Part shown: piece by piece, positions 1 through 64,000 of the stretch | Numbering within the stretch: position 1 is the stretch's first letter | Layout of the letters: the number at the start of each line of letters is the position of its first letter | Notes under the pieces: generated by a model | What the model was told of the DNA's origin: nothing | What the model saw: only the letters and a program-made list of their open reading frames with translations | Databases searched by the model: none | From: a virus | Taxonomy: Duplodnaviria > Caudoviricetes | IMG/VR virus record: IMGVR_UViG_3300020577_010931 | Coordinates: 26,951-90,950 of that record | Direction: 5' to 3' (one strand) | DNA: 64,000 nt | Program-made: the position numbers and the translations under genes

Positions 1-1
1 T

Positions 2-430
2 CAGGCGGTCACCTCGTACATCCAGACGAATTGGAATGCGACTTATGGCGTTCTCTTCTTTGAGGACCAGGACTTTGATCAGCCGGCAGGTCAATTCGTA
101 CTTGTCTCTCTTATTCCTGTAGGACAGAGTCAGGTCTCATTTTCTGGGGATACCAATCTCTTCAGAAACATCGGAATTCTTCAATTCGATATTCTTGTCC
201 CAGAGGGAACCGGCTCTCGCAGTGCCCGTCTTGCTGGAGACTTCATTATCGGTCTCATGCGAAACAAGAACTTCCGACTCTCCGATCAAAACGTCGTACA
301 GATTCGAACGCCTGATACTCTTCGCAAGGTCGCCGCTCAGAACGGTCGAGTCCGCTGGGTAATCTCGTTTGAATACTATCGGGACGAGTTGGGTAACAAT
401 CCAGTGCCTCAAACTACAACAGTTCCCTGA
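2..430 (+). CDS. Tail terminator-like protein (5'-truncated by the window edge)
   Basis: Open frame 2..430 (QAVTSYIQTNWNATYGVLFFEDQDFD...RNIGILQFDILVPEGTGS...EYYRDE) that is missing from the ORF track because it has no start. It lies directly upstream of the tail tube gene, the usual position of the tail terminator. Confidence 0.65.
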   Translation, partial: QAVTSYIQTNWNATYGVLFFEDQDFDQPAGQFVLVSLIPVGQSQVSFSGDTNLFRNIGILQFDILVPEGTGSRSARLAGDFIIGLMRNKNFRLSDQNVVQIRTPDTLRKVAAQNGRVRWVISFEYYRDELGNNPVPQTTTVP

Positions 431-513
431 GTCAAGACTTGCTATTCCCGTAGGAGTAGCGTAAACTCCCTTGATGGGGCCTACTCTGTTCGCCCTATCC
501 ATGGAGTGGGATA

Positions 514-2025
514 ATGACGGACGCCAACAGAACCAGAGTAGGCATCGTCGAAGAGATCAGCTTCGGTGTCATTCCGACGTCTCCGGCCTTCCAGATTCAG
601 CGTTTCACGTCGTCCAGCCTCGTCTTCAATCCGACGACTGTGACGAGCAACGAGATTCGCTCGGACCGTCAGGTCGCTGACCTGATTCTGGTGGGTGCCG
701 AGGCGTCCGGTGACCTGGGCTTTGAGCTCTCCTTCGGCTCCTACGATACTCTCTTCGAGGGTGCCTTCTTCAACGATTGGGTGGAGACACCGAATCGTGT
801 GGGTGCCCAGATCTCCAACGTCAATACGACCCCAGGTGCGATCGGAGTGACCTCGGGCGGCGCGGCGTTCCTGCCGATGCTCCTGGTCAAGACGAGTGGC
901 TTCGCTCTTTCGGCGAACAACAAGGTAGTCGAAGTCACCACGGGTGGCTCAGGTACTTCGATTCCTTTCGTCTCTCCGTCGTTCTCTTCGGAAGCTTCTC
1001 CTCCGACGACGGCTCGCCTCAAGGTTGTTGGTCTCCGTGGTGACGCTGGTGATATTTCGTCCAATTCGGGCGGGAAGTACATCGAGTCGGCGGGCGACAC
1101 GGTCTTCACCGACTTCACCTATTCGGCGGGTGTTCGTGACTGGGGACTCCGTGCTGGCATGTGGGTGAAGCTGAAGGGCTTCGCCACCGCTGCGAACAAC
1201 GGATTTGCTCGAATCGCTTCCATCACGGCGACCCGCATCACCTTCGATGTTGTCCCCACTGGATGGGCGACCGAGTCGGCTCCCGTCACTTCGGTTGACA
1301 TCCTCTTCGGCGACTACATCCGGAACGGTATCGTCGAGAAGAGCTACTCGGTCCAGCAGGCGTACCTCGCCAATGCGCAGTATCAGTATCTGCGCGGCAT
1401 GGAGGTCTCTTCGCTTGCTCTGAGCCTCGAATCCCAGTCGATCATGACCGGGACGTTCTCGCTGATGGGCAAGGACGGTCAGTATTGCCCGGCCTCGTTC
1501 ACTGGCAATCTCGCGTTCGCTGATGCGACCGACGTGGTCGCGGTCACCTCCGGTGTTCCGACCGGCGCTACTCTCATCGACTCTTCCGTCACGGACGTGC
1601 TCAACACCTCGTCCAACGTCGGTCGTATCGCTGAGAATGGTGTTCGTATCAGCGGTCCCAACTACGTCATGTCGGCGCAGTTCACCATCGAGAACAACCT
1701 TCGCATGCAGAATGCGATCGGCTCGCTGGGCGCCATCGGCATCGGAGTCGGTACCTGCACCATCACCGGCACTCTGAACGCCTATTTCGGTGACGCCACT
1801 CTCCTGGCGAAGGTCATCGGCAACACCGCGACGAGCTTCGACTTCGTCGTGGGCCGTGACGACACCGGATACATGCTGTTCGACATGCCGCGTGTCAAGT
1901 TCTCGTCGGGCACGACCCCGGTCTCGGGCATCAACACCGACGTCATGCAGGAACTCGGCTTCCAGGCCATCATGGACAAGGTCCTGGGATACCAGATTCA
2001 CTGCCAGAAGTTCGAGTACGTCTGA
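514..2025 (+). CDS. Major tail tube protein with a ~200-aa central insertion
   Basis: N-terminus (E..FG..PTSPAFQ..RFTSSSL...VTSNEIRSDRQ...GAEASGDLGFELSFGSYD.LFEGAF) and C-terminus (IENNL...AIG...GTCTITGTLNAYFGD...DMPRVKFS) match the Phage_tube_2-type tail tube. Strong C/G-ending codon bias suggests high expression. Confidence 0.85.
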   Translation: MTDANRTRVGIVEEISFGVIPTSPAFQIQRFTSSSLVFNPTTVTSNEIRSDRQVADLILVGAEASGDLGFELSFGSYDTLFEGAFFNDWVETPNRVGAQISNVNTTPGAIGVTSGGAAFLPMLLVKTSGFALSANNKVVEVTTGGSGTSIPFVSPSFSSEASPPTTARLKVVGLRGDAGDISSNSGGKYIESAGDTVFTDFTYSAGVRDWGLRAGMWVKLKGFATAANNGFARIASITATRITFDVVPTGWATESAPVTSVDILFGDYIRNGIVEKSYSVQQAYLANAQYQYLRGMEVSSLALSLESQSIMTGTFSLMGKDGQYCPASFTGNLAFADATDVVAVTSGVPTGATLIDSSVTDVLNTSSNVGRIAENGVRISGPNYVMSAQFTIENNLRMQNAIGSLGAIGIGVGTCTITGTLNAYFGDATLLAKVIGNTATSFDFVVGRDDTGYMLFDMPRVKFSSGTTPVSGINTDVMQELGFQAIMDKVLGYQIHCQKFEYV

Positions 2026-2051
2026 TCCACTCAGACGCCTCGTCGATCTAG

Positions 2052-2081
2052 GGCGGGAGAGAACCTCCCGCCTTTCTTTTA
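2052..2081 (+). terminator. Rho-independent terminator after the tail tube gene
   Basis: GGCGGGAG-agaac-CTCCCGCC followed by TTTCTTTTT. Confidence 0.8.
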
Positions 2082-2137
2082 TACTTGCTCCACCTGGTAC
2101 CTCTGGAATATTCTAAACCTCCAACGTAGGAGGTTTC

Positions 2138-2542
2138 ATGGTTTCCGCTTTTGCCCGTCGCTTCAAGACCAACAAGAGTCTCGAGGAGGACGGTACCTGG
2201 GTCGACATCGGCGACGATATTTCGCTGAAGATTCGTCGCTTCAACTCGGAGAAGTCTCAGGAAGTTCGCCGCCGTCTGGAGAAGCCGTACGCCCACATGA
2301 CCCGTCAGGGTCGTGCGCTTCCCACGAAGACGAACGAAGAGATCACCAAGAAGCAGATCATCGAGGTCATTCTCGTTGATTGGAAGGGCATCACCGACGA
2401 CAATGGTGAGGTCATTCCCTACAGTCTTGAGAACGCGAAGAAGCTTCTCGAGACGAAGGACTTCATGGACGAGGTGGCTCGTCTTTCGCTCAACGAGCAG
2501 CTTTTCAAGGATGAGGCGCTCAAGGAAGACGAGGGAAACTGA
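2138..2542 (+). CDS. Tail assembly chaperone (gpG-like)
   Basis: 134 aa between the tube and tape measure genes. GTWVDIGDD...LVDWKGITDDNGEVIPYS.ENA..LL is typical of tail chaperones. Ends in a GGGAAAC slippery site. Confidence 0.85.
   Translation: MVSAFARRFKTNKSLEEDGTWVDIGDDISLKIRRFNSEKSQEVRRRLEKPYAHMTRQGRALPTKTNEEITKKQIIEVILVDWKGITDDNGEVIPYSLENAKKLLETKDFMDEVARLSLNEQLFKDEALKEDEGN
2533..2539 (+). promoter_or_regulatory. Programmed -1 frameshift heptamer G GGA AAC
   Basis: X XXY YYZ heptamer in the correct phase, immediately before TGA 2540-2542. The -1 frame is open from 2533 into ORF 2602..2913. Confidence 0.8.
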
Positions 2543-2601
2543 TAGAGTATCTGGACTGGTCTCTTTCTCCAGCAGTCCAGAACATCGAATTCCTCTGGAG
2601 A

Positions 2602-2913
2602 ATGAAGGAAGAGTTTGACGAACCTATCCCAGCGATCGATGATGCTCCCGTCCTTTGGCCTCATCTTCGCTGGGTCTGGATCTGTTTTGTAGAGCTATCG
2701 CGTACTCGTCAGTTCACACAGGTGATCAACGCGATTTCCTATCAGGAGATTTTAGCCTATAGTCAACTTCACGAAATAGGCTATGATGACCTTCGCGAGT
2801 TGCTCCATTTCGTACCTAAGTTGGACGCGCATCTAGTAGCGAAGAAGACGAAGGAAGCGAGAGACGAGATGGACAAAGCGAAGAATCGCCCACGACCAGG
2901 ATCTCATAAATGA
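2602..2913 (+). CDS. Tail chaperone gpT-like segment (C-terminal part of the G-T fusion)
   Basis: P.LWPHLRWVWICFVELSRTRQF....AISYQEI.AY..L motif. It is in the -1 frame relative to gpG. Confidence 0.75.
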   Translation: MKEEFDEPIPAIDDAPVLWPHLRWVWICFVELSRTRQFTQVINAISYQEILAYSQLHEIGYDDLRELLHFVPKLDAHLVAKKTKEARDEMDKAKNRPRPGSHK

Positions 2914-5900
2914 CCGACACCATCGGCAAGGCCACATATGAGATCGATGCCACCTCAGCAGAGGCTGGTGCGAAGAAGGTCGTTGCGGCCCTCAATTCGA
3001 TCAAGAAGGCTGTTGACAGCCTGAATAAAGCGAAGGTCACTGGTATCCAACAGTTGACCGCCGCTATTTCTGCGATGGCTCAGCTTCGCGCCCCGAGTGC
3101 CGCCCTCGTCTCTGGGATCACGGCACTCGGGGCTGCGATGTCCTCGTACAAGGCTCCTTCCCAGGCTGCGGTTACGAACACGCAGAATTTCCTGAACGCC
3201 CTCTCCAACATGAAGGCGGGCAGTTCTGCTGTCATCAATCGCATTGCGACTCTGAGTTCTGCGTTCGGCGCTTTCAAGGCTCCGACTGCGGCTCAGACGA
3301 AGAGAGTTGTTGACTTCTTCAATGCCGTCAACAGCCTCAAGCCGAGCGCGACATTCAATACGGTCGTCGCCGGACTGAACAAAGTTGCTCAGGCAGCCTC
3401 CGTCGCGGCGACGGAGATGGCGAAGCTCCAGACGATCATCAACGGCATCCATATGAGGATGACCGGCCTTCCGAGATCTCTGAGCGGGGCAGCCAATGGA
3501 TTCAAGAGCACGGCTCACTCGTCAGAGCTTCTGAAGAAGTCTCTGTTCGATACTGTCGCTGTTCTTCAGACTCTAACTGGATTCCTGGCGTTCAGAGAAA
3601 TCCTAGGAGCTTCAGCGAATCTAGAGACTGCTCGAAGCACTCTCCTGGGGGTCAGTGATTCAGCCAGAGAAGCTGCTGATTCGTTTTCCTATCTGGCTGC
3701 TCGGTCTCTCGATATCGGTGTTTCGCTCACTGAACTTGGTCGTCCTTTTGCTCGATTCACGGTCGCAGCCAAGAATGCGGGTTTCTCGACGAAAGAGATT
3801 CGAGACGCATTCGACAATGTCTCCGGAGCAGCTAGAAACTTCGGTCTGTCGGCTGCGGATACCGCAGGTGTCGTTCGAGCTCTGGAGCAGTCTCTCTCCA
3901 AGGGCAAGTTCATGGCTGAAGAAATCAGACTTCAGCTCGGTGATCGTCTGCCTATCGCTATGGCTGCACTGGCCCAGGCGACCGGAAAGACGACACGCGA
4001 ACTGAATAGTATGTTCGAGGCCGGTGTTCTCTTTACTGATCAGTATTTCAAGCCGTTCACTCAGGCTCTGTTCGACATGTCTGGTGGCGAGGAGGCTCTG
4101 GCTCGTAACAGCGAGGGTCTGAATGCCTCGCTGTCTCGGCTGCAGACTGGTTTCGCTCTGGTCGCGGATGCTATCGGTCGTGGTGGTCTGAACCAGGCGA
4201 TCAAGGATTTTGCTGATGCTCTAGTCAGCTTTATCACTTCGGACGATGGACAGAGATTCTTCCTGGGTCTCGGAAAAGTTGTGGCTATCGCAGGTCGCGC
4301 TTTTCTTCTCATCGCTGAGAATATCGATCGGGTCATCCAGGGAGCCATCATTCTCTATTCGGTGAAGCTCGGTCTAATGTTCACCTCTTGGGTGACTGGA
4401 GGCAGCGCGTTCATCAGAATACTTCGCCTCATGTTTGCTCAGATGGGGAATCTGACCAATCAGATGCGAATCCTTGGCGTTGCAATGAAGGGGATGTGGC
4501 TTTCGACTGGTGTCGGTGCCGCGATTGTTGCTATCACCTTCCTTATGACAGAATTGATTGGCACAACGAGTGCTCTGGAGGAGGCTACCATTGCCCAGAA
4601 TGATCTGGAAATGGAAAGAGCTCGTCTGGGAAATCAGAGCGCTGAGAGCATCCGAGATCTAGCTGCGGCGTATGCCGAAGCTGACGAAGAACAGAGAAAG
4701 GTTCTGTTGAATGAAGCCAATCTTCAGAAGATGCAGGCAGAGACGGCGGCCGCAAAGACTAGAACAGCGGCAAGCGATACTCTTGGAGATTACTTCCTTG
4801 AGATGCCCTATTCTTCTGTAGAACATCCTGGACAGGTTGATCAGGTTCCTATCTTCAACGTGGTCATTCCTGATGAGGCCACTCCGGAGGATAGAGTAGC
4901 TATTGAGTCGTACACCAAATCTATCATTGAGCAGATGAAGAACGGGTTCCAGGATCTTCCTCTTCTTAAGACGACTATGACTGACTTTGGAGCGGTCATC
5001 AATAAAGTCGCCACTAGCACTTCGGATACTGATTTTCAGGCGTTCGCGGTCACCTTTGGCGAACTGTATAAGAGCGTTGATGACACGACAACTTCGCTTG
5101 AACTGGCGCAGATGTTGATCGACGCCTACACTCAGGCTCAGCAGGGGGCTATCGAAGCGAATGGAACGGCTGCTGATTCTTTCCAGGAACTGTCGAAGGG
5201 TCTGACGGATTGGCACAAGGATATTGATGAAGCTCTAGCGAAGGAGCGTTTGAGGACGATTTCTCTTCTCGAAGGAGAAGATGCTGCGAAGAGAGTAGAA
5301 CTGACTGAGAAAGGAATGGCCGAAGCCTTGGGGCTTTCAGGAAGTCAGTTTTTGGATGAAAGAGATAAGATTCTTGAGTCCGTTGATGCTCTTATGGCGA
5401 GAATCAAGGCAAACGATCTTCTTGAGGCACAGAATAAAGCAGATGCAACTATAAAGAATCTGCAGGACGAAGTTCGTGTTCTCCAGGCTGTTCGTCTGGG
5501 CTACGAAGATTCTGTCGAGGTTGCTGGAAAGCTGATGGAGCTGACCAGAAATCTTCAAGCTGTCGGTGAAGATCCAGATGCCATTAAGGAGAGAGTTGCT
5601 GATCTTCGGGCCTTCCTTGAACTGAAACAGAAAGAATTGGACTTTGCCGATGCCGCGAAGACGAGAACTGATGTTGCTCGTGGTGTCGTAGACGATATCG
5701 CGACCGAACGTCTTCGCTACATGGCGTTGACGCAGAGCAAGGAAGCTGCCGATGCTTTTGCACTCGAGGCGAAAGCAATGGCTGCGACCCTGGGTCTCAA
5801 CTCTCAGGAAGCCGAGAAGTATCGCGACAGAATTCTTCGCCTCAATAATGTTCTGGAGAAATTCAAGACTCTCAACGAGAGAATTGAAGCTATCCAGGCG

Positions 5901-8090
5901 CTTAGAGGAAAGATGGATGACCTTGAGACAGAAATCTATCTTCAGAAGCAATTCAATGCTGGTCAGATCACCAATATCGAATTGGCGAAGCAGGAACTTG
6001 CTGCTCAGGAAGCTCTTTCCAAAACTGGCATGAACCCGGATAAGGTTAAAGAGCTCACTCTACAGTATAGTCAACAGCTTCAGGAATTGAAGAAACTTCA
6101 GGAATACCAGGATTCCAAGGAAACTCGGGTCAGTATTCTCGATAACCTCGAAAAGGAAATTGAGGCTCAGAGAGCGAAGACTATTGCATTGACTGAAGGA
6201 GAAGAGGCTGCTGCGCAGTACACACTGACCCAGGAGGCTCTGTCTGCAACTATCGGGATGACTGGAGAAGAGATTCAGCAGTGGCTGGAAAGCGCCATGG
6301 CTGTGAATCAGACACTTCAGGATATTACCGATACGAACAAACGTCTCGAGGCTACTCAAAACGCCGAAAAGACAATTGCTGACATGCAGGCTGAAAATCA
6401 GCTTCAACTTCTCTATAACATGGGGTTGATCGATTCCGTTGAATTGGCGAAAGAAGAACTTGCGGTTCGCAAGGCTTTGGAAGATGCCGATGTCGGTGCA
6501 GATGATGTTAGAAGATTGACTGAAGAGTGGAGAAAGGCTGCCGCTGAAAGAGAGAAGTATGCTGCTCAAGGGGCGGCCGAGGATCATCTCAAGGAGCTTC
6601 AGGATGAAATTGATGCCCTGGGTCTCGCCGGTGCGGCTCTAGACGAATACAATCGCGCCCGAGAGCATTCGGAAAATATTGAGAAGGGAGTGTCTCAGGC
6701 GACTGCTGATCAGATTTCGGCTGTTCAGGAGGTCATTGACGCTTATAAGAGATACGAAGATGCTATTTCGTCAAAGGATAAGGCTGCGGCGACGGCGGCT
6801 TATAACGAGCTGGTACGTTTGCATGAAAACGCACAGACGACTTCGAGTTTCATTGATCGCGCAATCGCCTGGCTTGAGAATCTCGGCAAGTGGGGTTCCT
6901 GGGCTGCTTCGATTCTAAAAGTCGTTGCTGACGTTTTCGGATTCCTTCATGGTCAGGGAACTCCGGATTTCGCGCTGCCCCAGGATCCAGCCACGATGGA
7001 TATTAAGTGGAGCGGCGGAGGCGGTGGAGGAAAGGATAAGCAGGACGTCTTCAAGGACTGGGCCGATGGTATCCGTGAGCGTATCGCGGATGAGCAGCTT
7101 GAGATGAAGACGATTGATATGACAGCAGGAGCGATTGAGCGTCTAAAGGCTCAGCAGGATCTCGAAAACGAGATCAAGAAAGAGGGTCTGACCCTCACTG
7201 CGGCGGACATTGCTGCTCGCGATGAGCTTCTCCAGAAATTGGAGCAGGAAATCGATGCTCGGGCTCGTCTCGAAGCTATCCACAATGTTCAGAAGACCCT
7301 GGATGATCTGAATCAAGAAGCTGAAGCTATCCGTATGACTCTAGATGGTCGTGCCAAGAGTCTGGAGATGGCGAAGCAGGAACTGGAGATCAGAAAGGCC
7401 CTGGGTGAAGTCGGGGTTCCGATTGCTGAAATCGATGGGTATGTCCAGTCGATTCAGTCGGCTACCGAAAGAAACAAAGAGCTGAATCAGCAGCTTGATG
7501 AGCAGCAGGCTCTCGCTGATGGTGTCGGTTCGGCTCTTTCTGACGCCTTCAAGTCAGCCATTCTCGACGCGAAGAGCTTCATGGAAGTGTTGGCTGATCT
7601 TGCTCTTCAGTTGGCTCAGCTCGCCTTCACTCAGTCGATCTTCCCGGCTATTTCCTCTGGGGCCGGTGACATTCTCGGTGGTCTCTTCAGCGCCATCGGA
7701 CTCGCGAAGGGCGGAGTTGTCTCTGGTGGAAACGTCCTGAACGAGTACGGTAAAGGATCAGTCTTCACTGGCCCAACTCCGTTCGCCATGTCTGGAAACA
7801 AGACTGGTGTGATCGGTGAGGCTGGTCCTGAAGCCGGCCTTCCCCTTGTCCGTATGCCGAATGGAGATCTCGGTGTCCAGTACATGGGTGGAAATGGTGA
7901 CAACTACACCGAGAACAACATTCACGTGAGCGTAGAGGGCGGAAGCTCTGGAAGCGCGGCAGATGACGAGAAGCTCGCGAACAAGATCGCAAAAACTGTT
8001 CAGCAGTCTCTTGATACTCGAATTGATCAGAGGCTTCAGAAGTGGACCAAGCCCGGTGCGGCGCTTGGTCGTGGAGGATTCGCGAGATGA
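2910..8090 (+). CDS. Tape measure protein
   Basis: 1726 aa, Ala/Glu-rich and helical, with a tape-measure domain (RALEQSLSKGKFMAEEIRLQLGDRLP) and a lambda-type C-terminus (AKGGV...GEAGPEAGLPL.RMPNGDLGV). Confidence 0.95.
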   Translation: MTDTIGKATYEIDATSAEAGAKKVVAALNSIKKAVDSLNKAKVTGIQQLTAAISAMAQLRAPSAALVSGITALGAAMSSYKAPSQAAVTNTQNFLNALSNMKAGSSAVINRIATLSSAFGAFKAPTAAQTKRVVDFFNAVNSLKPSATFNTVVAGLNKVAQAASVAATEMAKLQTIINGIHMRMTGLPRSLSGAANGFKSTAHSSELLKKSLFDTVAVLQTLTGFLAFREILGASANLETARSTLLGVSDSAREAADSFSYLAARSLDIGVSLTELGRPFARFTVAAKNAGFSTKEIRDAFDNVSGAARNFGLSAADTAGVVRALEQSLSKGKFMAEEIRLQLGDRLPIAMAALAQATGKTTRELNSMFEAGVLFTDQYFKPFTQALFDMSGGEEALARNSEGLNASLSRLQTGFALVADAIGRGGLNQAIKDFADALVSFITSDDGQRFFLGLGKVVAIAGRAFLLIAENIDRVIQGAIILYSVKLGLMFTSWVTGGSAFIRILRLMFAQMGNLTNQMRILGVAMKGMWLSTGVGAAIVAITFLMTELIGTTSALEEATIAQNDLEMERARLGNQSAESIRDLAAAYAEADEEQRKVLLNEANLQKMQAETAAAKTRTAASDTLGDYFLEMPYSSVEHPGQVDQVPIFNVVIPDEATPEDRVAIESYTKSIIEQMKNGFQDLPLLKTTMTDFGAVINKVATSTSDTDFQAFAVTFGELYKSVDDTTTSLELAQMLIDAYTQAQQGAIEANGTAADSFQELSKGLTDWHKDIDEALAKERLRTISLLEGEDAAKRVELTEKGMAEALGLSGSQFLDERDKILESVDALMARIKANDLLEAQNKADATIKNLQDEVRVLQAVRLGYEDSVEVAGKLMELTRNLQAVGEDPDAIKERVADLRAFLELKQKELDFADAAKTRTDVARGVVDDIATERLRYMALTQSKEAADAFALEAKAMAATLGLNSQEAEKYRDRILRLNNVLEKFKTLNERIEAIQALRGKMDDLETEIYLQKQFNAGQITNIELAKQELAAQEALSKTGMNPDKVKELTLQYSQQLQELKKLQEYQDSKETRVSILDNLEKEIEAQRAKTIALTEGEEAAAQYTLTQEALSATIGMTGEEIQQWLESAMAVNQTLQDITDTNKRLEATQNAEKTIADMQAENQLQLLYNMGLIDSVELAKEELAVRKALEDADVGADDVRRLTEEWRKAAAEREKYAAQGAAEDHLKELQDEIDALGLAGAALDEYNRAREHSENIEKGVSQATADQISAVQEVIDAYKRYEDAISSKDKAAATAAYNELVRLHENAQTTSSFIDRAIAWLENLGKWGSWAASILKVVADVFGFLHGQGTPDFALPQDPATMDIKWSGGGGGGKDKQDVFKDWADGIRERIADEQLEMKTIDMTAGAIERLKAQQDLENEIKKEGLTLTAADIAARDELLQKLEQEIDARARLEAIHNVQKTLDDLNQEAEAIRMTLDGRAKSLEMAKQELEIRKALGEVGVPIAEIDGYVQSIQSATERNKELNQQLDEQQALADGVGSALSDAFKSAILDAKSFMEVLADLALQLAQLAFTQSIFPAISSGAGDILGGLFSAIGLAKGGVVSGGNVLNEYGKGSVFTGPTPFAMSGNKTGVIGEAGPEAGLPLVRMPNGDLGVQYMGGNGDNYTENNIHVSVEGGSSGSAADDEKLANKIAKTVQQSLDTRIDQRLQKWTKPGAALGRGGFAR

Positions 8091-8434
8091 CACTCTTCGC
8101 CCCAACAACGAATCCGGACTATTCGTCTCAGGTAGATTCGGAAATCACTGTAGACACTCAGCAGTATGGAGATGGCTACGAGTCTCGTGCCACGACTTCA
8201 CTGAATCCTGTTCGGCAGAAGTTTCAGCTTTCCTGGAATGTCCTGCCTCGAGAGGAAGCTCTCACCTATGAACGATTCATGCTCGAAAGGAAAGGTGTCG
8301 AATCCTTCGAGTATGTTCTCCCTGGGGAAGACGAAGTGAAGAAGTGGGTGTGTCGTGCCAAGGTTTCACGTCAGTATGTGGCACCTGGATACGATACGAT
8401 CAGCTTCCAAATTGAACAAGTGTTCGAGTTCTGA
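8087..8434 (+). CDS. Minor tail protein M-like (distal tail protein)
   Basis: QYGDGYESRATTSLNP....FQLSW...FMLERKGVESFEY matches the lambda gpM family. ATG 8087 overlaps the TMP stop. Confidence 0.85.
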   Translation: MTLFAPTTNPDYSSQVDSEITVDTQQYGDGYESRATTSLNPVRQKFQLSWNVLPREEALTYERFMLERKGVESFEYVLPGEDEVKKWVCRAKVSRQYVAPGYDTISFQIEQVFEF

Positions 8435-8436
8435 CG

Positions 8437-9156
8437 ATGATCCCAGAGAATCTCGCTAGACACATTCAGAATCCCAGCCTCGGGACAGTCGTTCAGCTTT
8501 TTGAATTGGACGCTTCTGTTCTGGGCGGGGATGTCTACTATTTCTGCAATATCGCCGAGAATACTGATTTCATCAGTTTCGGCGGTCAACCCTACACTCC
8601 GATCCCCATGGCTTCAGAGGGATGGGAATGGACGGCTCAGGCTGCTCAGCCTACACCGACTTTGAAGATCGCCAATCTCACAGATACGATTGGGAGTCTG
8701 GTCAAGGAATTTGATGATCTCTTGGGATGTATCGTAACTCGAAAGAGGACGTTTTCTCGTTTCCTGGACACGGGGGATGAACCCGACGGTGATGCGTACT
8801 TTCCTCCTGATGTCTATCGCATTGAAAGAAAGCGCTCACACAACCGTCTCTATATCGAATTCGATCTGGCGAATCCAGTAGACCAGCAGGGTCGGTATAT
8901 CCCAGGAAGACAGGTCATCCGGGATTACTGCTATCTTCAGTATCGAATCTGGAATGCTGATCTCAATGCGTTCGACTACAGCGAAGCAGAGTGCCCGTAC
9001 ACGGCGGCGATCTATTTCAATCTCGCAGGAGAGCCTGTGGTCAATCCTGCATTGGATCGTTGCCCCAAGAAGGTCGGCACTGGATGCAACGTTCGATTCC
9101 CTAATGAACCCCTTCCTTTCGGCGGGTTCCCTGGGGTTGCACGAGTCAGAGGATGA
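8437..9156 (+). CDS. Minor tail protein L-like
   Basis: VQLFELDAS.LGG.VYYF; V.RKRTFSRFLD; C-terminal Cys pattern (YC..QYR...C.Y....C.K...GC..RF...LPFGGFPG) of the gpL Fe-S domain. Confidence 0.9.
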   Translation: MIPENLARHIQNPSLGTVVQLFELDASVLGGDVYYFCNIAENTDFISFGGQPYTPIPMASEGWEWTAQAAQPTPTLKIANLTDTIGSLVKEFDDLLGCIVTRKRTFSRFLDTGDEPDGDAYFPPDVYRIERKRSHNRLYIEFDLANPVDQQGRYIPGRQVIRDYCYLQYRIWNADLNAFDYSEAECPYTAAIYFNLAGEPVVNPALDRCPKKVGTGCNVRFPNEPLPFGGFPGVARVRG

Positions 9157-9899
9157 TGTTCTCACCTGAGATTATCGAAGCTGCGAAGGCGCACGCTCTT
9201 CGTGAATACCCGAACGAATCCTGCGGAGTCATCCTGGGAGACGAGTACGTCGAATGCGAAAACATCTCTCCGACGCCAAAGATCGCATTCGCGATAGCGC
9301 GAGAGCGAGAACTGGAATTCTTCTCGTCCGGCCTTCTACGAGGTCTCATTCATTCACATACCAATGGAGTTCCTCATCCTGGGAAGTCCGATATGGAGGG
9401 ACAGATTGCCTCCAACATTCCGTGGGGAATTCTCAACACGAATGGACAGCAGGCCCGAGATCCTTGGTTCTGGGGAACCGGAGTACCGATCCCTCCTCTT
9501 GAAGGAAGAGGATTTCGCCATGGTCCTAGTGGAACTGACAATCGTGGAGATTGCTACGCTCTGATTCGGGATTGGTATCGTCTGAATCGTAACATCACTT
9601 TGATTGAGTTTCCTCGTGACTATCCTTGGTGGGATCGTAACGAGAATATGTACGCTGAGAATTTCGCCAAGGCGGGCTTCGAGTCCTTGGATATGACTCA
9701 GGCTCCGAAGTTCTTCCTGACACCTCCAGTACTCGGTGATGTGTTCCTGGTTCGCACCACGAAGAGATTCCCGACACACGGAGCCATCTATCTCGGCAAC
9801 GAGTTGTTTCTGCATCATTACGAAGGTCAGCTCAGCATCTCCGCTCCGCTGAACAAGTGGAAGGAACGGATCACTCATCACTTGAGGTATCCTTCGTGA
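9153..9899 (+). CDS. Tail assembly protein K-like (JAB/MPN + NlpC/P60)
   Basis: AHA..EYPNESCG and IHSHTN...S.D (JAB); DCYALIRDWY and HGAIYLGN..FLHH (NlpC/P60). Confidence 0.9.
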   Translation: MMFSPEIIEAAKAHALREYPNESCGVILGDEYVECENISPTPKIAFAIARERELEFFSSGLLRGLIHSHTNGVPHPGKSDMEGQIASNIPWGILNTNGQQARDPWFWGTGVPIPPLEGRGFRHGPSGTDNRGDCYALIRDWYRLNRNITLIEFPRDYPWWDRNENMYAENFAKAGFESLDMTQAPKFFLTPPVLGDVFLVRTTKRFPTHGAIYLGNELFLHHYEGQLSISAPLNKWKERITHHLRYPS

Positions 9900-10555
9900 A
9901 TACCATCCATTTCCACGGGCATCTGCGGGAGAAGTTCGGTGATCGAGTCAAATTCGATATCCGGACCCCGAAAGAGGCTATTCGTGCGCTCTGTTATCAG
10001 CTTCCTGGGTTCAGAGAAGAATTTGCTCGGGGAAGCTATTCGATCGTCAGAAACACGCCTGATACTGAGAAGGGGTTCTGTTACGACACAGAGACCGTCG
10101 GAATGTATCTTGGACGAGCGGACCTTCACTTCGTACCTAGCCTATCTGGTGAAGGAGGAAGAGGGCTCGGAAAGATCATTCTGGGAACTCTGCTGATTGC
10201 GTCTGCTTTCATCTTCGCTCCACCGACTGTTGCTGGATTCGCAAGTGGTGCCGCTGCGGTCGCTTCCAGCGGTGGTCTAGCTTCCACTGCGTTCTCCGTC
10301 GCGGGTATTGCGATCACTTATTCTCAAATCGCGTCAACTGGCGCTTTTCTTCTCTTCTCCGGTATCTCTCAGCTTCTAGCTCCTACTGTGAAACCGACCA
10401 CTCCTCAGAGCGTTGATCAGGAAGCTTCTTTCTTGTTCAATGGACCTGTCAATGTTATTGAACAGGGTGGTCCGGTGCCTCTCGCTTATGGCATCTGCAT
10501 GGTTGGTTCTGTGGTGATTTCGGCAGGTATCTCTGTCGAAGAAGTCGATATCTGA
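9896..10555 (+). CDS. Tail assembly protein I-like
   Basis: IHFHGHLREKFG...IRTPKEAIRALC.QLPGF; C-terminal FLFNGPVN...QGGPVPLAYG..MVGSVVISAG. GTG start overlaps the gpK stop. Confidence 0.9.
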   Translation: MNTIHFHGHLREKFGDRVKFDIRTPKEAIRALCYQLPGFREEFARGSYSIVRNTPDTEKGFCYDTETVGMYLGRADLHFVPSLSGEGGRGLGKIILGTLLIASAFIFAPPTVAGFASGAAAVASSGGLASTAFSVAGIAITYSQIASTGAFLLFSGISQLLAPTVKPTTPQSVDQEASFLFNGPVNVIEQGGPVPLAYGICMVGSVVISAGISVEEVDI

Positions 10556-10562
10556 GGAACCT

Positions 10563-13500
10563 ATGGTAGACATCAACTACACTCCCGGGTTCCTTCGTGG
10601 TCATGGTGGTGGAAAGAGCGGAGGCTCTGCCAGCGGACCTCAGGAAGCCAAGAACACTCTCAAGAGTAGAGCGACTGCTCGAATCCTAGAGCTTCTCTCT
10701 GAGGGAGAGATTGTCGGTCTCTTCAACGGCACCCAGTCTATTTTCCTCGAGGATACTCCTCTCGAAGCGATTGATGGATCGCACAATTTTGAAGGATTCG
10801 CTTACGATCTGAGATATGGTCTCCCCGACCAGACTTACATGTCGGGGTTTTCCCAGGTGGAGACCGAGAACGAAGTCGGCGTCGAGGTGACGTACGATAC
10901 TCCGATTACTCGCACTATCAATGATCCTCTCGTCGATGCTGTTCGAGTTACGATTCGTCTTCCTGTTCTGACCCATACGAACGATGATGGAGATTTGAAC
11001 GGCACCTTCGTCGTCTTGGCGATTCAGTATCGGAGCTTCGGAGGCCCCTGGGTCTCTCCGAATATCGGTACCTACATGGAGAGCTTCTCTCCTCCGATTT
11101 CTCCCGAATCGACGTTCTTCCGAATCACTGTCAGAGCCCCCAAGGCTTCTCTGCCGACTGATCCAGATACTCTGAACACGGCTTTCATCGTAGGTCTGAA
11201 GTACCGTATCGCTGGATCAGGTTCGGCCTACACTGAGCTCCCTGGGAAGACCTATAATCAAGTCAAGGGTGGAAATATCGGTTCCATCATCGGAAGCATC
11301 ACTGGAGGCTCGCCACATGCTGGAGCTTCCCAGAACCCTCAGAATTTCATTGAGGACGTGTCTACGACATACGAGATCACTCTAGCGAATGACTCGTATG
11401 AATTCGTTCCGATGTATTATAGTCAGATCGCAGCCGCACAGTGCCGGAAGACCACTCCGGCAATGACGATTGTCGGTAAGACGACTTCGCCCTACGAGAG
11501 ATCGTATCGATTCAATCTTCCCGAGGGAGGAGCTCCCTGGGATATTCGAGTCTCTCGTCTTCAGCCAGACCCGGAGGAAGCGAAGCATCAGAATAGATTC
11601 TACTTCTCGCGATACACCGAAATCATTGACGAGAAGTTCATCTATCCGAACTCGGCGCTCATTGGTGTCGCTATCGACGCCGAGCAGTTTGAAGGGAAGA
11701 TTCCCTCTCGCTCGTACCTGATCAAAGGTATCAAGATCAGTATTCCGAGCAATTACGATCCGATTACCAGGACCTATGATGGCATCTGGGATGGCCTCTT
11801 CGTTACGGATTGGTCGAACAATCCTGTCTGGGTTCTTTATGATCTGATCACGAATCGACGCTATGGTATCGGTCGTTTTCTCAATGTGACCGAAATCGAC
11901 AAGTGGTCGTTCTACGACGCAGCGAAATACTGCGATGAAGATGTGCCGAATCTCTATGGAGGAGTTGAACCCAGATTTACGTTCAATGCCTGGATTGCAG
12001 ATCGTACGTCAGCTCTTGAAGCTCTGCAGTCGGTGGCTTCATCCTTCAGAGGAATGATTTACTGGTCGGCCGGTGCGATCTTCCTGTCTATCGATCGACC
12101 CAAGAGTCCGACAAAGATCTTCACGGCTTCAAACGTTATTGATGGAGATTTCGTCTATCAGGGGACTTCTCTGAAGGATCGTCATACTCTCGTTCGCGTT
12201 ACTTGGAACGACCCAGACGATTTCTATCGTCCGGCTATTGAGGTTGTCGAAGACCCCGACGGCATGGTTAGATACGGTCTTCGCGACACTGATCTTCGTC
12301 TCCTGGGATGCTCTTCGCAAGGTCAGGCGTACCGTCATGGTCGATGGACGCTCGACACAGAGAAGAGTGAACGGGAGATGGTTACTTTCTCCATCTCCTG
12401 GAGAGATGCGGATATTCTTCCCGGTGAAATCTTCTCTGTTCAGGATCCTTTCTGGTCGGGGGCCAAGTTCGGTGGTCGACTGAAGAGTGTGGCCGCGAGC
12501 AAGGCGAATCTCGATCGTTCGGTCACGCTGGAAGATGGACAGGACTACACCCTCTGGGCTGTCATGCCGAACGGTGTTCTCCAGACATCTCCAGTTGTGA
12601 ATGATCCTGGCTCCTGGGATGTTCTCAATCTCGCCAATCCCTTCAATTTTGATGGGAACTACATTCCCAATCCTGATCTTGCCGGTATCGTTGAAGGAGA
12701 CGTGTCTTCCACTGGTTCTCTTCCAACTGGATGGGGATGGCAGGGCATTTCTGGTTCTACGCTGGAGATTCTTGATCACGGTATTCTGGATGGCGTTCCC
12801 TTCATCAATTTCAGATTCACCTGGACGTCTGCTCCGACAGCCACGGCCTTCATCACGATGGCTCCTCTCGGTGTGATTGGAGCGGCGCCCGGTGACGTCT
12901 GGAATTTCGCGATGCGATTTGCACCGCTATCTGCCTGGGACACCGACATCGTTTCGTTTGGTCATAAGATCGATTGGAGAGACTCTGGTTCGACATTGAA
13001 TACTGATACTTACAACTATCCGAATCCTGATCTTCAGACCTTCGATAAGGCTCAGCTTCTCGTCGCGGATGCTCCTGTTGGAACTTTGACTGCGAGACCT
13101 GCGGCTCGAATCCAGGTCGGAGTGGGAACCTCTGGGGTCATTGAATTTCGTCTGGGAGGATGGTTCATTTCTTCCGACGACGAACAGCCTATGGCGAACG
13201 CTGTCTGGGCTCTAGTCGCCACGAATATCGAACCTCGTCCTTTCCGTTGCCTGATGATCAGAGAAACGGATACTCATCTCTTCGAGGTGACTGGTCTCTT
13301 CTATGACGTGACAAAGTTCGCTCGCGTCGAGGAAGATATCACCATTGTCAATCCCAGGTACTATCACGCTCCAACTGGCCCTCTTCTTCCACCAACGAAT
13401 CTTTCGTTCCAGGAATATCTCTATAAAATCGGTAACACTGTTCGTTCCGGAGTCACTGTCTCTTGGACAGCACCGAACGATGGTCGTATCATCTTCTACG

Positions 13501-14753
13501 AATTCCAGCTTCGAGATCCTATCACTGACGCCTACACGACTATCTCTACAGTAACCACGACATCGACAGATGTTCGTGAAATCCTATATGGAATCTACGG
13601 TGCTCGTGTTCGTTCCATCGATGGAACTGGAACGAAGAAGAGCCCGTGGTTGACTGTTGATCCGGTGCAATTCAGCGGTCTCCTGGGTCCTCCCGGAGAT
13701 GTCCAGAATTTCCGTGCCAACATCATCGGTGATACGATTTTCCTCCTCTGGGATCGTGTGACTGATCTTGATTTGGATCACTATCGTCTCAAATTCTCCC
13801 CCGAAGTCGTGGGAGCTTCTTGGACGAGCTCTACTGATCTCTTCCCTATTATTCCGAGAGAAGCAACGAACGTCTCTGCTCCTTTCTTGAACGGAACCTA
13901 TCTGATCAAAGCTGTCGATTTCCAGGGAGTTGAAAGCTCTGTCGAAGCGATCGTTATCAATCTCAAAACTGGTGGTCTCAATCAGAATACGGTTCTGATC
14001 ATCCAGGAAGATCCGACTTTCGCTGGAACGAAGGACGACGTCTACTACTCAGTGACCCTGGGTGGTATTCGTCTCATTCCTGAGTCCTACGATTTCTTTA
14101 CTCTCACCGATGTCTTTGATCTATCTGATTTCTTCTTCGGCGAAGGTGTGGTCGCTGAAGGATACTATTACTTCGACAACGATGTAGATCTCGGAGAAGT
14201 CTTTACGAGCCGCTTGGTTCCTGCGATTTCGGTCACTGGTGCCAACGTCCTTAACGATTTCTTCGGTCCAGAGGACATGTATTCGGTTGCCGATATGTTC
14301 GGCAGCCTCGGTGGTGGATACGATGCAATCCTGGAGGTTCGATACACCCAGGATGATCCCTCTGGGTCTCCGACATGGACTCCTTGGTACCAGTTCCTCA
14401 CTGGAGACTATACTGCTCGAGCCTTCCAGTTCAGATTGCATCTTCTGACGACCAATCCATCTATTACTCCTGTCGTAACGAAGGCAGCAGTGACCGTCGA
14501 CATGCCGGACCGTGTTGATGGTATGGACGATGTCTCCGGCACAGCCGGTGGCATTAGAATTACCTTCGATCCGGCGTTTAGAGCCAAGCCCTCTATTGTC
14601 ATTACCGGGCAATCAATGGATACTGGCGACTACTTCGAGTTGAGCAACCAGGACGAAACTGGCTTCGACGTCATTTTCTATAATGCGTCGGCAGTTTCGG
14701 TTACCCGAGTGTTCGACTGGCATGCCCGAGGCTACGGATATAGGATCGTCTGA
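10563..14753 (+). CDS. Central tail fibre / host-specificity protein J-like
   Basis: GGGK.GG...EA.NTL.S.A.ARILELLSEGEIVGL; YPNSALIG..IDAEQF; WSNNP.W.LYDL..N.RYG.G; EPRFT.N; C-terminal FN3-like segments. Confidence 0.92.
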   Translation: MVDINYTPGFLRGHGGGKSGGSASGPQEAKNTLKSRATARILELLSEGEIVGLFNGTQSIFLEDTPLEAIDGSHNFEGFAYDLRYGLPDQTYMSGFSQVETENEVGVEVTYDTPITRTINDPLVDAVRVTIRLPVLTHTNDDGDLNGTFVVLAIQYRSFGGPWVSPNIGTYMESFSPPISPESTFFRITVRAPKASLPTDPDTLNTAFIVGLKYRIAGSGSAYTELPGKTYNQVKGGNIGSIIGSITGGSPHAGASQNPQNFIEDVSTTYEITLANDSYEFVPMYYSQIAAAQCRKTTPAMTIVGKTTSPYERSYRFNLPEGGAPWDIRVSRLQPDPEEAKHQNRFYFSRYTEIIDEKFIYPNSALIGVAIDAEQFEGKIPSRSYLIKGIKISIPSNYDPITRTYDGIWDGLFVTDWSNNPVWVLYDLITNRRYGIGRFLNVTEIDKWSFYDAAKYCDEDVPNLYGGVEPRFTFNAWIADRTSALEALQSVASSFRGMIYWSAGAIFLSIDRPKSPTKIFTASNVIDGDFVYQGTSLKDRHTLVRVTWNDPDDFYRPAIEVVEDPDGMVRYGLRDTDLRLLGCSSQGQAYRHGRWTLDTEKSEREMVTFSISWRDADILPGEIFSVQDPFWSGAKFGGRLKSVAASKANLDRSVTLEDGQDYTLWAVMPNGVLQTSPVVNDPGSWDVLNLANPFNFDGNYIPNPDLAGIVEGDVSSTGSLPTGWGWQGISGSTLEILDHGILDGVPFINFRFTWTSAPTATAFITMAPLGVIGAAPGDVWNFAMRFAPLSAWDTDIVSFGHKIDWRDSGSTLNTDTYNYPNPDLQTFDKAQLLVADAPVGTLTARPAARIQVGVGTSGVIEFRLGGWFISSDDEQPMANAVWALVATNIEPRPFRCLMIRETDTHLFEVTGLFYDVTKFARVEEDITIVNPRYYHAPTGPLLPPTNLSFQEYLYKIGNTVRSGVTVSWTAPNDGRIIFYEFQLRDPITDAYTTISTVTTTSTDVREILYGIYGARVRSIDGTGTKKSPWLTVDPVQFSGLLGPPGDVQNFRANIIGDTIFLLWDRVTDLDLDHYRLKFSPEVVGASWTSSTDLFPIIPREATNVSAPFLNGTYLIKAVDFQGVESSVEAIVINLKTGGLNQNTVLIIQEDPTFAGTKDDVYYSVTLGGIRLIPESYDFFTLTDVFDLSDFFFGEGVVAEGYYYFDNDVDLGEVFTSRLVPAISVTGANVLNDFFGPEDMYSVADMFGSLGGGYDAILEVRYTQDDPSGSPTWTPWYQFLTGDYTARAFQFRLHLLTTNPSITPVVTKAAVTVDMPDRVDGMDDVSGTAGGIRITFDPAFRAKPSIVITGQSMDTGDYFELSNQDETGFDVIFYNASAVSVTRVFDWHARGYGYRIV

Positions 14754-15673
14754 TGGCTCAGGCCACTGATATGCTGGTTCCGACGTCGGGTCCTCTGTCC
14801 CCGTCGGATTACGCTCAGCAGACCAACGAAATCTTCGCCGCGCTTGCGTCCACTCATTCGGGAACGTCAGCGCCACCGAGTCCCACGACTTGGCAGATGT
14901 GGCTGGATACGAGCGGTGCGGTCACTGCTCGTCTTCTCAAGATGTTTGATGGAACCGATTGGATTCTTCTCGGAACCATCAACGCGACGGCGAATACTTT
15001 CGTCCCGGAAGGACTTGGCGGATTTCTGCTCTATCCTCTCGGTGGCGGTAACGTTGTCACGGCTCTCACCAATTGGAACTCGTACACCGGAACAGGATTT
15101 CTTTACGGATCAGGTATCTCGAATAGCCCGACTGGCTCGTCTGGTGATTGGCTCGTTGTCGCTTCAAGCAACGGCACAGTTCGATTCCAATTGGCGATCG
15201 CGGCTTCGGGAACTCTCGCGATTTGGTTCCGAGTGTATATCGGCTCCTGGGGTTCCTGGAAGCGAATCGATCTTGACGCAGCCACGGTAGCTGAATTTCG
15301 TACCGGAACCGACATTGCGAAGTTTCTCAACAGTAAGATCTTCTGGGATGCAGGAGCGTACGTAGCTCTGTCGCAGTCGTCTTCTATTGCTCCCAATCTC
15401 GCCAACGGAATCAATTTCACTCTCACTCTAAATCAGAACATCACTCTTGCGAATATGACCAATTTGAAGGAAGGTCAGACAGGTTTGATTCGAATCCAGA
15501 ATGAAGCTGTATCTGGTCTTTATCAGATCACGGCTTATGGAAATCAGTATGTCTGTGCTGATCGAGAATTCCCTGAAATGCCGATCGGTCCTGGTCTGGT
15601 CCTTGGAATCGTGTATCATGTGCTCCCCTCGAGCAAGGTGCTTCTGATTCCCCTGTTTGACATCGGAGTGTGA
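14753..15673 (+). CDS. Side tail fibre 1 (anchor domain + gp53-like repeat + C-terminal docking domain)
   Basis: Directly follows gpJ. Its N-terminus (HSGTSAPPSP...WLDTSG...LLK.FDGT.W) is shared with 39127..41679. Confidence 0.7.
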   Translation: MAQATDMLVPTSGPLSPSDYAQQTNEIFAALASTHSGTSAPPSPTTWQMWLDTSGAVTARLLKMFDGTDWILLGTINATANTFVPEGLGGFLLYPLGGGNVVTALTNWNSYTGTGFLYGSGISNSPTGSSGDWLVVASSNGTVRFQLAIAASGTLAIWFRVYIGSWGSWKRIDLDAATVAEFRTGTDIAKFLNSKIFWDAGAYVALSQSSSIAPNLANGINFTLTLNQNITLANMTNLKEGQTGLIRIQNEAVSGLYQITAYGNQYVCADREFPEMPIGPGLVLGIVYHVLPSSKVLLIPLFDIGV

Positions 15674-15674
15674 T

Positions 15675-16391
15675 ATGTGGGCGATTCTGAAGCCGAATAG
15701 CACAGAAGTCCAAGAGATCATCTGGAATCCCAGGACGATCAAGACGGAAGAATTCACCTATCCGAGATCCGTCTGGGTTTCTCGCGATCGGGATTGGCTT
15801 TTCAAGAATCTTCGGGCAGTTCCTTTCATCAGAGGAACTCCCGAGCCGCCAACTGTGAATCATAGAGTTTCGAAGACATTCTATCGTTACGATCCACAGC
15901 AGAACCAGGTTTATGAGACTTTCGAGTACGAAGAGAATCAAGTGCCGACCATTGGTCTGCATGACACTCTCAACGATGCTCGGGCCTACGGTGGTCGTCT
16001 GATCGACGAAAAGGCCGAACAGATTCGTGCTCGATTCATCACTCCTGGATCAGGGCAGGCTCTCAGTTATATGATGAAGAGAATCAGCGCTGAGGAAGTT
16101 CTCAATGCTGATGTGAAGGGAGAATCTGTTGACGCTCCGATGATTGATGTTCTCGTCGGCATCGAAATCAATCCTGAAACGAAGCAGCCCTTCGAGAACA
16201 GAGTTGAACTGGCTGCTCATATCGTCGCATCTTCGTTCAAAACGGAGATGATTGAGGCGACTATTGACGCTGCCCGTCGCATCACCAAGATCGCTATCTC
16301 GAAGGCAGAAGATCAACCAACTGTCGATCGTCTTGTTCTCCTGGGATATGCTGAGCTCGAAAGAGCATCCAAGGATGCTGAGGCTATTTGA
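15675..16391 (+). CDS. Fibre-associated hypothetical protein (possible fibre assembly chaperone)
   Basis: Coupled to the fibre gene. Contains AEQIRARFITPGSGQALSY..K, typical of tail-fibre assembly proteins. Confidence 0.5.
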   Translation: MWAILKPNSTEVQEIIWNPRTIKTEEFTYPRSVWVSRDRDWLFKNLRAVPFIRGTPEPPTVNHRVSKTFYRYDPQQNQVYETFEYEENQVPTIGLHDTLNDARAYGGRLIDEKAEQIRARFITPGSGQALSYMMKRISAEEVLNADVKGESVDAPMIDVLVGIEINPETKQPFENRVELAAHIVASSFKTEMIEATIDAARRITKIAISKAEDQPTVDRLVLLGYAELERASKDAEAI

Positions 16392-18913
16392 TGCGTAACA
16401 ATCTTCTCATGGCGGCTCGTCAAAAGAAGAAGACGAAGATCGCTGAACTTTTTCCAATCAAAATCAATCGTTCGCTGGTTGCTGGACCGAAAATTCGTGG
16501 TGGAAGCGGAGCGAGTGTCTCTCGCTCCTTCACAGGCTCAGGAGTTTCCAGCAAGAAAGGAACTCTCGCCTTCTGGATCAAGTATCCAATTGTTGATGAT
16601 TTGAACGACGAAGTTACGTATTTCGTTCGCTCGATCTCCATTGGTGATGGAAGCACTCCAGCAAGAGGTGTTTACGTTGGAGCCGCCCCTGGTTCATCCC
16701 AGGGACTCTTCTTTCAATTCGTCCAGCCGTTCGGTTCCGGTAACGGAACGTTCTACGTCAAACACAATCTGAATCTCGCTGGAGGAAGAAGCGAGTGGTT
16801 TCACTTGGCAGTTACGTGGGATACGACCTCTGGTACATCGTCTCAGAGAATGAGAATGTACGTCAATGGAGTCGAAATCTACGATGCAGCGAGAAACAAT
16901 CCAGCACTAGATTATTCGACTAGATTTGCTCTGTCAGATTCCATAGTCTATATTGGATATCCAGGAGAGCAGGCTCCAGGTATCTTCAATATCGCCGATT
17001 TCTATTACATCGATGGACAGGTGATCGCTCCTACTGAATTTGTTCAGTGGGATTCTCTTGATGGTATCTTGAAACCGAAGAGATACACTGTTCCGATTGC
17101 AGGAAATTCCTTCTATCTGAATTTCGAAGGAACCACGACTACGGAAGTGGCTCAAGATAAGAGTGGAAATGGACAGAATTTCACTCCGAACAATCTTTCG
17201 ATCGGAAGCGCCTTTTCCACTCAACTGAGCTCGGATTCCCCCACCAATAGATTTCCGGTGTTTCTCGAATCGATCTCGGGAAATGAATGGTCTGACAATG
17301 ACAACTTCAGCCTCGGAGGTCGCGCTCTCAGGGTTCCCGCAGATTCGAATTCGCGCGCCTATGTGACATCTCTACCAGTTCCTATTGAAAGAGGAACTTG
17401 GTATTTCGAAATGAAAGTGATCGCTGGAGGAAGTCAACTCGCTGTCGGGCTTGGCGATTTCACTCCTACCCTTGGTTCAATTCAGAACATCCATACGGAT
17501 GGAAACTATGTGACCCAGGGACAGCATTGGCTCTATTCTTCAGATGCCTTCAAGCTGGGACCCGGAGGAGCTTCCACTTCCTATGGAGCGACCTGGACGG
17601 CGGGAGATGTTATCGGATGCGTGATTAACAAGTCCAGCGCCACAAGTCTCACGATCACATTTACGAAGAATGGAGTTTCTCAGGGCACAGCTTTCACTCT
17701 GACAGGAACTGAGATTCCTCATCCGGAAATCCTCGGTCTCTATATTGTTCTGACCGCGAAGACCACTCGCAGTGGTACGTCTGATGTCGAATTCAATTTC
17801 GGTCAGATGGAATCCTTCGCTTACGCTTCTCCTGATCCTACCGCGCTCCCGATGAGCACGGCGAATTTCGATGTCCCGGAATTCCCTTCGTTGAAATTCT
17901 ACAACGATATGGTCCGTCTCATCGGAAACGGATCGATGCCTCGTACAGTGAAGACCTGGTACAGTGTTCCTCAGTCGAGAGGAAATCCATGGTCTCTGGT
18001 GACGATGGATACTGGTGTCGATCATATCAAGTGGTGGTGGGATAGTGTAGACAACGGAGCTCTCGGTTGGTTCCTGGGGGCCACGACTTTCGCTACTCAG
18101 GCCGGCATCGCTGGGTCACCGACTGGAGGCGCTACCGATACTCGAATTTATGATTTCCTCGCAGACGGTGTTCGTCTTGGGAATCAGGTGGATACGAACG
18201 CCAACGGCGATCGCTACATGCACTTTTTCCTGGAGATGAATCCTGAGATCGGCTTCAAGAGAGTCACCTACACCGGAAATGGAAGTGGATCAGCCCGAGC
18301 TATTGCTCATGGTCTCGGGATGGTTCCGTACTGTATTCTCGTTCGTCGTTTGGACGGTACTGGTCGGACTACTCACTGGTTCCTCTATCCCAAGGGAACT
18401 GCCGAGAGTTACGAATTCACTGCTCCTGGTGGATCGTATGGTTCTCGAAATATGTGGGGATCGCTTCCGACTACAACCGACTTCTATGTCCGAGATAATG
18501 GAGCTGCCGAAAGTATTAACGCGAGCGGTGGTTCGTACGTTGCTTACCTCTTCGCCCCCAACAAGCGAGCGATGGCTGTTGGATCGTATATTGGTCAGAC
18601 GAAACCTATCTATTGTCACTGTGGCTTCAAGCCTCTTGTTGTGTTCATCCTGAACAAGAGCACGGGAAAGCAGTACGTCTATTCTCCCGGAAGAATCACA
18701 GAGGGATTTCATCTTCAATCTAACTTTTCAGTGCCCGAAGTTTCGACTGGAGTGAGCCCATCGTTTGAAATTGCTGGATTCAAGGTTCACGGTAATAGCT
18801 CCACTCAAATCAATACAGCCGGCCAGGATCATATTTGGTTCGCAATCGCAGGAGAGCATAGCTCTCTAGCCCTGGGATACGTGGACCAGCCCTCCGTCGG
18901 ATCTCCACGGTAA
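16388..18913 (+). CDS. Putative receptor-binding/lectin protein (LamG-like + SPRY + C-terminal beta domains)
   Basis: 841 aa. WFHLAVTWDTT...RMRMYVNG (LamG); GTWYFEMK...WTAGDVIGCVI....FTKNG (SPRY); VTYTGNGS..RAIAHGLG..PYCILV. Lies in the fibre cassette. Confidence 0.65.
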   Translation: MMRNNLLMAARQKKKTKIAELFPIKINRSLVAGPKIRGGSGASVSRSFTGSGVSSKKGTLAFWIKYPIVDDLNDEVTYFVRSISIGDGSTPARGVYVGAAPGSSQGLFFQFVQPFGSGNGTFYVKHNLNLAGGRSEWFHLAVTWDTTSGTSSQRMRMYVNGVEIYDAARNNPALDYSTRFALSDSIVYIGYPGEQAPGIFNIADFYYIDGQVIAPTEFVQWDSLDGILKPKRYTVPIAGNSFYLNFEGTTTTEVAQDKSGNGQNFTPNNLSIGSAFSTQLSSDSPTNRFPVFLESISGNEWSDNDNFSLGGRALRVPADSNSRAYVTSLPVPIERGTWYFEMKVIAGGSQLAVGLGDFTPTLGSIQNIHTDGNYVTQGQHWLYSSDAFKLGPGGASTSYGATWTAGDVIGCVINKSSATSLTITFTKNGVSQGTAFTLTGTEIPHPEILGLYIVLTAKTTRSGTSDVEFNFGQMESFAYASPDPTALPMSTANFDVPEFPSLKFYNDMVRLIGNGSMPRTVKTWYSVPQSRGNPWSLVTMDTGVDHIKWWWDSVDNGALGWFLGATTFATQAGIAGSPTGGATDTRIYDFLADGVRLGNQVDTNANGDRYMHFFLEMNPEIGFKRVTYTGNGSGSARAIAHGLGMVPYCILVRRLDGTGRTTHWFLYPKGTAESYEFTAPGGSYGSRNMWGSLPTTTDFYVRDNGAAESINASGGSYVAYLFAPNKRAMAVGSYIGQTKPIYCHCGFKPLVVFILNKSTGKQYVYSPGRITEGFHLQSNFSVPEVSTGVSPSFEIAGFKVHGNSSTQINTAGQDHIWFAIAGEHSSLALGYVDQPSVGSPR

Positions 18914-18990
18914 TCCTTCTTGTCAGGAGTGGAATTGACGGCTATCCTGGCCGAGGCGTCTATGGGTGTCTGTAGACACATGAGGGGGCC

Positions 18991-19311
18991 ATGGAAAATC
19001 ATGTTCTCATTGCAGTGGCCCGACTCGAAGAGAGATTGGTCAATGCCCAGAAGAATCAGGACGATTTTCATGCTCAGGTGCAGAGAACTCTCGACGAGCT
19101 GAAAATCCAGGTCGCTCGTGGCGCTGACGAGATGAGGGCTAACTTCAAAGCTCAGGAAGAAGATCTCAAAGCACAGCTCGAAGACATTCGGACGAAGTAC
19201 ACTCTTCTCAGTCGTTTTACTCTCGTGGAACGGCTTGTCTTCGGTATGGTAGCTGTCGTTCTCGCGACAGTTCTTGGTGCGATTCTGGCCGGAGCAATCC
19301 CAATTCTCTGA
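18991..19311 (+). CDS. Coiled-coil protein with a C-terminal TM helix (lysis-region membrane protein)
   Basis: N-terminal coiled coil and hydrophobic C-terminus LVFGMVAVVLATVLGAILAGAIPIL, upstream of the endolysin. Confidence 0.55.
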   Translation: MENHVLIAVARLEERLVNAQKNQDDFHAQVQRTLDELKIQVARGADEMRANFKAQEEDLKAQLEDIRTKYTLLSRFTLVERLVFGMVAVVLATVLGAILAGAIPIL

Positions 19312-19346
19312 GTCTCTCTGAGGAAGATTTTCCGAGACGAGTCCTC

Positions 19347-19538
19347 TTGACCCAGGGACTTCTCATTCCCGAGGATGCAACTCCTGGGAAGAACATCATT
19401 GTGACCAAGGGACTCTTTTACTGCAATTTTTGGCAGAAGTACCTTCTAGGTATTAACGTAGAGTTCCCTGACGTTATCATTGACGTGACTGATGACTCGA
19501 TCGTGACAGGGGATTCCGGTGATTCAGATCACAACTGA
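19347..19538 (+). CDS. Small hypothetical protein
   Basis: TTG-start ORF that fills the gap before the endolysin; no recognisable motif. Confidence 0.3.
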   Translation: MTQGLLIPEDATPGKNIIVTKGLFYCNFWQKYLLGINVEFPDVIIDVTDDSIVTGDSGDSDHN

Positions 19539-20301
19539 TCTTCTCAAGAAAATCGCTCCCACCTCCGGGAAGGCAGTGGCGAAGAGAGATCGTATTCTGG
19601 AACTGATTGTTCCTGCTCTGAATTTGTATCTTCCTCAGTATGGAATCACAACTCGTCTTCGCGTCTGTCATTTCCTTGCTCAGGCGGCTCACGAGACGAT
19701 GGGGTTCCAGACCCTTGACGAGCTCGGTGGGGACGCTTATTTCAACGAACATTACGATACACGAACCGACCTGGGGAACACTGCCGCTCGTGATGGAGAT
19801 GGAGCTCTCTATCATGGCCGGGGCATCTTCCAGTTGACAGGAAAGAGCAACTACGAAATCTTTGGCGCTCGTATCGGAAAGGATCTCGTCAATCATCCTG
19901 AGATTGCCGAAGACGGTCCTACGTCTGTTCTCTTGGCCTGTCTTTACTGGACAGATCGGAAGATCAATCAGTGGGCTGATGCGAACAATCTCGCGAAAGT
20001 CACTCTGAAAATCAATGGTGGCGACAATGGAATCGACAGCAGACGAACTTATCTGAATCGCTGCTTCGACTACATCGTTGATGATGGAACTGTCGTTCCA
20101 ACTCCGGTCACGCAACCACCCTTCATCCCTCCGATTCCTGGTCGGAAACCTCCGATCCCAGGAACTACGACAACCCCCATCTACATCCCTTCCACTCCCG
20201 TAGAACCGAAGAGTGCCTGGACTCGTTTCTGGGAGGCTGTCGCGAAGTTCATCCTGTCTCTGAAAGGAAGTTCGAATGGATCCGGTCGCCACGACAATTG
20301 A
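19519..20301 (+). CDS. Endolysin, glycoside hydrolase family 19 (chitinase-like), with a Pro-rich linker and amphipathic tail
   Basis: HFLAQAAHET.GF..L.ELG; YHGRGIFQLTGKSNY; W...A..D....VT.KINGG.NG...R. Confidence 0.92.
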   Translation: MIQITTDLLKKIAPTSGKAVAKRDRILELIVPALNLYLPQYGITTRLRVCHFLAQAAHETMGFQTLDELGGDAYFNEHYDTRTDLGNTAARDGDGALYHGRGIFQLTGKSNYEIFGARIGKDLVNHPEIAEDGPTSVLLACLYWTDRKINQWADANNLAKVTLKINGGDNGIDSRRTYLNRCFDYIVDDGTVVPTPVTQPPFIPPIPGRKPPIPGTTTTPIYIPSTPVEPKSAWTRFWEAVAKFILSLKGSSNGSGRHDN

Positions 20302-20797
20302 CCTGACTCCACTTCTCCAGGCTGTTGTCTCTCTCGCTGTTGTTCTTCTTACGGCTCTTGGTGGCTGGGCGCTGAAGCATCTGACCGACAAGCTCGGCCT
20401 GGACAAGGACAGCAAGGTTCGTCAGAACATCTACGACGTCTTTGAGAAAGGACTCGCCTACGCGGCTCAGAAGGCCGTGGAGAAGGGTCAGGACTTCACC
20501 AAGATCGAGGTGAAGAACCAGATGATCGCTGAAGCTGCTCAGTATGTCATCCCGAAGATTCCGGATGGTCTGGCCTACTTCAACATCACCCCGAAAGCTC
20601 TTGAGCAGATGCTGGAAGCTCGTCTAGGTACGGCAAATCTTGAGGTGAATCGCGCGGCCATCGGCAACGTGAACGCCGCACCGACGAATCTTCCGGAAAT
20701 CCCTGCTCCGCCGCCGGCCCCGCCCGTGACGAATATCACGGATTCGACGGTGACAATAGAAGCAACACCCGCGCCCGTTCCTGAGGCAACTCAGTGA
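20276..20797 (+). CDS. Holin (LL-H-like, one N-terminal TM helix)
   Basis: TM segment LLQAVVSLAVVLLTALGGWAL followed by a soluble helical domain; lies between the endolysin and the spanins. Confidence 0.6.
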   Translation: MDPVATTIDLTPLLQAVVSLAVVLLTALGGWALKHLTDKLGLDKDSKVRQNIYDVFEKGLAYAAQKAVEKGQDFTKIEVKNQMIAEAAQYVIPKIPDGLAYFNITPKALEQMLEARLGTANLEVNRAAIGNVNAAPTNLPEIPAPPPAPPVTNITDSTVTIEATPAPVPEATQ

Positions 20798-21057
20798 TAG
20801 GTTCGATTGTTTCTGCTCTGATCTCAGGACTCCTGGGTTTCATCGGAGATTACCTCAAGGATCTTCGACGAGAGCGAGATCTCAAAGACCTGGGATACAC
20901 CCAAGCAGAAAGAGATGCAGCCAATGAAGGTCTCAAGCGTGCTGAAAGAGCCAATGAGATTCGTGCTGGGAATCTCGTTCCCGGTGCTGCTGAGCGGTTG
21001 CGCACTTCTCAGTGGAACAGGGACAGCAAACGCCCCGCCGATCGTGTCGGGGTGTGA
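20794..21057 (+). CDS. Inner-membrane spanin (Rz-like)
   Basis: N-terminal TM helix then a coiled coil; overlapped in another frame by a lipoprotein gene. Confidence 0.7.
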   Translation: MIGSIVSALISGLLGFIGDYLKDLRRERDLKDLGYTQAERDAANEGLKRAERANEIRAGNLVPGAAERLRTSQWNRDSKRPADRVGV

Positions 21058-21196
21058 GTGGGTCCAGCCCATCATGATCGGAAACGCTGACGTTCTCACC
21101 GATCAGACGGCGTCTGAGATCGAGTCTCACAATCAGCTTTGGTCCGAAAACTGCGCGCCTAAGCCCGCAGTGCTAGAGACCCCTCCCACGCCCTAG
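20954..21196 (+). CDS. Outer-membrane lipoprotein spanin (Rz1-like)
   Basis: MRFVLGISFPVLLSG-C lipobox, Pro-rich, with extra Cys residues; overlaps the i-spanin. Confidence 0.75.
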   Translation: MRFVLGISFPVLLSGCALLSGTGTANAPPIVSGCEWVQPIMIGNADVLTDQTASEIESHNQLWSENCAPKPAVLETPPTP

Positions 21197-21247
21197 CGCG
21201 TGTCCAGAATTGCCTCGCGCGCGTGCGCGGGGGTACCAGTGGCGGCC

Positions 21248-21285
21248 GGGCCGCTTGACTGCTCTAGAGCAAGCCAAGCGGCCCG
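21248..21285. terminator. Hairpin between convergent genes (likely bidirectional terminator)
   Basis: GGGCCGCTTG...CAAGCGGCCC inverted repeat with an internal GCTCTAGAGC palindrome. Confidence 0.6.
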
Positions 21286-21289
21286 ATGC

Positions 21290-21548
21290 TTATGGACGAG
21301 CTAGCTCGACCTTGATGGCAGGACAGAAATCCGCGTGAGCCATCCACCATTCCACGATTTCTCCAGGCTGATCGAAGATACGAGCCTTTTCGAAATCACT
21401 GGTCCATTCGCCGTTGTCGTCAAGGAACTTGTCGGTATCCGGATTCACCGGGCTCATCGAAGATACGAGCCTTCTCGAAATCACTGGTCCATTCGCCATT
21501 GTCGTCAAGGAACTTGTCGGTATCCGGATTCACTGCGACGCACTTCAA
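21290..21548 (-). pseudogene. Small gene (57 aa when intact) frameshifted by an 85-bp tandem duplication
   Basis: GGAGG RBS + TTG at 21548 gives 42 aa and stops at 21420. Removing one 85-bp copy restores MKCVAVNPDTDKFLDDNGEWTSDFEKARIFDQPGEIVEWWMAHADFCPAIKVELARP. Confidence 0.6.
21371..21533. repeat. Tandem direct repeat, two 78-bp copies, period 85 bp
   Basis: 21371..21448 vs 21456..21533, differing at 2 positions. Confidence 0.9.
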
Positions 21549-21628
21549 AGCTGTCCTCCTGGGATGTTCAATGCTTTATAGTATATAGGTAGCGACTTCT
21601 CCCCAAATCACAGGAAAGTGGTTCTTGC

Positions 21629-21656
21629 TTGCGCGAGATCCTCAGCCTGCTAAACT
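21629..21656 (+). promoter_or_regulatory. Putative sigma70 promoter for the replication cluster
   Basis: TTGCGC-N16-TAAACT (GCTAAACT resembles an alphaproteobacterial -10). Confidence 0.4.
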
Positions 21657-21670
21657 GAGCATTCCTCATT

Positions 21671-23383
21671 GTGGATAGAGTCATGCCGCTGCTCGTTGGT
21701 CAGATTGAGAAGTCGAAGACTGTCTACGGTACGGTCACTGGTCAAAAATCTCCTCGTCTTTATGACACAGCTCGTTCTATGCCTGGGAAGAAGAAATGGG
21801 TGGACAACGTCCTCTACTTCGAACTCAGCGGTGCGAATATCGAATTTCTGAGATCTCGTCATCCTGAAGCGACTTGGACTCCAGAGATGGAGAGTCGATA
21901 CCAGGAGATCGTGAATACGAGAGCTCTCGAGCAATCTGTTCGAGAAGCCAAGATGAATGGTATCAATTTCATTGAGAATTTCCCTTTCAAGCTTCCACCT
22001 TTCAAGCACCAGAAGGAAGCGTTTTCTCTTTCTGGGACGAAGCCGTATTTCGGCTATTTCATGGAGATGGGAACCGGCAAGACTAAGGTCACGATCGACA
22101 ACGCTGCCCTCCTGATTTCTGAAGGTCTTATCGATACTATTCTCATCGTCGCCCCAAACGGAGTCCATGCTCAGTGGGTGAACGAACAGATTCCAGAGCA
22201 CATGCCGGCATTCGTTAACTACGTGTCGTTCAAGTATTTCTCGGGATGTGACAAAGGGAAGAAGAACCAGGAAGCTCTTGAGGCCTTCTGGGAATCCGAT
22301 AAGATTCGAGTTCTCGCTATGAACGTGGAATCCTTCTCCCACGATAGCGGTGTAGAATTCGCTTCCAAGTTCATTCGTTCTGGTACAACTTTGATGATCG
22401 TGGATGAGTCATCCAAGATCAAGAACATTGGATCGAAGAGAACCAAGAATATTCTGAAGCTGAGAGACATGGCTCCCTTCAGGCGTGCTCTATCTGGGAC
22501 CCCCGTGACCCAGGGAGTCGAAGATCTCTACGCTCAGCTTCTCTTCCTCCACGAAGACATTCTGGGTCACTCGAGTTTCTACACATTCCGCAATGAATTC
22601 TGCGTCATGGGCGGGTATGAGAACAAGGAGATTGTAGGATACAGGAATCTTGAGGGTCTCCAGCAGAGACTCGATGGACATACGATTCGCGTTCTCAAGG
22701 AAGACTGCCTCGACCTTCCGGAAAAGATGTTCGTCAATCGTGAAGTAGAGATGACTGAAGAACAAGCTCGTCTCTACAGTGAATTGAAGAAACACTTCAT
22801 TGCTGAAATTTCAGAGAACCAGTCGGTTGAGGCTCCTCTGGCTGTTGTTCGTCTTCTTCGTCTCCAGGAGATTCTTTCCGGGTACACGAAAGATGAGACT
22901 GGTCTGATTCACGAGATTCCGAACAATCGTATTGATGATCTCATTGAGGTCATTGAAGAAGTCCCTGGGAAAGTCATCGTCTGGGCTCGTTTCAAATACG
23001 ACGCTCAAATGATTGGCCAGCGTCTTGAGAAAGAGGGAATCGAATTTGCTCTGTACGGAGGATCTGTTCCTGCAGAGAAGAGACCAGCCGTTATTCAGCG
23101 ATTCAGAGAAGATCCGAAGTGCAAGGTCTTTCTTACGAACACTCAGATGGGTGGAACTGGTCTCAATCTCACTTGTGCGAGCACGGCGGTCTATTACAAC
23201 CTCGATTTCAATCTTGAGAATTTCCTTCAGAGTCAGGATCGTATCCATAGGATCGGTGCGACTCAGAAATGCACCTATGTTCTTCTTCAGGCTCGCGGGA
23301 CTCTTGATGTGAAGATCGCCTCGGCTCTAAAGTCGAAGAAAGATCTTGCCACGATGGTTCTGGACATTAGAGACTACATCTGA
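21671..23383 (+). CDS. SNF2-family (SF2) helicase
   Basis: FMEMGTGKTK (motif I), IVDESSKIKN (II), ALSGTP (III), GGTGLNLTCAS.AVYY, QSQDRIHRIG (VI). Confidence 0.92.
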   Translation: MDRVMPLLVGQIEKSKTVYGTVTGQKSPRLYDTARSMPGKKKWVDNVLYFELSGANIEFLRSRHPEATWTPEMESRYQEIVNTRALEQSVREAKMNGINFIENFPFKLPPFKHQKEAFSLSGTKPYFGYFMEMGTGKTKVTIDNAALLISEGLIDTILIVAPNGVHAQWVNEQIPEHMPAFVNYVSFKYFSGCDKGKKNQEALEAFWESDKIRVLAMNVESFSHDSGVEFASKFIRSGTTLMIVDESSKIKNIGSKRTKNILKLRDMAPFRRALSGTPVTQGVEDLYAQLLFLHEDILGHSSFYTFRNEFCVMGGYENKEIVGYRNLEGLQQRLDGHTIRVLKEDCLDLPEKMFVNREVEMTEEQARLYSELKKHFIAEISENQSVEAPLAVVRLLRLQEILSGYTKDETGLIHEIPNNRIDDLIEVIEEVPGKVIVWARFKYDAQMIGQRLEKEGIEFALYGGSVPAEKRPAVIQRFREDPKCKVFLTNTQMGGTGLNLTCASTAVYYNLDFNLENFLQSQDRIHRIGATQKCTYVLLQARGTLDVKIASALKSKKDLATMVLDIRDYI

Positions 23384-23443
23384 TTCCTCTTCCGTGTGGC
23401 GCTGAGATAATCGCCGCGGTATGATGTTCACACAACAAAGGAC

Positions 23444-24013
23444 ATGCCTATGACGGAAATCGACCTGACTGAAGACGCCGATGAGCGTCGACCAATTGAT
23501 ACCACTGACGCAGCCCAGATCGGTATCCTGTGCGAAGAATATCTGAAGCTCGAGAGAGAAATCACCATTCTCGAGGAAAGGATCGCCAAGCGCAAGGAGC
23601 GGATGAGCCGTCTTGAACTGGAATTCATTCCTGAATCCATGCGAGCGGCGAATACTTCTGAGTTCAAGCTGTACGATGGAAGCAAGGTGGAGGTCAAACC
23701 CTTCATCAAGCTCGGTATCGTCGAGGAGAAGAAACCGGAAGCCTTCAAGTGGTTCCGGGCGAACAACTTCGGCGACATCATCAAGCGGAACGTTTCGGTT
23801 GCTCTCGGGAAAGGTCAGGACAAGGTCGCCACCGAGGTCTTTGACATCCTGACCAAGATGAAACTCAATCCTGTCGATCAGGAGAACGTCCACTGGCAGA
23901 CGCTTCAGGCGTTCGGCAAGGAGCAGCTCGCCAAGGGTGTTCAGTTCCCGGAGGAAATCTTCTCTGTCTTCTCTGGGATGAAGGCGAAGATCAAGGTCCC
24001 CAAGGACAAGTAA
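23444..24013 (+). CDS. Conserved phage replication-region protein (coiled coil, possibly Gam-like)
   Basis: N-terminal coiled coil, IPESM.......F.L.DG.KVEVK, AF.WFR.N.FGDIIKR.VSV, VHWQTL.AF.KE. Position between the helicase and the SSB-like gene. Confidence 0.5.
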   Translation: MPMTEIDLTEDADERRPIDTTDAAQIGILCEEYLKLEREITILEERIAKRKERMSRLELEFIPESMRAANTSEFKLYDGSKVEVKPFIKLGIVEEKKPEAFKWFRANNFGDIIKRNVSVALGKGQDKVATEVFDILTKMKLNPVDQENVHWQTLQAFGKEQLAKGVQFPEEIFSVFSGMKAKIKVPKDK

Positions 24014-24069
24014 ATCCTGGGGCACAAGATCCTCCGGTAAGGCAAATCCATGAACAAATAGGACTTGCA

Positions 24070-24098
24070 TTGCCGGTCGATTCGTAGCAATATACAGT
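24070..24098 (+). promoter_or_regulatory. Putative sigma70 promoter
   Basis: TTGCCG-N17-TACAGT upstream of ATG 24116. Confidence 0.5.
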
Positions 24099-24115
24099 CC
24101 TTCAGACGGGAGCCA

Positions 24116-24994
24116 ATGATGGCCAAAGCAGCGGCGGAAGCCGTGGTTGATGAAAAGGTGACGGAGCCCGTCGCCGAAGAGAAGAAGGAGGTCGTCGAAG
24201 CGCCGTCTGCTTCAACGGCAGTCGTTCCGATGAGTGTGTCGATGGACATGCTCATGGAAGACGAAGGTCAGGGTCTCGAGAACGTCGGTATCGCCGATGT
24301 TATGGTCCCGTACCTTTCGGTCCTTCAGAACACCAGTCCCCAGGTGAAAAAGAAAGACGCTGCGTACGTGGAAGGTGCCGAAGAGGGCATGTTCTACAAC
24401 ACGGCGTCTGGTGTTCTCTACGATGGTGACAAGGGTGTCATCCTCGTTCCGGCGCATTTCATTCGTCGTCATGTCGAATGGATTCCCCGCGACAAGGGTG
24501 GCGGTCTGGTCGCCGACTATGGGAAGGACTCCTCCGTTCTTGCTCGTTGCGAGCAGGTCGGGGCGCGTTACGTCACCAAGGACGGCAATGAGATCGTCGT
24601 CTCTGGGACACACTACGTCTTCATCGTCAATCCGGAAACCGGTCAGTTCGAGAGAGCGATCTTCTCTCTGTCCGGTACCCAGATGAAGAAGTCCAGGAAG
24701 TGGATCAACGCTCTGGAGTCTCTCCAGTGGCCGAGACCCAATGGACAAGGGACGTTCAAGCCTGCATCGTTTGCGAGCTCGTTCCACGTCACCACGGTGC
24801 CTGAGTCCAACAAGAAGGGCGACTGGATGGGGGTCAAGATTGTCCCCTTCAAACCCACCCTTCAGCTTCCCAACGGCAATGAGATCTATCTCAAGGCCCG
24901 GGAATTCAAGAAGTCCATCGAGGCCGGCGAGATCAAAATCGCCGAACCCGAGCAGCACAGCGACAGCGGTTCGGAAGACGATCCTCCGTTCTGA
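24116..24994 (+). CDS. Putative ssDNA-binding/annealing protein
   Basis: G.ENV...D..VPYL.VLQ.TSPQV; FIRRHVEWIPRDKGGGLV; acidic C-terminus ending DDPPF; strong codon bias. Confidence 0.55.
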   Translation: MMAKAAAEAVVDEKVTEPVAEEKKEVVEAPSASTAVVPMSVSMDMLMEDEGQGLENVGIADVMVPYLSVLQNTSPQVKKKDAAYVEGAEEGMFYNTASGVLYDGDKGVILVPAHFIRRHVEWIPRDKGGGLVADYGKDSSVLARCEQVGARYVTKDGNEIVVSGTHYVFIVNPETGQFERAIFSLSGTQMKKSRKWINALESLQWPRPNGQGTFKPASFASSFHVTTVPESNKKGDWMGVKIVPFKPTLQLPNGNEIYLKAREFKKSIEAGEIKIAEPEQHSDSGSEDDPPF

Positions 24995-25029
24995 TCTGAC
25001 TCGCCACCACAAAACATCAAGAGAGAATC

Positions 25030-25728
25030 ATGGCAGATACCACCGAAGCCCCGAAGACCGAAGAGACCAAGGCGGCCGAGACGCCGAAGACTCCGGCGCC
25101 GACCTACAACTACTGGATCGGTTCGAAGCACTCGGACGAGGGCACGGCGCTCAACTTCGTGATGAAGCACGTCGTCGCCAATCCGGGTGTGTCCCACGAG
25201 ACGCTGAAGCAGGCAGTCATCGCGGGCTACTCGCGCAAGACCGGCGCCCCGGTCACTCCGGTCTATGTCCAGTCGCTGATTCGCTACGCCGTGAAGAACG
25301 GCAACCTCGTCGAGCGCGCCGAGGCGGCCGGTCCGGGTCTCCCGACCAAGCCCGTCAAGGAATCGGCGCCGGGGACCACGACCGCTTCGGGCGAGACGAA
25401 GCCGGCTGAGCCGGTCGCGTCGGAGTCCGGCCAGGAAGTCCTCAAGGCCCTCGAGGGCAAGACGGGTCCGTTCACCCGTGACGAGATCGCGACGCACACC
25501 GGCAAGAAGGTCGTCGCGATCACCCGTACGCTGATGAAGCTCGTCAAGGACGGCTTCCTCATCGAGACGAAGGAGGGCGAGGTCACCAAGTACAGCGTCG
25601 CTCCGTCGAAGACGGGTGCTCCGGCGACCACCGAGGGTACGGCAGCGACCGAGGCCATCTCGCCGCCGGAGACGACCGGCGTCGTGACCGATGGGACCGA
25701 GACGGCCGGCACCGACGCCAGCGAGTAA
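25030..25728 (+). CDS. Hypothetical protein with a winged-HTH-like segment and low-complexity T/P/E/A linkers
   Basis: VLKALEGKTGPFTRDEIATHTGKKVVAITRTLMKLVKDGFLIET is wHTH-like; strongly biased codons. Confidence 0.6.
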   Translation: MADTTEAPKTEETKAAETPKTPAPTYNYWIGSKHSDEGTALNFVMKHVVANPGVSHETLKQAVIAGYSRKTGAPVTPVYVQSLIRYAVKNGNLVERAEAAGPGLPTKPVKESAPGTTTASGETKPAEPVASESGQEVLKALEGKTGPFTRDEIATHTGKKVVAITRTLMKLVKDGFLIETKEGEVTKYSVAPSKTGAPATTEGTAATEAISPPETTGVVTDGTETAGTDASE

Positions 25729-25747
25729 GTTCTCGCTCGTTTCTATC

Positions 25748-25787
25748 AGACCCCGCCGAGAGACCCTCGGCGGGGTCTTTTACTTTG
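25748..25787 (+). terminator. Rho-independent terminator
   Basis: AGACCCCGCCGAG-agacc-CTCGGCGGGGTCT followed by TTTACTTT. Confidence 0.85.
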
Positions 25788-26696
25788 GAGGATCGCTTGG
25801 ATCAGGTTGTGTTCGACAAAGATATGCTCGATACGGCGATCTACTATTTCAATGAACGGGAACGAATTCGACAGAAGAAGGAAGAAGGAGAGAAGTGGCC
25901 CTGGACCAAAGATCCAATCCTCCAGCAGTTCTCGTTCACGAACATCCTGCGTGAACACGACCGAACCTCCTCCTGGGCCAATCAGAACTGGTATGCTCCG
26001 CACTATGAAGCAGATCCAGCTGTTCAGCTTTTCAACTGCGGCGTGTTCCGCTATTTCGGTACGATCGAATTTGCCGAAGATCTCGGTTGGCAGGACAAGT
26101 TCGATCCGGACTATATCATCGGCACTGCTGATGAGAGAATGAAATACAAGAAGAAGGTCTTCACCGGGGCCTATGTCATTACGAACCAAGGGATCGCGAG
26201 ACCGAAACAAGAAGTGGTCACAGAGATTTTCCTGAAGGGTCTCTGGGAATCGCGCCATGCTATACTTAGTGCATACAATCGTTCCCACAAATGGGAAGAC
26301 GCTGCGCGTGTTCTGATGGGAGTTGCCGGATTCGGCGGATCTGGATTCATGGCCAAAGAGGTATTGCAGGACGCAATGTTCACAGCGGCAATGCCTCGGA
26401 ACGAGGTTATCGATCGTATGTCCTGGAGTCCTGTTGGGCCAGGAGCCCAGAGAGGACTGAACCGTCTACAGGCTCGACCGCTTGATCAGAGGGTTCGAGA
26501 AGCCGATGGTATTCGGCAAATGAAGCATCTACAGTCTTGGCTTGTGGATGCGGCTGAACCTCACATGAGCATTGTTCTGGATCGGTTCGATCTCCACGCC
26601 GTCCAGTTCATCTGCTGTGAAATCGACAAGTACGTTCGCGTACGCAACGGCGAGGGACGTCCACGACAGACGTATCGCCAGGGAAGACACGCATGA
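25785..26696 (+). CDS. aGPT-Pplase1 / 5-hmdU DNA kinase helical-domain family protein
   Basis: YYFNERERIRQKKEEG...PWTKDPILQQFSFTNILREHDRTS; VFTGAYVI; GPGAQRGLNRL; QFICCEIDKY.R. Confidence 0.8.
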   Translation: MEDRLDQVVFDKDMLDTAIYYFNERERIRQKKEEGEKWPWTKDPILQQFSFTNILREHDRTSSWANQNWYAPHYEADPAVQLFNCGVFRYFGTIEFAEDLGWQDKFDPDYIIGTADERMKYKKKVFTGAYVITNQGIARPKQEVVTEIFLKGLWESRHAILSAYNRSHKWEDAARVLMGVAGFGGSGFMAKEVLQDAMFTAAMPRNEVIDRMSWSPVGPGAQRGLNRLQARPLDQRVREADGIRQMKHLQSWLVDAAEPHMSIVLDRFDLHAVQFICCEIDKYVRVRNGEGRPRQTYRQGRHA

Positions 26697-28015
26697 AGAT
26701 CCTTATCGCCTGCTACCAGATGATGGACCTCGGTGGTATCGTCGGGGACCTGGAAGCTCTGTATCAGGGTCTCACGACCCTGGGTCACGAAGTGGAGGTT
26801 CGTCAGCTTTGCTGGCGCACAACGATTGGTTCCCAGAGAATCGATACGACTGGGATGATCAAGGGGAGCTTTGGTCTCTGGCATGATCAGACTGGATGGG
26901 TTTGGGACCAGGTACATCGGATTCCCTACAAGGGTCCCGAGAATATCAGCCGGTGGAAAGAATTTGCCAACGGATTTGATGCGGTCATCTGGCATCTTCC
27001 CGTGCCGTCACAGAACAACGAGAATGAGGGAAATAGCGATTGGCTGGAACTGTATGAGATCTCTCCAGCACAGATCGCGTATGTCCATGACGGGAACCTT
27101 CACGAGGGTTATCCGTGGGTCTATGCTATCCAGAATCGAATCAAAGCATTCGTCGCGACTCAGGGAGCTGCCTATGGAAGTCTCGCGCAGGTTCCGAATC
27201 GGTCGTATCTGGTGATGTCGGGCCAGGTCGATATCGAGAATCGGAAGAGGATGCGCGAGCCTCGCTGGGAAGATAGACTCCCTGGGTTCTATGCGAATTT
27301 CACGGCGAAGGGATGGAAGCATCTCGCAGATCTGGTGAGAGCAGTTCCTCACATGAATGCGTATCCGAAGATCTATGCGGGAAACGGCATCGATCTCAGA
27401 TACATGCGATCCCCCGACAAGTGTCCTCCCAAGTATTTCGCAAGCGAACAATACGATCCTGATATGAAGCCCGAGTGGAAGGGCAAGAAGATCTGGGACT
27501 TGGCGCTGGAACACAAGCTCCAGCATCGCGACTACGTTCATCCCCAGGAGCGAGACAATCTGATGTCTCGTATGAGAGTCCATATCGATCCTTCGTGGTC
27601 CAAGAAGTATGCGAGGTTCGGTGGACATTGGAATCGCACGACCGTCGATTCCATGATTGTCGGTACGATTCCTATCGCACGGAATCTCGGTATCGCCACG
27701 AATGAAGAAGGTTACGGGGATATCTTCAATCCCGGCGTGAACTACTTCATGATTCCCTGGAATACGACGCCCAAGCAGTTCGCAGACGAAGTGCGACGTG
27801 CGATCTGTATGTCTACCCAGGAGTACAAGCGATATCTCGAGGAGATGGATCTCATCATTGACACCTGGGACAATGTCAAGGTCGCTGAACGCATCGTGAA
27901 GGCGATTACTGGAGATACCAAGAGCGATCTTCCAACCCAGGTGGGTGGATTTAACGAGACTCTATCTCTTCGCGCCGAGGACGTGTGCCGGACCTTCTTT
28001 AAGGTCTCTTGGTAG
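26693..28015 (+). CDS. GT-B fold glycosyltransferase (putative DNA base glycosyltransferase)
   Basis: MKILIACYQMMDLGGIVGDLEALYQGLTTLGHEV (GT4-like N-terminus); KGWKHL; GGHWNRTTVDSMIVGTIPIA (variant donor-binding loop). Lies between the modification genes. Confidence 0.7.
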   Translation: MKILIACYQMMDLGGIVGDLEALYQGLTTLGHEVEVRQLCWRTTIGSQRIDTTGMIKGSFGLWHDQTGWVWDQVHRIPYKGPENISRWKEFANGFDAVIWHLPVPSQNNENEGNSDWLELYEISPAQIAYVHDGNLHEGYPWVYAIQNRIKAFVATQGAAYGSLAQVPNRSYLVMSGQVDIENRKRMREPRWEDRLPGFYANFTAKGWKHLADLVRAVPHMNAYPKIYAGNGIDLRYMRSPDKCPPKYFASEQYDPDMKPEWKGKKIWDLALEHKLQHRDYVHPQERDNLMSRMRVHIDPSWSKKYARFGGHWNRTTVDSMIVGTIPIARNLGIATNEEGYGDIFNPGVNYFMIPWNTTPKQFADEVRRAICMSTQEYKRYLEEMDLIIDTWDNVKVAERIVKAITGDTKSDLPTQVGGFNETLSLRAEDVCRTFFKVSW

Positions 28016-28066
28016 CGCCAAGACCGTCCCAGCCGTACAATAGGTCACACCTACCAAGGGAGCCCA

Positions 28067-29065
28067 GTGATGGGAGTAGAAAGCGCGTACTCGACACGCA
28101 ACGTCAACACGGGATTCTTCACACTCTACAATGCGATCCAGAAGGAGGGCCTCCCTTCCGATAGTCGCAACGGTCCGGTGCTTCGCTGGCCGACTCCGAT
28201 CATCGTGACCTACGAGAATCCCTGTGAACGAGTTCTCTTCGACGAGACTCGAGATCACAACTACTTCTTCGCATTCTTTGAGTCTCTCTGGATGCTCGCA
28301 GGTCGGGACGATCTGGAGTTCCTGAGTCTCTTCAACAAGAATATGGCGAACTACTCGGATGACGGGAAGCTCATTCGTGGTTCGGCGTATGGACGGAGAT
28401 GGAGAGACTGGTTCGGCTACGATCAAATTTCACACGTCATCCATGAGCTCCAGGACAATCCCACTTCTCGTCGCTGTGTTCTGACGATGTGGGATGCGAC
28501 GAGCGATCCTCTCGTCAGCAGCAAAGACATCCCCTGCAATACTCAGGCGTATGTCGAAGTGGACAATTGGGGTGAGGTCAATCTCACTGTCCTGAATCGT
28601 TCCAACGATCTTGTGTACGGGATGTTCGGCAGCAACGCTGTCCACTTCAGTTTCCTTCTGGAGTACATCGCAGCAAACCTTGGGCGCAAGGTCGGTGTCT
28701 ATCATCAATTCTCCAACAATCTCCATCTCTACACTGACTTTCCAATCACGAAGAAGATCGGTCCCCGTGTTGAAGTCGACGATCCGTATTCAGATGGACG
28801 AGTGTCGACATTCCCTATGTTCCGGAGAGGAGATGAAGATGAGCTCCGGGACTGGGATATCGATCTTCAGCGGAGTTTCGATCTCTCCTGGGGCAAGTTC
28901 GAAACGGAATTCTTCTGCGAAGTTGTGCATCCCATGAGAGAGACGCATCGACTTTATCGTATGAAGAAATACGATGAAGCTCTCGCAACATGCGAGAAAA
29001 TCAAGGCCACCGACATTCGCTACAATGCGAGGGAGTGGCTCAACAGAAGGATCACGAAACGGTGA
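28067..29065 (+). CDS. Thymidylate-synthase-family dUMP hydroxymethylase
   Basis: SRNGPV; FFAFFESLWMLAGRDD; GSAYG.RWR; PTSRRCVLTMWD; DIPCN; NRSNDLVYG.FGSN (Asn at the dUMP-specificity position); VGVYHQFSNNLHLY. Confidence 0.8.
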   Translation: MMGVESAYSTRNVNTGFFTLYNAIQKEGLPSDSRNGPVLRWPTPIIVTYENPCERVLFDETRDHNYFFAFFESLWMLAGRDDLEFLSLFNKNMANYSDDGKLIRGSAYGRRWRDWFGYDQISHVIHELQDNPTSRRCVLTMWDATSDPLVSSKDIPCNTQAYVEVDNWGEVNLTVLNRSNDLVYGMFGSNAVHFSFLLEYIAANLGRKVGVYHQFSNNLHLYTDFPITKKIGPRVEVDDPYSDGRVSTFPMFRRGDEDELRDWDIDLQRSFDLSWGKFETEFFCEVVHPMRETHRLYRMKKYDEALATCEKIKATDIRYNAREWLNRRITKR

Positions 29066-29580
29066 AACTCGTCACTATCTGGAAGACCGCTCGGACTCGT
29101 CGCTATCACACGGAGCCGACGGATCAGGGTGGACAGAACGTCGCCGACCATACGTTCGGCACGATGCTGATTATGAACTATCTCTGGCCGTACGCCAGGA
29201 AGGAAGTCTTCATCTTCCTGATGACTCATGATCTTCCTGAATCCTTCACGGGTGATTCGCCGGCTCCCGCCAAGCGGAAGAACCCGAAGCTCTGGGCTCT
29301 CTTGAACGAAATGGAGGAAGACTGGCTGCACGAAAATGAAATCGAAGTCCCTGAGTTGGATGATCTTGAGCACATCCAGGTTCATGTCTGTGATGGACTC
29401 GAGGCTCTCCTCTACAGTGCGCATCAGGTTGCTCAGGGCAACCGTCTGTTTGGCGCGATGGTAGCTCGAGCGCTAAAATACGTTGGCGCAGAGGCCGACA
29501 AGCTCCATGAGAGTGACGCTTCTCGCATTCGAGTCATTTTGCAGGAAGCGAAACACTATGCTGACACAGCAATCGAGTGA
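29062..29580 (+). CDS. HD-domain nucleotide phosphohydrolase (YfbR-like)
   Basis: RRYHT...QNVADHTFG; LMTHDLPESFTGDSPAPAKR; CDGLEA. GTG start overlaps the upstream stop. Confidence 0.8.
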   Translation: MKLVTIWKTARTRRYHTEPTDQGGQNVADHTFGTMLIMNYLWPYARKEVFIFLMTHDLPESFTGDSPAPAKRKNPKLWALLNEMEEDWLHENEIEVPELDDLEHIQVHVCDGLEALLYSAHQVAQGNRLFGAMVARALKYVGAEADKLHESDASRIRVILQEAKHYADTAIE

Positions 29581-30109
29581 GACACTCGAGAAGTTCCCGT
29601 ATCTGACGTATCTCCCTCTTACTGCGGAAGCTGACGTCGAACAGCTTCTGCAGAAGGAAATCGCCTACGGTGGGTCCTGGATCAAGCGCGGCGGTATCGG
29701 TGCGTTTATGATGCTGGCTCGGAAGTGGGATCGTATCGAGACTCAGGTCAGCGGGACGGCAGGTGTCGACAAGTACGACATCGTCGGTGCGATTCTGAAG
29801 AATCCGGACCCAGGCGGGATTCTGGATGACATCGGCGATCTCCGTCGATATCTGGCTCTCGTGGAAGCGTACGCTCACACGAAGCTCCATGGTCCTTCCA
29901 GCGCCGGGGCTGAGATCCTGAAGGCTGGTGAGTGGGAAGAGAGACCTGCTCACGCGGCAACCCATTCGCTTCCTTGGCAAATTGCCGAGAGAGCGAAAGT
30001 TTCCGCCGGTGGAGATTCTCAGTCAGACCATGTTGACGGGATGGCTCAACCATTCGGTTTCGACGCATCAACTGATAGCGCGCCTGAATTTGAGGCGACG
30101 CACCAGTAG
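29558..30109 (+). CDS. Nucleotide-modification-associated helical protein (Nmad/MazG-like, putative dNTP pyrophosphatase)
   Basis: QKEIAYGGSWIKRGGIGAFMMLARKWDRIE...LDDIGDLRRYLALVEA; located in the modification locus. Confidence 0.55.
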   Translation: MLTQQSSETLEKFPYLTYLPLTAEADVEQLLQKEIAYGGSWIKRGGIGAFMMLARKWDRIETQVSGTAGVDKYDIVGAILKNPDPGGILDDIGDLRRYLALVEAYAHTKLHGPSSAGAEILKAGEWEERPAHAATHSLPWQIAERAKVSAGGDSQSDHVDGMAQPFGFDASTDSAPEFEATHQ

Positions 30110-30118
30110 GAGTCAGAC

Positions 30119-31993
30119 ATGCTCTCGCTTCCGGAACTCAAAGGCCCGTTCGCACTTGACTTGGAAACCAAAGACGGAGGCTTGCAGCATGATCGAGGGC
30201 CGGGGTGGGCCTACCCCGGTCATCCTCAGTGGGATGGTTTCATTGCTGGATTTGCGATCGCCAATGAGCAATATCCCAGCGGTCTCTATATTCCAATTCG
30301 ACATCAAGGCGGAGACAACTACGATGAGCAGCAGACTCTGAGATGGATGAGAGCGGCGGTCAAGCAGGCTCCGTACATCGTAGTCGGTAACGCTCAATAC
30401 GAAACAGGCTGGTGTTCCCGTGATGATATCGATCTCACTCAGACCCGTATCCATGATGTCCTGATTCAAGCGCCTCTCATCTGGGAACACGATTACAACT
30501 ACAGTCTGGATGAGGTCGCATACAAGTATCTCGGTATTCGAAAGAACGAAGCTGATCTTCGAGCAGCCATCACCAAAGAGCTTGGAATCACCAAGTTCAC
30601 AAAGAGTGGCGCGGAAGATAAGGTGAACATCTGGCGTCTCTCCGGTAAGGGAGCGTCTCCTTACGGTACGACAGATGGTGTTCTGACCTGGGGTCTCTTC
30701 AAGAAACTCCAGGATATGATTGTCGAACAGGAACTCGAGCAGGTCTACGATCTCGAGTGCGGTATGATTCCTCTCCTGGTATCCATGCGTCGCCAGGGCG
30801 TACGAGTAGATCTCAATAAGGCTGAGAAGCTCGAAAAAGAATTCCAGGAGATTGAAGACAATATCATTGCGGAGCTGAAGTGGAGAACTGGCTTCACTCT
30901 GGTTCCCAGTGATCCCAAGTCGGCAGGTCCCATTCTTCGCGAAGCTGGTATCATTCCTCCGAAGACAGCAAAGACCGGCAAGGACAGTATTACGAAGGGA
31001 TGGCTCGATTCTCTTGGGGCAGAGGCCGGTCAGCTTCCCGGTCTCATCAACAAGTGTCGGAAGTATTGGAAGGCGAGAACTACTTTCATCCGAGATTTCA
31101 TCTACGATTTTGAATATCTAGGTCGAGTTCACAGTGAACTGAATTCTGTCAAGGGAGAAGCTGGAGGTACGATCGGGGGTAGATTCTCTAGCAAGAATCC
31201 CAACCTTCAGCAGATTCCTTCTCGTGACAAGGACATCGGACCCAAGGTCCGGAGCATGTATCTCCCGGAAGAGGGAGAGCAATGGGCGGCAGTTGACTTC
31301 TCGTCCCAGGAGCCACGTCTCACAGTTCACTTTGCTGCTCTAGCGAACGTTCGAGGCGGACGAGAAGCGAAGCAGAAGTATATTGACAATCCTCGCATCG
31401 ACTATCATCAGATGGTCGCTGATATGTGCGGAATTTCCAGAAAGGAAGCGAAGACCATTAATCTTGGCTTGGCCTACGGGATGGGAGGAGTTAAGCTCTG
31501 TAAATCCCTGGGTCTCCCCACGGCGTGGAAGAGAAAGCCCAACGGTCAATTGATCGAAGTCGCCGGTCCGGAAGGTCAGGCTCTTATCGACAAGTATCAT
31601 GAGAATGCTCCGTTCGTTCGAGGTCTTATGAGAAAGGCCGAGGACCGAGCCAAGAAGATGGGATACGTCCGTACCATCCTGGGTCGTCGTTGCCGCTTCC
31701 CGAAAATCGAAGGTGAATTCGGTCAATTCGACTGGGTCCACAAGGCAATGAATCGCATCATCCAGGGTTCGGCTGCCGATTTCACCAAGAAAGCTATGCT
31801 CGATCTCTGGCAGGTGGGTGTCCAGCCTCTGGTTTCCGTTCATGACGAACTTGGCTTCTCTGTGAAGAGCAAGGAGGAAGCTGAGAAATATGCGAAGATC
31901 ATGTGTGATGCAATTGAACTTGAGATTCCCATGATCTCGGATATTGAGATCGGCATCAATTGGGGATCGTCTATGCTCGGGATGGATATCTGA
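30119..31993 (+). CDS. polA: DNA polymerase family A (3'-5' exonuclease + polymerase)
   Basis: ALDLETKD (Exo I); GGRFSSKNPNLQQIPSRD; VDFSSQEPRL (motif A); RKEAKTINLGLAYGMG (motif B); SVHDEL (motif C). Confidence 0.95.
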   Translation: MLSLPELKGPFALDLETKDGGLQHDRGPGWAYPGHPQWDGFIAGFAIANEQYPSGLYIPIRHQGGDNYDEQQTLRWMRAAVKQAPYIVVGNAQYETGWCSRDDIDLTQTRIHDVLIQAPLIWEHDYNYSLDEVAYKYLGIRKNEADLRAAITKELGITKFTKSGAEDKVNIWRLSGKGASPYGTTDGVLTWGLFKKLQDMIVEQELEQVYDLECGMIPLLVSMRRQGVRVDLNKAEKLEKEFQEIEDNIIAELKWRTGFTLVPSDPKSAGPILREAGIIPPKTAKTGKDSITKGWLDSLGAEAGQLPGLINKCRKYWKARTTFIRDFIYDFEYLGRVHSELNSVKGEAGGTIGGRFSSKNPNLQQIPSRDKDIGPKVRSMYLPEEGEQWAAVDFSSQEPRLTVHFAALANVRGGREAKQKYIDNPRIDYHQMVADMCGISRKEAKTINLGLAYGMGGVKLCKSLGLPTAWKRKPNGQLIEVAGPEGQALIDKYHENAPFVRGLMRKAEDRAKKMGYVRTILGRRCRFPKIEGEFGQFDWVHKAMNRIIQGSAADFTKKAMLDLWQVGVQPLVSVHDELGFSVKSKEEAEKYAKIMCDAIELEIPMISDIEIGINWGSSMLGMDI

Positions 31994-32238
31994 TGAAAGC
32001 AAGAGATCTGGGAATCAAAGGGACGCCCTGCACTTGTGAGAGCGAGTGTGTTCGTGGTGTCCCTCAGCATCACTGTGTTCAATTCGCTGCTCGAACAATG
32101 AAGATGGTCGTTCGAGTTTGTGACACATGCCGCGGAAATCGTTGGCATGGTAACGGTCGTTGTCTCCACTGCGAAGGATACAAGAATGAAGGTTTTCCGA
32201 ATGTCCCCGCGAGCCCGCCTCCCGGAGAGATCATCTGA
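31993..32238 (+). CDS. Small Cys-rich (Zn-finger) protein
   Basis: CTCESEC...HHC; CDTC..........CLHC. Confidence 0.5.
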   Translation: MKARDLGIKGTPCTCESECVRGVPQHHCVQFAARTMKMVVRVCDTCRGNRWHGNGRCLHCEGYKNEGFPNVPASPPPGEII

Positions 32239-32623
32239 GGGAGCAGTCGGCTACGATCTCTTTGTCTGTCTTCCCGAAGACCGTGAATTCATGGTTATTC
32301 ATCCCGGGAAGGCTGAGCTCGTTCCGACCGGTCTGAAGATCGACCTGGGGTGGCATTGGGCGAAGATCGAGTCTCGCTCGGGTCTTGCTCTGAAGAGCGG
32401 AGTCTCCGTCCCCTGTGGAGTGATCGACCCAGACTATCGCGGCGAATGGGGAGTCGTCATCCGGAACAACGGCCCCCTCCCCCTCAGCTTCAAGCACGGC
32501 GACAAGGTTGCGCAATTTGTGCTGATGTCGCCACATTTCAGCGATGTCAAGGAAGTGGACTCGGAGGACAAGCTGACTTCCACCAAGAGAGGCGGCGGTG
32601 GTTTCGGGAGCAGTGGATCGTGA
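32186..32623 (+). CDS. dut: Trimeric dUTPase
   Basis: AVGYDL; RSGLALK; GVIDPDYRGE; GDKVAQ; RGGGGFGSSG (motifs I-V). Confidence 0.95.
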   Translation: MKVFRMSPRARLPERSSEGAVGYDLFVCLPEDREFMVIHPGKAELVPTGLKIDLGWHWAKIESRSGLALKSGVSVPCGVIDPDYRGEWGVVIRNNGPLPLSFKHGDKVAQFVLMSPHFSDVKEVDSEDKLTSTKRGGGGFGSSGS

Positions 32624-33489
32624 GACATCTCACCGATCAGCAGGTCGTCGTCGATGGGGAGCTCGTATTCCGAGCTTCCTACTCGGCTGGAAGACATTTC
32701 GTCACAACGAAGGGAGTTCCCTCGGGCGGCATCTTTCTCTTCATGAAGGCTCTCAGGGCCATCATCAACCACGAACCGTGCGGGAACGTCTTGGTTGCCT
32801 GGGATACGGTGCCGTCCTGGCGACACGAAGTCTTCCCAGACTACAAGGGAACCAGGAACTACACTCCTGACCCAGGGAGAAGTGAACAACGCAAGATCAT
32901 CAAGGACATTCTGTCCTTGCTTGACATCCAGCAGCTTCGTGCTCCAAAACACGAGGCCGACGACATCGCCTCCTGGGTTGCCGGCGTTTCCAAATTGACG
33001 ACGAAGTTCGTCACCACGGATGCAGATTGGCTTCAGCTCGTTCGAGGAACCGATCGAACCTTCTTCGATTTCAAGAGCAAGAAGAAGATCGATATTCACA
33101 ACTTCGCCAAGGAGACCGAGTACCACGACCCAACTCTGGTTGCTCCTGCGAAGGCTATCCTTGGTGATGTCGGTGACAATGTCCCGGGCGCTGATGGAAT
33201 CGGCATCAGGACAGCGATGAAGTATCTCAAGGGAGAACCTGTATCTCCTCATGCTCGAGGTCTCATTGAAGCCTGGATGAAGAATCCTGAAGGCTACGAG
33301 AGATCTCTCCGTCTCGTGGACCTCACGAAGTATCATCGTGAGGAGATGGGAGGTGATACGATCGACCAGGTCCCAGAGGACACGAAGAAATGGGACCCGA
33401 AAGCAGTCACTGATTTCTTCGTCGATTTCGAATTCAATTCTCTTCTGAAGGATTTCTCCTTCTTTGATGATTTCCGCATCGAGAGATGA
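32620..33489 (+). CDS. 5'-3' exonuclease / RNase H (flap endonuclease family)
   Basis: VVDGELVFRASY; VAWD...SWRHEVFPDYKG.R; EADDIA; TTDADWLQL; KAILGDVGDNVPGADGIG..TA. Confidence 0.9.
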   Translation: MRHLTDQQVVVDGELVFRASYSAGRHFVTTKGVPSGGIFLFMKALRAIINHEPCGNVLVAWDTVPSWRHEVFPDYKGTRNYTPDPGRSEQRKIIKDILSLLDIQQLRAPKHEADDIASWVAGVSKLTTKFVTTDADWLQLVRGTDRTFFDFKSKKKIDIHNFAKETEYHDPTLVAPAKAILGDVGDNVPGADGIGIRTAMKYLKGEPVSPHARGLIEAWMKNPEGYERSLRLVDLTKYHREEMGGDTIDQVPEDTKKWDPKAVTDFFVDFEFNSLLKDFSFFDDFRIER

Positions 33490-33500
33490 AGGAGATTATT

Positions 33501-33551
33501 GAACAGGCCCAGAGTCATATTACCAGAGCATATCAGACTCTGGGCCTGTTC
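33501..33551. terminator. Long perfect hairpin (16-bp stem) ending the replication transcript
   Basis: GAACAGGCCCAGAGTC (33501-16) / GACTCTGGGCCTGTTC (33536-51). Confidence 0.6.
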
Positions 33552-33619
33552 TTATTGAAATCGCGTATTAACCCAGAGGATCTCAAAGCTGCTATAGTGG
33601 AAGTGCAGTCTGCAGAGCA

Positions 33620-33907
33620 ATGTCTGCAGGAGATTCAATCTCGGGTGAAGAAGTGAACGTCGATTTCTGCTATACCGCGAAGGGAAACCGGAACTCCAAC
33701 GGAAATCAGATCCTGGAGTGGTACTCCTGGGGTCGCTCGCTGAGAGAAATCTCGGCGCTCTGCAAGAAGAAATGGGGCCGGGACTTCTCTTATCAGTCGG
33801 TACGACGCTTCCTCATTAACGAAGGCGTCTATCTTCCAGACGAAAAGCGTCGCCAAACTGCCATCGCTACGCGGGCGAGTGTTACACCACGTAACACCGA
33901 CGCGTAG
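33620..33907 (+). CDS. HTH-like DNA-binding protein
   Basis: YSWGRSLREISALCKKKWGRDFSYQSVRRFL. Confidence 0.5.
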   Translation: MSAGDSISGEEVNVDFCYTAKGNRNSNGNQILEWYSWGRSLREISALCKKKWGRDFSYQSVRRFLINEGVYLPDEKRRQTAIATRASVTPRNTDA

Positions 33908-34074
33908 CGGTGGCTCCCTACTGGTCGTGCATGGGGCCGCTGCCCTACCCTAGCCGGGTGGCGCAAGGGGCAAGGTAGAGCATTTGTGGTGTGGCGACAG
34001 TGTCTCAAGCCTTTGGCACGCCTAGCATTTTGCCCCATGTGCTTTACGATGTCTTTTTTCTACATGGAGCCATC

Positions 34075-34539
34075 ATGCAGACCTTCCTTCCCATGGAGAG
34101 CTTCTCTGAGTCGCTCGAATGCCTGGACTATCAGCGTCTAGGAAAACAGAGACTGGAAGCTGATTGGCTGATACGAACCCTAGAGGAAAACGGACCTCGT
34201 CGCCATCATCCAGCAGCCAAGATGTGGGAAGGTCACGTTGCGTGGCTTATTGACTACTACAATGAAACATTGACTCAATGGATTTCTCGCGGTTACAAGA
34301 ATACGATGGAATTCCGACCGAAACGAGCCTTCCTAGGTGAGAAGCCGTGGTGGCTGGGATATCAACCTTTTCATGACTCTCACAAGTCCAATCTTCTGAG
34401 AAAGAAGCCAGGATTCTACGGAATCTATCTCTGGGGCGGTATGTCCCCTGATCTAGAGTACATCTGGCCGCATCCTACCGAACGGAAATACATTCTAGGG
34501 AAAGCGAACCGCAATTGGATCGAGGCCCCCTTGCCCTAA
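34075..34539 (+). CDS. Pyrimidine-dimer glycosylase/endonuclease V-like protein (MSMEG_6728 family)
   Basis: MQTFLP..SF......LDYQRLGKQRLEA; HPAAKMWEGH; W..RGYKNT; WWLG...FH.SH.SNLLRK...FY. Confidence 0.8.
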   Translation: MQTFLPMESFSESLECLDYQRLGKQRLEADWLIRTLEENGPRRHHPAAKMWEGHVAWLIDYYNETLTQWISRGYKNTMEFRPKRAFLGEKPWWLGYQPFHDSHKSNLLRKKPGFYGIYLWGGMSPDLEYIWPHPTERKYILGKANRNWIEAPLP

Positions 34540-34559
34540 GACCGCTTATGCGGTAGGAT
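34531..34559 (+). promoter_or_regulatory. Putative sigma70 promoter
   Basis: TTGCCC-N17-TAGGAT upstream of the helicase gene. Confidence 0.5.
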
Positions 34560-34585
34560 AAGGTCCTTCACAAGGAGCCGCGCCC

Positions 34586-35839
34586 GTGGAACATGACGTC
34601 GTGCTTGATTCTGCCCCTGTGAGTTCTATTGTCCTCACAGAACGGCAGCAATTCGCACTGGATGATATTCGAGATTGGATGAGTCAGCCATACGACGGGA
34701 ACCCCTATGTCATTCACGGATTTGCCGGGACGGGCAAGTCTACTCTGATGGGAAAGATTCTCCAAGAAGTCAGTATGCCTGGGCTGGCTCTTATGGCTCC
34801 CACGGGCAAGGCGGCGAAGGTTCTGTCCTCGAAGACCGGGAAGAAGGCAACTACGATTCATAAGTTCCTCTACAAGCCCGTGGAGGATGAGCTCTCGGAA
34901 CTCCAGGAGCAGCTTGGTCAGCTCCATGCCGAACGTGATCATGCTGAACTGGATGACGCCATTGCTCGATATGACGATCTCATCAAGACGGTAGATGCTC
35001 GCATCAAAGAACTCACGGATGATGGGGCCGGAGAAGATCTTCGTTTCATGTATAGAGGTCCCAAGGAGGGAACTCAGACCATCGTGGTGGATGAAACCTC
35101 GATGGTCGCGGCTGATATCATGGAAGACCTCCTTGAGCTCAATATCCGCATGATTCTCATGGGAGACCCAGGACAGCTCACGCCAGTCAAAGCGAAGGCG
35201 GGCTGGGATGGAATGGAACCGAATGTCTTCCTGGACCAAATTGTTCGGACGACGGGTGCCGGCTCTGGTATCAATCTCGCAGCCCAGGCGATTCGCAAAA
35301 ACAGAGCCTACCACAATGGAGAAGGCTTCCAGATCTTTGATCGGGGTCAGCTCACCTGGGATCAGTATCTAGAAGCTGACCTCGTACTCTGTGGCAGGAA
35401 CAAGCTACGTCAGGCATTGAACAAGGGTATTCGGAAGAAGCTCGGCTTCACCAGTCCTTATCCGTCTCCTGGGGAGCCTGTGATCTGCCTCGGGAACAAC
35501 CCGCAGTTCGATATCGTCAACGGCGAAATCCTGACGCTGGTTGAACTTGACAACACCAAGAGACAGATCTGGTCTGGCTGGTTCAGATCAGACGACGACA
35601 AAGTCAAGCACATCAAGTTCTGGTCTCCTCTCTTCGAGGATGATCAGGCGCGAACATACGTCCCAGCCGGCATCGCAATGCTCACTCATGCTCGTTGTCT
35701 CACCGTCCACAAGGCTCAGGGTTCAGAAGCGAATCGAGTCGTAGTCTGTGATGACTGGACCGGCAGCGATTATGACAAGTGGCTCTATACAGGAGTCACC
35801 CGCGGGAAGTCTCATGTGAGTCTCGTGAGGTCAGTGTGA
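34586..35839 (+). CDS. Dda/RecD-like SF1 helicase
   Basis: GFAGTGKST; APTGKAA; TIHKFLY; VVDETSMV; GDPGQL; TVHKAQGSE; WLYTGVTR. Confidence 0.9.
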   Translation: MEHDVVLDSAPVSSIVLTERQQFALDDIRDWMSQPYDGNPYVIHGFAGTGKSTLMGKILQEVSMPGLALMAPTGKAAKVLSSKTGKKATTIHKFLYKPVEDELSELQEQLGQLHAERDHAELDDAIARYDDLIKTVDARIKELTDDGAGEDLRFMYRGPKEGTQTIVVDETSMVAADIMEDLLELNIRMILMGDPGQLTPVKAKAGWDGMEPNVFLDQIVRTTGAGSGINLAAQAIRKNRAYHNGEGFQIFDRGQLTWDQYLEADLVLCGRNKLRQALNKGIRKKLGFTSPYPSPGEPVICLGNNPQFDIVNGEILTLVELDNTKRQIWSGWFRSDDDKVKHIKFWSPLFEDDQARTYVPAGIAMLTHARCLTVHKAQGSEANRVVVCDDWTGSDYDKWLYTGVTRGKSHVSLVRSV

Positions 35840-36294
35840 CGGAAGCTGATTTCTGGAAACGACTCCAACGTCACCTGGGTCGGAACGCTCAGAGAATTGA
35901 GAATAGAGTCGGCGTCGGAATACCCGACATTCTTCTCACATATCCTACAAATCAGATTGTCTTCCTTGAACTCAAGGTCGGCCATTATCTCTGGAACCGA
36001 TCTCTTGGGTTCAAGGTGACTCTACATGATATTCGACCAGCCCAGAAGATCTGGCATCGCAACTTCGCTGACATAGGAGGCAAGTCTTTCATTCTAGCTG
36101 AGTGTCTGGCTTTGGAGGAACGGAAGAGGAAGCTCTTCCTCTTCAAGTCCTATCCTCACAGAAATTGGCCGGGAGACATGGAGGGTATGCTCTTTGATCA
36201 GTATCGCGAACTCTTCCCAGACTCCTGGGTTTTCGAAGATGATCTCTCGATATGTTTCCCCGATCTATTGTCAAAAATGATTAGTCCTCTGTAA
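35836..36294 (+). CDS. PD-(D/E)xK nuclease (VRR-NUC / Holliday junction resolvase-like)
   Basis: TEADFWK.L...L...QRIEN.VG.GIPDI......VFLELKV...RPAQKIWH. Confidence 0.75.
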   Translation: MTEADFWKRLQRHLGRNAQRIENRVGVGIPDILLTYPTNQIVFLELKVGHYLWNRSLGFKVTLHDIRPAQKIWHRNFADIGGKSFILAECLALEERKRKLFLFKSYPHRNWPGDMEGMLFDQYRELFPDSWVFEDDLSICFPDLLSKMISPL

Positions 36295-36302
36295 AATTCT
36301 CT

Positions 36303-36331
36303 TTGTCATAGCGACAAACTGAGAGTACTCT
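36303..36331 (+). promoter_or_regulatory. Putative sigma70 promoter
   Basis: TTGTCA-N17-TACTCT. Confidence 0.45.
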
Positions 36332-36355
36332 GACGGGATCAAACACGAGGTCCCG

Positions 36356-36940
36356 ATGACTCTGTACTTTGGCTTTGACACCGAAACGACTGGTCTCCGC
36401 AAATTCAAGGAGCCGTCGTCCAGTCCCAATCAGCCTGACCTCGTACAGCTTGCCGCGCTGCTCTACGACGAGAAAGAATTCTACGGCGCGATCAATTTGA
36501 TCGTGATTCCTGAGAGACCGATCGAGCCAGAGGCCGAGAAGACTCATGGAATTTCGATGGAGAAGGCCCAGAAGTTCGGAGTCAGTCGTCGCTCGGCGCT
36601 TTCTATTTTTCACAATATGGCGAAGCGAGCTGACTATTACGTCGCACACAATCTCGCGTTCGATCTCGGCATTATGGAAACGGCGTATCATCGAGAGAAT
36701 CAAGATCCTGCGGCTCTTCTGAGACCCAAGAGATTCTGCACGATGCTTGAGACAACACCTCTTCTCAAGATTCCTTCTCCCCAGATTGCTGGGAAATTCA
36801 AGTGGCCTTCCTTGATGGAAGCCTACAAGGCGTACATTGATCCGAATGGATTTGAGGGAGCTCACGACGCGCTGGCTGATGTGAGAGCTTGCGTCTCCAT
36901 TCATCGGCATCTCATTGCCAATGGACTCGTCGTCCGCTAA
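36356..36940 (+). CDS. DnaQ-like DEDDh 3'-5' exonuclease
   Basis: FDTETTGL; VAHNLAFD; CTM; AHDALADV. Confidence 0.9.
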   Translation: MTLYFGFDTETTGLRKFKEPSSSPNQPDLVQLAALLYDEKEFYGAINLIVIPERPIEPEAEKTHGISMEKAQKFGVSRRSALSIFHNMAKRADYYVAHNLAFDLGIMETAYHRENQDPAALLRPKRFCTMLETTPLLKIPSPQIAGKFKWPSLMEAYKAYIDPNGFEGAHDALADVRACVSIHRHLIANGLVVR

Positions 36941-36976
36941 TAGCGGTTTGCATCTAGTCAAGAACAGGCTTGCGTT

Positions 36977-37606
36977 ATGGCTGACACTGAGAATACAGTT
37001 GAGGACGATACTCCTGCTCAGAAGAGAGGGAGGACCAAGAACCCGTCGAAGGGAAAGAATGGTGCCTCGTTCAAGCCCTGGGATCCTCGGCGTCCTGAAG
37101 ACATCGAGAATGAATATGGGCACCACGAGGACTTCGTTACCGAAGATCAGGAAGCCTTCTGCGCTGAATTCGTCAAGACAGGATCGGCGAATTATGCGTA
37201 CAAGCATGTCTTTCCAGGTCTCTCGAATCATTCGTACTCAGGGAACTGGATCCGTAGACCATCTATCCGCAAGCGAATCACGGAACTCCAGCAGAAACTC
37301 CAGAGAACATCAATGCTCACTCTCCAAGAACATCTTGATGAGCTCGCGAGTCTCCGCGATGAAGCTCGTGCCGCTGGAAGATTTTCGGCCGCTATCACGG
37401 CTGAGATTTCTCGTGGTCGAGCTGCTGGACTTTATGTCCAGAGAACTGAGATTAGCGTAGCAAACCTTGAGAGCCTCAGTGCTCAGGAACTTGAGCAGAA
37501 GCTCCTAGAGATTGAGAAGCAGCAATCCAATGATCTCCGACTTCTCTCCCACATTGATGGAACAGCAGAAACTGTTGAGAGAGATGCTGAGGAGGAAGAA
37601 AGCTAG
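36977..37606 (+). CDS. Terminase small subunit
   Basis: T..QEAFC.EFV..G....AY; I.KRI.ELQ; HL.EL..LRD.A....FSAAITAEISRG.AAGLY; precedes the large subunit. Confidence 0.75.
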   Translation: MADTENTVEDDTPAQKRGRTKNPSKGKNGASFKPWDPRRPEDIENEYGHHEDFVTEDQEAFCAEFVKTGSANYAYKHVFPGLSNHSYSGNWIRRPSIRKRITELQQKLQRTSMLTLQEHLDELASLRDEARAAGRFSAAITAEISRGRAAGLYVQRTEISVANLESLSAQELEQKLLEIEKQQSNDLRLLSHIDGTAETVERDAEEEES

Positions 37607-38981
37607 AGAAACTCTAGCTGCTTTCGCCGAGTATACTCTCCAAGTCACCCCTGCTGCTCACCATCGCGTTATTTGTGACAAGCTGGACGAGGTCGTCGCC
37701 GGTAAATGCCGGCGATTGATTATCTGTTCTCCACCGGGTAGCGCGAAATCTACATATACTTCTCTCCTGCTCCCGGCATACTGGATGGCGAAGAATGGAG
37801 GACTTGTCCTCTCGGCTTCGCACACTGCCGAACTCGCTGATACTTTCGGAAAGCGTGTTCGTAACCTCGTAACCGATCAGAGGTATCGAAATGTCTTCCC
37901 GCAAGTTGTTGTATCGGACGATAACCGGGCGGCCGCTCGCTGGGGAACTCGAGACGGCGCAGAATACTTCGGGATCGGTGTTGGTGGTGGTGTCGCAGGA
38001 CGAAGGGCCAACCTTCTCCTCATCGATGATCCGTATCGTACCCGAAAGGACGCCCGCTCACCCACAGTTCGACAGTCAGTTCAAGATTGGTTTTTCACGG
38101 ACGCTTACACACGAATCATTCCCGGCAGTCCTATTATCCTGATTCAGACTCGCTGGCATATGGATGATCTCGCTGGGTACCTTCAACTCAAACAGAGCGA
38201 AGGTGGTGAGAAGTGGGACCTTATCAATTTCACTGCTATCTGCGAGACCGACGATCCTAAGGAAGATCCTATCGGTCGTCGCAAGGGAGAGGCTCTGTGG
38301 CCTGGATGGCAGCCGATTGAGGACCTGCTCCAGATCAAAGAGAACATGGTCCGCGAGGACTGGAACGCTCTCTATCAGCAGCATCCTTCTGATCCAGAGG
38401 GCGAACTCGTCAACCGCTCCTGGATCAAATGGGTCAGAGAAGACAAGATCCCCAAGCGAGAGGAATTCGTCACTGTTGTTGACTCCTGGGATACTGCGAC
38501 CGCGATCACTGAAAGATCAGCATATTCAGTCTGCTGTAAGATCGGTCGCACCAAAGAGGGGAACTACTATCTTCTTAAGGTCGTACGGAAGAAAGTCCCC
38601 TACCATGAGCTCGTGGTTCTCGTCAGAGACACTTACTTTGATGAGGACTACCCTGCGAACAAGGTCTACATTGAGAATAAGGGAACGGGACAATCCCTGA
38701 TCCAGGCTTTCCGTGCGAGAAGTCCTCTCAACGTTATTCCAATCACCCCGGAGCGTGAAGGCGGTAAGGAGTTTCGATTTGAGATCGTCACTGATGTTCT
38801 ACAGGCCGGACGATTCTACGGTCCGGCCAATGCAAAGTGGAAGAGTGACTTCGAAGACGAAATCTATACGTTCCCGAACTCTCGAACCAAGGATCAGGCG
38901 GACGCTCTCTCGCAGGGTCTATCGAACATGGAGAAGAGCCGTGGCAACCGTGGCATGGCGAAAATGCGCCTGCGCGGTTGA
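37512..38981 (+). CDS. Terminase large subunit (start probably ATG 37557)
   Basis: PPGSAKST (Walker A); GRRANLLLIDDP (Walker B); IQTRWH.DDLAG; nuclease domain DSWDTA...IENKGTG...DQADALSQ. Confidence 0.93.
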   Translation: MRSSNPMISDFSPTLMEQQKLLREMLRRKKARETLAAFAEYTLQVTPAAHHRVICDKLDEVVAGKCRRLIICSPPGSAKSTYTSLLLPAYWMAKNGGLVLSASHTAELADTFGKRVRNLVTDQRYRNVFPQVVVSDDNRAAARWGTRDGAEYFGIGVGGGVAGRRANLLLIDDPYRTRKDARSPTVRQSVQDWFFTDAYTRIIPGSPIILIQTRWHMDDLAGYLQLKQSEGGEKWDLINFTAICETDDPKEDPIGRRKGEALWPGWQPIEDLLQIKENMVREDWNALYQQHPSDPEGELVNRSWIKWVREDKIPKREEFVTVVDSWDTATAITERSAYSVCCKIGRTKEGNYYLLKVVRKKVPYHELVVLVRDTYFDEDYPANKVYIENKGTGQSLIQAFRARSPLNVIPITPEREGGKEFRFEIVTDVLQAGRFYGPANAKWKSDFEDEIYTFPNSRTKDQADALSQGLSNMEKSRGNRGMAKMRLRG

Positions 38982-39126
38982 GATGTCCTGGGACGCGGTA
39001 GGGAGGCGCTACAGACGTCAGCAGCACCGCCCATAGGCCAGCGGGGCGGCCTAACCTCTTGACGTTGTAGGAGCTTGCAAAAGGCTCCAGAACCTGGGAG
39101 AATGTGGTACTCCCCGGAGGATTCGC

Positions 39127-41679
39127 ATGTCCCAGGTCGCCGTCGATTATGCCGTCCCCGAAGACGGCCCGAGAACTCCTCAGGAGTTCGCGGGAGATAT
39201 CAACGAAATTCTTGCGGCCATTGTTTCTGTCCACAGCGGCACGACGGCTCCTCCGTCTCCTGTCACTGGAATGCAGTGGCTTGATACTTCAGGGTCTCCG
39301 TCGTGCCTCCTGAAGAGATATAACGGAACCACCTGGGTCATCGAGGTCGTTTTCAATACGACTTCCGGTTTCGGTCATCAGGTCGGTGGTGGTGGTGTCG
39401 CCACTCTGGCTTCGGCTGGAACCACGTCTCTCGGGACTGTCTTCTACGCCAGTATCAGTATCACTGGCACTACGACTATCACTTCGTTTGGTACCAGCGC
39501 CTATCCTGGCGAAATCAAATTCCTGACGTTTGCTGGCGCTCTGACTCTTACTCACAATGGTACTTCACTCATTATCCCGGGCGGAGCCAATATCACCACA
39601 GTCGCTGGTGACTGTGCCATTGTTCAGGATCTCGGTTCGAACAACTGGAAGGTCCTTGCCTATATTCCTCTGGGTTCCCCGAATCTCGTGGGTCTCCCCA
39701 CGGTAGCTTCGGCGACAACAACCAATCTTGGTTCGGTCGCAACTCAGGCTCTGATCGTCTCTGGTACCACGACTATCACCGGGTTCGGTACTGTCGCGGC
39801 TGGTACCATCAAGTTTGTGACGTTCTCGGGTGCTCTTCTTCTCACCCATAACGGCACATCTCTGATCATGCCGAACGGTGCCAACATCACCACGGTCGCG
39901 GGCGATGTTGGAATCTTTGAATCTCTGGGTTCGGGTAACTGGAGATGCCTGAACTATTTCAGTGCGATGACTCAGCTCGGCACGGGCCTCGGCTCCATCG
40001 CTTCTGCGTCTACAACCAATCTTGGGTCTCTGTCGAATCCTGCGATTTCAATTACTGGCACCACGACTATCACTAGTCTTGGTTCCACTGCTCCAGTAGG
40101 TACCGTCAAGTACGTGACCTTTGCTGGCGCTTTGACGTTGACCCATAACGGCACGAGCTTGATTCTTCCTGATGGTGTGAACATCACCACCGTCGCGGGC
40201 GATTCCATGATCGTGGAGTGCATCGCCTCTGGAAACTGGCGCGTGCTCTCGTACGAATATGTGAATCAGCAAATCTTTCGAGATTTCCAAACCATCGCTT
40301 CTGCGACGACCACCGATCTGGGATCTGTTTCAGCTTCGGCGATTACCATCAGCGGCACCACGACCATCACTGGTTTCGGTTCCACTGCTGCTGTCGGTGC
40401 GGTCAAGTTTGTCCACTTCTCTGGGGCTCTCACTCTCACTCACAACGGTACTTCTCTGATTCTTCATGGAGGTTCCAACATCACCACGGCGGCTGGTGAT
40501 ACCGCCGTCTTCATGCACGTGAGCTCGGGCAACTGGAGATGTCTCACCTGGACTCCCGCTGGTGCGACTGTAGAAACCGGCATTGGGACCATTGCCTCTG
40601 CGACGACTACTGATCTTGGATCCTCTCCGAGACAGTCTCTGAATATCACTGGCACAACTACGATTACTGGATTTGGTTCGTCAGCGGCGACTGGGTCGAT
40701 TCGCCTGCTGACGTTCGCCGGTATTCTCCAAATCACCTACAACGCCACCTCGATGATCACGCCCTTTGCGGCGAACATCACGACGGCGGCCGGTGATAGT
40801 GCGCTTGTTCAGCATCTGGGTTCCGGCAACTGGAAGATTCTGGTCTACCAGTCGGGATCGACCGTCGCCATTGCTGATGGATCCATTACCAATGCGAAGC
40901 TCGCTGATATGGCGACGCTTACGATTAAGGGAAACAATACCGGAGGCACGACCGCTCCCCTGGACCTGACTGCGTCCCAGGTGAGAACTCTTCTGGCGCT
41001 CGTTATTGGAACGAACGTCCAGGCTTGGGATGCGACGCTCGATAGCTTCGCGGCTCTGGCCGTGGTATCTGGTGACATCTTCTACGGGTCCGGTTCGAAT
41101 ACTGTCGGTCGTCTCGGTATCGGAACCAATGGATATTTTCTCACGGTAGTCAGCGGTCTTCCCGCCTGGGCTTCGTATCCAACGCTGGTCAGCCTTGAGG
41201 GTCTGTCTCTGGTTTCCGGTGATATCCTCTATGCGACTGCCGCGGATACTCTCGCTCGTCTTCCCAAGGGAACTGATGGGCAGATGCTCGAGCTCGCCTC
41301 TGGCATCCCGAGCTGGAAGAACCAGGAGGAAATCTACGGCTTCGCCATTTCTGACGAAGCTACTTCCATCACGACTGGCACAGCGAAACTGACGGTTCGT
41401 CCCTGGGCCTATGCGTTCACAATTACTTCTGTTCGCGCCTGCCTCTCGGTGGTGAGCACCTCTGGTATCCCAACTGTCGATATCAATGAGGCTGGTGTCA
41501 CCATCCTCTCCACCAAGCTGACGATTGATGCCAACGAGAAGACTTCAGTCACTGCTGCGACAGCGGCTGTGATTTCCGACGCTTCGATTGCTGCCGACGC
41601 TGAAATCACTTTTGATATCGACGTGGCAGGAACCGGCGCGAAAGGTCTGAAGGTCTTCATCACTGGAAGAAAGACCTAA
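39127..41679 (+). CDS. Side tail fibre 2 with five ~98-aa repeats
   Basis: N-terminal anchor homologous to 14753..15673; five repeats of IASA.TT.LG...ITGTTTIT.FG...LT.NGTSLI.P..NITT.AGD...GNW; C-terminal ISDE.T.ITTGTAK...GAKGLKV domain. Confidence 0.8.
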   Translation: MSQVAVDYAVPEDGPRTPQEFAGDINEILAAIVSVHSGTTAPPSPVTGMQWLDTSGSPSCLLKRYNGTTWVIEVVFNTTSGFGHQVGGGGVATLASAGTTSLGTVFYASISITGTTTITSFGTSAYPGEIKFLTFAGALTLTHNGTSLIIPGGANITTVAGDCAIVQDLGSNNWKVLAYIPLGSPNLVGLPTVASATTTNLGSVATQALIVSGTTTITGFGTVAAGTIKFVTFSGALLLTHNGTSLIMPNGANITTVAGDVGIFESLGSGNWRCLNYFSAMTQLGTGLGSIASASTTNLGSLSNPAISITGTTTITSLGSTAPVGTVKYVTFAGALTLTHNGTSLILPDGVNITTVAGDSMIVECIASGNWRVLSYEYVNQQIFRDFQTIASATTTDLGSVSASAITISGTTTITGFGSTAAVGAVKFVHFSGALTLTHNGTSLILHGGSNITTAAGDTAVFMHVSSGNWRCLTWTPAGATVETGIGTIASATTTDLGSSPRQSLNITGTTTITGFGSSAATGSIRLLTFAGILQITYNATSMITPFAANITTAAGDSALVQHLGSGNWKILVYQSGSTVAIADGSITNAKLADMATLTIKGNNTGGTTAPLDLTASQVRTLLALVIGTNVQAWDATLDSFAALAVVSGDIFYGSGSNTVGRLGIGTNGYFLTVVSGLPAWASYPTLVSLEGLSLVSGDILYATAADTLARLPKGTDGQMLELASGIPSWKNQEEIYGFAISDEATSITTGTAKLTVRPWAYAFTITSVRACLSVVSTSGIPTVDINEAGVTILSTKLTIDANEKTSVTAATAAVISDASIAADAEITFDIDVAGTGAKGLKVFITGRKT
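39397..40858 (+). repeat. Five tandem ~295-bp coding repeats
   Basis: Recurring CACAACGGCAC/TCACAATGGTAC and GGCAACTGG motifs; protein repeats are visible in the translation. Confidence 0.9.
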
Positions 41680-42347
41680 TGTCTAACTTCCTAATGAATC
41701 CATATGCGTTCGGAGGAGTCCTCCCTTCCGCTCGCTATCTCGGTAACGCTTTCAAAACAGGCGCGACTACTCATAATCTTTCTGTTGATTTCGATACAAA
41801 TGGTGGAGATATCAATCTTCTCATTATTTCAATGGCTGGTATCAATAGAGATGTCAGCTCTGTCATTATTGATCCCTCAGGAGCGAACGTCTCGTGCTCA
41901 AAAGAAGCTGAGACGAACACAGGTACTGATTTCGATCTTCTCGAAATCTGGAAAGCCGTCGGCTATGCCGGCACCGGAGTCAAGACTGTCCGAGTGACTC
42001 TGTCTGGCAGTGGAGATGTCGGTGTCGAAGCCTATGCTGTTTATGATTTGGTGTCTACAACGAAAACGGATAGCGGATTCCAGGGATCTGTGTCGGCGAC
42101 AAGTGCTTCTTGTTCTCTCGATGTCTCTGCTGGAGGTGTCATCATTGCTGGAATTTGTAAGACCGGAACATCCAATATTTCCATGACAAACGTAACCGAG
42201 GATACTGGCGGTGAACAGCAGTACTCGGGAACGAAGAGAATGACCGCGGGCTGGGCTTCATTCCCGGCCGGAGCTACCGGACAATCTGTTTCCGCTTCTT
42301 GGACTACGGCCGACAATGGTCGTATGGCCGCCGTCAGCTACAGGTGA
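41679..42347 (+). CDS. Fibre-associated protein (possible fibre tip / receptor-binding module)
   Basis: Translationally coupled to fibre 2; MSNFLMNPYAF N-terminal peptide followed by a beta-rich domain. Confidence 0.5.
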   Translation: MSNFLMNPYAFGGVLPSARYLGNAFKTGATTHNLSVDFDTNGGDINLLIISMAGINRDVSSVIIDPSGANVSCSKEAETNTGTDFDLLEIWKAVGYAGTGVKTVRVTLSGSGDVGVEAYAVYDLVSTTKTDSGFQGSVSATSASCSLDVSAGGVIIAGICKTGTSNISMTNVTEDTGGEQQYSGTKRMTAGWASFPAGATGQSVSASWTTADNGRMAAVSYR

Positions 42348-42351
42348 TAGA

Positions 42352-42987
42352 ATGCTCATCGTTCGAAAGACCAATGCCGGAACTTACGTCGAACTCGGAC
42401 CCGACGATTCTCTCTTTGAGCTCGTCTCTACGACGGCCAATGTTCTCAAAGAAGAATTGAACGACGGGCAGATCGTCCGGTCGACAATTCCTGTTCAGAC
42501 GACGATTGTCGATCGTCACGATTGGAATTGGGCTCGTCAGACGGATGATGAGACTCTCGCCTCTCTGGGATACTGGAAGCTGAATCAGATCGACGCTCCT
42601 CCCGGGAAGCGACAGATCGACTACACCATCGAGGATGACAATGGTGTTCCGATTCTCGTTCCAGAGTACGAAGACATCCCGGAGACTCCGGAACCGACAC
42701 CTCCGATCAAGCCTATTTCCTTCAGGCAGTTCATTCTTCAGCTTCTCGCTGATGGAAAGATCACGGCTGACGAAGCAATCGCGGCCGCCGAGAACAGAAC
42801 CATGCCTGCGACAATCTCGGCTGTCTTTTCGTCTCTGCCGCAGGAGCAGCAGGTGCCTGCTCGAATCACCTGGGCCACGATGGGTCAGGTCGACAGAATC
42901 AATCCCTTGACCGATCTGGTCGCGGCGGCCCACCAGATGGATACCGAGGCGACAGATCTGTTCTTCAGGAATGCTATCAGACTGTAA
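42352..42987 (+). CDS. Fibre-associated hypothetical protein
   Basis: Last gene of fibre cassette 2; C-terminal IS.RQF.LQL....RINPL...A......D..F domain, seen in tail-associated proteins. Confidence 0.5.
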   Translation: MLIVRKTNAGTYVELGPDDSLFELVSTTANVLKEELNDGQIVRSTIPVQTTIVDRHDWNWARQTDDETLASLGYWKLNQIDAPPGKRQIDYTIEDDNGVPILVPEYEDIPETPEPTPPIKPISFRQFILQLLADGKITADEAIAAAENRTMPATISAVFSSLPQEQQVPARITWATMGQVDRINPLTDLVAAAHQMDTEATDLFFRNAIRL

Positions 42988-43045
42988 TCAACTCAGAAAG
43001 TCCTTTCGAAACAATCACTTAGCTTCGCTCGGTTAAAATTCGAGG

Positions 43046-43074
43046 TTGCATCTCGCGAGCAGCGGGTATAGCCT
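43046..43074 (+). promoter_or_regulatory. Putative sigma70 promoter for nrdAB
   Basis: TTGCAT-N17-TAGCCT. Confidence 0.45.
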
Positions 43075-43110
43075 TAAAGGTCCAAGCCTGCTATCTAGGG
43101 ATGCCACCCA

Positions 43111-44886
43111 ATGGATTGCGCTGTTCCGGCCGTGATGGCCACCGACGTTGTCGTTGACTATAGCCGGGACTCGCTCCTGACTGATTTCGGCATCGAGACT
43201 CTGAGGGATCGCTATCTGATTCCGGGAGAAGTCTCTCCTCAGGATGCTTTTGCTCGTGCAGCGAAGGCTTTCTCTGACGATGCCGCCATGGCCCAGAGGA
43301 TCTACGACTATGCGTCGAAGCTCTGGTTCATGTACGCGACACCAATTCTATCCAATGGAGGAACCAAGAGAGGGTTCCCCATTTCATGTTTCCTTGGTAC
43401 CGTAGGTGATTCCCGAGAGGGAATCATTTCTCATTATGAGGAGAACGCTTGGCTCTCCTCAATTGGTGGAGGCACCTCGGGAGACTGGTCTCAGGTTCGC
43501 TCCAACGATATGCCGACCAAGTACGGCTCGAAGTCCTCTGGGATCATCCCCTTCATCCATGCTCAGGATGGGATGGTACTTGCCTTCTCGCAGGGAACGA
43601 CTCGCCGAGGATCGTATGCGGCTTACCTCGATATCTCGCATCCAGAGATTGAGGAATTCATTACCATCTGCAAGTCCTCGGGCGGCGACATCAATCGCAA
43701 GGCTCCAAATTCGCATAACGCGGTGAACATCACCGATGATTTCATGGAGATCATCGAGAAGTGTCTCCGTGATCCGTACGCCAACGACGCATGGCCTCTG
43801 GTCGATCCTCACTCCAAGGAGGTTCGCAAGGTCGTTTCGGCGAAGAAGCTGTGGGAATCCATCATGGAGACCCGCATGGCGACCGGTGAGCCTTTCATCG
43901 TTTTCATCGACACTGCGAATCGTGGGCTCCCCAAGGCTCTTCGTGACAAGGGTCTTCGTATTCGTCAGTCGAATCTCTGCACAGAGATCATGCTGCCGAC
44001 AGACGTGGACCGCACGGCGGTCTGCTGCCTGAGTTCAGTCAACTTCGAGACCTATGATGACTGGAAGGATCATCCTCAGTTCATCTCTGATCTCGTCCGT
44101 TTCCTGGACAACGTTCTCACCTACTTCATTGCGAACGCACCGAAGGCCCTGGGCCGTACGGTCAAATCTGCAGCCAAAGAACGTTCCATCGGCATCGGCG
44201 CCATGGGCTTCCACAGCTATCTCCAGATGAAGGGCATTCCCTTCGAAGGAGCTCTCGCTTCCTCGATCAATCGCAAGATGTTCCGAGGCATCAAGGAGAA
44301 GGCTCTTGAGGAAACGAAGCGTCTGGCCGTCGAACGAGGTGAGCCTGAAGACTTGGCCGGTTCTGGCGTTCGCAATGCTCATCTTCTGGCTATTGCCCCG
44401 AACGCAAGCTCGTCCATCGTCTGTGGTAACACGAGCCCGAGCATCGAACCGTTCCGAGCCAACGCTTTCACCCAGAAGACTCTGAGCGGCACCTCTCTCA
44501 TGAAGAACCGTCATCTTGAGACGGTCCTTGAGTCCCTGGGCTACAACACGACCGAGGTCTGGAAATCCATCGTTGAGAACCGTGGATCGGTCCGTCACCT
44601 CGATTTCCTGGATGATTACACGAAGGATGTCTTCAAGACCTCCATCGAGATCGACCAAGAATGGATCATCGATCACGCTGCCTCGAGACAGGAGTATATC
44701 TGTCAGGCTCAGTCGGTGAATCTGTTCTTCGCTGGCAATGCACACAAGCTCGAAGTGACCACTGCTCACTTCCTGGCCTGGAAGAAGGGACTCAAGTCCC
44801 TTTATTATTGCCGATCGGAAGCCATCAATCGTGCCGAAGTTGCGAAAAGCATCGACGGAAAGACCTGCCTTAGCTGCGAAGGTTGA
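43111..44886 (+). CDS. nrdA: Ribonucleotide reductase class Ia alpha subunit (short form)
   Basis: ATPILSNGG...PISCF; GGGT; QSNLCTEI; VCCLSS; AIAPNASSS; QAQSVN; KSLYYCR; C-terminal CLSCEG. Confidence 0.95.
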   Translation: MDCAVPAVMATDVVVDYSRDSLLTDFGIETLRDRYLIPGEVSPQDAFARAAKAFSDDAAMAQRIYDYASKLWFMYATPILSNGGTKRGFPISCFLGTVGDSREGIISHYEENAWLSSIGGGTSGDWSQVRSNDMPTKYGSKSSGIIPFIHAQDGMVLAFSQGTTRRGSYAAYLDISHPEIEEFITICKSSGGDINRKAPNSHNAVNITDDFMEIIEKCLRDPYANDAWPLVDPHSKEVRKVVSAKKLWESIMETRMATGEPFIVFIDTANRGLPKALRDKGLRIRQSNLCTEIMLPTDVDRTAVCCLSSVNFETYDDWKDHPQFISDLVRFLDNVLTYFIANAPKALGRTVKSAAKERSIGIGAMGFHSYLQMKGIPFEGALASSINRKMFRGIKEKALEETKRLAVERGEPEDLAGSGVRNAHLLAIAPNASSSIVCGNTSPSIEPFRANAFTQKTLSGTSLMKNRHLETVLESLGYNTTEVWKSIVENRGSVRHLDFLDDYTKDVFKTSIEIDQEWIIDHAASRQEYICQAQSVNLFFAGNAHKLEVTTAHFLAWKKGLKSLYYCRSEAINRAEVAKSIDGKTCLSCEG

Positions 44887-44887
44887 G

Positions 44888-45889
44888 ATGTCTCAAGTTC
44901 TCGGACATAGAGAATTCTACAAGCCCTTCCTCTACGATTGGGCGTATCGCTTCTACCAGAAGCAGCATCAGATGCACTGGCTTCCCAGCGAAGTGTCTCT
45001 GAGCGAAGATATCAAAGACTGGAATTTCAAGCTCACTGCGGAGGAGAGAAATCTCCTCACGCAGATCTTCCGCTTCTTTACCCAGGCGGATATCGACATC
45101 GCCCAGGGATATCACGATTACTACATCCCGAAGTTCCGTCATCCTGAGCTGAGAATGATGCTCTCGGCGTTCGCTGGAATGGAGGCGATTCACATCGAGG
45201 CGTATAGTCTTCTTCTCGACACAATCGGTATGCCTGAGTCTGAGTATCTCGCGTTCCAGGAATACAAGGACATGCGGGACAAACATGAATATCTGTTTCG
45301 CGAACGAACTCAATTCAAGCATCCAACAGAAGAACTGATGTATAACATCGCAACCTTCTCCGCGTTTGGAGAAGGGATGCAGCTATTCAGCAGTTTCGCG
45401 ATGCTGATGAATTTTCCACGTCACAATTCTATGAAGGGTATGGGTCAAATCATTACCTGGAGCATCAGAGATGAAAGTCTCCATGTCGAAGGAATGATGA
45501 AACTTTACAAGACTCTCAAGCACGAGAATCCGACTCACTATACTCCAGACGTGGTTCGTGCCATTCTGGATTCGTGCATGGAGATGGTCCGTCTAGAGGA
45601 CCGATTCATCGAGCTTGCCTTCGGAATGGGAGACGTCAAGGGTCTTACCCAGGAAGAAGTGAAGCAGTATGTTCGCTTCGTTGCGAATCACCGTCTGTCG
45701 CAGCTCGAACTTCCTGCACTCTACGACGTGAAGGAACATCCTCTTCCTTGGCTGGTCTGGATGACTGCTGCGGTGGAGCACACGAACTTCTTCGAGAATC
45801 GTGCCACCGAATACGTCAAGGGAGGAATGACCGGCTCCTGGGAAGACGTCTGGGGCCAAGCGGCGCGGCGGCCGGTAGCTGCCGAGTAG
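44888..45889 (+). CDS. nrdB: Ribonucleotide reductase class Ia beta subunit
   Basis: HWLPSEV...D..DW; FFTQADIDI; MEAIHIEAY; EGMQLFSSF; SIRDESLH; NFFENRATEY. Confidence 0.95.
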   Translation: MSQVLGHREFYKPFLYDWAYRFYQKQHQMHWLPSEVSLSEDIKDWNFKLTAEERNLLTQIFRFFTQADIDIAQGYHDYYIPKFRHPELRMMLSAFAGMEAIHIEAYSLLLDTIGMPESEYLAFQEYKDMRDKHEYLFRERTQFKHPTEELMYNIATFSAFGEGMQLFSSFAMLMNFPRHNSMKGMGQIITWSIRDESLHVEGMMKLYKTLKHENPTHYTPDVVRAILDSCMEMVRLEDRFIELAFGMGDVKGLTQEEVKQYVRFVANHRLSQLELPALYDVKEHPLPWLVWMTAAVEHTNFFENRATEYVKGGMTGSWEDVWGQAARRPVAAE

Positions 45890-46007
45890 GTTTTACGACC
45901 CCTAGCGTGCTCCGTGGAGGCTATCGTACAGGCGGCCGGTACCGGGGCAAGGCCCGCCGCCGCACCGTCCTACAGAGCTCCCAAACAAGTCTAACGTGGA
46001 GGTCTAA

Positions 46008-46475
46008 ATGCCTGGCACCTATCCTCCAATTCCGTATTGGATGCGAATCATCGCCGGAAAATGTACTCAGGTTGAGTATGCCGGCACGGCCAACAATCCT
46101 TTCATCATGTCTCTGTGGAAGAGACTCGGGGTGAATCCCAAGAATGATGAAGGTCTCGAGTGGTGCGCCGCCGGAGCCGACTGGCTCCTGGAAGAGGCGG
46201 GCCTTCCGTTCCCAAGCCAGACTCTCTCGGACAAGAGACAGGCGGCCTTCCCGGCTACCTATCGAACTGTCGGACGTCAGTGCAATCCCATTGTGGGTGC
46301 GATCGCTGTCAAGAAGGCGAATGCTCACGTGACGTTCATTCTGGGAATCGAAGACGGCTGGTTCCTCTCCCTAGGATTCAACCAGGGTCATCGAGTCGGT
46401 CCTGGAATGGCGAAGATTTCTGACTTCGACGCCTTCCGCTGGCCGGACCCGGATGGGTCCATTCCCTCAGTCTGA
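46008..46475 (+). CDS. TIGR02594-like NlpC/P60 cell-wall hydrolase
   Basis: PYWM.IIAG.......G..NNP.I..LW......NDE..WCAA...W.LE.AG; GAIAV......HVTF......LGFNQG. Confidence 0.7.
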   Translation: MPGTYPPIPYWMRIIAGKCTQVEYAGTANNPFIMSLWKRLGVNPKNDEGLEWCAAGADWLLEEAGLPFPSQTLSDKRQAAFPATYRTVGRQCNPIVGAIAVKKANAHVTFILGIEDGWFLSLGFNQGHRVGPGMAKISDFDAFRWPDPDGSIPSV

Positions 46476-46479
46476 ATCG

Positions 46480-46935
46480 TTAAGGACGACGCAGAAATTC
46501 GATGATATCGAATTCCATAAGCCGTCGTCCAATCCTATCGGTCTTCCAGTAAGCAGCTTTGATATTGCGAAGGTCTCTCTCAAAGAGAAAATCGTTCTGC
46601 TCTCCTCCCTTCTTTTCCAAATTCTTTCTTCGCTCCTGTACTTTCACGGATTCACTATTCCGATCCCAGGCAATAACCTCATCAGCATTCGGCCAACGAC
46701 GCAGATATCGTATCGAATTCAGCATAATCTGCTTCGTCTCTTCATTCCTATCAATCTGGTAGACGTTCCCTGCCTCCGCGTGAGGGAACGCCTTCTTGCT
46801 GTAAATCAATTCAAGAGAATCTCGTTCTCCGTTCTCTTTAATGAGATAGAAACCCTTACCGAGCTTCCCATCGGTCAACATGACCAGACCGAAGCAGACT
46901 ACTTCAACGAGAGCCATTGTGTCCTCATGGGTCAA
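46480..46935 (-). CDS. Hypothetical protein
   Basis: Clean ORF, coupled to the GHKL gene. Confidence 0.6.
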   Translation of the reverse strand: MTHEDTMALVEVVCFGLVMLTDGKLGKGFYLIKENGERDSLELIYSKKAFPHAEAGNVYQIDRNEETKQIMLNSIRYLRRWPNADEVIAWDRNSESVKVQERRKNLEKKGGEQNDFLFERDLRNIKAAYWKTDRIGRRLMEFDIIEFLRRP

Positions 46936-48500
46936 AGACGATAGTTGACCATATCCGAATGGACTGCTGCTTCATCGTATCGGCTATCGATCTTGGTCTG
47001 GAGACCGGCAAAATCCTCGTTGTGTAGATCGTAGGCGATATGTGCTACTTCATGTTTCGCCACAGCCATCAGGAATTTCCGATCCATACGATTGTCCATG
47101 TGGAATCGTTCCTTGGCGTCATCCAGAGGATTCAACATGACCGCGTTGATTGTATCTCCGTCTCTGTAAACCGTCTTCATTTCACCATAGACCGGTCGAC
47201 CTGATGAGAAGCCCGCCATCCAGTGGACGTTTTCCTTTCGCTCTTCCGCGTAGATTTTGATAGCGGCTTCGACAGCGATTCGCCAGCAGAAATAGAGATT
47301 CACTGCTCGCTTTGTATCTCGACTCCAGATCAGTTCCCTGCTCTTGATAGTGAACTTCCAGGTCTTCGGATCGAACATCTGGAAATTCCTGGCCTCTTCA
47401 TCGGTCGGCGAATAGAGACAGATTGGAATATCCGGGAGAAATTCTCCGGCCTTGAATTCTGAATTTTCCATCTCTTTTACGAAACTGAAGGGATTGACAG
47501 GAGACCCAGGCTTCTGAACTACATCCAATCCAGAGCTTTTCCTTATCAGATCTCTCAAATCGGCACCATTCTCAGGAAGACGAGTCTTCATGTGAATCTT
47601 TTCTTCCAGAGATGTTCTCTGGGTGAATACGCCGCGCCCGCGATAGATAGTGTCGAGAGAAGTGTATTTCGGCCCTTCGTATTGCCTCTCCGTCGACATC
47701 TTCGTCTGGATTCGAGAGAAGACAGCATCGTAATCAGGATGAAGCTGATCACGACTAGCAGTCAAAGCTGACCGGGAAAACGCTGGGTCTATATCGGCAA
47801 TGAGACAGTCCTTTGATCCGCTCACATATCGTGTTGACATATAGACGCCGTTCACGTAGACATGAAGGCCGCTGCCGATCCCTGGGCCGGTTCTCCTTTT
47901 CAGAGTACCGAAGATCATTCCATTGAGCGTGAGATCCTCAATATATTCGTAGGCAACATCAGGATTGCGATCGATACTCTCGACCTGAGCCCCGCTGATA
48001 TAGACTCTCAAATTCTGAAGACGACACTTCCCCAGGAAACCGAGAGCCGTGTGAGCCAGTCTCGCAGGACTCGGTCCCGTGGACCATAGGACTTGGCGAC
48101 ATCCTTTCCGATACGGCTGGTCCCCGAAGATTTCGTACTGAGCACCAGACCCCATGACAAGAAATTCGTTAGTTCGAATTTCGTACTTGTCCATGGCGAA
48201 ATTGGTGAGAATTCGAGCTCGGCCGAATCCTCCAACCTGATTTCCGTCTCTGGCTTTCGTGGTTTCGCCGAGCTTGAAATAGACGTTCTCGAGAACGTCT
48301 CTGGTCATACCGGAACCATCGTCATCGAAGATGATGACCGCCTGTTCATCACCGAGAACTTTCACTTCGACGAGCACTTCTTGTGCTCCGGCGTCCAGGC
48401 TGTTCTGGAGAAGCTCTCGGAACAGAGCCATCGTCCAGTCGCCGTAGATCTGGGCACGTTCCTTCTTGAAGAAACTGTGAGGGATTTCGACGATTGGCAT
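46932..48500 (-). CDS. GHKL (HATPase_c) ATPase with a C-terminal HEXXH motif
   Basis: RELLQNSLDAGA; DDDGSGMT; GETTK; GGFGRAR; AKHEVAH near the C-terminus. Confidence 0.75.
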   Translation of the reverse strand: MPIVEIPHSFFKKERAQIYGDWTMALFRELLQNSLDAGAQEVLVEVKVLGDEQAVIIFDDDGSGMTRDVLENVYFKLGETTKARDGNQVGGFGRARILTNFAMDKYEIRTNEFLVMGSGAQYEIFGDQPYRKGCRQVLWSTGPSPARLAHTALGFLGKCRLQNLRVYISGAQVESIDRNPDVAYEYIEDLTLNGMIFGTLKRRTGPGIGSGLHVYVNGVYMSTRYVSGSKDCLIADIDPAFSRSALTASRDQLHPDYDAVFSRIQTKMSTERQYEGPKYTSLDTIYRGRGVFTQRTSLEEKIHMKTRLPENGADLRDLIRKSSGLDVVQKPGSPVNPFSFVKEMENSEFKAGEFLPDIPICLYSPTDEEARNFQMFDPKTWKFTIKSRELIWSRDTKRAVNLYFCWRIAVEAAIKIYAEERKENVHWMAGFSSGRPVYGEMKTVYRDGDTINAVMLNPLDDAKERFHMDNRMDRKFLMAVAKHEVAHIAYDLHNEDFAGLQTKIDSRYDEAAVHSDMVNYRL

Positions 48501-48594
48501 AGGAGCACCTGGACGCTAGTGGTATTCTAATGTAACACATGCGAAAGTCCCGCCCAAACTCACACTGTTCGGGCGGGAGAAACGCTTGCTGGTC

Positions 48595-48882
48595 TTAGTG
48601 GACCCGCACCAGCTTCAATTCGTAACCCAGGACCTTTAGGACGATCCTGATCGTCGGAAGCTGCGGCCGGCGGGTGGTGCCGTCGAGCCAGTTCTTGAGG
48701 GTCTGGCCGGTCACGCCGCTCTTGGAGCAGATGGCGTTGGTAGTCATGCCCGAATCGCGAATGGCGAAGATCACTTCAGAAAAGAGGGTATCTTCGTTCC
48801 CCCTTTCCGTCTGCTTGAGACCCTTTGCCTTCGGCTTCGCTGATGACGTCCTGTTGGAGACTGCGGTATTTGGAGAGAGCAT
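48595..48882 (-). CDS. XRE-family HTH regulator
   Basis: IRDSGMTTNAICSKSGVTGQTLKNWLDG.TRRPQLPTI..VL..LG. Confidence 0.75.
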   Translation of the reverse strand: MLSPNTAVSNRTSSAKPKAKGLKQTERGNEDTLFSEVIFAIRDSGMTTNAICSKSGVTGQTLKNWLDGTTRRPQLPTIRIVLKVLGYELKLVRVH

Positions 48883-49189
48883 TGGATGGCATCCTGTTGC
48901 GAGAGAAGAACTTCCTCCGGAGGAATATCTCGGCCAATCCCCGGACCGTCTTCGGGAACACCTGCATCCAGGCATCCCCACCGAGATCTCTCGCCGCTGC
49001 GGAGACTAGCCCCGTCAGCTTACGGTCCATGCTCAACTCGGAGAAGCGGCGCTGCTCAATCATCTTACGCAGCTCCTTCTCTTCTGCGAGGAACCTCGCG
49101 ACCGCTGGTTCTGTCCTGAGTTGGGATACGAGACACCTCAACTTGGTCTCGTTCGGCGCGTCCAGCGCGGGGCATTCGTTCAACGACAC
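48776..49189 (-). CDS. Hypothetical protein
   Basis: ORF overlaps both neighbours; the central part looks like real coding sequence. Confidence 0.4.
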   Translation of the reverse strand: MSLNECPALDAPNETKLRCLVSQLRTEPAVARFLAEEKELRKMIEQRRFSELSMDRKLTGLVSAAARDLGGDAWMQVFPKTVRGLAEIFLRRKFFSRNRMPSNALSKYRSLQQDVISEAEGKGSQADGKGERRYPLF

Positions 49190-49475
49190 TTCGCTCGTAC
49201 TCCACGAGTCTCCTGGGATACGAGATGACCATACCGTTCACACGCAACTCGATAACGCCATCAACTGGGAAACAGCGATATTCGAGCTTCTGGGCGTCCC
49301 AGACTGTGATCAGGTTATGGTCCTCGTCCCGGTAGGGCTTTGAGCCCCCGGTTAAGTGAGAGACAACGCCGATACGGCAAAGCATCCTGCGAAGTTCGCC
49401 ATCCGTCCTCTTAACGAACGTAACGCCGAAGAAGCGCCCGTCGCTAACCAGGTCCAGGATTTGCTCTCTTCGCAT
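49065..49475 (-). CDS. SH3/WYL-like beta-barrel protein
   Basis: FFGVTFVKRTDGELRRMLCRIG...LITVWD....YRCF. Confidence 0.65.
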   Translation of the reverse strand: MRREQILDLVSDGRFFGVTFVKRTDGELRRMLCRIGVVSHLTGGSKPYRDEDHNLITVWDAQKLEYRCFPVDGVIELRVNGMVISYPRRLVEYERSVVERMPRAGRAERDQVEVSRIPTQDRTSGREVPRRREGAA

Positions 49476-49568
49476 TCACATGCCCCTTGCTGATGTAACC
49501 AAATCACCAACAAGCCAATTGTAGGGCATGTGATTTCACACCGCCAGCGTTATTTAGTCACACGAGTC

Positions 49569-50483
49569 CTAGCTGGCGTCTTCGAGATCCTTGTCGGTGC
49601 GCCAGCCTTTGAAGATCGGGAACCGCGGCACGTCCTTCCATCCATATGGGCGATGCTCGAATGTCAGGATCTTCCCGAGATATGCTTCTCGATCATTCCA
49701 TATCTCGGTTCGCTCATCGTCATCAAACCCGGAACCTACGTCGAAGGTCTCTCCGGGCCACTTTGGAGACTCGCAGATGCAGGCTCCAAGATCTCCACGA
49801 CCAACCATGTTCTCCCGGTGACTAGACCGTTCGAGGTATCCCTGGGCATTGCGAACACCTTCGTTCGCATTGTGCATTCTCTCCTTGAAGCCGATGATGC
49901 GGGCTTCGTCGGTTTCCAGTCGAACCAGTTTGAGTAGGATGCCTTCCCGGACCGACGAACGACCGAACTTGTACGGAGCCTGTGGGTCACGGATCATTAC
50001 TCCTTCATATCCCAGAGACACGATCTTCTCCTCGTACTCCTTGAGTTCGTCGGTGTTCCGAATCAGATCATGAGGAAGAATCACGACCCTGTTCCCCTCT
50101 GGGTCTTCCCATTCTCTGCCATCGAGAAGACCGAAGCGGAATTGCCAAGGATTGTTTGGGTGTTCAAAGTGATCGAAGAGATAGACGGTGAACCGAGGCT
50201 CGCCCAGGATCGTGGACAACGCCTTCTGGGTCGTCCGATAGGTCAGCCTGGGTAGATTCGGCTCACCGACGATGATCTCACCGTCGCAGTGATAGAGACC
50301 CAGATGACTGAGTCTCTCCTGGGCGTAGAGGTTGGGGAAGGGCTTCAGATTTCGAGTAACGACAGAACCCTCCTGGGGATACCCCAGGAGGCGCATACCA
50401 TCGAGCTTCGGGCTGGCAAAGAGGGGAAACCGCAGTTTCCCGAAATCCTTCTCTTTGATCTTGTCAGCGAGTAGAGGGCGCAC
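49569..50483 (-). CDS. ATP-dependent DNA ligase
   Basis: SPKLDGMR (motif I KxDG); CDGEI; YEGVMIR; YKFGRSS..E..LLK; VGSGF; PRFPIFKGWR. Confidence 0.92.
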   Translation of the reverse strand: MRPLLADKIKEKDFGKLRFPLFASPKLDGMRLLGYPQEGSVVTRNLKPFPNLYAQERLSHLGLYHCDGEIIVGEPNLPRLTYRTTQKALSTILGEPRFTVYLFDHFEHPNNPWQFRFGLLDGREWEDPEGNRVVILPHDLIRNTDELKEYEEKIVSLGYEGVMIRDPQAPYKFGRSSVREGILLKLVRLETDEARIIGFKERMHNANEGVRNAQGYLERSSHRENMVGRGDLGACICESPKWPGETFDVGSGFDDDERTEIWNDREAYLGKILTFEHRPYGWKDVPRFPIFKGWRTDKDLEDAS

Positions 50484-50946
50484 GAGGAGCCTTTCGAATG
50501 AAGAGGGTGGGGCCGTCCTGACGAACCTTCAGAACAGTTGTTTCGGCCATGAGACGTTCGAGGGAATTCATCACAGTCTTCTCGATGTAGAAGTCCGGAT
50601 GCTGCTTGTAGTGATCGCGAAGCTGATTGACCAGGTCCGGAACACTGATGATCGCGTCTGGAAGATGATCGTAGAGATCTTGGTCGATATTGGCTCGGCT
50701 CCGACGACCGCCGTTGTAGTCGCGGAAAATCCACTTCGCCGGGAAGACGATACGGGGCGCGACGTACTGCGGCTGCTCCACGACGATGGGAGCAAGCTCG
50801 GGTTTGGGAGCCGGGAGAAGGAGTTGCTGGTCGGGTGTCATCTCCAGAGAAATGGTGACACCTTCGTCGCCTTCGAAATCCTGGATTGCTCGCAGGACAT
50901 CCGTCAGCTTCGAAATGCTGTTGGTCTTTATCTCAACCCTATACAT
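50464..50946 (-). CDS. Hypothetical protein
   Basis: Start taken as ATG 50946; the longer ORF start lies in a GC-rich non-coding-like patch. Confidence 0.55.
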   Translation of the reverse strand: MYRVEIKTNSISKLTDVLRAIQDFEGDEGVTISLEMTPDQQLLLPAPKPELAPIVVEQPQYVAPRIVFPAKWIFRDYNGGRRSRANIDQDLYDHLPDAIISVPDLVNQLRDHYKQHPDFYIEKTVMNSLERLMAETTVLKVRQDGPTLFIRKAPRAPSTR

Positions 50947-51160
50947 ACGACCCCCATAGGAGCGCCGTGGCGGCTCCCGCCGCTGCCCGGCAGTAGGGCA
51001 GGCGCCCGCCACGCGCGAGGCGCCACGGAGCATTTGCTGCGTGGCGCGGGGTCTCGTGCAGGCTGGTGCCTGCCGCGTGTACGTCTGTCTTGGAGATAAC
51101 GAGCGTCTGCATAGGTACTATGTTAGCAGCTTTGCGCTCGTTGGGTAACTATATTTTACT

Positions 51161-51400
51161 CTACGGCCCCAGAGTGTTCTTCAGAGCGTAGAAAACGACA
51201 TAGGCGACGAAGGTCGCCAACCCCGCCAGAAATCCGACGAAGATGGCCATAAGAATACACGTCAAGAAAGCGTCACGAATCGCCTTCAGAGCTTTCTCTA
51301 AGACGCTCTTGCTTTCGATAGTATTCTCGGAGTTCGTTTCGGGCATCGGCTGCTCTTTCATGCTTCTTGTAATTGAAGAGAGCCTGTGCGTCAAAAGCAA
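51161..51400 (-). CDS. Small membrane protein
   Basis: One long hydrophobic segment. Confidence 0.5.
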   Translation of the reverse strand: MLLTHRLSSITRSMKEQPMPETNSENTIESKSVLEKALKAIRDAFLTCILMAIFVGFLAGLATFVAYVVFYALKNTLGP

Positions 51401-51599
51401 CGAACCAAGCCATGCCGGAAATGATTCCGATGAGAAGTGAGATCACCAGGTGATGAACATAGGGAAGATCAAATTCCTGGAAAACATTGAAGGCAAGTAG
51501 CATCACCAGGGGCGAGATCAACGTCGCACCAAAGTACGATAGAACCAGATGAAGAACGACGCTCGCTTGGATCTTAGGCGGACGTCTATCTCGGTTCAT
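51273..51599 (-). CDS. Membrane protein with two TM helices
   Basis: Two hydrophobic segments and a charged C-terminus. Confidence 0.5.
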   Translation of the reverse strand: MNRDRRPPKIQASVVLHLVLSYFGATLISPLVMLLAFNVFQEFDLPYVHHLVISLLIGIISGMAWFVAFDAQALFNYKKHERAADARNELREYYRKQERLRESSEGDS

Positions 51600-51951
51600 A
51601 GTCGTCTCCTGGGAACCGTATGACCGGAACTTGTGCTTTCAACGCAAGGCTAACCATATTAGCCGTTCCAGTTTCTCCTGGAAAGGCAATGATGAGTTCA
51701 GGTTTACCTTCTTTTAGCATTAATTGATTTCTAATTGGACCAGCGGCTTTCTTGTAGCGATCCCAGTCCGCCGGGAAGTCGAGTTTCTCGATACCGCGAT
51801 CGATAGCCCACTGACGACCTAGAGTGTCGGCGCCTCTCGCCTTTCCGTTTATGACAAGTGTAATCCCGAGACCTCTATGGAGCCAATCCAGGAAGTCGTA
51901 CGTGGCCCATTGATTAGACCATTTCCGACCGCCACAGACTAGGACTCGCAT
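51586..51951 (-). CDS. DUF2493 / YspA-like SLOG family protein
   Basis: MRVLVCGGR; VING.ARGAD.LG..WA; FPADW..Y.KAAGPIRNQ.ML..GKP..IIAFPG..GT.NMV. Confidence 0.88.
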   Translation of the reverse strand: MRVLVCGGRKWSNQWATYDFLDWLHRGLGITLVINGKARGADTLGRQWAIDRGIEKLDFPADWDRYKKAAGPIRNQLMLKEGKPELIIAFPGETGTANMVSLALKAQVPVIRFPGDDYEPR

Positions 51952-51966
51952 AGAGACCTCGGGTGT

Positions 51967-52043
51967 TGGCGAACTCGCCGGGGCTCGAACCCGGAACCTA
52001 CAGCTTAGAAGGCTGTTGCTCTGTCCAATTGAGCTACGAGTTC
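51967..52043 (-). tRNA. tRNA-Arg (anticodon TCT), CCA encoded
   Basis: GAACTCG TA GCTC AATTGGACA GAGC A ACAGC CT-TCT-AA GCTGT AGGTT CCGGG TTCGAGC CCCGG CGAGTTC G CCA; full cloverleaf. Confidence 0.95.
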
Positions 52044-53671
52044 AGAAAGCCCTCCAGGACAGTCACGGCGCTGGCGTCGAACCCATTGATCAGGAGCGAG
52101 TCCGTATCCTTGGGATCGAGCGGGCTTCCGTTGGCCTGTCCCAGATCGAGACAGGCCAGCTTGATTCGACGCTTCTGATCCCTACGAAGACGAGTCATCG
52201 CCTGGGCGACGTGCCCGTTCCCGGCGTAGCTCTCGGTGTCGGTCAGAACGATGAGCGAGTCCGGCTTGTTCGGGCCGTCGCACTCGCGCACGAAAGCCTC
52301 CACAGCCTTGCTCATGTCCGTGCCGCCGCCCTGAGCCTTCCAGTCCAGACCGATCAGACCTGAACGCTTCCGGAGACCCGTATCGAACGACCAGACCGAA
52401 GCCTGCTCGTAGCGATTCTGAAGACAGATGCCGATTCCCAGGGCAGCATCCCAGCAGGAGATGATGTCCTTGCCCGACGTGGCATGGCTCATCGACTGGG
52501 ACTCGTCCAGCACGATGACATGCTTTCCCGGGCGACGCTCGAGGCTGCCCAACGAATCCATGAACTTCCGACCCAGGAGATCGGTCACGGAACGCATCGG
52601 GGTAAACTCCGAGTTCCGCGACTTCCCGCCCTTGCCTCCCGCCTGATAGAACTTCCAGGCGAGGAAGTAGTTGATCGGATGGACCTTCGCGTTGTCCTCC
52701 TCGGCCCAGGTCTGGACGGCCTGGACGTACATGTCCAGCATCTTCGGATCGTTGAAGATGTCACGACGCGTCAGGTTGCCGGCGTTGCGGACCAGCCACG
52801 TCAGTCCCTGCTTCCGGACGAGGAGCGCCTCCCAGACGGCCTTGTGCTTCAGCATCTCCGTCGGAATCATCTCCATGGTCAGACCATGCTCGAAGATGAG
52901 ATCGACGACGACCTTCGGCTCCTTGGCCTCCTGGGCCAGGAGATAGGCGCGAACCAGCGGCGGCAGTTCGCCAACACGCTCGCCCAGACGCTTCTCGAGA
53001 TCCTTGGGATCCTTCGTCGTCAGGAACTTGAACATCAGGTCCTGGGCACCGTTCTCCGGCTTCGGATGAGCGAGCATCAGCGCATCGCGCATGGCCCAGC
53101 CGTCGCGCTGACGATACTTGATGGCCTGGTTGGCCAGCGAGTCGATCGAGCGCTCCGTGAACCACTGGCCGACGTACTTGCGGCTCGCGTATCCCCAGCC
53201 GTGGAATCCCTCCATGTAGTCGATGAAGTGGAGGAGATGCGTGCCGATGCGGCAGTACCGCTTCAGACGCGACCACGCCTTCGTACGCTCGGCGACCGGG
53301 AACGTCGAAGACGTCAGGTACGCCAGAACGTACAGGGTCGGATCCTTGGACGCCGCGAGGCTGTTGTCGTTCACGTCGTCCATGACCGCGAAGATATCGT
53401 CGTACTTCCCCACCGAGGCGAGGTCGTTGACGATATTCACGAAGTCCTTGGTGAGCTTCGCTCCCTGGGCGTAGTAGGTTCCGTTCAGCGTTCCCGTGAT
53501 CAGGAAGCGACGGAACAGGTCGATGTCCTCCCGCTTGAAGGCGTAGCCTCCAGAGAGATTCTTGACCATCTCCCGCTCACGGCCGGGAATCGGCTTGGTC
53601 TGCGGGGTCTGTGCCAGCATGGCCGATCCCGGCCCTCTGGTCGCGAAATGTGAACGCATCGTCTTGGCCAT
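52034..53671 (-). CDS. Ro60/Rsr-like RNA-binding protein (TROVE + vWA domains)
   Basis: KNLSGGYAF...FRRFLITGT.NGTYY; R.GTHL.HF; GWG...RK.V..W; A.KYRQRDGW...D.L.LAHPK; LVRNAGNLT; vWA MIDAS LDESQSMS, GGGTDMS, LTDTE. Confidence 0.92.
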   Translation of the reverse strand: MAKTMRSHFATRGPGSAMLAQTPQTKPIPGREREMVKNLSGGYAFKREDIDLFRRFLITGTLNGTYYAQGAKLTKDFVNIVNDLASVGKYDDIFAVMDDVNDNSLAASKDPTLYVLAYLTSSTFPVAERTKAWSRLKRYCRIGTHLLHFIDYMEGFHGWGYASRKYVGQWFTERSIDSLANQAIKYRQRDGWAMRDALMLAHPKPENGAQDLMFKFLTTKDPKDLEKRLGERVGELPPLVRAYLLAQEAKEPKVVVDLIFEHGLTMEMIPTEMLKHKAVWEALLVRKQGLTWLVRNAGNLTRRDIFNDPKMLDMYVQAVQTWAEEDNAKVHPINYFLAWKFYQAGGKGGKSRNSEFTPMRSVTDLLGRKFMDSLGSLERRPGKHVIVLDESQSMSHATSGKDIISCWDAALGIGICLQNRYEQASVWSFDTGLRKRSGLIGLDWKAQGGGTDMSKAVEAFVRECDGPNKPDSLIVLTDTESYAGNGHVAQAMTRLRRDQKRRIKLACLDLGQANGSPLDPKDTDSLLINGFDASAVTVLEGFLNS

Positions 53672-53718
53672 CGTAGCCTCCTAAATCCCAAGGAGAATTC
53701 GCCTGGGGTACAAAAGCA

Positions 53719-53747
53719 TAGCGCCCGCCGGGTCTCGGCGGGCGCTA
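53719..53747 (-). terminator. Hairpin between the ncRNA region and Ro60 (terminator/attenuator)
   Basis: Perfect 12-bp stem TAGCGCCCGCCG/CGGCGGGCGCTA, followed on the - strand by TGCTTTTG. Confidence 0.65.
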
Positions 53748-53968
53748 GATGATTCACTCAGGGGTCGAGGGCTGCGACTCGGCGCAACACCCAACGACAG
53801 CTTCCACGACTAAGGGATCATGCAGACTACTTCAGGTCCATGTTTCCCCGCCAGGAGAGACCGACGGAATTCAGGGAAGAAACCCTATCCGCCTCGTGCA
53901 TGTATCACATGCTTCCCTGAGGTTCACAGATCAGGTGCCGGCCGGACAACTGCTCTGAGAATAACGGA

Positions 53969-54922
53969 GGACTGATGAGTTCGCTTGCGCAGTTGATGAA
54001 GGGTCAATCCACGACTTACGGAGTTTGAAGTCCGGGTCGAGGGATTGCTCGGTAGTGTGGTGAGCAATAACCTTCACACGGGCGACCAGTCCAATAGGTG
54101 AACCCGATGATATTGGCCGAGGGAGTCTACCAAAGCACTACAGCAGCACTAGGATAATCCTCAAACCACGACCGGGTCCGTGTAGGAGAATCCGATGAAC
54201 CTGAAAGAGGAGCGGGGCCATCTCTGGTCACCCTGGTAGTCTTGGAGGGATTTCACCTCCTGGCAGATAACCCTCAATCTACGACCGGATCCTTGTAGGT
54301 GAAGCTGATGAAAGAGATCGTGGGTCACGCGTCGTCGGGTGTAATAACCGACTGCCTTAACCGCTAGGCTACAGGTCCCTTGCGAGTCCTGATTGGATTC
54401 GAACCAATGTTTGATAACCCACTTGAGACGACCAGCTTCATGTCAGAGCCGAACCGATGAAACCTCTTGCGAGGGGACCCTCGCCCTTATGGTGGAGGGC
54501 GGGGTCGTAGCCAGCACTTTTTCTCCTTAGGAAAACGCTGAGCGGGACGACCGGTTCGGTTTAGGAGTCGAGTCGATGAGATGCCTTTCGGCGGTTAGGA
54601 CGGGTACCCCGCGGTGTGAACGCAGGACCGATAACCATCCAGGTGGGCGACCGACTCGAGATTTCGGTGGAGCTGATAAGGTGCCTTGCGGCTGAATGGA
54701 AAGCGGCTTTTCATTGAGAGTGAAAACGCTATCCGGGGCGACCAGCTCCATGCTAAGGACCGAACTGATGAGATGCCTTTCGGCGAGCGACAAGGGATCG
54801 TGCATTGAAGAACCCTCATCTAGGTCGACCAGTTCGGTAAATGGTGGAGCCGGCGAGATGCCTTTCGGCGCGAGGTCAGGAGGTCAGCTCATCCAGATGA
54901 TCCTGACAGAGCGGCCGGCTCC
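53969..54922 (-). ncRNA. Tandem array of nine Y-RNA-like structured ncRNA units
   Basis: Units (+ coordinates): 53969-54092, 54100-54179, 54188-54292, 54300-54440, 54449-54559, 54568-54659, 54668-54750, 54759-54838, 54846-54922. Each reads stem-GGUCG-N11-13-UUAUC-like box-variable domain-UCAUC-complementary stem. G.U pairs and GNRA loops fit only the - strand. Confidence 0.85.
54334..54408 (-). ncRNA. Circularly permuted tRNA-like domain inside the array unit at 54300-54440
   Basis: T arm AUUGG-UUCGAAU-CCAAU, then a GCAA-closed acceptor-like stem, then UA-GCCU-AGCGGUUA-AGGC D arm, then GUCGG/CCGAC anticodon-like arm. Confidence 0.8.
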
Positions 54923-55036
54923 GTGATTCTATTGTTCAAGATCCGTGAGGTCTGCTTCCAACCGGGGCCGAGCTTTGGACGCTCTGGGGGAACCTTCCGG
55001 TGCCCGGCCCCTTCATTGGATGCCACCAACAACCCC

Positions 55037-55065
55037 AAGGTACGCGGGGTGAAGTCTAGGCGCAA
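55037..55065 (-). promoter_or_regulatory. Putative sigma70 promoter driving the ncRNA array
   Basis: TTGCGC-N17-TACCTT on the - strand, the same TTGCnn-N17-TAnnnT pattern as the other promoters in the window. Confidence 0.55.
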
Positions 55066-55091
55066 GCCTAATTTTGCCTGACCGGTAAGTC

Positions 55092-55751
55092 TTAACGCGC
55101 CCGCATGCGCCAGAGACCAGCGATTTTCTTGAGCTCGAAATACTCGAGTTTCTCTTTGTTCATCTTCTCCATAAGCGTGTGGAGAGAGGAACCAGATACC
55201 ATCTTCCTGGGATTCAGGAACTCGTCAATGAAATGCCACGGATGATCAATGACCTGAGACTCATCCTCCGGGACAGAAGGAGTCCCGAAGGGGAGAGCAA
55301 GCTGAGTCGGCTTGAAGAGAGGCCACGGTTCCCACGGCGTCTTGCTGAGATCGAGACGCAGTAGAAGAAGCTCACCGAGCTCCCCGTTTTCGGCCCGTTC
55401 TCCTGGGACAGTCATCGTCGTGACCCAGGGCTTTTTGACCGAGATGTCCTTGGCCCAGATGTACTTGATTTCGCGGCTTGCCGCGTTGACCGAAATGATG
55501 GCCCAGGGATTTTCGCCGCGCAGCGACCGAAGAGTCTGATCGTTGATGGCGACGTTGCCGTAGGTCTGATTGACCCAGACGACGAGACCGTTCACCACCT
55601 TCTCGGGGTGACCCTTCTCGTGGAGATAGATGAAATCGTGGAGTCCTGGGGTAATCCCCGCCTTCTCCACCAACTCACGAGGTCTTTCCTCGTAGACGAG
55701 ATTCTGCTCGCCAAAGAACCGGTCGAACGTCTTCCTGACGATCGCCTTCAT
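55092..55751 (-). CDS. Hypothetical protein
   Basis: 219-aa ORF with AGGAGG RBS. Confidence 0.65.
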   Translation of the reverse strand: MKAIVRKTFDRFFGEQNLVYEERPRELVEKAGITPGLHDFIYLHEKGHPEKVVNGLVVWVNQTYGNVAINDQTLRSLRGENPWAIISVNAASREIKYIWAKDISVKKPWVTTMTVPGERAENGELGELLLLRLDLSKTPWEPWPLFKPTQLALPFGTPSVPEDESQVIDHPWHFIDEFLNPRKMVSGSSLHTLMEKMNKEKLEYFELKKIAGLWRMRAR

Positions 55752-55838
55752 TCGAACCTCCTAGAACAGCACAGAACAGAAGCGCACTCCCGCTTACGCG
55801 GGCACGGGTACTATAGGTGCATGGAGATCTAGCGGAGG

Positions 55839-56051
55839 CTAGATTTTCTCGTTCATACCCAACTTCTCGGCGATGCGACGGAGAGCGTCACGTTGACGAT
55901 CCGAGAGGAACATATTCACCTCGTACTTCTCCATTTTTTCGCGAAGATCCTCGCAGAAGCTGTTCTCCCATTCGGTCAGCTTGTCCTGGGAGTCACCAGC
56001 TTCCATCAGAATCTGCTGGAGGGCTGCGTAGTCTTCTTCGACGATGCTCAT
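55839..56051 (-). CDS. Hypothetical protein
   Basis: KLTEWENSFCEDL...LSDRQRDALRRI helical motif, common in phage small proteins. Confidence 0.6.
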   Translation of the reverse strand: MSIVEEDYAALQQILMEAGDSQDKLTEWENSFCEDLREKMEKYEVNMFLSDRQRDALRRIAEKLGMNEKI

Positions 56052-56350
56052 TCGGTCACCAACTTTGAGAAGAACAGAGCGGCATCCGCGAGAACTGCTC
56101 TGACTTCGGGTTGCACATTTGGATCATGACTGAACTTCTCGGCACTGCTCAGAAAGAAGAGGAACCGTTGGATCAGATCATGGTTACGGTTGAGGTGGTA
56201 CGAAACATTCTGCCTACTCATATCCATATACGTGGCAATGGCCTGAATTGACATCCCTTTTTCTTTGAGCCTGTGGATTTCTAGCACTCGTTCGAAATTC
56301 GACGGACCTAGAATCACATTCTCTTCTCTACCGACCCAGCGTCCAGGCAT
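56048..56350 (-). CDS. HTH DNA-binding protein
   Basis: LKEKGMSIQAIATYMDMSRQNVSYHL. Confidence 0.7.
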   Translation of the reverse strand: MPGRWVGREENVILGPSNFERVLEIHRLKEKGMSIQAIATYMDMSRQNVSYHLNRNHDLIQRFLFFLSSAEKFSHDPNVQPEVRAVLADAALFFSKLVTE

Positions 56351-56450
56351 CTCTCCACCTCATCGACCCGGAGCTTCTGTAGATCAGACGGAGCACGTCT
56401 ATATTGCCATTGGGCCAGTCTTATTTATACTATAGAGCTCCCAGACGACA

Positions 56451-56723
56451 ATGGTAAAACACTCCATGGACAGAGATCATATTGCTGTTCTTGACTCGGC
56501 CCAGCCGAGAAAGAATACTGTCGAGACTCTGGAGCGTATGCTTGCCGATGCGAAGACAGGCAGACTTCAGAATTTCACTGGTGTCGCTGAGTACACTGAA
56601 GGAGATCAAGATCATATCTACACAGGCACTTATGATTATGCACGACTTCTCGGAGCACTGACATGGTCTCGTCATCGAATCATGAAGATGATGGACAAGA
56701 AACAGAAGCAGGAGAGATTCTAG
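56451..56723 (+). CDS. Hypothetical protein
   Basis: VETLERMLADAKTGRLQNFTGVA...LLGAL; divergent from the HTH gene. Confidence 0.6.
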   Translation: MVKHSMDRDHIAVLDSAQPRKNTVETLERMLADAKTGRLQNFTGVAEYTEGDQDHIYTGTYDYARLLGALTWSRHRIMKMMDKKQKQERF

Positions 56724-57004
56724 ATTCACAGCCATCCTGGACGTTCTTCGGTCTCTCCTATGCCGCCTATCTTACAATTCCACGTCTGGCTCTCCAGGAA
56801 CTCCCTGTTGAGTGGCAGCAGAAATTCTTCGATCTTCTACGGGAGGCGGCCGAGGAGCACGGACTCGATACTCCCAGCTATGTCGTTATGCGAAGGGATC
56901 ATCGTGGGAGACTTACCTCCCAGGATCCGTGGGCTGACTACAGAAACAGTACCGTCGCAGAAGCCAGATCTTTGGACATAATCAACAAAAAGAGTAGATT
57001 TTAA
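56663..57004 (+). CDS. Conserved phage hypothetical protein
   Basis: FGLSYAAYLTIPRLALQELP.EWQQKF..LL motif. Confidence 0.6.
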   Translation: MVSSSNHEDDGQETEAGEILDSQPSWTFFGLSYAAYLTIPRLALQELPVEWQQKFFDLLREAAEEHGLDTPSYVVMRRDHRGRLTSQDPWADYRNSTVAEARSLDIINKKSRF

Positions 57005-57059
57005 TTGATTTTGCTCACCATGTCATACCGGCTATACTACATGGCATGGCAGGTGAATC

Positions 57060-57962
57060 GTGGTACGGATCAGAAGTAAGCAGTCGACCATTCAGTGGAT
57101 GATTGATGTTGAAGAGGAACTGCAACGTTACCTCAAGGAAATCGATCATTCTCTTAACGGACGTGCTGCCTTCTCTCGTAAAGACATTGACAGAATTGTA
57201 AATCGCTTTACGACATGGCCCCACACCAAGATCGTTCCAGACGTTATTGAGCTTCCTGGGATTCCACCGTCGTATAATAAATTCATGTTCGGTTGCGATT
57301 ACTTCTCTCCTGGTGGCAACGTCGCCAAGATGAGATATCTCTATCTTATTATGGATCATCTCACAGTTGCTCGGAAGAGCTTCCGCTCGTTCCAATGCTA
57401 CATGCCTGTCTATATCTCGCACCATGCTGTAACTCGATTGCTGGAGCGAGGCATCAACGACTATAGCTTTCTCGCCAAAGAGATTCGCTCGATTGTGAAA
57501 CTCGGCCCAGCGATGTTGCTGTACTTCAATAATCGTGACCCGAATCTCGGACAATCGAGAGTCTTCTTCCTCCCCTCGACTGTTGGTGGTTTCGTTTGCC
57601 GCTATCGTCCTGGGAACCCAGCGAAAGGATTGGAAGGAGCTATCGACATTCGAACGTACCTGTCCATCCACGAACTAAACCGTGATCAGATGGAGCACCG
57701 TTCGGAGTTGAGTCGAAATTTGATTCCCCACGACGATGTTCTCAAGCGCCTGGGGATTCGGAATGCTATGGTCGCCGTTCAGGAGAGGAAGATTTCCGGG
57801 AAGCGTAAACCAGAAATGGACGAAGACGAATTGCTCGATCTGATTGGTGAGTTTATGAAATCTGTCCCGCTGGAGGACCGTGCGGATAGGCTAGACGCTG
57901 TCCTTTGGGGTGTACCTGAAGGGTCTCGGGCTTGCACCGGAAACACTCAACCTGTACCCTAA
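57060..57962 (+). CDS. Hypothetical protein
   Basis: 300-aa ORF downstream of a TTGCTC-N16-TATACT-like promoter. Confidence 0.65.
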   Translation: MVRIRSKQSTIQWMIDVEEELQRYLKEIDHSLNGRAAFSRKDIDRIVNRFTTWPHTKIVPDVIELPGIPPSYNKFMFGCDYFSPGGNVAKMRYLYLIMDHLTVARKSFRSFQCYMPVYISHHAVTRLLERGINDYSFLAKEIRSIVKLGPAMLLYFNNRDPNLGQSRVFFLPSTVGGFVCRYRPGNPAKGLEGAIDIRTYLSIHELNRDQMEHRSELSRNLIPHDDVLKRLGIRNAMVAVQERKISGKRKPEMDEDELLDLIGEFMKSVPLEDRADRLDAVLWGVPEGSRACTGNTQPVP

Positions 57963-58123
57963 CAAGGTTAGCCCCGACAAGAGTCTTGCACACTCCGGTC
58001 GGGGCGCCGCTTCACGTTCCTGTGAAGAACGTGACCACTTGGGAGCTGTCACGAACCACGGTCTCAGTATAGCACTCGCTGGGAGCATGGCAAGCGTGAT
58101 GAAGTCTCCTACTCCGTTCTGGG

Positions 58124-60928
58124 GTGGGTATGGACTGGAAGCACTATCGTTCCGAGGAGGCCATCGCCAAGGCTCCTCGTCGAGATATCCTGGAGCGGTT
58201 TCTCGGTATCTACCGAAGAGTGGAGAACCGTAATCAGGTTCTTCACCTAGTTCGCATTAAAGACGGCATAACTGAAGGTGTCGTCTTCAGTTTGAATGAC
58301 CCAGACAGGATGTTCGCCTGGATCCAGGAATGGAATCCGAAGGGCTGGAACATCTATTTCACAGTCAATATCCCAAAGAATCTTCTGAATAAGAAACTGT
58401 CGAAGGAGGATATGGGTGCGGCCGTCTTCGTCCATGTGGACGTCGATTTCACACTTGCCGAAAAGAAAGAAGCTTCTGATGACGACGCCTATGCTGAGGC
58501 GTTGGAGAAACTCTATGCCGATATCAAGGGAAAGGTTCGCAAGGAACCAACTCTAACTCTTTTCAGCGGTAATGGATTTCAGCTTTTCTGGAAGCTGGAT
58601 GAACGTATCAATCTTCTCAAAGAACCGCTGGAAGCAATTGAAGATCTGAATAAGATCGTTGTCAAGTATTTCGAAGGTGATAAGAGTTGCTGGAACGTAG
58701 ACCGCGTGATGCGTTTTCCTGGGACGATCAACCATCCCAGTGCGACGAAGCTGAAGTACGGGTTCAAGACGACAACGTCCGATATCATGGAGACGTCGTC
58801 TTCAGAAATTTCCGCCGGCGAGGTTTTTAGTCTCTGGTCAGACGGGAAGGTGATTCCTTCGAACGTCATTGATTCCACAACGAGCAAGGAAACTTTGGTT
58901 GATGAAATCGATTGGAACACTCCTGTTCCAGAACGATTTCTTCGGATGGTGGCTGGAAAGGAGAAACGTCACGAGAAAGTTCGTATCAACTGGGAACTGA
59001 GACGCGAGGAATTCGAACCAGATGCTGATCTGTCTGGAAGCGGTTATGACTTCCAGATGACCAAGTTGCTGCGTCACAGAGGATTCAACATCTCTGAGAT
59101 TGCGGCTGTTCTTATGGCACATCCTTATGAGGGTGGAGTCAGAGACCAGAAGAAATACGATACTCTTCAGAAGAGAGAACGTCAGATTGAGCGAGCCTGG
59201 AAAGCCGGCAAGTTCTCTGACGGTGATGAATTCATTGCAGCCATAGAGAACATTGACCCAGAGAACTTCTCGCTAGACGAGATGTTCGGGCAGATGCGTG
59301 ATATGAACATGGGCGAAGGTGATGTCGCTCGTGTTCTCAAGAAGATTTCCCAGGTGGCGAAGCTGCCCAGGAATTCGATCAACGCTCAGTACGATCAGTT
59401 TCTGCGTGGATCTTCAGAAGATGAGTTCTCGCTGAACGACGCAGGCAACGGTCAGAGAATCCACAAGTATTTCGGAGATATTCTCAAGAAGCAGAAGGAT
59501 ATCTTCTTCAAATTCAATGGCGCACGATGGGAGAAGATCGAAGATATCGATGACCTGAAGTCTCTCGTTATCGAAGCTGTGTCACACTGCGGAATCGATA
59601 AGTGGATTCACAAGTGTTCTGACATGGCGAAGATTCGTGCTGCGGTGGCAGCAGCGAAGGAAGAGCTCAAAGTAGACGATACCTATTTCAACCAGTCTTT
59701 CTGCGGTCATCTTTTGAATGTGAAGAATGGTACCATCGATCTCCGCACAGGGGAACTTAGAGAATTCAATACGGCTGATCGTATCACACATCAACTCAAA
59801 ATTGAATATCACAAGGACGCCAAGGCTCCGACCTGGATGTCATCTCTGAATCTGTGGATGCAGGGAGACCAGGAGATGATTGATTTCCTGCAAGTCATTT
59901 CTGGGATCATCATCGCAGGAGATCCAAGAGAGCAGAGATTCTTTCTGTTCTATGGGCCGGGCGGTTCGGGTAAGTCTACCTATCTCAATGCGTTCTATGA
60001 AATTCTGGGAGACCTCGCGAAGACTATCAAGAACACCTCGTTGCGTCTCAAGACGAATGATTCTCATCCCGTCGATATGATGAACTTCCTGGGTTCCAGG
60101 TTGGTCAAGACTGACGAAATCCCAGAGGGAATGCGTCTGGATACGTCGGTCATCAAGAGCGTGGTCACGATGGAGAAGATCACAGCCCGTGGCATGCGGG
60201 AGAATTTCCAGGAGTTCGATCCTACTCATACTTTCATCATGATGGGCAACCATCGTCCTATGGTGACAGCGACTGACGAGGGTATCTGGCGTCGTCTGAT
60301 CCAGGTGGACTTTGGATATGCGATCCCGGAGCATGCCCGTGATCTACATATGGATGAGAAGCTTCGAGCGGAAGCTGAGGGTATCCTGGCGTGGGCTGTG
60401 GAAGGAGCCGTTCGCTGGAATCGAGAAGGACTTCGTATTCCGTTCAAGGTACAGAATGCCTCGAAAGACTATCGTCATGATAGCGATAGTCTCAGTAATT
60501 TCTTCGAGATTTGTTGTCGTTTCGACAATAGTCCTGCGGTAGGAGATAGAGGAACTTCAGCCGTACTTCTCTACGATCGATATTCGCAGTGGTGCGAAGA
60601 GAGTGGCCTCGATCCAATGGGTCGAAATTTCTTTCAGAAAGCGATGATTGAGAGAGGACGTAAATATGAAATGGTTTCAGATGCTCGGATGCAAGAACCC
60701 AAGATGGGGTATAAGGGCGTCTTTCTGAAAGATTACGATAGATTTAACATGACCCAGGAGCAAGTGAATCAGGCTGCGCTCGTAATGCAGGATGAACTCA
60801 GTGAAGCTGACCTTGCAATGAAAATGACAAAGACGATTGTCAAAGCTCTAGAAGAAACCATTGGAAAATCAGCCGCCGAGCATTTTTTGCGTCGCTTGCG
60901 TGCTGGGAGCTCTAGGGAGCCCATGTAA
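58124..60928 (+). CDS. Primase-helicase (RepB/AEP-like primase + D5-type SF3 helicase)
   Basis: WNIYFTVN; FVHVDVD; FSGNGFQLFWKL; NVDRVMRFPGTIN; LLNVKNGTIDL; YGPGGSGKST; DEIPEG...IK..VT.E.I.AR; GIWRRL. Confidence 0.92.
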   Translation: MGMDWKHYRSEEAIAKAPRRDILERFLGIYRRVENRNQVLHLVRIKDGITEGVVFSLNDPDRMFAWIQEWNPKGWNIYFTVNIPKNLLNKKLSKEDMGAAVFVHVDVDFTLAEKKEASDDDAYAEALEKLYADIKGKVRKEPTLTLFSGNGFQLFWKLDERINLLKEPLEAIEDLNKIVVKYFEGDKSCWNVDRVMRFPGTINHPSATKLKYGFKTTTSDIMETSSSEISAGEVFSLWSDGKVIPSNVIDSTTSKETLVDEIDWNTPVPERFLRMVAGKEKRHEKVRINWELRREEFEPDADLSGSGYDFQMTKLLRHRGFNISEIAAVLMAHPYEGGVRDQKKYDTLQKRERQIERAWKAGKFSDGDEFIAAIENIDPENFSLDEMFGQMRDMNMGEGDVARVLKKISQVAKLPRNSINAQYDQFLRGSSEDEFSLNDAGNGQRIHKYFGDILKKQKDIFFKFNGARWEKIEDIDDLKSLVIEAVSHCGIDKWIHKCSDMAKIRAAVAAAKEELKVDDTYFNQSFCGHLLNVKNGTIDLRTGELREFNTADRITHQLKIEYHKDAKAPTWMSSLNLWMQGDQEMIDFLQVISGIIIAGDPREQRFFLFYGPGGSGKSTYLNAFYEILGDLAKTIKNTSLRLKTNDSHPVDMMNFLGSRLVKTDEIPEGMRLDTSVIKSVVTMEKITARGMRENFQEFDPTHTFIMMGNHRPMVTATDEGIWRRLIQVDFGYAIPEHARDLHMDEKLRAEAEGILAWAVEGAVRWNREGLRIPFKVQNASKDYRHDSDSLSNFFEICCRFDNSPAVGDRGTSAVLLYDRYSQWCEESGLDPMGRNFFQKAMIERGRKYEMVSDARMQEPKMGYKGVFLKDYDRFNMTQEQVNQAALVMQDELSEADLAMKMTKTIVKALEETIGKSAAEHFLRRLRAGSSREPM

Positions 60929-60979
60929 CAGGGGCGGTAGGGTAGGCCACCCGCCGCCCCCGGAGGCACTGTAGCACGC

Positions 60980-61324
60980 TTAAAACGGCTCGGTGTTACG
61001 TCGTGTAACACGGCCACCCCGCTGCCGCGCCCTAAACTCCTCCTCTTCCCTCTGCTGGGCCGCTCTCTCAGCGTGCATGGCCTGCTCTTTGTAGACCTGG
61101 AACTGGTCGAGAGCACTCTCCCAGCCATCCATGGCCTTCCTCACCTTCCGCAGAACATCGCTGTTCACACAGGCGTTCGATCCTCCCTGTTGGAGATTGC
61201 CGCAGAGGACGTCGTGGACTTCCTTCGCCTTCTTTTCACAAAGAGCGGCGTATGCGTCTCGCAGTTCGGCCGACGGTTCGATCCCAGTCTCCTCAAACTG
61301 CTTCTTGTCGTTCGGCTTGCGCAT
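60980..61324 (-). CDS. Hypothetical protein
   Basis: Start taken as ATG 61324 (MRKPNDKK...). Confidence 0.5.
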   Translation of the reverse strand: MRKPNDKKQFEETGIEPSAELRDAYAALCEKKAKEVHDVLCGNLQQGGSNACVNSDVLRKVRKAMDGWESALDQFQVYKEQAMHAERAAQQREEEEFRARQRGGRVTRRNTEPF

Positions 61325-61550
61325 AGTTCGCTTCTCCGTTGAGTGTGATTGATTCCTGGAGATTATGGATCTTCTGGAGTCCATCCAGAACGGCATCCAC
61401 ATCCATACGAATAGATTCCTGGCGGTAGAGACTAGTCTCCTTAAGGATTTCCGCCATCCTCTTCGCACGCTTGTTGAGACGATTTTGGAACCAGTCAATT
61501 CGACGTAGGGTCTCCAAGACATTCATAACCCACACTCTGAGAACATCCAT
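61293..61550 (-). CDS. Hypothetical protein
   Basis: Start taken as ATG 61550 (MDVLRVWVM...). Confidence 0.45.
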   Translation of the reverse strand: MDVLRVWVMNVLETLRRIDWFQNRLNKRAKRMAEILKETSLYRQESIRMDVDAVLDGLQKIHNLQESITLNGEANYAQAERQEAV

Positions 61551-61578
61551 TAGGATGGATATTCTAGAGGGGAAATGT

Positions 61579-61776
61579 CTAAGATGAAAGGCGTGAAACA
61601 AGATTGAAACCCAGAGGACAGGGCTTCTCGTTACAGAAGATAGGAATTGGCTTCCCGGCCATAATGACATTCCCGCATTTCATACACTTAACGCCGAGGA
61701 TTTCGGCTTTGTCGATCTCTGGGTTGTGGGTCTCTGGAATCTGAAGAAGACCATCAACTATTTGATACGTTGCCAC
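61579..61776 (-). CDS. Small Zn-ribbon protein
   Basis: CMKC...C....C. Confidence 0.5.
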   Translation of the reverse strand: MATYQIVDGLLQIPETHNPEIDKAEILGVKCMKCGNVIMAGKPIPIFCNEKPCPLGFNLVSRLSS

Positions 61777-62374
61777 GGCTCGCTTCCTTGAATGAGAGAT
61801 ACGCGTCCAGATCGATCTGAGCTACTGAGACTGTTTCGTCGCCCACGATCCAATGAGCAGGGTACTTCCCTCCTGGAAACTTGAATTCGACCCCCGCAAC
61901 TCTGCGACCTCTTTTCTCCTGGGTATCATTCGTGTGCGTAATATAGGGTCGGAAGCTATCCCTCGGAATACCGAGAGGGAGAAATCTATCGGCTTCCCAT
62001 AAAGCGAGATTCTCCTGGGCCTTATCTTTTCCCTTCTTCTCGTAGTAATTCAGTCTGCACCACTTATTGCAGTAGACGCCATGTCGATCATAGCATCTGT
62101 CAGGAAACTCATCCACGCGAACCGCTTGATAGCAATTCGAACATTCGTACCACCAGCCGAGATTCTCAACGAGAAATTCGACCGGGACCGGCCCAGGAGC
62201 ATAGCGATCAGCTCCTGGGATGCGACGAACCCTAAGACCCTCTATTTCTCCTTCGTTCACAGCATGAGCCCCAAGCCGGCGAGCCTCGAGATTGTATCTA
62301 GCGAAAACGATCTCCGAGTGACCTTCATAGATCTCTTGAACCTCGTAGGCTCGCAATGGCTTGGGGCTTGTCAT
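61754..62374 (-). CDS. Conserved phage hypothetical protein with Cys motifs
   Basis: RAYEV.E..EG...IVFA....ARR.GA; R.PGAD.YAPGPVP...L...GWWYECSNC; YC..WC. Confidence 0.65.
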   Translation of the reverse strand: MTSPKPLRAYEVQEIYEGHSEIVFARYNLEARRLGAHAVNEGEIEGLRVRRIPGADRYAPGPVPVEFLVENLGWWYECSNCYQAVRVDEFPDRCYDRHGVYCNKWCRLNYYEKKGKDKAQENLALWEADRFLPLGIPRDSFRPYITHTNDTQEKRGRRVAGVEFKFPGGKYPAHWIVGDETVSVAQIDLDAYLSFKEASRGNVSNS

Positions 62375-62375
62375 A

Positions 62376-63050
62376 TCACTCTCTGAAGAGTTTTTTCAGA
62401 GTGTTGTGGACTTCGGACACCGACCCATCAGGATCATCACGATTCATTCGAATGATCATGACATTCTTCCCGTCTTCGAGGGCGGCCATGATCGAAGACA
62501 GAACATCATCGTCTTCCTGAGGAGGATGTTCGACGATGTAGCCGTCGTTGCGGATGCGCTCGTAGATCGCGTCCATCTCATCTTCAGTCGGCTTGCTGAG
62601 CCAGATGATAGCGTCGCTGGGGATTCGTCCCATCCCGGCGTACGGTCCTTCCTCGTCAATGATGGCGAAGAACTGGAAAGCGTGGTCGAGAAGATCGTCG
62701 TCGATCATCATCCTGAGAATATCCTCCGGGAAGGAGAGATACTCTTTCTCGTGTCCTCGCACTCGAGTGTCGAACGTTTCTCTATTCGTATTCGCGGTAT
62801 CCTGTCTCCTGGGGATGAAGCGAATCGGCGGTTCAGAATTCTCGCAGAACGCGATGAAATTGAAGACGACGCTATACAAGAGCTGACACCACTGCTTCCT
62901 CTTGTCGAGCTGCCCCAGATAGAAATCAGTCGCAAGAGGGTTGTGGACGCGAAGCTCGAGCCCGGCGTTCCAGGCTTCCCAGAGATCCTGCTTCGTGGCT
63001 TCGGGAGTGGGGACAAAGGTGTTGGTCATTTGGCATCCTTCTTTGCGCAC
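62376..63050 (-). CDS. Hypothetical protein
   Basis: 224-aa ORF within an operon-like run. Confidence 0.6.
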   Translation of the reverse strand: MRKEGCQMTNTFVPTPEATKQDLWEAWNAGLELRVHNPLATDFYLGQLDKRKQWCQLLYSVVFNFIAFCENSEPPIRFIPRRQDTANTNRETFDTRVRGHEKEYLSFPEDILRMMIDDDLLDHAFQFFAIIDEEGPYAGMGRIPSDAIIWLSKPTEDEMDAIYERIRNDGYIVEHPPQEDDDVLSSIMAALEDGKNVMIIRMNRDDPDGSVSEVHNTLKKLFRE

Positions 63051-63268
63051 TGAGGACAGGTTACGTCACCGTCTCGTCCAAAGACCCATCCAGCTTCCTG
63101 GGCTTGCTTCTTGCAGTCCTTAAAGGTTTCTCCAAGAAACGTCGCTTCTCCTGTTCCTCTAAACTGCTTGCCATCAATCCAGATGTGATGAGCAGTCTTC
63201 GGTTGGTTCTTCGCTGTCGCCATTACATTGCGACAGTAGAGATCCATGGAGTAGCCGGATGCGATCAC
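63026..63268 (-). CDS. Small Zn-binding hypothetical protein
   Basis: GYSMDLYC...C...A...GW......CPQC. Confidence 0.55.
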   Translation of the reverse strand: MIASGYSMDLYCRNVMATAKNQPKTAHHIWIDGKQFRGTGEATFLGETFKDCKKQAQEAGWVFGRDGDVTCPQCAKKDAK

Positions 63269-63331
63269 AGGTACCTCTTCGGCAACAGCCTAGTATGGCC
63301 TATGTGATCTCTCAATGCTAAATCAAAATAT

Positions 63332-63562
63332 TCAAGCGCGACCAGGACTTATGTGGTGTTCCTTTCCATCGACATAGATGTATCTGTCGCACCAGACGCA
63401 TCCAGCCATCTGGGCCGCCACGGCAGCATCACCCTGAAGAAGACAGGAAGGAAGACCTTGGCAGACCCAGACGGTGCTGACCTCATCGTTTTCGGTCGTG
63501 GTCCTTGACGATGATGTGCTTGAAGATTCGTCGGTGGACATCGTCTTTCGTATGGCCGTCAT
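63332..63562 (-). CDS. Small hypothetical protein
   Basis: WVCQGLPSCLLQGD.AV.AQ.AGC.WC.R. Confidence 0.45.
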   Translation of the reverse strand: MTAIRKTMSTDESSSTSSSRTTTENDEVSTVWVCQGLPSCLLQGDAAVAAQMAGCVWCDRYIYVDGKEHHISPGRA

Positions 63563-63965
63563 AGTTGTTGCTCGGAGCGAGATTCTCCGGAGCAATATAC
63601 CTGACGTCTTCGAAAAGATACAAGTGGTCCTTGTGAAAGTGATAACTGATCTGCCCTGTCGGCAGGAAGATGTAGATGCAATTGTGCCAGTCAGCGTCCC
63701 AGCCCTCGATAGCCGTCACTGTACGAAATGAATCGTAATGACGAGCCAGGAGAGCTACGACATGATTTCTCTCCAGATAAGCCTGGTCCTTTCTCTTCTT
63801 GTAATCGTCTCGCTCTGCGACGGCATTCATCAGAGCGACGTTTTCCAGAACGGATTCGGTATCAGCCACGACGACCTCCTCTGACAGCACCACGGAGTTC
63901 CTCCAGGGCACTCGAAGTGCCGCGAACCAGGAGGTTATCCTCGAAAGCGAGTTCCGGAATGACAT
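63483..63965 (-). CDS. Conserved phage hypothetical protein (GQISYH / YDGH motif)
   Basis: AYLERNHVVALLA...WHN..YI.LPTGQISYHF...YDGHT..DV..R. Confidence 0.6.
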   Translation of the reverse strand: MSFRNSLSRITSWFAALRVPWRNSVVLSEEVVVADTESVLENVALMNAVAERDDYKKRKDQAYLERNHVVALLARHYDSFRTVTAIEGWDADWHNCIYIFLPTGQISYHFHKDHLYLFEDVRYIAPENLAPSNNYDGHTKDDVHRRIFKHIIVKDHDRKR

Positions 63966-64000
63966 CGTATTTGCTGCCTCCCGCCGCCTCGTATCCCTTC

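What the first reader, a model, noticed from the sequence alone, without database searches (positions are those of the whole stretch)
53969..54922. Tandem array of nine covarying Y-RNA-like ncRNAs upstream of a phage Ro60 gene
Seen in the sequence: the 1.4-kb gap between Ro60 and ORF 55092 holds nine back-to-back units of about 77-141 nt (53969-54092, 54100-54179, 54188-54292, 54300-54440, 54449-54559, 54568-54659, 54668-54750, 54759-54838, 54846-54922). On the - strand each reads [stem]GGUCG-N11-13-UUAUC/UUUUC-like box-[variable domain]-UCAUC[stem']. The closing stems all differ in sequence but all pair: GGACU/AGUCC, GGACCC/GGGUUC, GGAUCC/GGAUUC, UGAAGCU/AGCUUCA, CCGAACC/GGUUCGG, UCGAGUC/GACUCGA, UGGAGCU/AGCUCCA, ACCGAACU/AGUUCGGU, GGAGCC/GGCUCC. 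GGUCG/UCAUC continues the helix as G-C, G.U, U-A, bulged C, G-C. The last unit changes both sides together (GGCCG/UCGCC) and keeps the bulged C, which is compensatory covariation. G.U wobbles and GAAA/GCAA/GAGA tetraloops work only on the - strand, the Ro60 strand. Established knowledge: Ro60/Rsr binds Y RNAs at a terminal helix with a bulged C, and bacterial and some phage Ro loci carry one or two Y RNAs. Inference: this phage makes a polycistronic set of nine different Y RNAs, each with the same Ro-docking handle and a different effector domain, so one protein would carry interchangeable RNA modules (decoys, tethers or adaptors). I know of no description of such an array, but I could not search for one.
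Basis: partly seen in the sequence, partly recalled or inferred. Interest (0 to 1): 0.96.

Follow-up and report, generated by a model that had tools for sequence, protein, structure and literature searches.

The report
Nine-gene Y RNA array beside phage Ro60
An uncultured phage carries nine different small RNA genes in a row, each with the same docking stem for the RNA-binding ring protein Ro60 encoded next to them; it is the longest example I found of a many-RNA layout that is common in phages but that I found in no paper.

Summary
Nine back-to-back units (77-141 nt, 7-8 nt spacers) lie at 53969-54922 on the Ro60 strand. Each closes with a different but perfectly paired stem that runs into GGUCG/CAUC with a bulged C (95 of 95 cells paired, 8 of 12 pairs with compensatory changes).

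A covariance model built from them finds nothing else in the 91-kb phage record. It does find the same handle, [stem]GGG(U/C)CG...GGGUUAUC...(U/C)(A/G)UCC[stem'], beside Ro60 in about 70 of 85 other phage Ro60 loci. Every hit is on the Ro60 strand, often in tight tandem arrays of 3-6 units.

The units are therefore Y RNAs. One (54300-54440) is YrlA-like, with a circularly permuted tRNA mimic. The other eight carry unrelated modules.

The handle is close to the animal Y RNA / nematode stem-bulge RNA layout: a bulged-C lower stem and UUAUC at the start of the loop.

Y RNAs next to phage Ro60 are known, one or two per locus. A nine-member array, and arrays in general, I found in no paper or in Rfam. 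Earlier agents of this scan noted 3-8-unit arrays beside Ro60-like genes on other phage DNA.

Transcription, processing and Ro60 binding are inferred, not shown.

Verdict: new variant of a known kind, interest about 0.68.

The parts
52034..53671 (-). Ro60 (Rsr) gene, 545 aa, AGGAGG ribosome-binding site upstream
   Evidence: Pfam TROVE 3.3e-13 and vWA_Ro60 5.3e-11. PDB 2NVO 2.8e-56 and 1YVP 4e-44 over the full length. PHROG 850 RNA-binding protein. Only 28-37% identical to any protein in the 5.8-billion-protein set.
53719..53747 (-). Intrinsic terminator-like hairpin (12 bp, 10 G-C) followed by UGCUUUUGUA, 48 nt before the Ro60 start codon
   Evidence: also matched as a terminator stem.
53757..53968 (-). 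Structured tail of about 210 nt between the last unit and the terminator; no handle, function unknown
   Evidence: Fold z-score -3.1 for 53672-53968, terminator included. No covariance-model hit.
53969..54092 (-). Unit 9 (124 nt): GGACU/AGUCC stem, GGUCG-N12-UUAUU, UGC-GCAA-GCG hairpin, UCAUC
   Evidence: z -3.28.
54100..54179 (-). Unit 8 (80 nt): GGACCC/GGGUUC stem, GGUCG-N11-UUAUC, UCAUC
   Evidence: z -2.33.
54188..54292 (-). Unit 7 (105 nt): GGAUCC/GGAUUC stem, GGUCG-N11-GGGUUAUC, UCAUC
   Evidence: The whole-unit fold is not better than shuffles (z -0.10), but the handle is intact.
54300..54440 (-). Unit 6 (141 nt): YrlA-like; UGAAGCU/AGCUUCA stem, GGUCG-N11-GGGUUAUC, permuted tRNA mimic, UCAUC
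   Evidence: Rfam YrlA 22.4 bits (E 0.09, below the gathering score of 69) and tRNA 23.8 bits. Fold. GGGUUAUCAAACA plus T arm shared with the unit upstream of Ro60 in Microbacterium phage Big4.
54334..54408 (-). tRNA-like domain of unit 6: T arm with UUCGAAU loop, acceptor-like hairpin closed by GCAA, D arm, anticodon-like arm
54449..54559 (-). Unit 5 (111 nt): CCGAACC/GGUUCGG stem, GGUCG-N12-UUUUC, CCUC-GCAA-GAGG hairpin, UCAUC
   Evidence: z -5.22.
54568..54659 (-). Unit 4 (92 nt): UCGAGUC/GACUCGA stem, GGUCG-N13-UUAUC, GCC-GAAA-GGC hairpin, UCAUC
   Evidence: z -2.67.
54668..54750 (-). Unit 3 (83 nt): UGGAGCU/AGCUCCA stem, GGUCG-N12-UUUUC, GCC-GCAA-GGC hairpin, UUAUC
   Evidence: z -3.53.
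54759..54838 (-). Unit 2 (80 nt): ACCGAACU/AGUUCGGU stem, GGUCG-N13-UUCUU, GCC-GAAA-GGC hairpin, UCAUC
   Evidence: z -3.63.
54846..54922 (-). Unit 1 (77 nt): GGAGCC/GGCUCC stem, GGCCG-N11-UCAUC, GCC-GAAA-GGC hairpin, UCGCC (compensated handle)
   Evidence: z -3.73.
54923..55091 (-). Leader of 169 nt between ORF 55092-55751 and unit 1. A -10-like TAGAAT lies at 54931-54926, ending 4 nt before unit 1. No promoter was established.
   Evidence: Sequence. No sigma-70 consensus site. No recurring motif in the genome.
51967..52043 (-). tRNA-Arg(UCU), overlapping the end of Ro60 by 10 nt; the only tRNA in the record

Best explanation
The 954-bp stretch is an array of nine distinct Y RNA genes that serve the Ro60 ring protein encoded just downstream on the same strand. 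SHOWN BY THE SEQUENCE: each unit is a stem-closed RNA. Its 5' and 3' ends pair into a variable closing stem that continues into a conserved helix, G-C, G.U, U-A (C-G in unit 1), a bulged C, then G-C. A GGGUUAUC-like box follows 11-13 nt later. Beyond the box each unit carries a different body: one permuted tRNA mimic, and six units with a GNRA-capped hairpin next to the 3' handle. SHOWN BY COMPARISON: the same handle accompanies Ro60 genes in many unrelated phages, always on the Ro60 strand. INFERRED: the array plus a tail of about 210 nt is transcribed as one precursor of about 1.2 kb that ends at the strong terminator 48 nt before the Ro60 start codon. The precursor is cut in the 7-8-nt CCUA-rich spacers. 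Precedent: M. smegmatis YrlA and YrlB are processed from a single precursor. Each product docks on the outer face of Ro60 through the bulged-C helix, as animal and bacterial Y RNAs do. Each product then presents its own module, so one protein forms up to nine different particles. INFERRED BY ANALOGY: known Y RNAs tether Ro60 to PNPase (Deinococcus, Salmonella, Thermus phage phiLo) and gate the ring's cavity. The modules here most likely recruit different host RNA-processing proteins, or mimic different host RNAs, to re-aim host RNA decay or to blunt RNA-directed defences during infection.
For: Terminal helix: 95 of 95 cells paired, 8 of 12 pairs compensatory, slid controls 18-47%. The strand is set by 11 G.U cells and by better z-scores on the - strand in 9 of 9 units. 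Model R1 finds only these nine units in the record. It also finds units with the same GGGUCG...GGGUUAUC...CAUC handle directly upstream of Ro60 in three other phage contigs. After two rounds, model R3 gives 178 hits at E <= 5 in about 70 of 85 other Ro60 loci. All are on the Ro60 strand, mostly within 1 kb of the gene, and many form tandem arrays with 5-11-nt spacers. Across 41 units from 23 loci, 93.8% of 438 cells pair, and the pair next to the bulged C switches U-A to C-G in 16 of 39. Rfam's independent YrlA model overlaps R3 units in other arrays at E 1e-5 to 7e-8 and unit 6 here at E 0.09. Negative control: 580 kb of IMG/VR DNA chosen only for carrying the 14-nt core motif gave 15 hits. 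Of the five contigs examined among those whose hits the model confirmed, four encode TROVE and the fifth is a 9-kb fragment. Ro60 here is canonical. Terminator. Literature: Y RNAs lie within 2-4 kb of rsr on the same strand, and YrlA and YrlB come from one precursor (PMC4201824). Phage phiLo Ro60 binds two upstream Yrl RNAs and PNPase (PMC12135203). A bulged cytidine sits in the vertebrate Ro60 site and UUAUC at the 5' end of the loop (PMC4726728, PMC4450293).
Against: There are no expression, processing or binding data; this is a metagenomic contig with an unknown host. No promoter was identified. The bacterial motif GNCGAA is only half kept: GUCG is present, but the AA is not conserved in these nine. 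No unit reaches an Rfam gathering score, and Rfam's vertebrate Y_RNA model gives no hit at E <= 10. The upper stem is predicted in every unit, but short helices of that size are common in shuffled interiors. Unit 7 as a whole folds no better than shuffles. No close relative of this phage was found, so conservation of each individual unit across orthologous loci could not be tested.
Confidence: 0.8

Rival explanations
1. Only the YrlA-like unit 6, and perhaps one or two others, is a working Y RNA. The rest are duplicated relics, or stem-closed RNAs that act without Ro60, for example free decoys or tRNA-like processing substrates.
For: Only unit 6 resembles a curated family. The 5' box is degenerate in units 1-3 and 5. 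Unit 7 folds no better than shuffles. Bodies other than the YrlA type have no sequence relatives in the other loci.
Against: All nine keep a perfectly paired handle despite about 38% overall identity, with clean single compensatory swaps between the closest paralogues. Decaying copies would lose pairing. Non-YrlA units with the same handle are the majority beside Ro60 in other phages as well.
Confidence: 0.1
2. The array is a cis-acting leader of the Ro60 mRNA. Ro60 binds the repeated handles in its own 5' untranslated region and so controls read-through of the terminator or translation (autoregulation), rather than making free small RNAs.
For: Same strand, directly upstream, no identified promoter between the array and the gene, and a terminator just before the Ro60 ribosome-binding site.
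Against: In other phages equivalent arrays lie downstream of Ro60 (L049, L066/L071, L080) or 1-2 kb away among tRNA genes (L007, L024, L042). That does not fit a 5' leader. Nine different bodies are not needed for titration.
Confidence: 0.06
3. The repeats act at the DNA level, as protein-binding iterons or recombination sites near the replication genes, or they are a chance cluster of inverted repeats.
For: The locus sits in the replication/early module, with a ligase at 49569-50483 and a primase-helicase at 58124-60928.
Against: G.U pairs and compensatory changes work on one strand only. The stems differ between units, whereas iterons keep their sequence. The handle follows the Ro60 strand in all 178 hits elsewhere. 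Chance expectation is about 3.6 scattered hits per genome.
Confidence: 0.02

Closest known systems
Bacterial and phage Y RNAs of the YrlA/YrlB type with Rsr/Ro60 (Chen et al. 2014, PMC4201824; Rfam RF02553)
   Same: Encoded within 1.3 kb of Ro60 on the same strand. The 5' and 3' ends pair into a long stem carrying the presumed Ro-binding motif; GUCG here fits the GNCG part of GNCGAAN0-1G. One member has a tRNA-like domain with a canonical T arm and D arm. More than one Y RNA per locus, and YrlA and YrlB are cut from a single precursor in M. smegmatis.
   Different: Nine units instead of one or two. The AA of GNCGAA is not conserved. Eight units have no tRNA-like domain. Unit 6 scores 22.4 bits against a gathering score of 69. 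It also keeps a separate anticodon-like arm.
Thermus phage phiLo Ro60 with Yrl1 and Yrl2 (PMC12135203; PDB 9KOP, 9L5Y)
   Same: A phage-encoded Ro60 with Y-like RNA genes directly upstream. Binding to Ro60 and assembly with host PNPase were shown there, and this is the model for the mechanism proposed here.
   Different: Two RNAs there, against nine here. The phiLo protein is a distant relative of this Ro60 (E 3e-7 over the N-terminal half only), whereas this one is close to Deinococcus Rsr and animal Ro60.
Vertebrate Y RNAs and nematode stem-bulge RNAs (PMC4726728, PMC4450293; Rfam RF00019, RF01656)
   Same: The same modular plan: a lower stem with a single bulged C in a GGUC(C)G context, an internal loop, an upper stem, then UUAUC at the 5' end of a variable loop. 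A unit of the same phage family in another contig (L081 2962-3031) passes the gathering score of the nematode family RF01656 (38.4 against 38), and its neighbour scores 34.2. The species have several paralogues with different loops (four in humans, 18 sbRNAs in C. elegans, per PMC4726728).
   Different: None of the nine units here reaches E <= 10 against RF00019 or RF01656. The eukaryotic genes are dispersed or separately transcribed by polymerase III, not one tight tandem array. One base pair fewer lies between the G.U pair and the bulged C.
Phage tRNA gene arrays
   Same: Tightly packed tandem small-RNA genes with short spacers that call for endonucleolytic processing. In other phages the Y-like arrays are continuous with tRNA arrays (L011, L042, L069, L007), and some units enclose a complete tRNA-like fold (L070, L066).
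   Different: ARAGORN and Rfam find no tRNA in the array. The units are closed by the Ro handle rather than an acceptor stem.

Membership tests
Ro60/Rsr protein (TROVE + vWA ring) | TROVE (HEAT-repeat) domain followed by the Ro60-type vWA domain, full-length similarity to solved Ro60 structures | tested here: met
   PF05731 3.3e-13 and PF25045 5.3e-11. 2NVO 2.8e-56, 9NEN 2.5e-45 and 1YVP 4.1e-44 over residues 22-543.
Y RNA (general) | Encoded close to the Ro60 gene on the same strand | tested here: met
   The array lies 298-1251 nt upstream of the Ro60 start codon on the - strand. The same association holds in about 70 of 85 other phage loci.
Y RNA (general) | 5' and 3' ends pair into a stem that holds a conserved helix with a bulged cytidine (the Ro60 site) | tested here: met
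   95 of 95 cells paired, with the bulged C invariant in all nine units. 93.8% paired over 41 units of 23 loci. This is a predicted structure only.
Y RNA (general) | Physically bound and stabilised by Ro60 | not testable with these tools
   Needs immunoprecipitation or gel-shift assays.
Bacterial YrlA (Rfam RF02553) | GNCGAAN0-1G motif near the 5' end | tested here: inconclusive
   GUCG is present in eight units and GCCG in one, but the following AA is not kept in these nine. It is kept in many related phage units (GGGUCGAAG).
Bacterial YrlA (Rfam RF02553) | tRNA-like domain (T arm, D arm) and a score above the curated threshold | tested here: not met
   Only unit 6 has the domain. It scores 22.4 bits against a gathering score of 69. 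The other eight units give no hit.
Vertebrate Y RNA / nematode sbRNA (RF00019, RF01656) | UUAUC at the 5' end of the loop after an upper stem | tested here: inconclusive
   Exact UUAUC in four units, with UUAUU, UUUUC (two), UUCUU and UCAUC in the others. GGGUUAUC is nearly invariant in related phage units. The upper stem is predicted but not statistically separable from chance.
Vertebrate Y RNA / nematode sbRNA (RF00019, RF01656) | Match to the curated covariance model | tested here: not met
   No hit at E <= 10 for the nine units. Met only by a related unit in another phage contig (L081).
tRNA | Cloverleaf recognised by ARAGORN or Rfam RF00005 | tested here: not met
   No tRNA is called in 53969-54922. 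The sub-threshold 23.8-bit hit in unit 6 reflects the permuted mimic.

The most novel reading that the evidence does not exclude
Phage Ro60 works as a universal socket for a phage-encoded library of plug-in RNAs, nine in this phage. Each RNA directs the ring, and the host nucleases it recruits, to a different host RNA or defence factor, or acts as a decoy for one. This would make the locus a multi-target RNA-based takeover or anti-defence system. In addition, the phage handle (bulged-C helix plus GGGUUAUC) would be the same as the animal Y RNA / nematode sbRNA signature. That would tie eukaryotic and prokaryotic Y RNAs into one lineage, against the published view that the bacterial RNAs are not homologous to vertebrate Y RNAs.
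Probability: 0.35. Interest if true: 0.85.

Novelty: new variant of a known kind. Interest (0 to 1): 0.68.

Why it matters
Ro60 and Y RNAs are conserved from bacteria to humans, and Ro60 is a major lupus and Sjogren autoantigen. Even so, what the variable part of a Y RNA does is known for only a few cases, chiefly tethering PNPase. A phage that packs nine different Y RNAs behind one promoter-sized leader, next to one Ro60, is a compact natural experiment in module swapping. It supplies nine candidate effector modules whose partners could be identified by pull-down.

The survey made here also shows that multi-unit arrays are the rule beside phage Ro60, and that current catalogues miss them. No unit reaches the Rfam YrlA gathering score in the window or in the 16 other loci scanned.

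A Ro60-like protein of coliphage Bas63 was recently found to counter the Ppl defence system (bioRxiv 10.1101/2024.10.10.617714). These arrays may therefore be part of phage counter-defence.

Finally, the near-identity of the phage handle to the animal and nematode Y RNA signature bears on where Y RNAs came from.

Tried and rejected
- **DNA searches:** near and distant searches of the array against 50,697 phage records found nothing.
- **Ro60 as a single query:** against IMG/VR it found no close relative. The best protein relatives anywhere are 28-37% identical, so no orthologous array could be aligned unit by unit.
- **The look-up of encoding contigs:** I used the search for related loci with a Ro60 alignment instead.
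- **Motif-only scan of IMG/VR** (GGGTCG-N8-13-GGGTTATC): it returned mostly chance matches. Only 15 covariance-model hits came from 80 loci. It served as a negative control rather than a census.
- **The genome search with the RNA model** on five whole records: its prefilter made it less sensitive than cmsearch on the loci, and it added no distant units.
- **Promoter:** no sigma-70 consensus site and no recurring motif shared with other parts of the genome.
- **tRNA-like 3' ends:** the idea that N-CC follows each closing stem applies to this array only and is not seen in other phages' arrays, so I dropped it as a general processing signal.
- **Upper stem:** a simple helix search against shuffled interiors was not significant for most units.
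- **Module sharing:** blastn of the units against all fetched loci found only the YrlA-type match to Microbacterium phage Big4.
- **Coding reading:** the six ORFs of 55-92 aa that overlap the gap have no Pfam match.
- **RNA-repair partners:** no RtcB, CCA-adding enzyme or Rnl2-type ligase in the record, which is 78% complete.
- **Literature access:** the Sim et al. 2020 review is not held, and the supplement of Chen et al. 2014, which lists Y RNAs per phage, is not held.
Full report
**Where the window lies.** The window is bases 26951-90950 of a 90,950-bp IMG/VR virus record that CheckV rates 78% complete. The gene at 52034-53671 (- strand, 545 aa) is a canonical Ro60. Pfam gives TROVE and the Ro60-type vWA domain. 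It aligns end to end with Deinococcus Rsr (2NVO, E 2.8e-56), human RO60 (9NEN) and Xenopus Ro60 (1YVP, E 4e-44). It has no close relative. The best of 353 phage records reaches 32% identity. The best local matches in a 5.8-billion-protein collection are 28-37% identical.

**The observation.** On the - strand the 1.4-kb gap upstream of Ro60 contains nine units at exactly the coordinates given, 77-141 nt long and separated by 7-8 nt.
- In a plain MAFFT alignment the two ends of every unit line up.
- The proposed terminal helix is a closing stem, then G-C, G.U, U-A, a bulged C, then G-C. It is paired in 95 of 95 cells, and eight of its 12 pairs change on both sides. Sliding the 3' partner by one to three columns leaves only 18-47% paired.
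- The closest paralogues differ by clean double substitutions: UGGAGCU/AGCUCCA against UGAAGCU/AGCUUCA, GGAUCC/GGAUUC against GGACCC/GGGUUC, and CCGAACU/AGUUCGG against CCGAACC/GGUUCGG.
- Eleven G.U cells would be A-C mismatches on the other strand. All nine units have a more negative folding z-score on the - strand.
- A loose descriptor search gives about 3.6 scattered hits per shuffled genome, against eight contiguous hits here.
- A covariance model of the nine (R1) finds nothing else in the window or in the other 27 kb of the record.
- The six short ORFs that overlap the gap (53500-55065) have no Pfam match.

The only corrections are minor variants in the two boxes, listed under the observation check.

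**What the units are.** Rfam at gathering scores sees only the tRNA-Arg next to Ro60.
- In permissive mode unit 6 (54300-54440) gives weak matches to YrlA (22.4 bits, E 0.09) and tRNA (23.8 bits).
- Its body is a circularly permuted tRNA mimic. It has a T arm with a UUCGAAU loop, an acceptor-like hairpin closed by GCAA, a D arm and an anticodon-like arm.

The decisive evidence is comparative. I aligned Ro60 relatives and fetched 80 IMG/VR loci encoding Ro60, plus five cultured-phage loci.
- R1 hit four units directly upstream of Ro60 in three contigs. They carry the same handle: [stem]GGGUCG(AA)...GGGUUAUC...CAUC[stem'], and one has the GGCCG/CGUC variant.
- After two rounds of rebuilding, model R3 gave 187 hits at E <= 5 over 798 kb. 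Nine are the window's own units. The other 178 all lie on the Ro60 strand, in about 70 of the 85 loci, nearly always within about 1 kb of the gene.
- With about five false hits expected on both strands together and none seen on the opposite strand, the hits are specific.
- Across 41 units from 23 loci the handle helix is 93.8% paired. The pair next to the bulged C alternates between U-A (23) and C-G (16). This alignment was fitted to the model, so it leans that way, but the slid controls stay near 40%.
- Rfam's YrlA model, built from bacterial sequences, overlaps R3 units in other arrays at E 1e-5 to 7e-8.
- As a control, 580 kb of IMG/VR DNA selected only for containing the 14-nt core motif gave 15 hits. 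Of the five contigs I examined among those with confirmed hits, four encode a TROVE protein and the fifth is a 9-kb fragment.

The units are therefore members of a widespread, Ro60-linked phage Y RNA family.

**Arrays are common, and nine is the largest seen.** In one search many loci show tightly packed tandem units with 5-11-nt spacers:

| Locus | Units found | Position and layout |
|---|---|---|
| L066/L071 | 6 | downstream of Ro60; the first five tightly packed |
| L049 | 6 | downstream of Ro60; three adjacent pairs separated by gaps |
| L042 | 5 contiguous plus 2 more | upstream |
| L011, L069/L072, L086 | 5 each | upstream |
| L008, Mycobacterium phage ScoobyDoobyDoo | 3 | in the unannotated gap upstream of Ro60 |
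| L007, Streptomyces phage SparkleGoddess | 4 | scattered among tRNA genes |

- Several arrays are continuous with tRNA arrays, and some units enclose a fold that the tRNA model accepts.
- Each array examined has one or two YrlA-like units and several that are not YrlA-like. In this window the split is one and eight.
- The window's nine contiguous units are the most found among the 85 loci sampled. Flanks were limited to 3.5-4 kb, and only the best 80 of 354 IMG/VR matches were fetched.

**Resemblance to animal Y RNAs.** The family consensus is a lower stem with GG(U/C)-bulged C-G, a short internal loop, a purine-rich strand ending in GGG, then UUAUC.
- Reviews describe the vertebrate Ro60 site as a helix with a single bulged cytidine. 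They also describe a UUAUC motif at the 5' end of the loop that is conserved in nematode stem-bulge RNAs and vertebrate Y RNAs (PMC4726728, PMC4450293).
- One phage unit in another contig (L081 2962-3031) passes the gathering score of the nematode sbRNA family RF01656 (38.4 against 38). Its neighbour scores 34.2. The unit between them is YrlA-like at 43.2 bits.
- The nine units here do not reach E <= 10 against RF00019 or RF01656. They share the plan but are not members by that test.
- From memory only, not tested: human Y4 and Y5 read GGUCCGA-N8-GGGUUAU.

**How it most likely works.**
- *Shown:* the anatomy, the strand, the link to Ro60, and a strong terminator-like hairpin at 53747-53719 (12 bp plus a U tract). 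It lies after a structured tail of about 210 nt and 48 nt before the Ro60 start codon, which has its own AGGAGG site.
- *Inferred:* one precursor of about 1.2 kb is cut in the spacers. In this array the spacers are CCUA-rich (CCUACAA, UCCUACAC, ACCUAUU, CUCCUAAA, CCUUAGCA). That feature is not shared by other arrays.
- A single precursor for two Y RNAs is documented in M. smegmatis (PMC4201824).
- Each product would dock on Ro60 by the bulged-C helix and display its own body.
- By analogy with the Deinococcus and Salmonella Ro60-Y RNA-PNPase machine and with phiLo Ro60-Yrl-PNPase (PMC4201824, PMC12135203), the bodies would recruit different host factors or mimic host RNAs.
- A phage Ro60-like protein has been reported to counter the Ppl defence system (bioRxiv 10.1101/2024.10.10.617714), which makes a counter-defence role plausible.
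- The record has no RtcB, CCA-adding enzyme or Rnl2-type ligase and only one tRNA. The partners would therefore be host proteins.

**Rivals.**
- *Relic copies:* decaying copies would not keep 100% pairing through compensatory change.
- *A cis-acting Ro60 leader:* this does not fit arrays that lie downstream of Ro60 or far from it in other phages.
- *DNA-level repeats or chance:* excluded by strand-specific G.U pairing, differing stems and the shuffle control.

**Novelty.** Y RNAs beside phage Ro60 are published: 22 phages in PMC4201824 and two Yrl RNAs in phiLo (PMC12135203).
- I found no paper describing tandem arrays of many diversified Y RNAs.
- No unit reaches the gathering score of Rfam's YrlA model, in the window or in the 16 other loci scanned.
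- The supplement of Chen et al. 2014 and the 2020 Annual Review were not readable here, so a passing mention cannot be excluded.
- Earlier agents of this scan reported 3-8-unit arrays beside Ro60-like genes, often DUF2828-type with a different CNGCAA handle, on other phage DNA. Another note on this window describes the tRNA mimic in unit 6. My own tests agree with these notes.
- I class the finding as a new variant of a known kind: a canonical Ro60 with the longest array seen, carrying an animal-like handle.

Noticed in passing
window 51967-52043 (-): tRNA-Arg(UCU) overlaps the last 10 nt of the Ro60 gene. It is the only tRNA in the 91-kb record. In other phages the Y-like arrays sit inside or next to large tRNA arrays.
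   Followed up: partly
window 51586-51951 (-): A 121-aa SLOG-family protein (Pfam YAcAr, 2.7e-17; PHROG 289) lies directly downstream of Ro60 and the tRNA. It may belong to the same module.
   Followed up: no
window 53757-53968 (-): A structured tail of about 210 nt lies between unit 9 and the terminator. It lacks the Ro handle. It could be a further, different small RNA or a processing remnant.
   Followed up: partly
window spacers 54093-54099, 54180-54187, 54293-54299, 54441-54448, 54560-54567, 54660-54667, 54751-54758, 54839-54845 (-): The 7-8-nt spacers are CCUA-rich, and in seven of nine units the closing stem is followed by N-CC. Arrays of other phages have A/U-rich spacers instead, so this may be a host-specific processing signal.
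   Followed up: partly
L081 2962-3266 (IMGVR_UViG_3300014205_000458): Three tandem units lie upstream of another phage Ro60. The outer two match the nematode stem-bulge RNA family RF01656 (38.4 bits, at its gathering score, and 34.2 bits). The middle one matches YrlA (43.2 bits).
   Followed up: partly
L008 3504-3924 (Mycobacterium phage ScoobyDoobyDoo, MZ820085.1 about 127791-128211): Three tandem handle-bearing units fill the unannotated gap upstream of the annotated Ro-like gene of a cultured, genetically tractable phage. This would be a convenient test system.
   Followed up: partly
L066/L071 5327-6050 and L049 5132-6376: In these IMG/VR contigs the six-unit arrays lie downstream of Ro60, not upstream. 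The position relative to the gene is therefore not fixed.
   Followed up: no
window 49569-50483 (-) and 58124-60928 (+): An ATP-dependent DNA ligase and a primase-helicase flank the locus, which places Ro60 and the array in the replication/early region of the phage.
   Followed up: no

What the first reader, a model, noticed from the sequence alone, without database searches (positions are those of the whole stretch)
54334..54408. One array unit carries a complete circularly permuted tRNA mimic with an anticodon-like arm
Seen in the sequence (- strand, unit 54300-54440): a T arm AUUGG-UUCGAAU-CCAAU; an acceptor-like stem CAGGACUC/GGGACCUG sealed by a GCAA tetraloop; U8A9 followed by a canonical D arm GCCU-AGCGGUUA-AGGC with the GG dinucleotide; then a GUCGG/CCGAC arm with a 9-nt loop UUAUUACAC. 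Established knowledge: YrlA-type bacterial Y RNAs contain a permuted tRNA-like domain in which T arm, closed acceptor stem and D arm follow in that order, and the anticodon stem continues into the Ro helix. Here the Y helix attaches at the variable-loop position and a separate anticodon arm is kept. It cannot be aminoacylated because the acceptor end is closed. Inference: a tRNA decoy for host anticodon nucleases or tRNA-targeting defences, or a substrate for tRNA-modifying enzymes.
Basis: partly seen in the sequence, partly recalled or inferred. Interest (0 to 1): 0.78.

Follow-up and report, generated by a model that had tools for sequence, protein, structure and literature searches.

The report
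tRNA-shaped Y RNA in phage array
One of nine small RNAs encoded just upstream of a phage's Ro60 gene is a back-to-front tRNA look-alike of the known YrlA kind. It is wired unusually: an extra hairpin sits where a tRNA's anticodon arm belongs, and the Ro60-docking stem leaves from the variable-loop side. The core is solid, the extra arm is plausible but unproven, and nothing supports the 'nuclease decoy' idea.

Summary
The window is part of a 90,950-bp virus record. Nine Y-RNA-like units lie directly upstream of a TROVE/vWA Ro60 gene.

I built a covariance model from 41 other phage YrlA-like cores, leaving this unit out. It matches the T arm, closed acceptor hairpin and D arm at 46.5 bits (E 2e-10), and this is the only such match in the genome. 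The unit is therefore a YrlA-type, tRNA-like Y RNA, which is a published class.

The wiring is unusual. A 5-bp hairpin with a 9-nt loop starts one base after the D arm. The Ro helix joins through 5-nt linkers on both sides. None of about 55 other cores beside canonical Ro60 genes is wired this way. The hairpin folds well in silico, but a comparable one arises in about 10% of shuffles, and no close relatives exist for a covariation test.

I found the same wiring in a jumbo-phage RNA family, where the anticodon arm covaries strongly. That family sits upstream of a protein whose predicted fold matches Ro60. Earlier notes of this scan describe similar wiring on other DNA.

No evidence supports the anticodon-nuclease decoy idea. 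I class the unit as a new variant of a known kind, of moderate interest.

The parts
54300..54440 (-). The whole unit: the YrlA-type Y RNA, sixth of nine units counted 5' to 3' on the - strand
   Evidence: MFE fold. Unit boundaries come from the closing stem.
54431..54440 (-). Lower Y stem, 5' strand. It pairs with 54300-54309.
   Evidence: Pair probabilities 0.92-1.00. The equivalent stems covary among the nine units.
54429..54433 (-). GGUCG motif at the top of the lower stem, the presumed Ro60 contact
   Evidence: Present in eight of the nine units; the first has GGCCG. Also found in other phage Ro loci. Its role in Ro60 binding is inferred.
54300..54309 (-). Lower Y stem, 3' strand, with the CAUCAG-type motif
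54414..54422 (-). Upper Y helix, 5' strand, which includes the GGGUUAU box. It pairs with 54320-54328.
   Evidence: Pair probabilities 0.81-1.00.
54320..54328 (-). Upper Y helix, 3' strand
54409..54413 (-). 5-nt linker before the T arm, like a variable loop. Its last C is the candidate partner of G15 in the Levitt pair.
   Evidence: Read from the sequence. YrlA conserves a pyrimidine at this position (10.1101/312249).
54392..54408 (-). T arm
   Evidence: R1 match. Family covariation.
54372..54391 (-). Closed acceptor-like hairpin with a GCAA loop and one A.A mismatch
54354..54371 (-). U8A9 followed by the D arm
   Evidence: The D stem differs from the family consensus by two compensatory pair changes.
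54334..54353 (-). A26-like base followed by hairpin H (5 bp, 9-nt loop), the candidate anticodon-position arm
   Evidence: Pair probabilities 0.83-0.96. Not significant on its own (9.7% of shuffles). There are no relatives for a covariation test.
54329..54333 (-). 5-nt linker between H and the upper Y helix
53969..54922 (-). The array of nine Y-RNA-like units that contains this unit
   Evidence: Each unit folds with a closing stem, and the stems covary between units.
52034..53671 (-). Ro60/Rsr gene, the presumed protein partner
   Evidence: Pfam TROVE 3.3e-13 and vWA_Ro60 5.3e-11.

Best explanation
The unit is the YrlA-class member of a phage Y-RNA array.

Binding (inferred): phage Ro60 binds the outer bulged helix, with its GGUCG 5' strand and CAUCAG-type 3' strand, as it does in other Y RNAs.

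The tRNA module (shown): the inner module is a circularly permuted tRNA-like domain. The T arm stacks on a closed acceptor hairpin, and the D and T loops can form a tRNA elbow.

Likely role (inferred by analogy with YrlA): the elbow presents a tRNA shape to host tRNA-binding proteins, such as modification enzymes, RNase P or a still unknown effector. This tethers them to Ro60 or gates Ro60.

Wiring (predicted): unlike published YrlA, the Ro helix does not continue the anticodon stem. A separate 5-bp hairpin follows the D arm after one base, so it is the helix most likely to stack under the D stem, in the anticodon-arm position. The Ro helix, flanked by 5-nt linkers on both sides, leaves from the variable-region side like the long extra arm of a class II tRNA.

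Status of each step:
- Shown: the sequence elements, membership of the T/acceptor/D core in the phage YrlA-like class, and adjacency to Ro60.
- Predicted only: formation and stacking of hairpin H.
- Inferred: Ro60 binding and effector recruitment.

Sub-confidences: YrlA-type Y RNA about 0.9; H forms in vivo about 0.6; H occupies the anticodon position about 0.4.
For: - Ro60 gene 297 nt downstream on the same strand.
- Nine units with covarying closing stems and shared motifs.
- Independent model R1, built from 41 cores with this unit left out: 46.5 bits, E 2e-10, full length, the only hit in the 90,950-bp record.
- Family covariation for the T, acceptor and D arms: 95.6% of cells paired, score 0.679 against 0.19 for shuffles and at most 0.126 for slid partners.
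- The MFE fold is the five-way junction. H pair probabilities are 0.83-0.96. The competing GUCGUC/GACGAC pairing chosen by the Rfam YrlA model has probability about 0 and costs 6.5 kcal/mol.
- Only 4-5 nt separate the UUAUC box from the T arm, which leaves no room for a YrlA-type anticodon-stem strand.
- The same wiring occurs in an independent phage family (T arm, acceptor, D arm, one base, 5-bp arm, terminal helix). There the arm covaries: 5 of 5 pairs change on both sides, score 0.611 against 0.116.
- In that family the RNA sits upstream of a protein whose predicted fold matches Ro60 structures over its full length.
- Linker lengths of 0, 2, 1, 5 and 5 nt fit T/acceptor and D/H coaxial stacks. 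This rests on general rules for helix junctions and is an inference.
Against: - H has no comparative support. No relative of this phage exists in any collection searched; the best Ro60 identity is 33-37%.
- A comparable hairpin arises in about 10% of shuffles.
- The loop has 9 nt, not 7.
- The two tests meant to ask whether the unit reads as a four-arm tRNA do not discriminate. ARAGORN accepts the re-ordered sequence, but it also accepts 55% of constructs with H shuffled and 35 of 35 other YrlA-likes. Model R2 forces an alignment over the arm in every YrlA-like RNA.
- From the T-arm side, the 5-nt linker also fits the classical reading in which the Y helix is the anticodon stem.
- The unit scores 22.4 bits against the Rfam YrlA gathering score of 69.
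- There is no transcript, binding or probing data.
Confidence: 0.6

Rival explanations
1. Classical YrlA reading. The upper Y helix occupies the anticodon-stem position, with the 5-nt CAAAC linker as variable loop. H is only an accessory or chance hairpin inserted between the D arm and the helix. It could be the counterpart of the GNRA hairpins that related phage YrlA-like RNAs carry between the anticodon stem and the UUAUC-box helix. On this reading there is no anticodon mimicry.
For: - The 5-nt linker before the T arm has the canonical variable-loop length and ends in C.
- Several phage YrlA-likes, including L002 from the closest Ro60 relative, have a tetraloop hairpin on the same side, inside the UUAUC-box helix.
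- H is no better than about 10% of shuffles, and its loop has 9 nt.
Against: - Between the D stem and the Y helix lie one base, a 19-nt hairpin and 5 more bases. In every 4-way (type A) core surveyed, and in the YrlA crystal structure, the stem starts 0-1 nt after the D arm (10.1101/312249).
- The jumbo-phage family shows that a true arm at this position is a real, selected design.
Confidence: 0.28
2. One reading: the four-arm mimic is a decoy or sponge for host anticodon nucleases or other tRNA-targeting defences.
For: Only the shape. An exposed hairpin sits at the anticodon position of an otherwise tRNA-like body. Phages are known to counter tRNA-cleaving defences (general knowledge).
Against: - The loop has 9 nt and lacks the 7-nt anticodon-loop pattern of U at position 33 and a purine at 37.
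- It shows no similarity to the phage's own tRNA-Arg loop.
- No RtcB or RNA ligase was found in the 78%-complete record.
- In the related jumbo-phage family the loop sequence varies freely. That argues against mimicry of one particular tRNA.
Confidence: 0.06
3. The unit is a precursor. RNase P opens the acceptor hairpin and CCA is added, as in M. smegmatis YrlA. The product is a two-piece, four-arm tRNA-like molecule held together by the Y helix, which could be charged or could enter tRNA pathways.
For: - The acceptor hairpin has 7-8 pairs, the length that allows RNase P cleavage of M. smegmatis YrlA (PMC4201824).
- The jumbo-phage relatives of this wiring encode a discriminator plus CCA in the acceptor loop.
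Against: - Here the loop is a GCAA tetraloop with no encoded CCA.
- The stem carries an A.A mismatch.
- A 9-nt loop is a poor decoder.
- There are no end-mapping data.
Confidence: 0.05
4. The unit is a decayed junction of two tandem tRNA genes with no function of its own.
For: Tandem tRNA junctions give sub-threshold hits to the same model. A dimeric-tRNA origin of YrlA has been proposed (10.1101/312249).
Against: - The two acceptor strands are complementary to each other and closed by a tetraloop.
- No T arm follows H.
- The module is framed exactly by the Y helices shared with eight neighbouring units.
- The record has only one tRNA gene.
Confidence: 0.01

Closest known systems
YrlA (Y RNA-like A; Rfam RF02553; Chen et al. 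2014, PMC4201824; structure in Wang et al. 2018, 10.1101/312249)
   Same: - Encoded next to Ro60/Rsr.
- The outer helix carries the Ro-binding motif.
- The inner domain runs T arm, closed acceptor hairpin, UA, D arm.
- The tRNA elbow nucleotides are conserved, as is the pyrimidine before the T arm.
   Different: - Published YrlA has no anticodon loop, and its anticodon stem runs on into the Ro helix. Here a separate hairpin follows the D arm and the Ro helix joins through 5-nt linkers.
- The T and D stem sequences depart from the 'extremely conserved' consensus by compensatory changes.
- The Rfam score is 22.4 against a gathering score of 69. Other phage YrlA-likes score 30-42.
Deinococcus radiodurans Yrn1 (PMC4201824)
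   Same: A Y RNA modelled with a potential 5-bp 'anticodon arm' and a non-canonical loop (6 nt there, 9 nt here).
   Different: Yrn1 keeps the natural tRNA order, with the stem-loop between the D-like and T arms at the anticodon position and the Y stem at the acceptor side. Its D arm is doubtful.
Similar items were noted by this scan on other DNA (e1-5676802, e1-5459782, e1-5745865). I found no publication and no Rfam hit.
   Same: - Identical wiring: terminal helix, T arm, acceptor hairpin, UA, D arm, one base, 5-bp arm.
- The protein partner has a Ro60-like predicted fold.
- The D-arm sequence is identical in L145. This was partly forced by the search pattern.
   Different: - The handle sequence is different and is not the GGUCG/UUAUC type.
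- The acceptor loop encodes a discriminator plus CCA.
- The anticodon loop has 7 nt.
- The linkers are longer, 10-14 nt.
- The partner is not recognised by Pfam TROVE.
Class II tRNAs (Ser, Leu, bacterial Tyr) with a long variable arm
   Same: An extra helix emerges between the anticodon stem and the T stem. From memory, the D arm resembles class II D arms; this is a lead only.
   Different: The extra helix here is a Y stem of about 100 nt carrying both RNA ends. The acceptor end is closed.
Circularly permuted tRNA genes (Cyanidioschyzon, PMC3978253) and two-piece tmRNA
   Same: The 3' half (T arm, acceptor 3' strand) is encoded before the 5' half.
   Different: Those are processed into functional tRNA or tmRNA through a bulge-helix-bulge splice site and circular intermediates, or by cleavage. 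No such motif, CCA or tag reading frame is present here, and ARAGORN finds no tmRNA.

Membership tests
YrlA-type Y RNA | Encoded adjacent to a Ro60/Rsr (TROVE) gene | tested here: met
   TROVE and vWA_Ro60 ORF at 52034-53671 on the same strand, 297 nt downstream of the array.
YrlA-type Y RNA | T arm, closed acceptor-like hairpin, UA and D arm in that order, with tRNA elbow nucleotides | tested here: met
   Independent model R1: 46.5 bits, E 2e-10, positions 1-60 of 60. The arms covary in the family.
YrlA-type Y RNA | 5' and 3' ends form a bulged helix carrying the Ro60-binding motif | tested here: inconclusive
   The helix is predicted with probability of at least 0.9 and covaries among the nine units. 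The GGUCG motif is shared by eight of them. Binding itself was not tested, and the published GNCGAA motif is only partly matched.
YrlA-type Y RNA | Anticodon stem continuous with the Ro helix, with no anticodon stem-loop | tested here: not met
   Hairpin H and a 5-nt linker lie between the D arm and the helix. There is no room for a 5' strand before the T arm.
YrlA-type Y RNA | Reaches the Rfam RF02553 gathering score | tested here: not met
   22.4 bits against 69. Six other phage YrlA-like RNAs also fail, at 30-42 bits.
tRNA | Reaches the Rfam RF00005 gathering score, or is called by ARAGORN in the native order | tested here: not met
   23.8 bits against 29 for 54300-54378. ARAGORN makes no call.
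tRNA | 7-nt anticodon loop with U33 and a purine at 37 | tested here: not met
   The loop has 9 nt.
tRNA | Free acceptor end with CCA | tested here: not met
   The stem is closed by GCAA and no CCA is encoded. Opening by RNase P cannot be tested here.
Jumbo-phage rotated-tRNA/handle RNAs | Terminal helix, T arm, acceptor hairpin, UA, D arm, one base, 5-bp arm | tested here: met
   Same order and the same 0/2/1-nt linkers.
Jumbo-phage rotated-tRNA/handle RNAs | Conserved handle sequence and an encoded CCA in the acceptor loop | tested here: not met
   The handle here is the Ro type, and the loop is GCAA.
Permuted tmRNA | Tag reading frame and tmRNA pseudoknots | tested here: not met
   ARAGORN's tmRNA search is negative. 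No tmRNA family matches this unit at E up to 10.

The most novel reading that the evidence does not exclude
Ro60-type proteins of phages may use a family of tRNA-shaped partner RNAs in which the docking helix can be grafted at any of three sites of the tRNA scaffold: acceptor, anticodon or variable region. This unit would be the variable-region form for a canonical Ro60. It leaves both the elbow and an anticodon-position arm free, so that whole-tRNA-recognising host proteins could be captured on Ro60. Candidates include synthetases, anticodon-loop enzymes or nucleases. After RNase P opening and CCA addition, the RNA itself might even enter tRNA pathways.
Probability: 0.1. Interest if true: 0.75.

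Novelty: new variant of a known kind. Interest (0 to 1): 0.42.

Why it matters
Y RNAs are thought to tether Ro60 to effector proteins through their variable inner module. For YrlA that module is a tRNA mimic whose effector is still unknown. A variant that keeps an arm at the anticodon position and moves the Ro60 helix to the variable side changes which faces of the 'tRNA' are free. It therefore narrows or widens the set of possible effectors.

Three wirings can now be set side by side: this unit, the published YrlA wiring, and the jumbo-phage family found here. Together they suggest the tRNA scaffold was joined to a Ro60 handle more than once, or was rearranged. That bears on the proposed origin of Y RNAs from tandem tRNAs.

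The claim for this single unit rests on a predicted hairpin without comparative support, so its weight is moderate.

Tried and rejected
- Close relatives for covariation in H. None were found by blastn of the array against phages, tblastn of Ro60 against phages (at most 31.6% identity), IMG/VR, the 5.8-billion-protein search (at most 37% identity), or motif scans of viral and metagenome contigs.
- Alternative pairing GUCGUC/GACGAC, which the Rfam YrlA alignment uses. Rejected: probability about 0, and 6.5 kcal/mol worse.
- A YrlA-type anticodon stem. Impossible, because only 4-5 nt lie between the UUAUC box and the T arm.
- ARAGORN on the re-ordered sequence. It calls a tRNA, but controls show the test hardly depends on H.
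- Four-arm model R2 built from the jumbo-phage family. It scores 42.8 bits but aligns the arm region in all YrlA-likes, so it does not discriminate.
- A partner for the H loop. Its complement occurs nowhere else in the window.
- tmRNA or a permuted tRNA gene. Rejected.
- Repair genes that would fit a nuclease-defence story. No RtcB or RNA_ligase family in the record.
- DUF2828 in either phage. No match, but the control genomes were also silent, so this says nothing.
- The D arm resembles class II tRNA D arms from memory. The phage Ser/Tyr tRNAs I held were too divergent to test it.
- Two reviews on bacterial Y RNAs were not held.

Full report
**Setting.** The window is bases 26951-90950 of a 90,950-bp IMG/VR virus record, about 78% complete. 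On the - strand, ORF 52034-53671 carries TROVE (3.3e-13) and Ro60-vWA (5.3e-11) domains. Upstream of it, 53969-54922 folds into nine consecutive hairpin units. Eight units open with a variable stem followed by GGUCG (the first has GGCCG), and all close with a CAUC(A/G)G-type strand (CGCCGG in the first). The stems differ in sequence but stay complementary. The unit in question is 54300-54440. A strong terminator-like hairpin at 53747-53719 lies between the array and the Ro60 start. The whole record has one tRNA gene, Arg-UCU, which overlaps the Ro60 stop. It has no RtcB or RNA-ligase family gene.

**Observation check.** Read on the - strand, the unit contains, in order:
- a 10-bp lower stem;
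- an 8/10-nt internal loop;
- a 9-bp upper helix that includes the GGGUUAU box;
- a 5-nt linker ending in C;
- a T arm (54408-54392);
- an 8-position acceptor-like hairpin with one A.A mismatch and a GCAA loop (54391-54372);
- UA;
- a D arm with A14, G15, GG and A21 (54369-54354);
- one A;
- a 5-bp hairpin H with a 9-nt loop (54352-54334);
- a 5-nt linker and the return strands.

RNAfold gives exactly this five-way junction as the minimum-energy structure (-48.6 kcal/mol, z -2.96). Pair probabilities are 0.8-1.0 for every helix except the D stem, at 0.45-0.47. Rfam gives only sub-threshold hits. YrlA scores 22.4 bits against a gathering score of 69. tRNA scores 23.8 against 29 for the stretch from the acceptor 5' strand through the D arm and H.

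**Is the tRNA-like core real?** I collected Ro60 loci from seven annotated phages, two metagenome contigs and 80 IMG/VR contigs. I located permuted T/acceptor/D cores in them. From 41 of these cores I built a covariance model, R1, leaving the present unit out.
- R1 finds the unit at 46.5 bits, E 2e-10, over all 60 model positions. It is the only such element in the whole record.
- Across 83 distinct matches the three arms are 95.6% paired. Fourteen of 15 pairs change on both sides. The covariation score is 0.679, against 0.19 for shuffles and at most 0.126 for slid partners.
- The unit's own T and D stems differ from the family consensus by compensatory changes.

So the unit belongs to the class described by Chen et al. 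2014 (PMC4201824). [quoted passage not shown]

**The extra arm.** Published YrlA 'lacks the anticodon loop', and its anticodon stem leads into the Ro60-binding module (Wang et al. 2018, 10.1101/312249). Here that wiring is impossible. Only 4-5 nt separate the UUAUC box from the T arm, so there is no 5' strand for such a stem. The alternative pairing used by the Rfam alignment has essentially zero probability.

The evidence for H is thermodynamic only.
- A hairpin of at least 5 bp starting within 2 nt of the D arm arises in 9.7% of shuffles of the linker.
- The loop has 9 nt.
- Its complement occurs nowhere else in the window.
- Re-ordering the sequence in silico makes ARAGORN call a tRNA. But ARAGORN also% of constructs with H shuffled, and 35 of 35 other YrlA-likes when their upstream hairpin is used as the anticodon arm. 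This test says little.

**How unusual is the wiring?** I ran constrained folds of 46 regex-found cores and looked further at later R1 matches, about 56 distinct cores in all. Two common wirings emerged beside canonical Ro60 genes.
- Type A is a four-way junction like Salmonella YrlA. The closing stem starts 0-1 nt after the D arm and a 4-5-nt linker precedes the T arm. It includes L002 and L052, which belong to the closest Ro60 relatives.
- Type B is a five-way junction with a short hairpin 6-7 nt before the T arm, the 'V arm' of Chen et al. In 28 of the 45 cores where a hairpin with a 7-nt loop was found there (of 56 examined), the loop has U at position 2 and a purine at position 6, the anticodon-loop pattern.

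So anticodon-like hairpins are common in phage YrlA-likes, but on the other side of the module. Only the present unit has no upstream hairpin together with a GC-rich hairpin one base after the D arm. Around its junction the linkers are 0 nt (T/acceptor), 2 nt (acceptor/D), 1 nt (D/H), 5 nt (H/Y) and 5 nt (Y/T). By the usual rule that helices joined by 0-1 nt stack coaxially, H should stack under the D stem, as the anticodon stem does in tRNA. The Y helix would be the odd one out, like a class II variable arm. This step is inference.

**A second family with the same wiring.** A motif scan of IMG/VR (T loop, 18-32 nt, then this D arm) returned mostly tandem tRNAs. It also returned one element with complementary acceptor strands, the same D arm, one A, and a 5-bp/7-nt hairpin, all enclosed by a terminal helix.
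- Its host is a complete 327,676-bp jumbo phage with 39 tRNAs, including a normal tRNA-His. It has no TROVE hit.
- About 500 nt downstream lies a 555-aa ORF with no Pfam match. This ORF has more than 380 homologues at 60-80% identity.
- An AlphaFold model of it (pLDDT 64.7; helical repeats followed by an alpha/beta domain) has Ro60, Rsr and Thermus-phage Ro60 structures as its top eleven PDB matches. The alignments run over the full length, with E from 3e-7 to 1e-3 and TM-scores of 0.31-0.46. A profile comparison aligns its DxSxS motif with the Ro60 vWA site.
- In 75 homologous loci the permuted core recurs upstream of the gene.
- In about 30 distinct copies a 5-bp arm follows the D arm after one base. 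That arm covaries: 95.3% of cells paired, 5 of 5 pairs changed on both sides, score 0.611 against 0.116 for shuffles and at most 0.096 for slid partners.
- These RNAs differ from the present unit. They have another handle sequence, encode a discriminator plus CCA in the acceptor loop, and have 7-nt loops of freely varying sequence. Rfam has no match for them.

Earlier notes of this scan describe the same kind of wiring on other DNA (e1-5676802, e1-5459782, e1-5745865). I used those notes as leads and verified the wiring only in the family above. A four-arm model built from that family scores the present unit at 42.8 bits, but it forces an alignment over the arm in all YrlA-likes and so does not discriminate.

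**Mechanism.** The best-supported account is as follows.
- The unit is the tRNA-like Y RNA of this phage's Ro60 particle.
- Ro60 binds the outer helix. This is inferred from the motif, from adjacency, and from phage precedent: the Ro60 of Thermus phage phiLo binds two upstream Y-like RNAs and forms complexes with host PNPase (PMC12135203).
- The tRNA elbow recruits host tRNA-recognising proteins. This is inferred from YrlA.
- The special wiring would leave an anticodon-position arm free and move Ro60 to the variable side. This is predicted, not shown.

The decoy idea has nothing specific in its favour. The statement that the RNA cannot be charged is weaker than it sounds, given RNase P opening and CCA addition of M. 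smegmatis YrlA.

**Novelty and verdict.** The core is a new member of a published class. The wiring is a variant not described in the papers I could search. Two reviews were not held. The scan has already seen this wiring elsewhere. Confidence that the unit is a YrlA-type Y RNA is about 0.9. Confidence that H forms is about 0.6, and that H occupies the anticodon position about 0.4. Interest is moderate.

Noticed in passing
L145:560-800 (= G001:C1 about 157,560-157,760); protein L117:18189-19856:+ (P0121); loci L144-L218: A conserved jumbo-phage pair. The RNA is a permuted four-arm tRNA-like RNA: terminal handle, T arm, acceptor hairpin whose loop encodes a discriminator plus CCA, D arm, and a covarying 5-bp/7-nt anticodon arm. 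It lies about 500 nt upstream of a 555-aa protein that has no Pfam match but whose predicted fold matches Ro60 structures. The protein has more than 380 homologues. Rfam has no hit for the RNA.
   Followed up: partly
Loci L005-L088, upstream of the T arm of type B cores: The 'V arm' of many phage YrlA-like RNAs is a 3-4-bp hairpin with a 7-nt loop that fits the anticodon-loop pattern (pyrimidine or A, U, three bases, purine, A). A GAGGUC-like 5-6-nt linker and the T arm follow it. Together these read as the contiguous 3' half of a tRNA, which fits the proposed tandem-tRNA origin of YrlA.
   Followed up: partly
window 53719-53747 (- strand): A strong terminator-like hairpin (12 bp, 10 of them G-C, followed by a U tract) lies between the last array unit and the Ro60 start codon. 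The array may be its own transcription unit, or read-through into Ro60 may be attenuated.
   Followed up: no
window 51967-52043 (- strand): tRNA-Arg(UCU) starts inside the last codons of the Ro60 ORF, which ends at 52034. It is the only tRNA gene in the 90,950-bp record.
   Followed up: partly
L078:2353-2413: Next to another phage Ro60 gene, a YrlA-like core has a 7-bp acceptor hairpin whose loop begins with CCA, and a class-II-like D arm. It could be an intermediate between closed YrlA acceptors and the CCA-encoding jumbo-phage form.
   Followed up: no
L003:6619-6836: Group I intron (Rfam RF00028, 89.1 bits) beside a GIY-YIG/LEM-3-like endonuclease gene, about 2 kb downstream of a phage Ro60 gene.
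   Followed up: no
L128:6250-6450: A metagenome contig without Ro60 carries a T arm, a closed 7-bp acceptor hairpin and a D arm, directly followed by an odd tRNA-like gene that ARAGORN calls with a 2-nt 'anticodon'.
   Followed up: no
window 54449-54922 (- strand): The first five units of the array each carry a small G+C-rich tetraloop hairpin (GAAA in three, GCAA in two) just before the 3' strand of the lower stem. A similar tetraloop hairpin occurs in YrlA-like RNAs of distant phages (L002, L067, L070), though there it lies inside the UUAUC-box helix.
   Followed up: no
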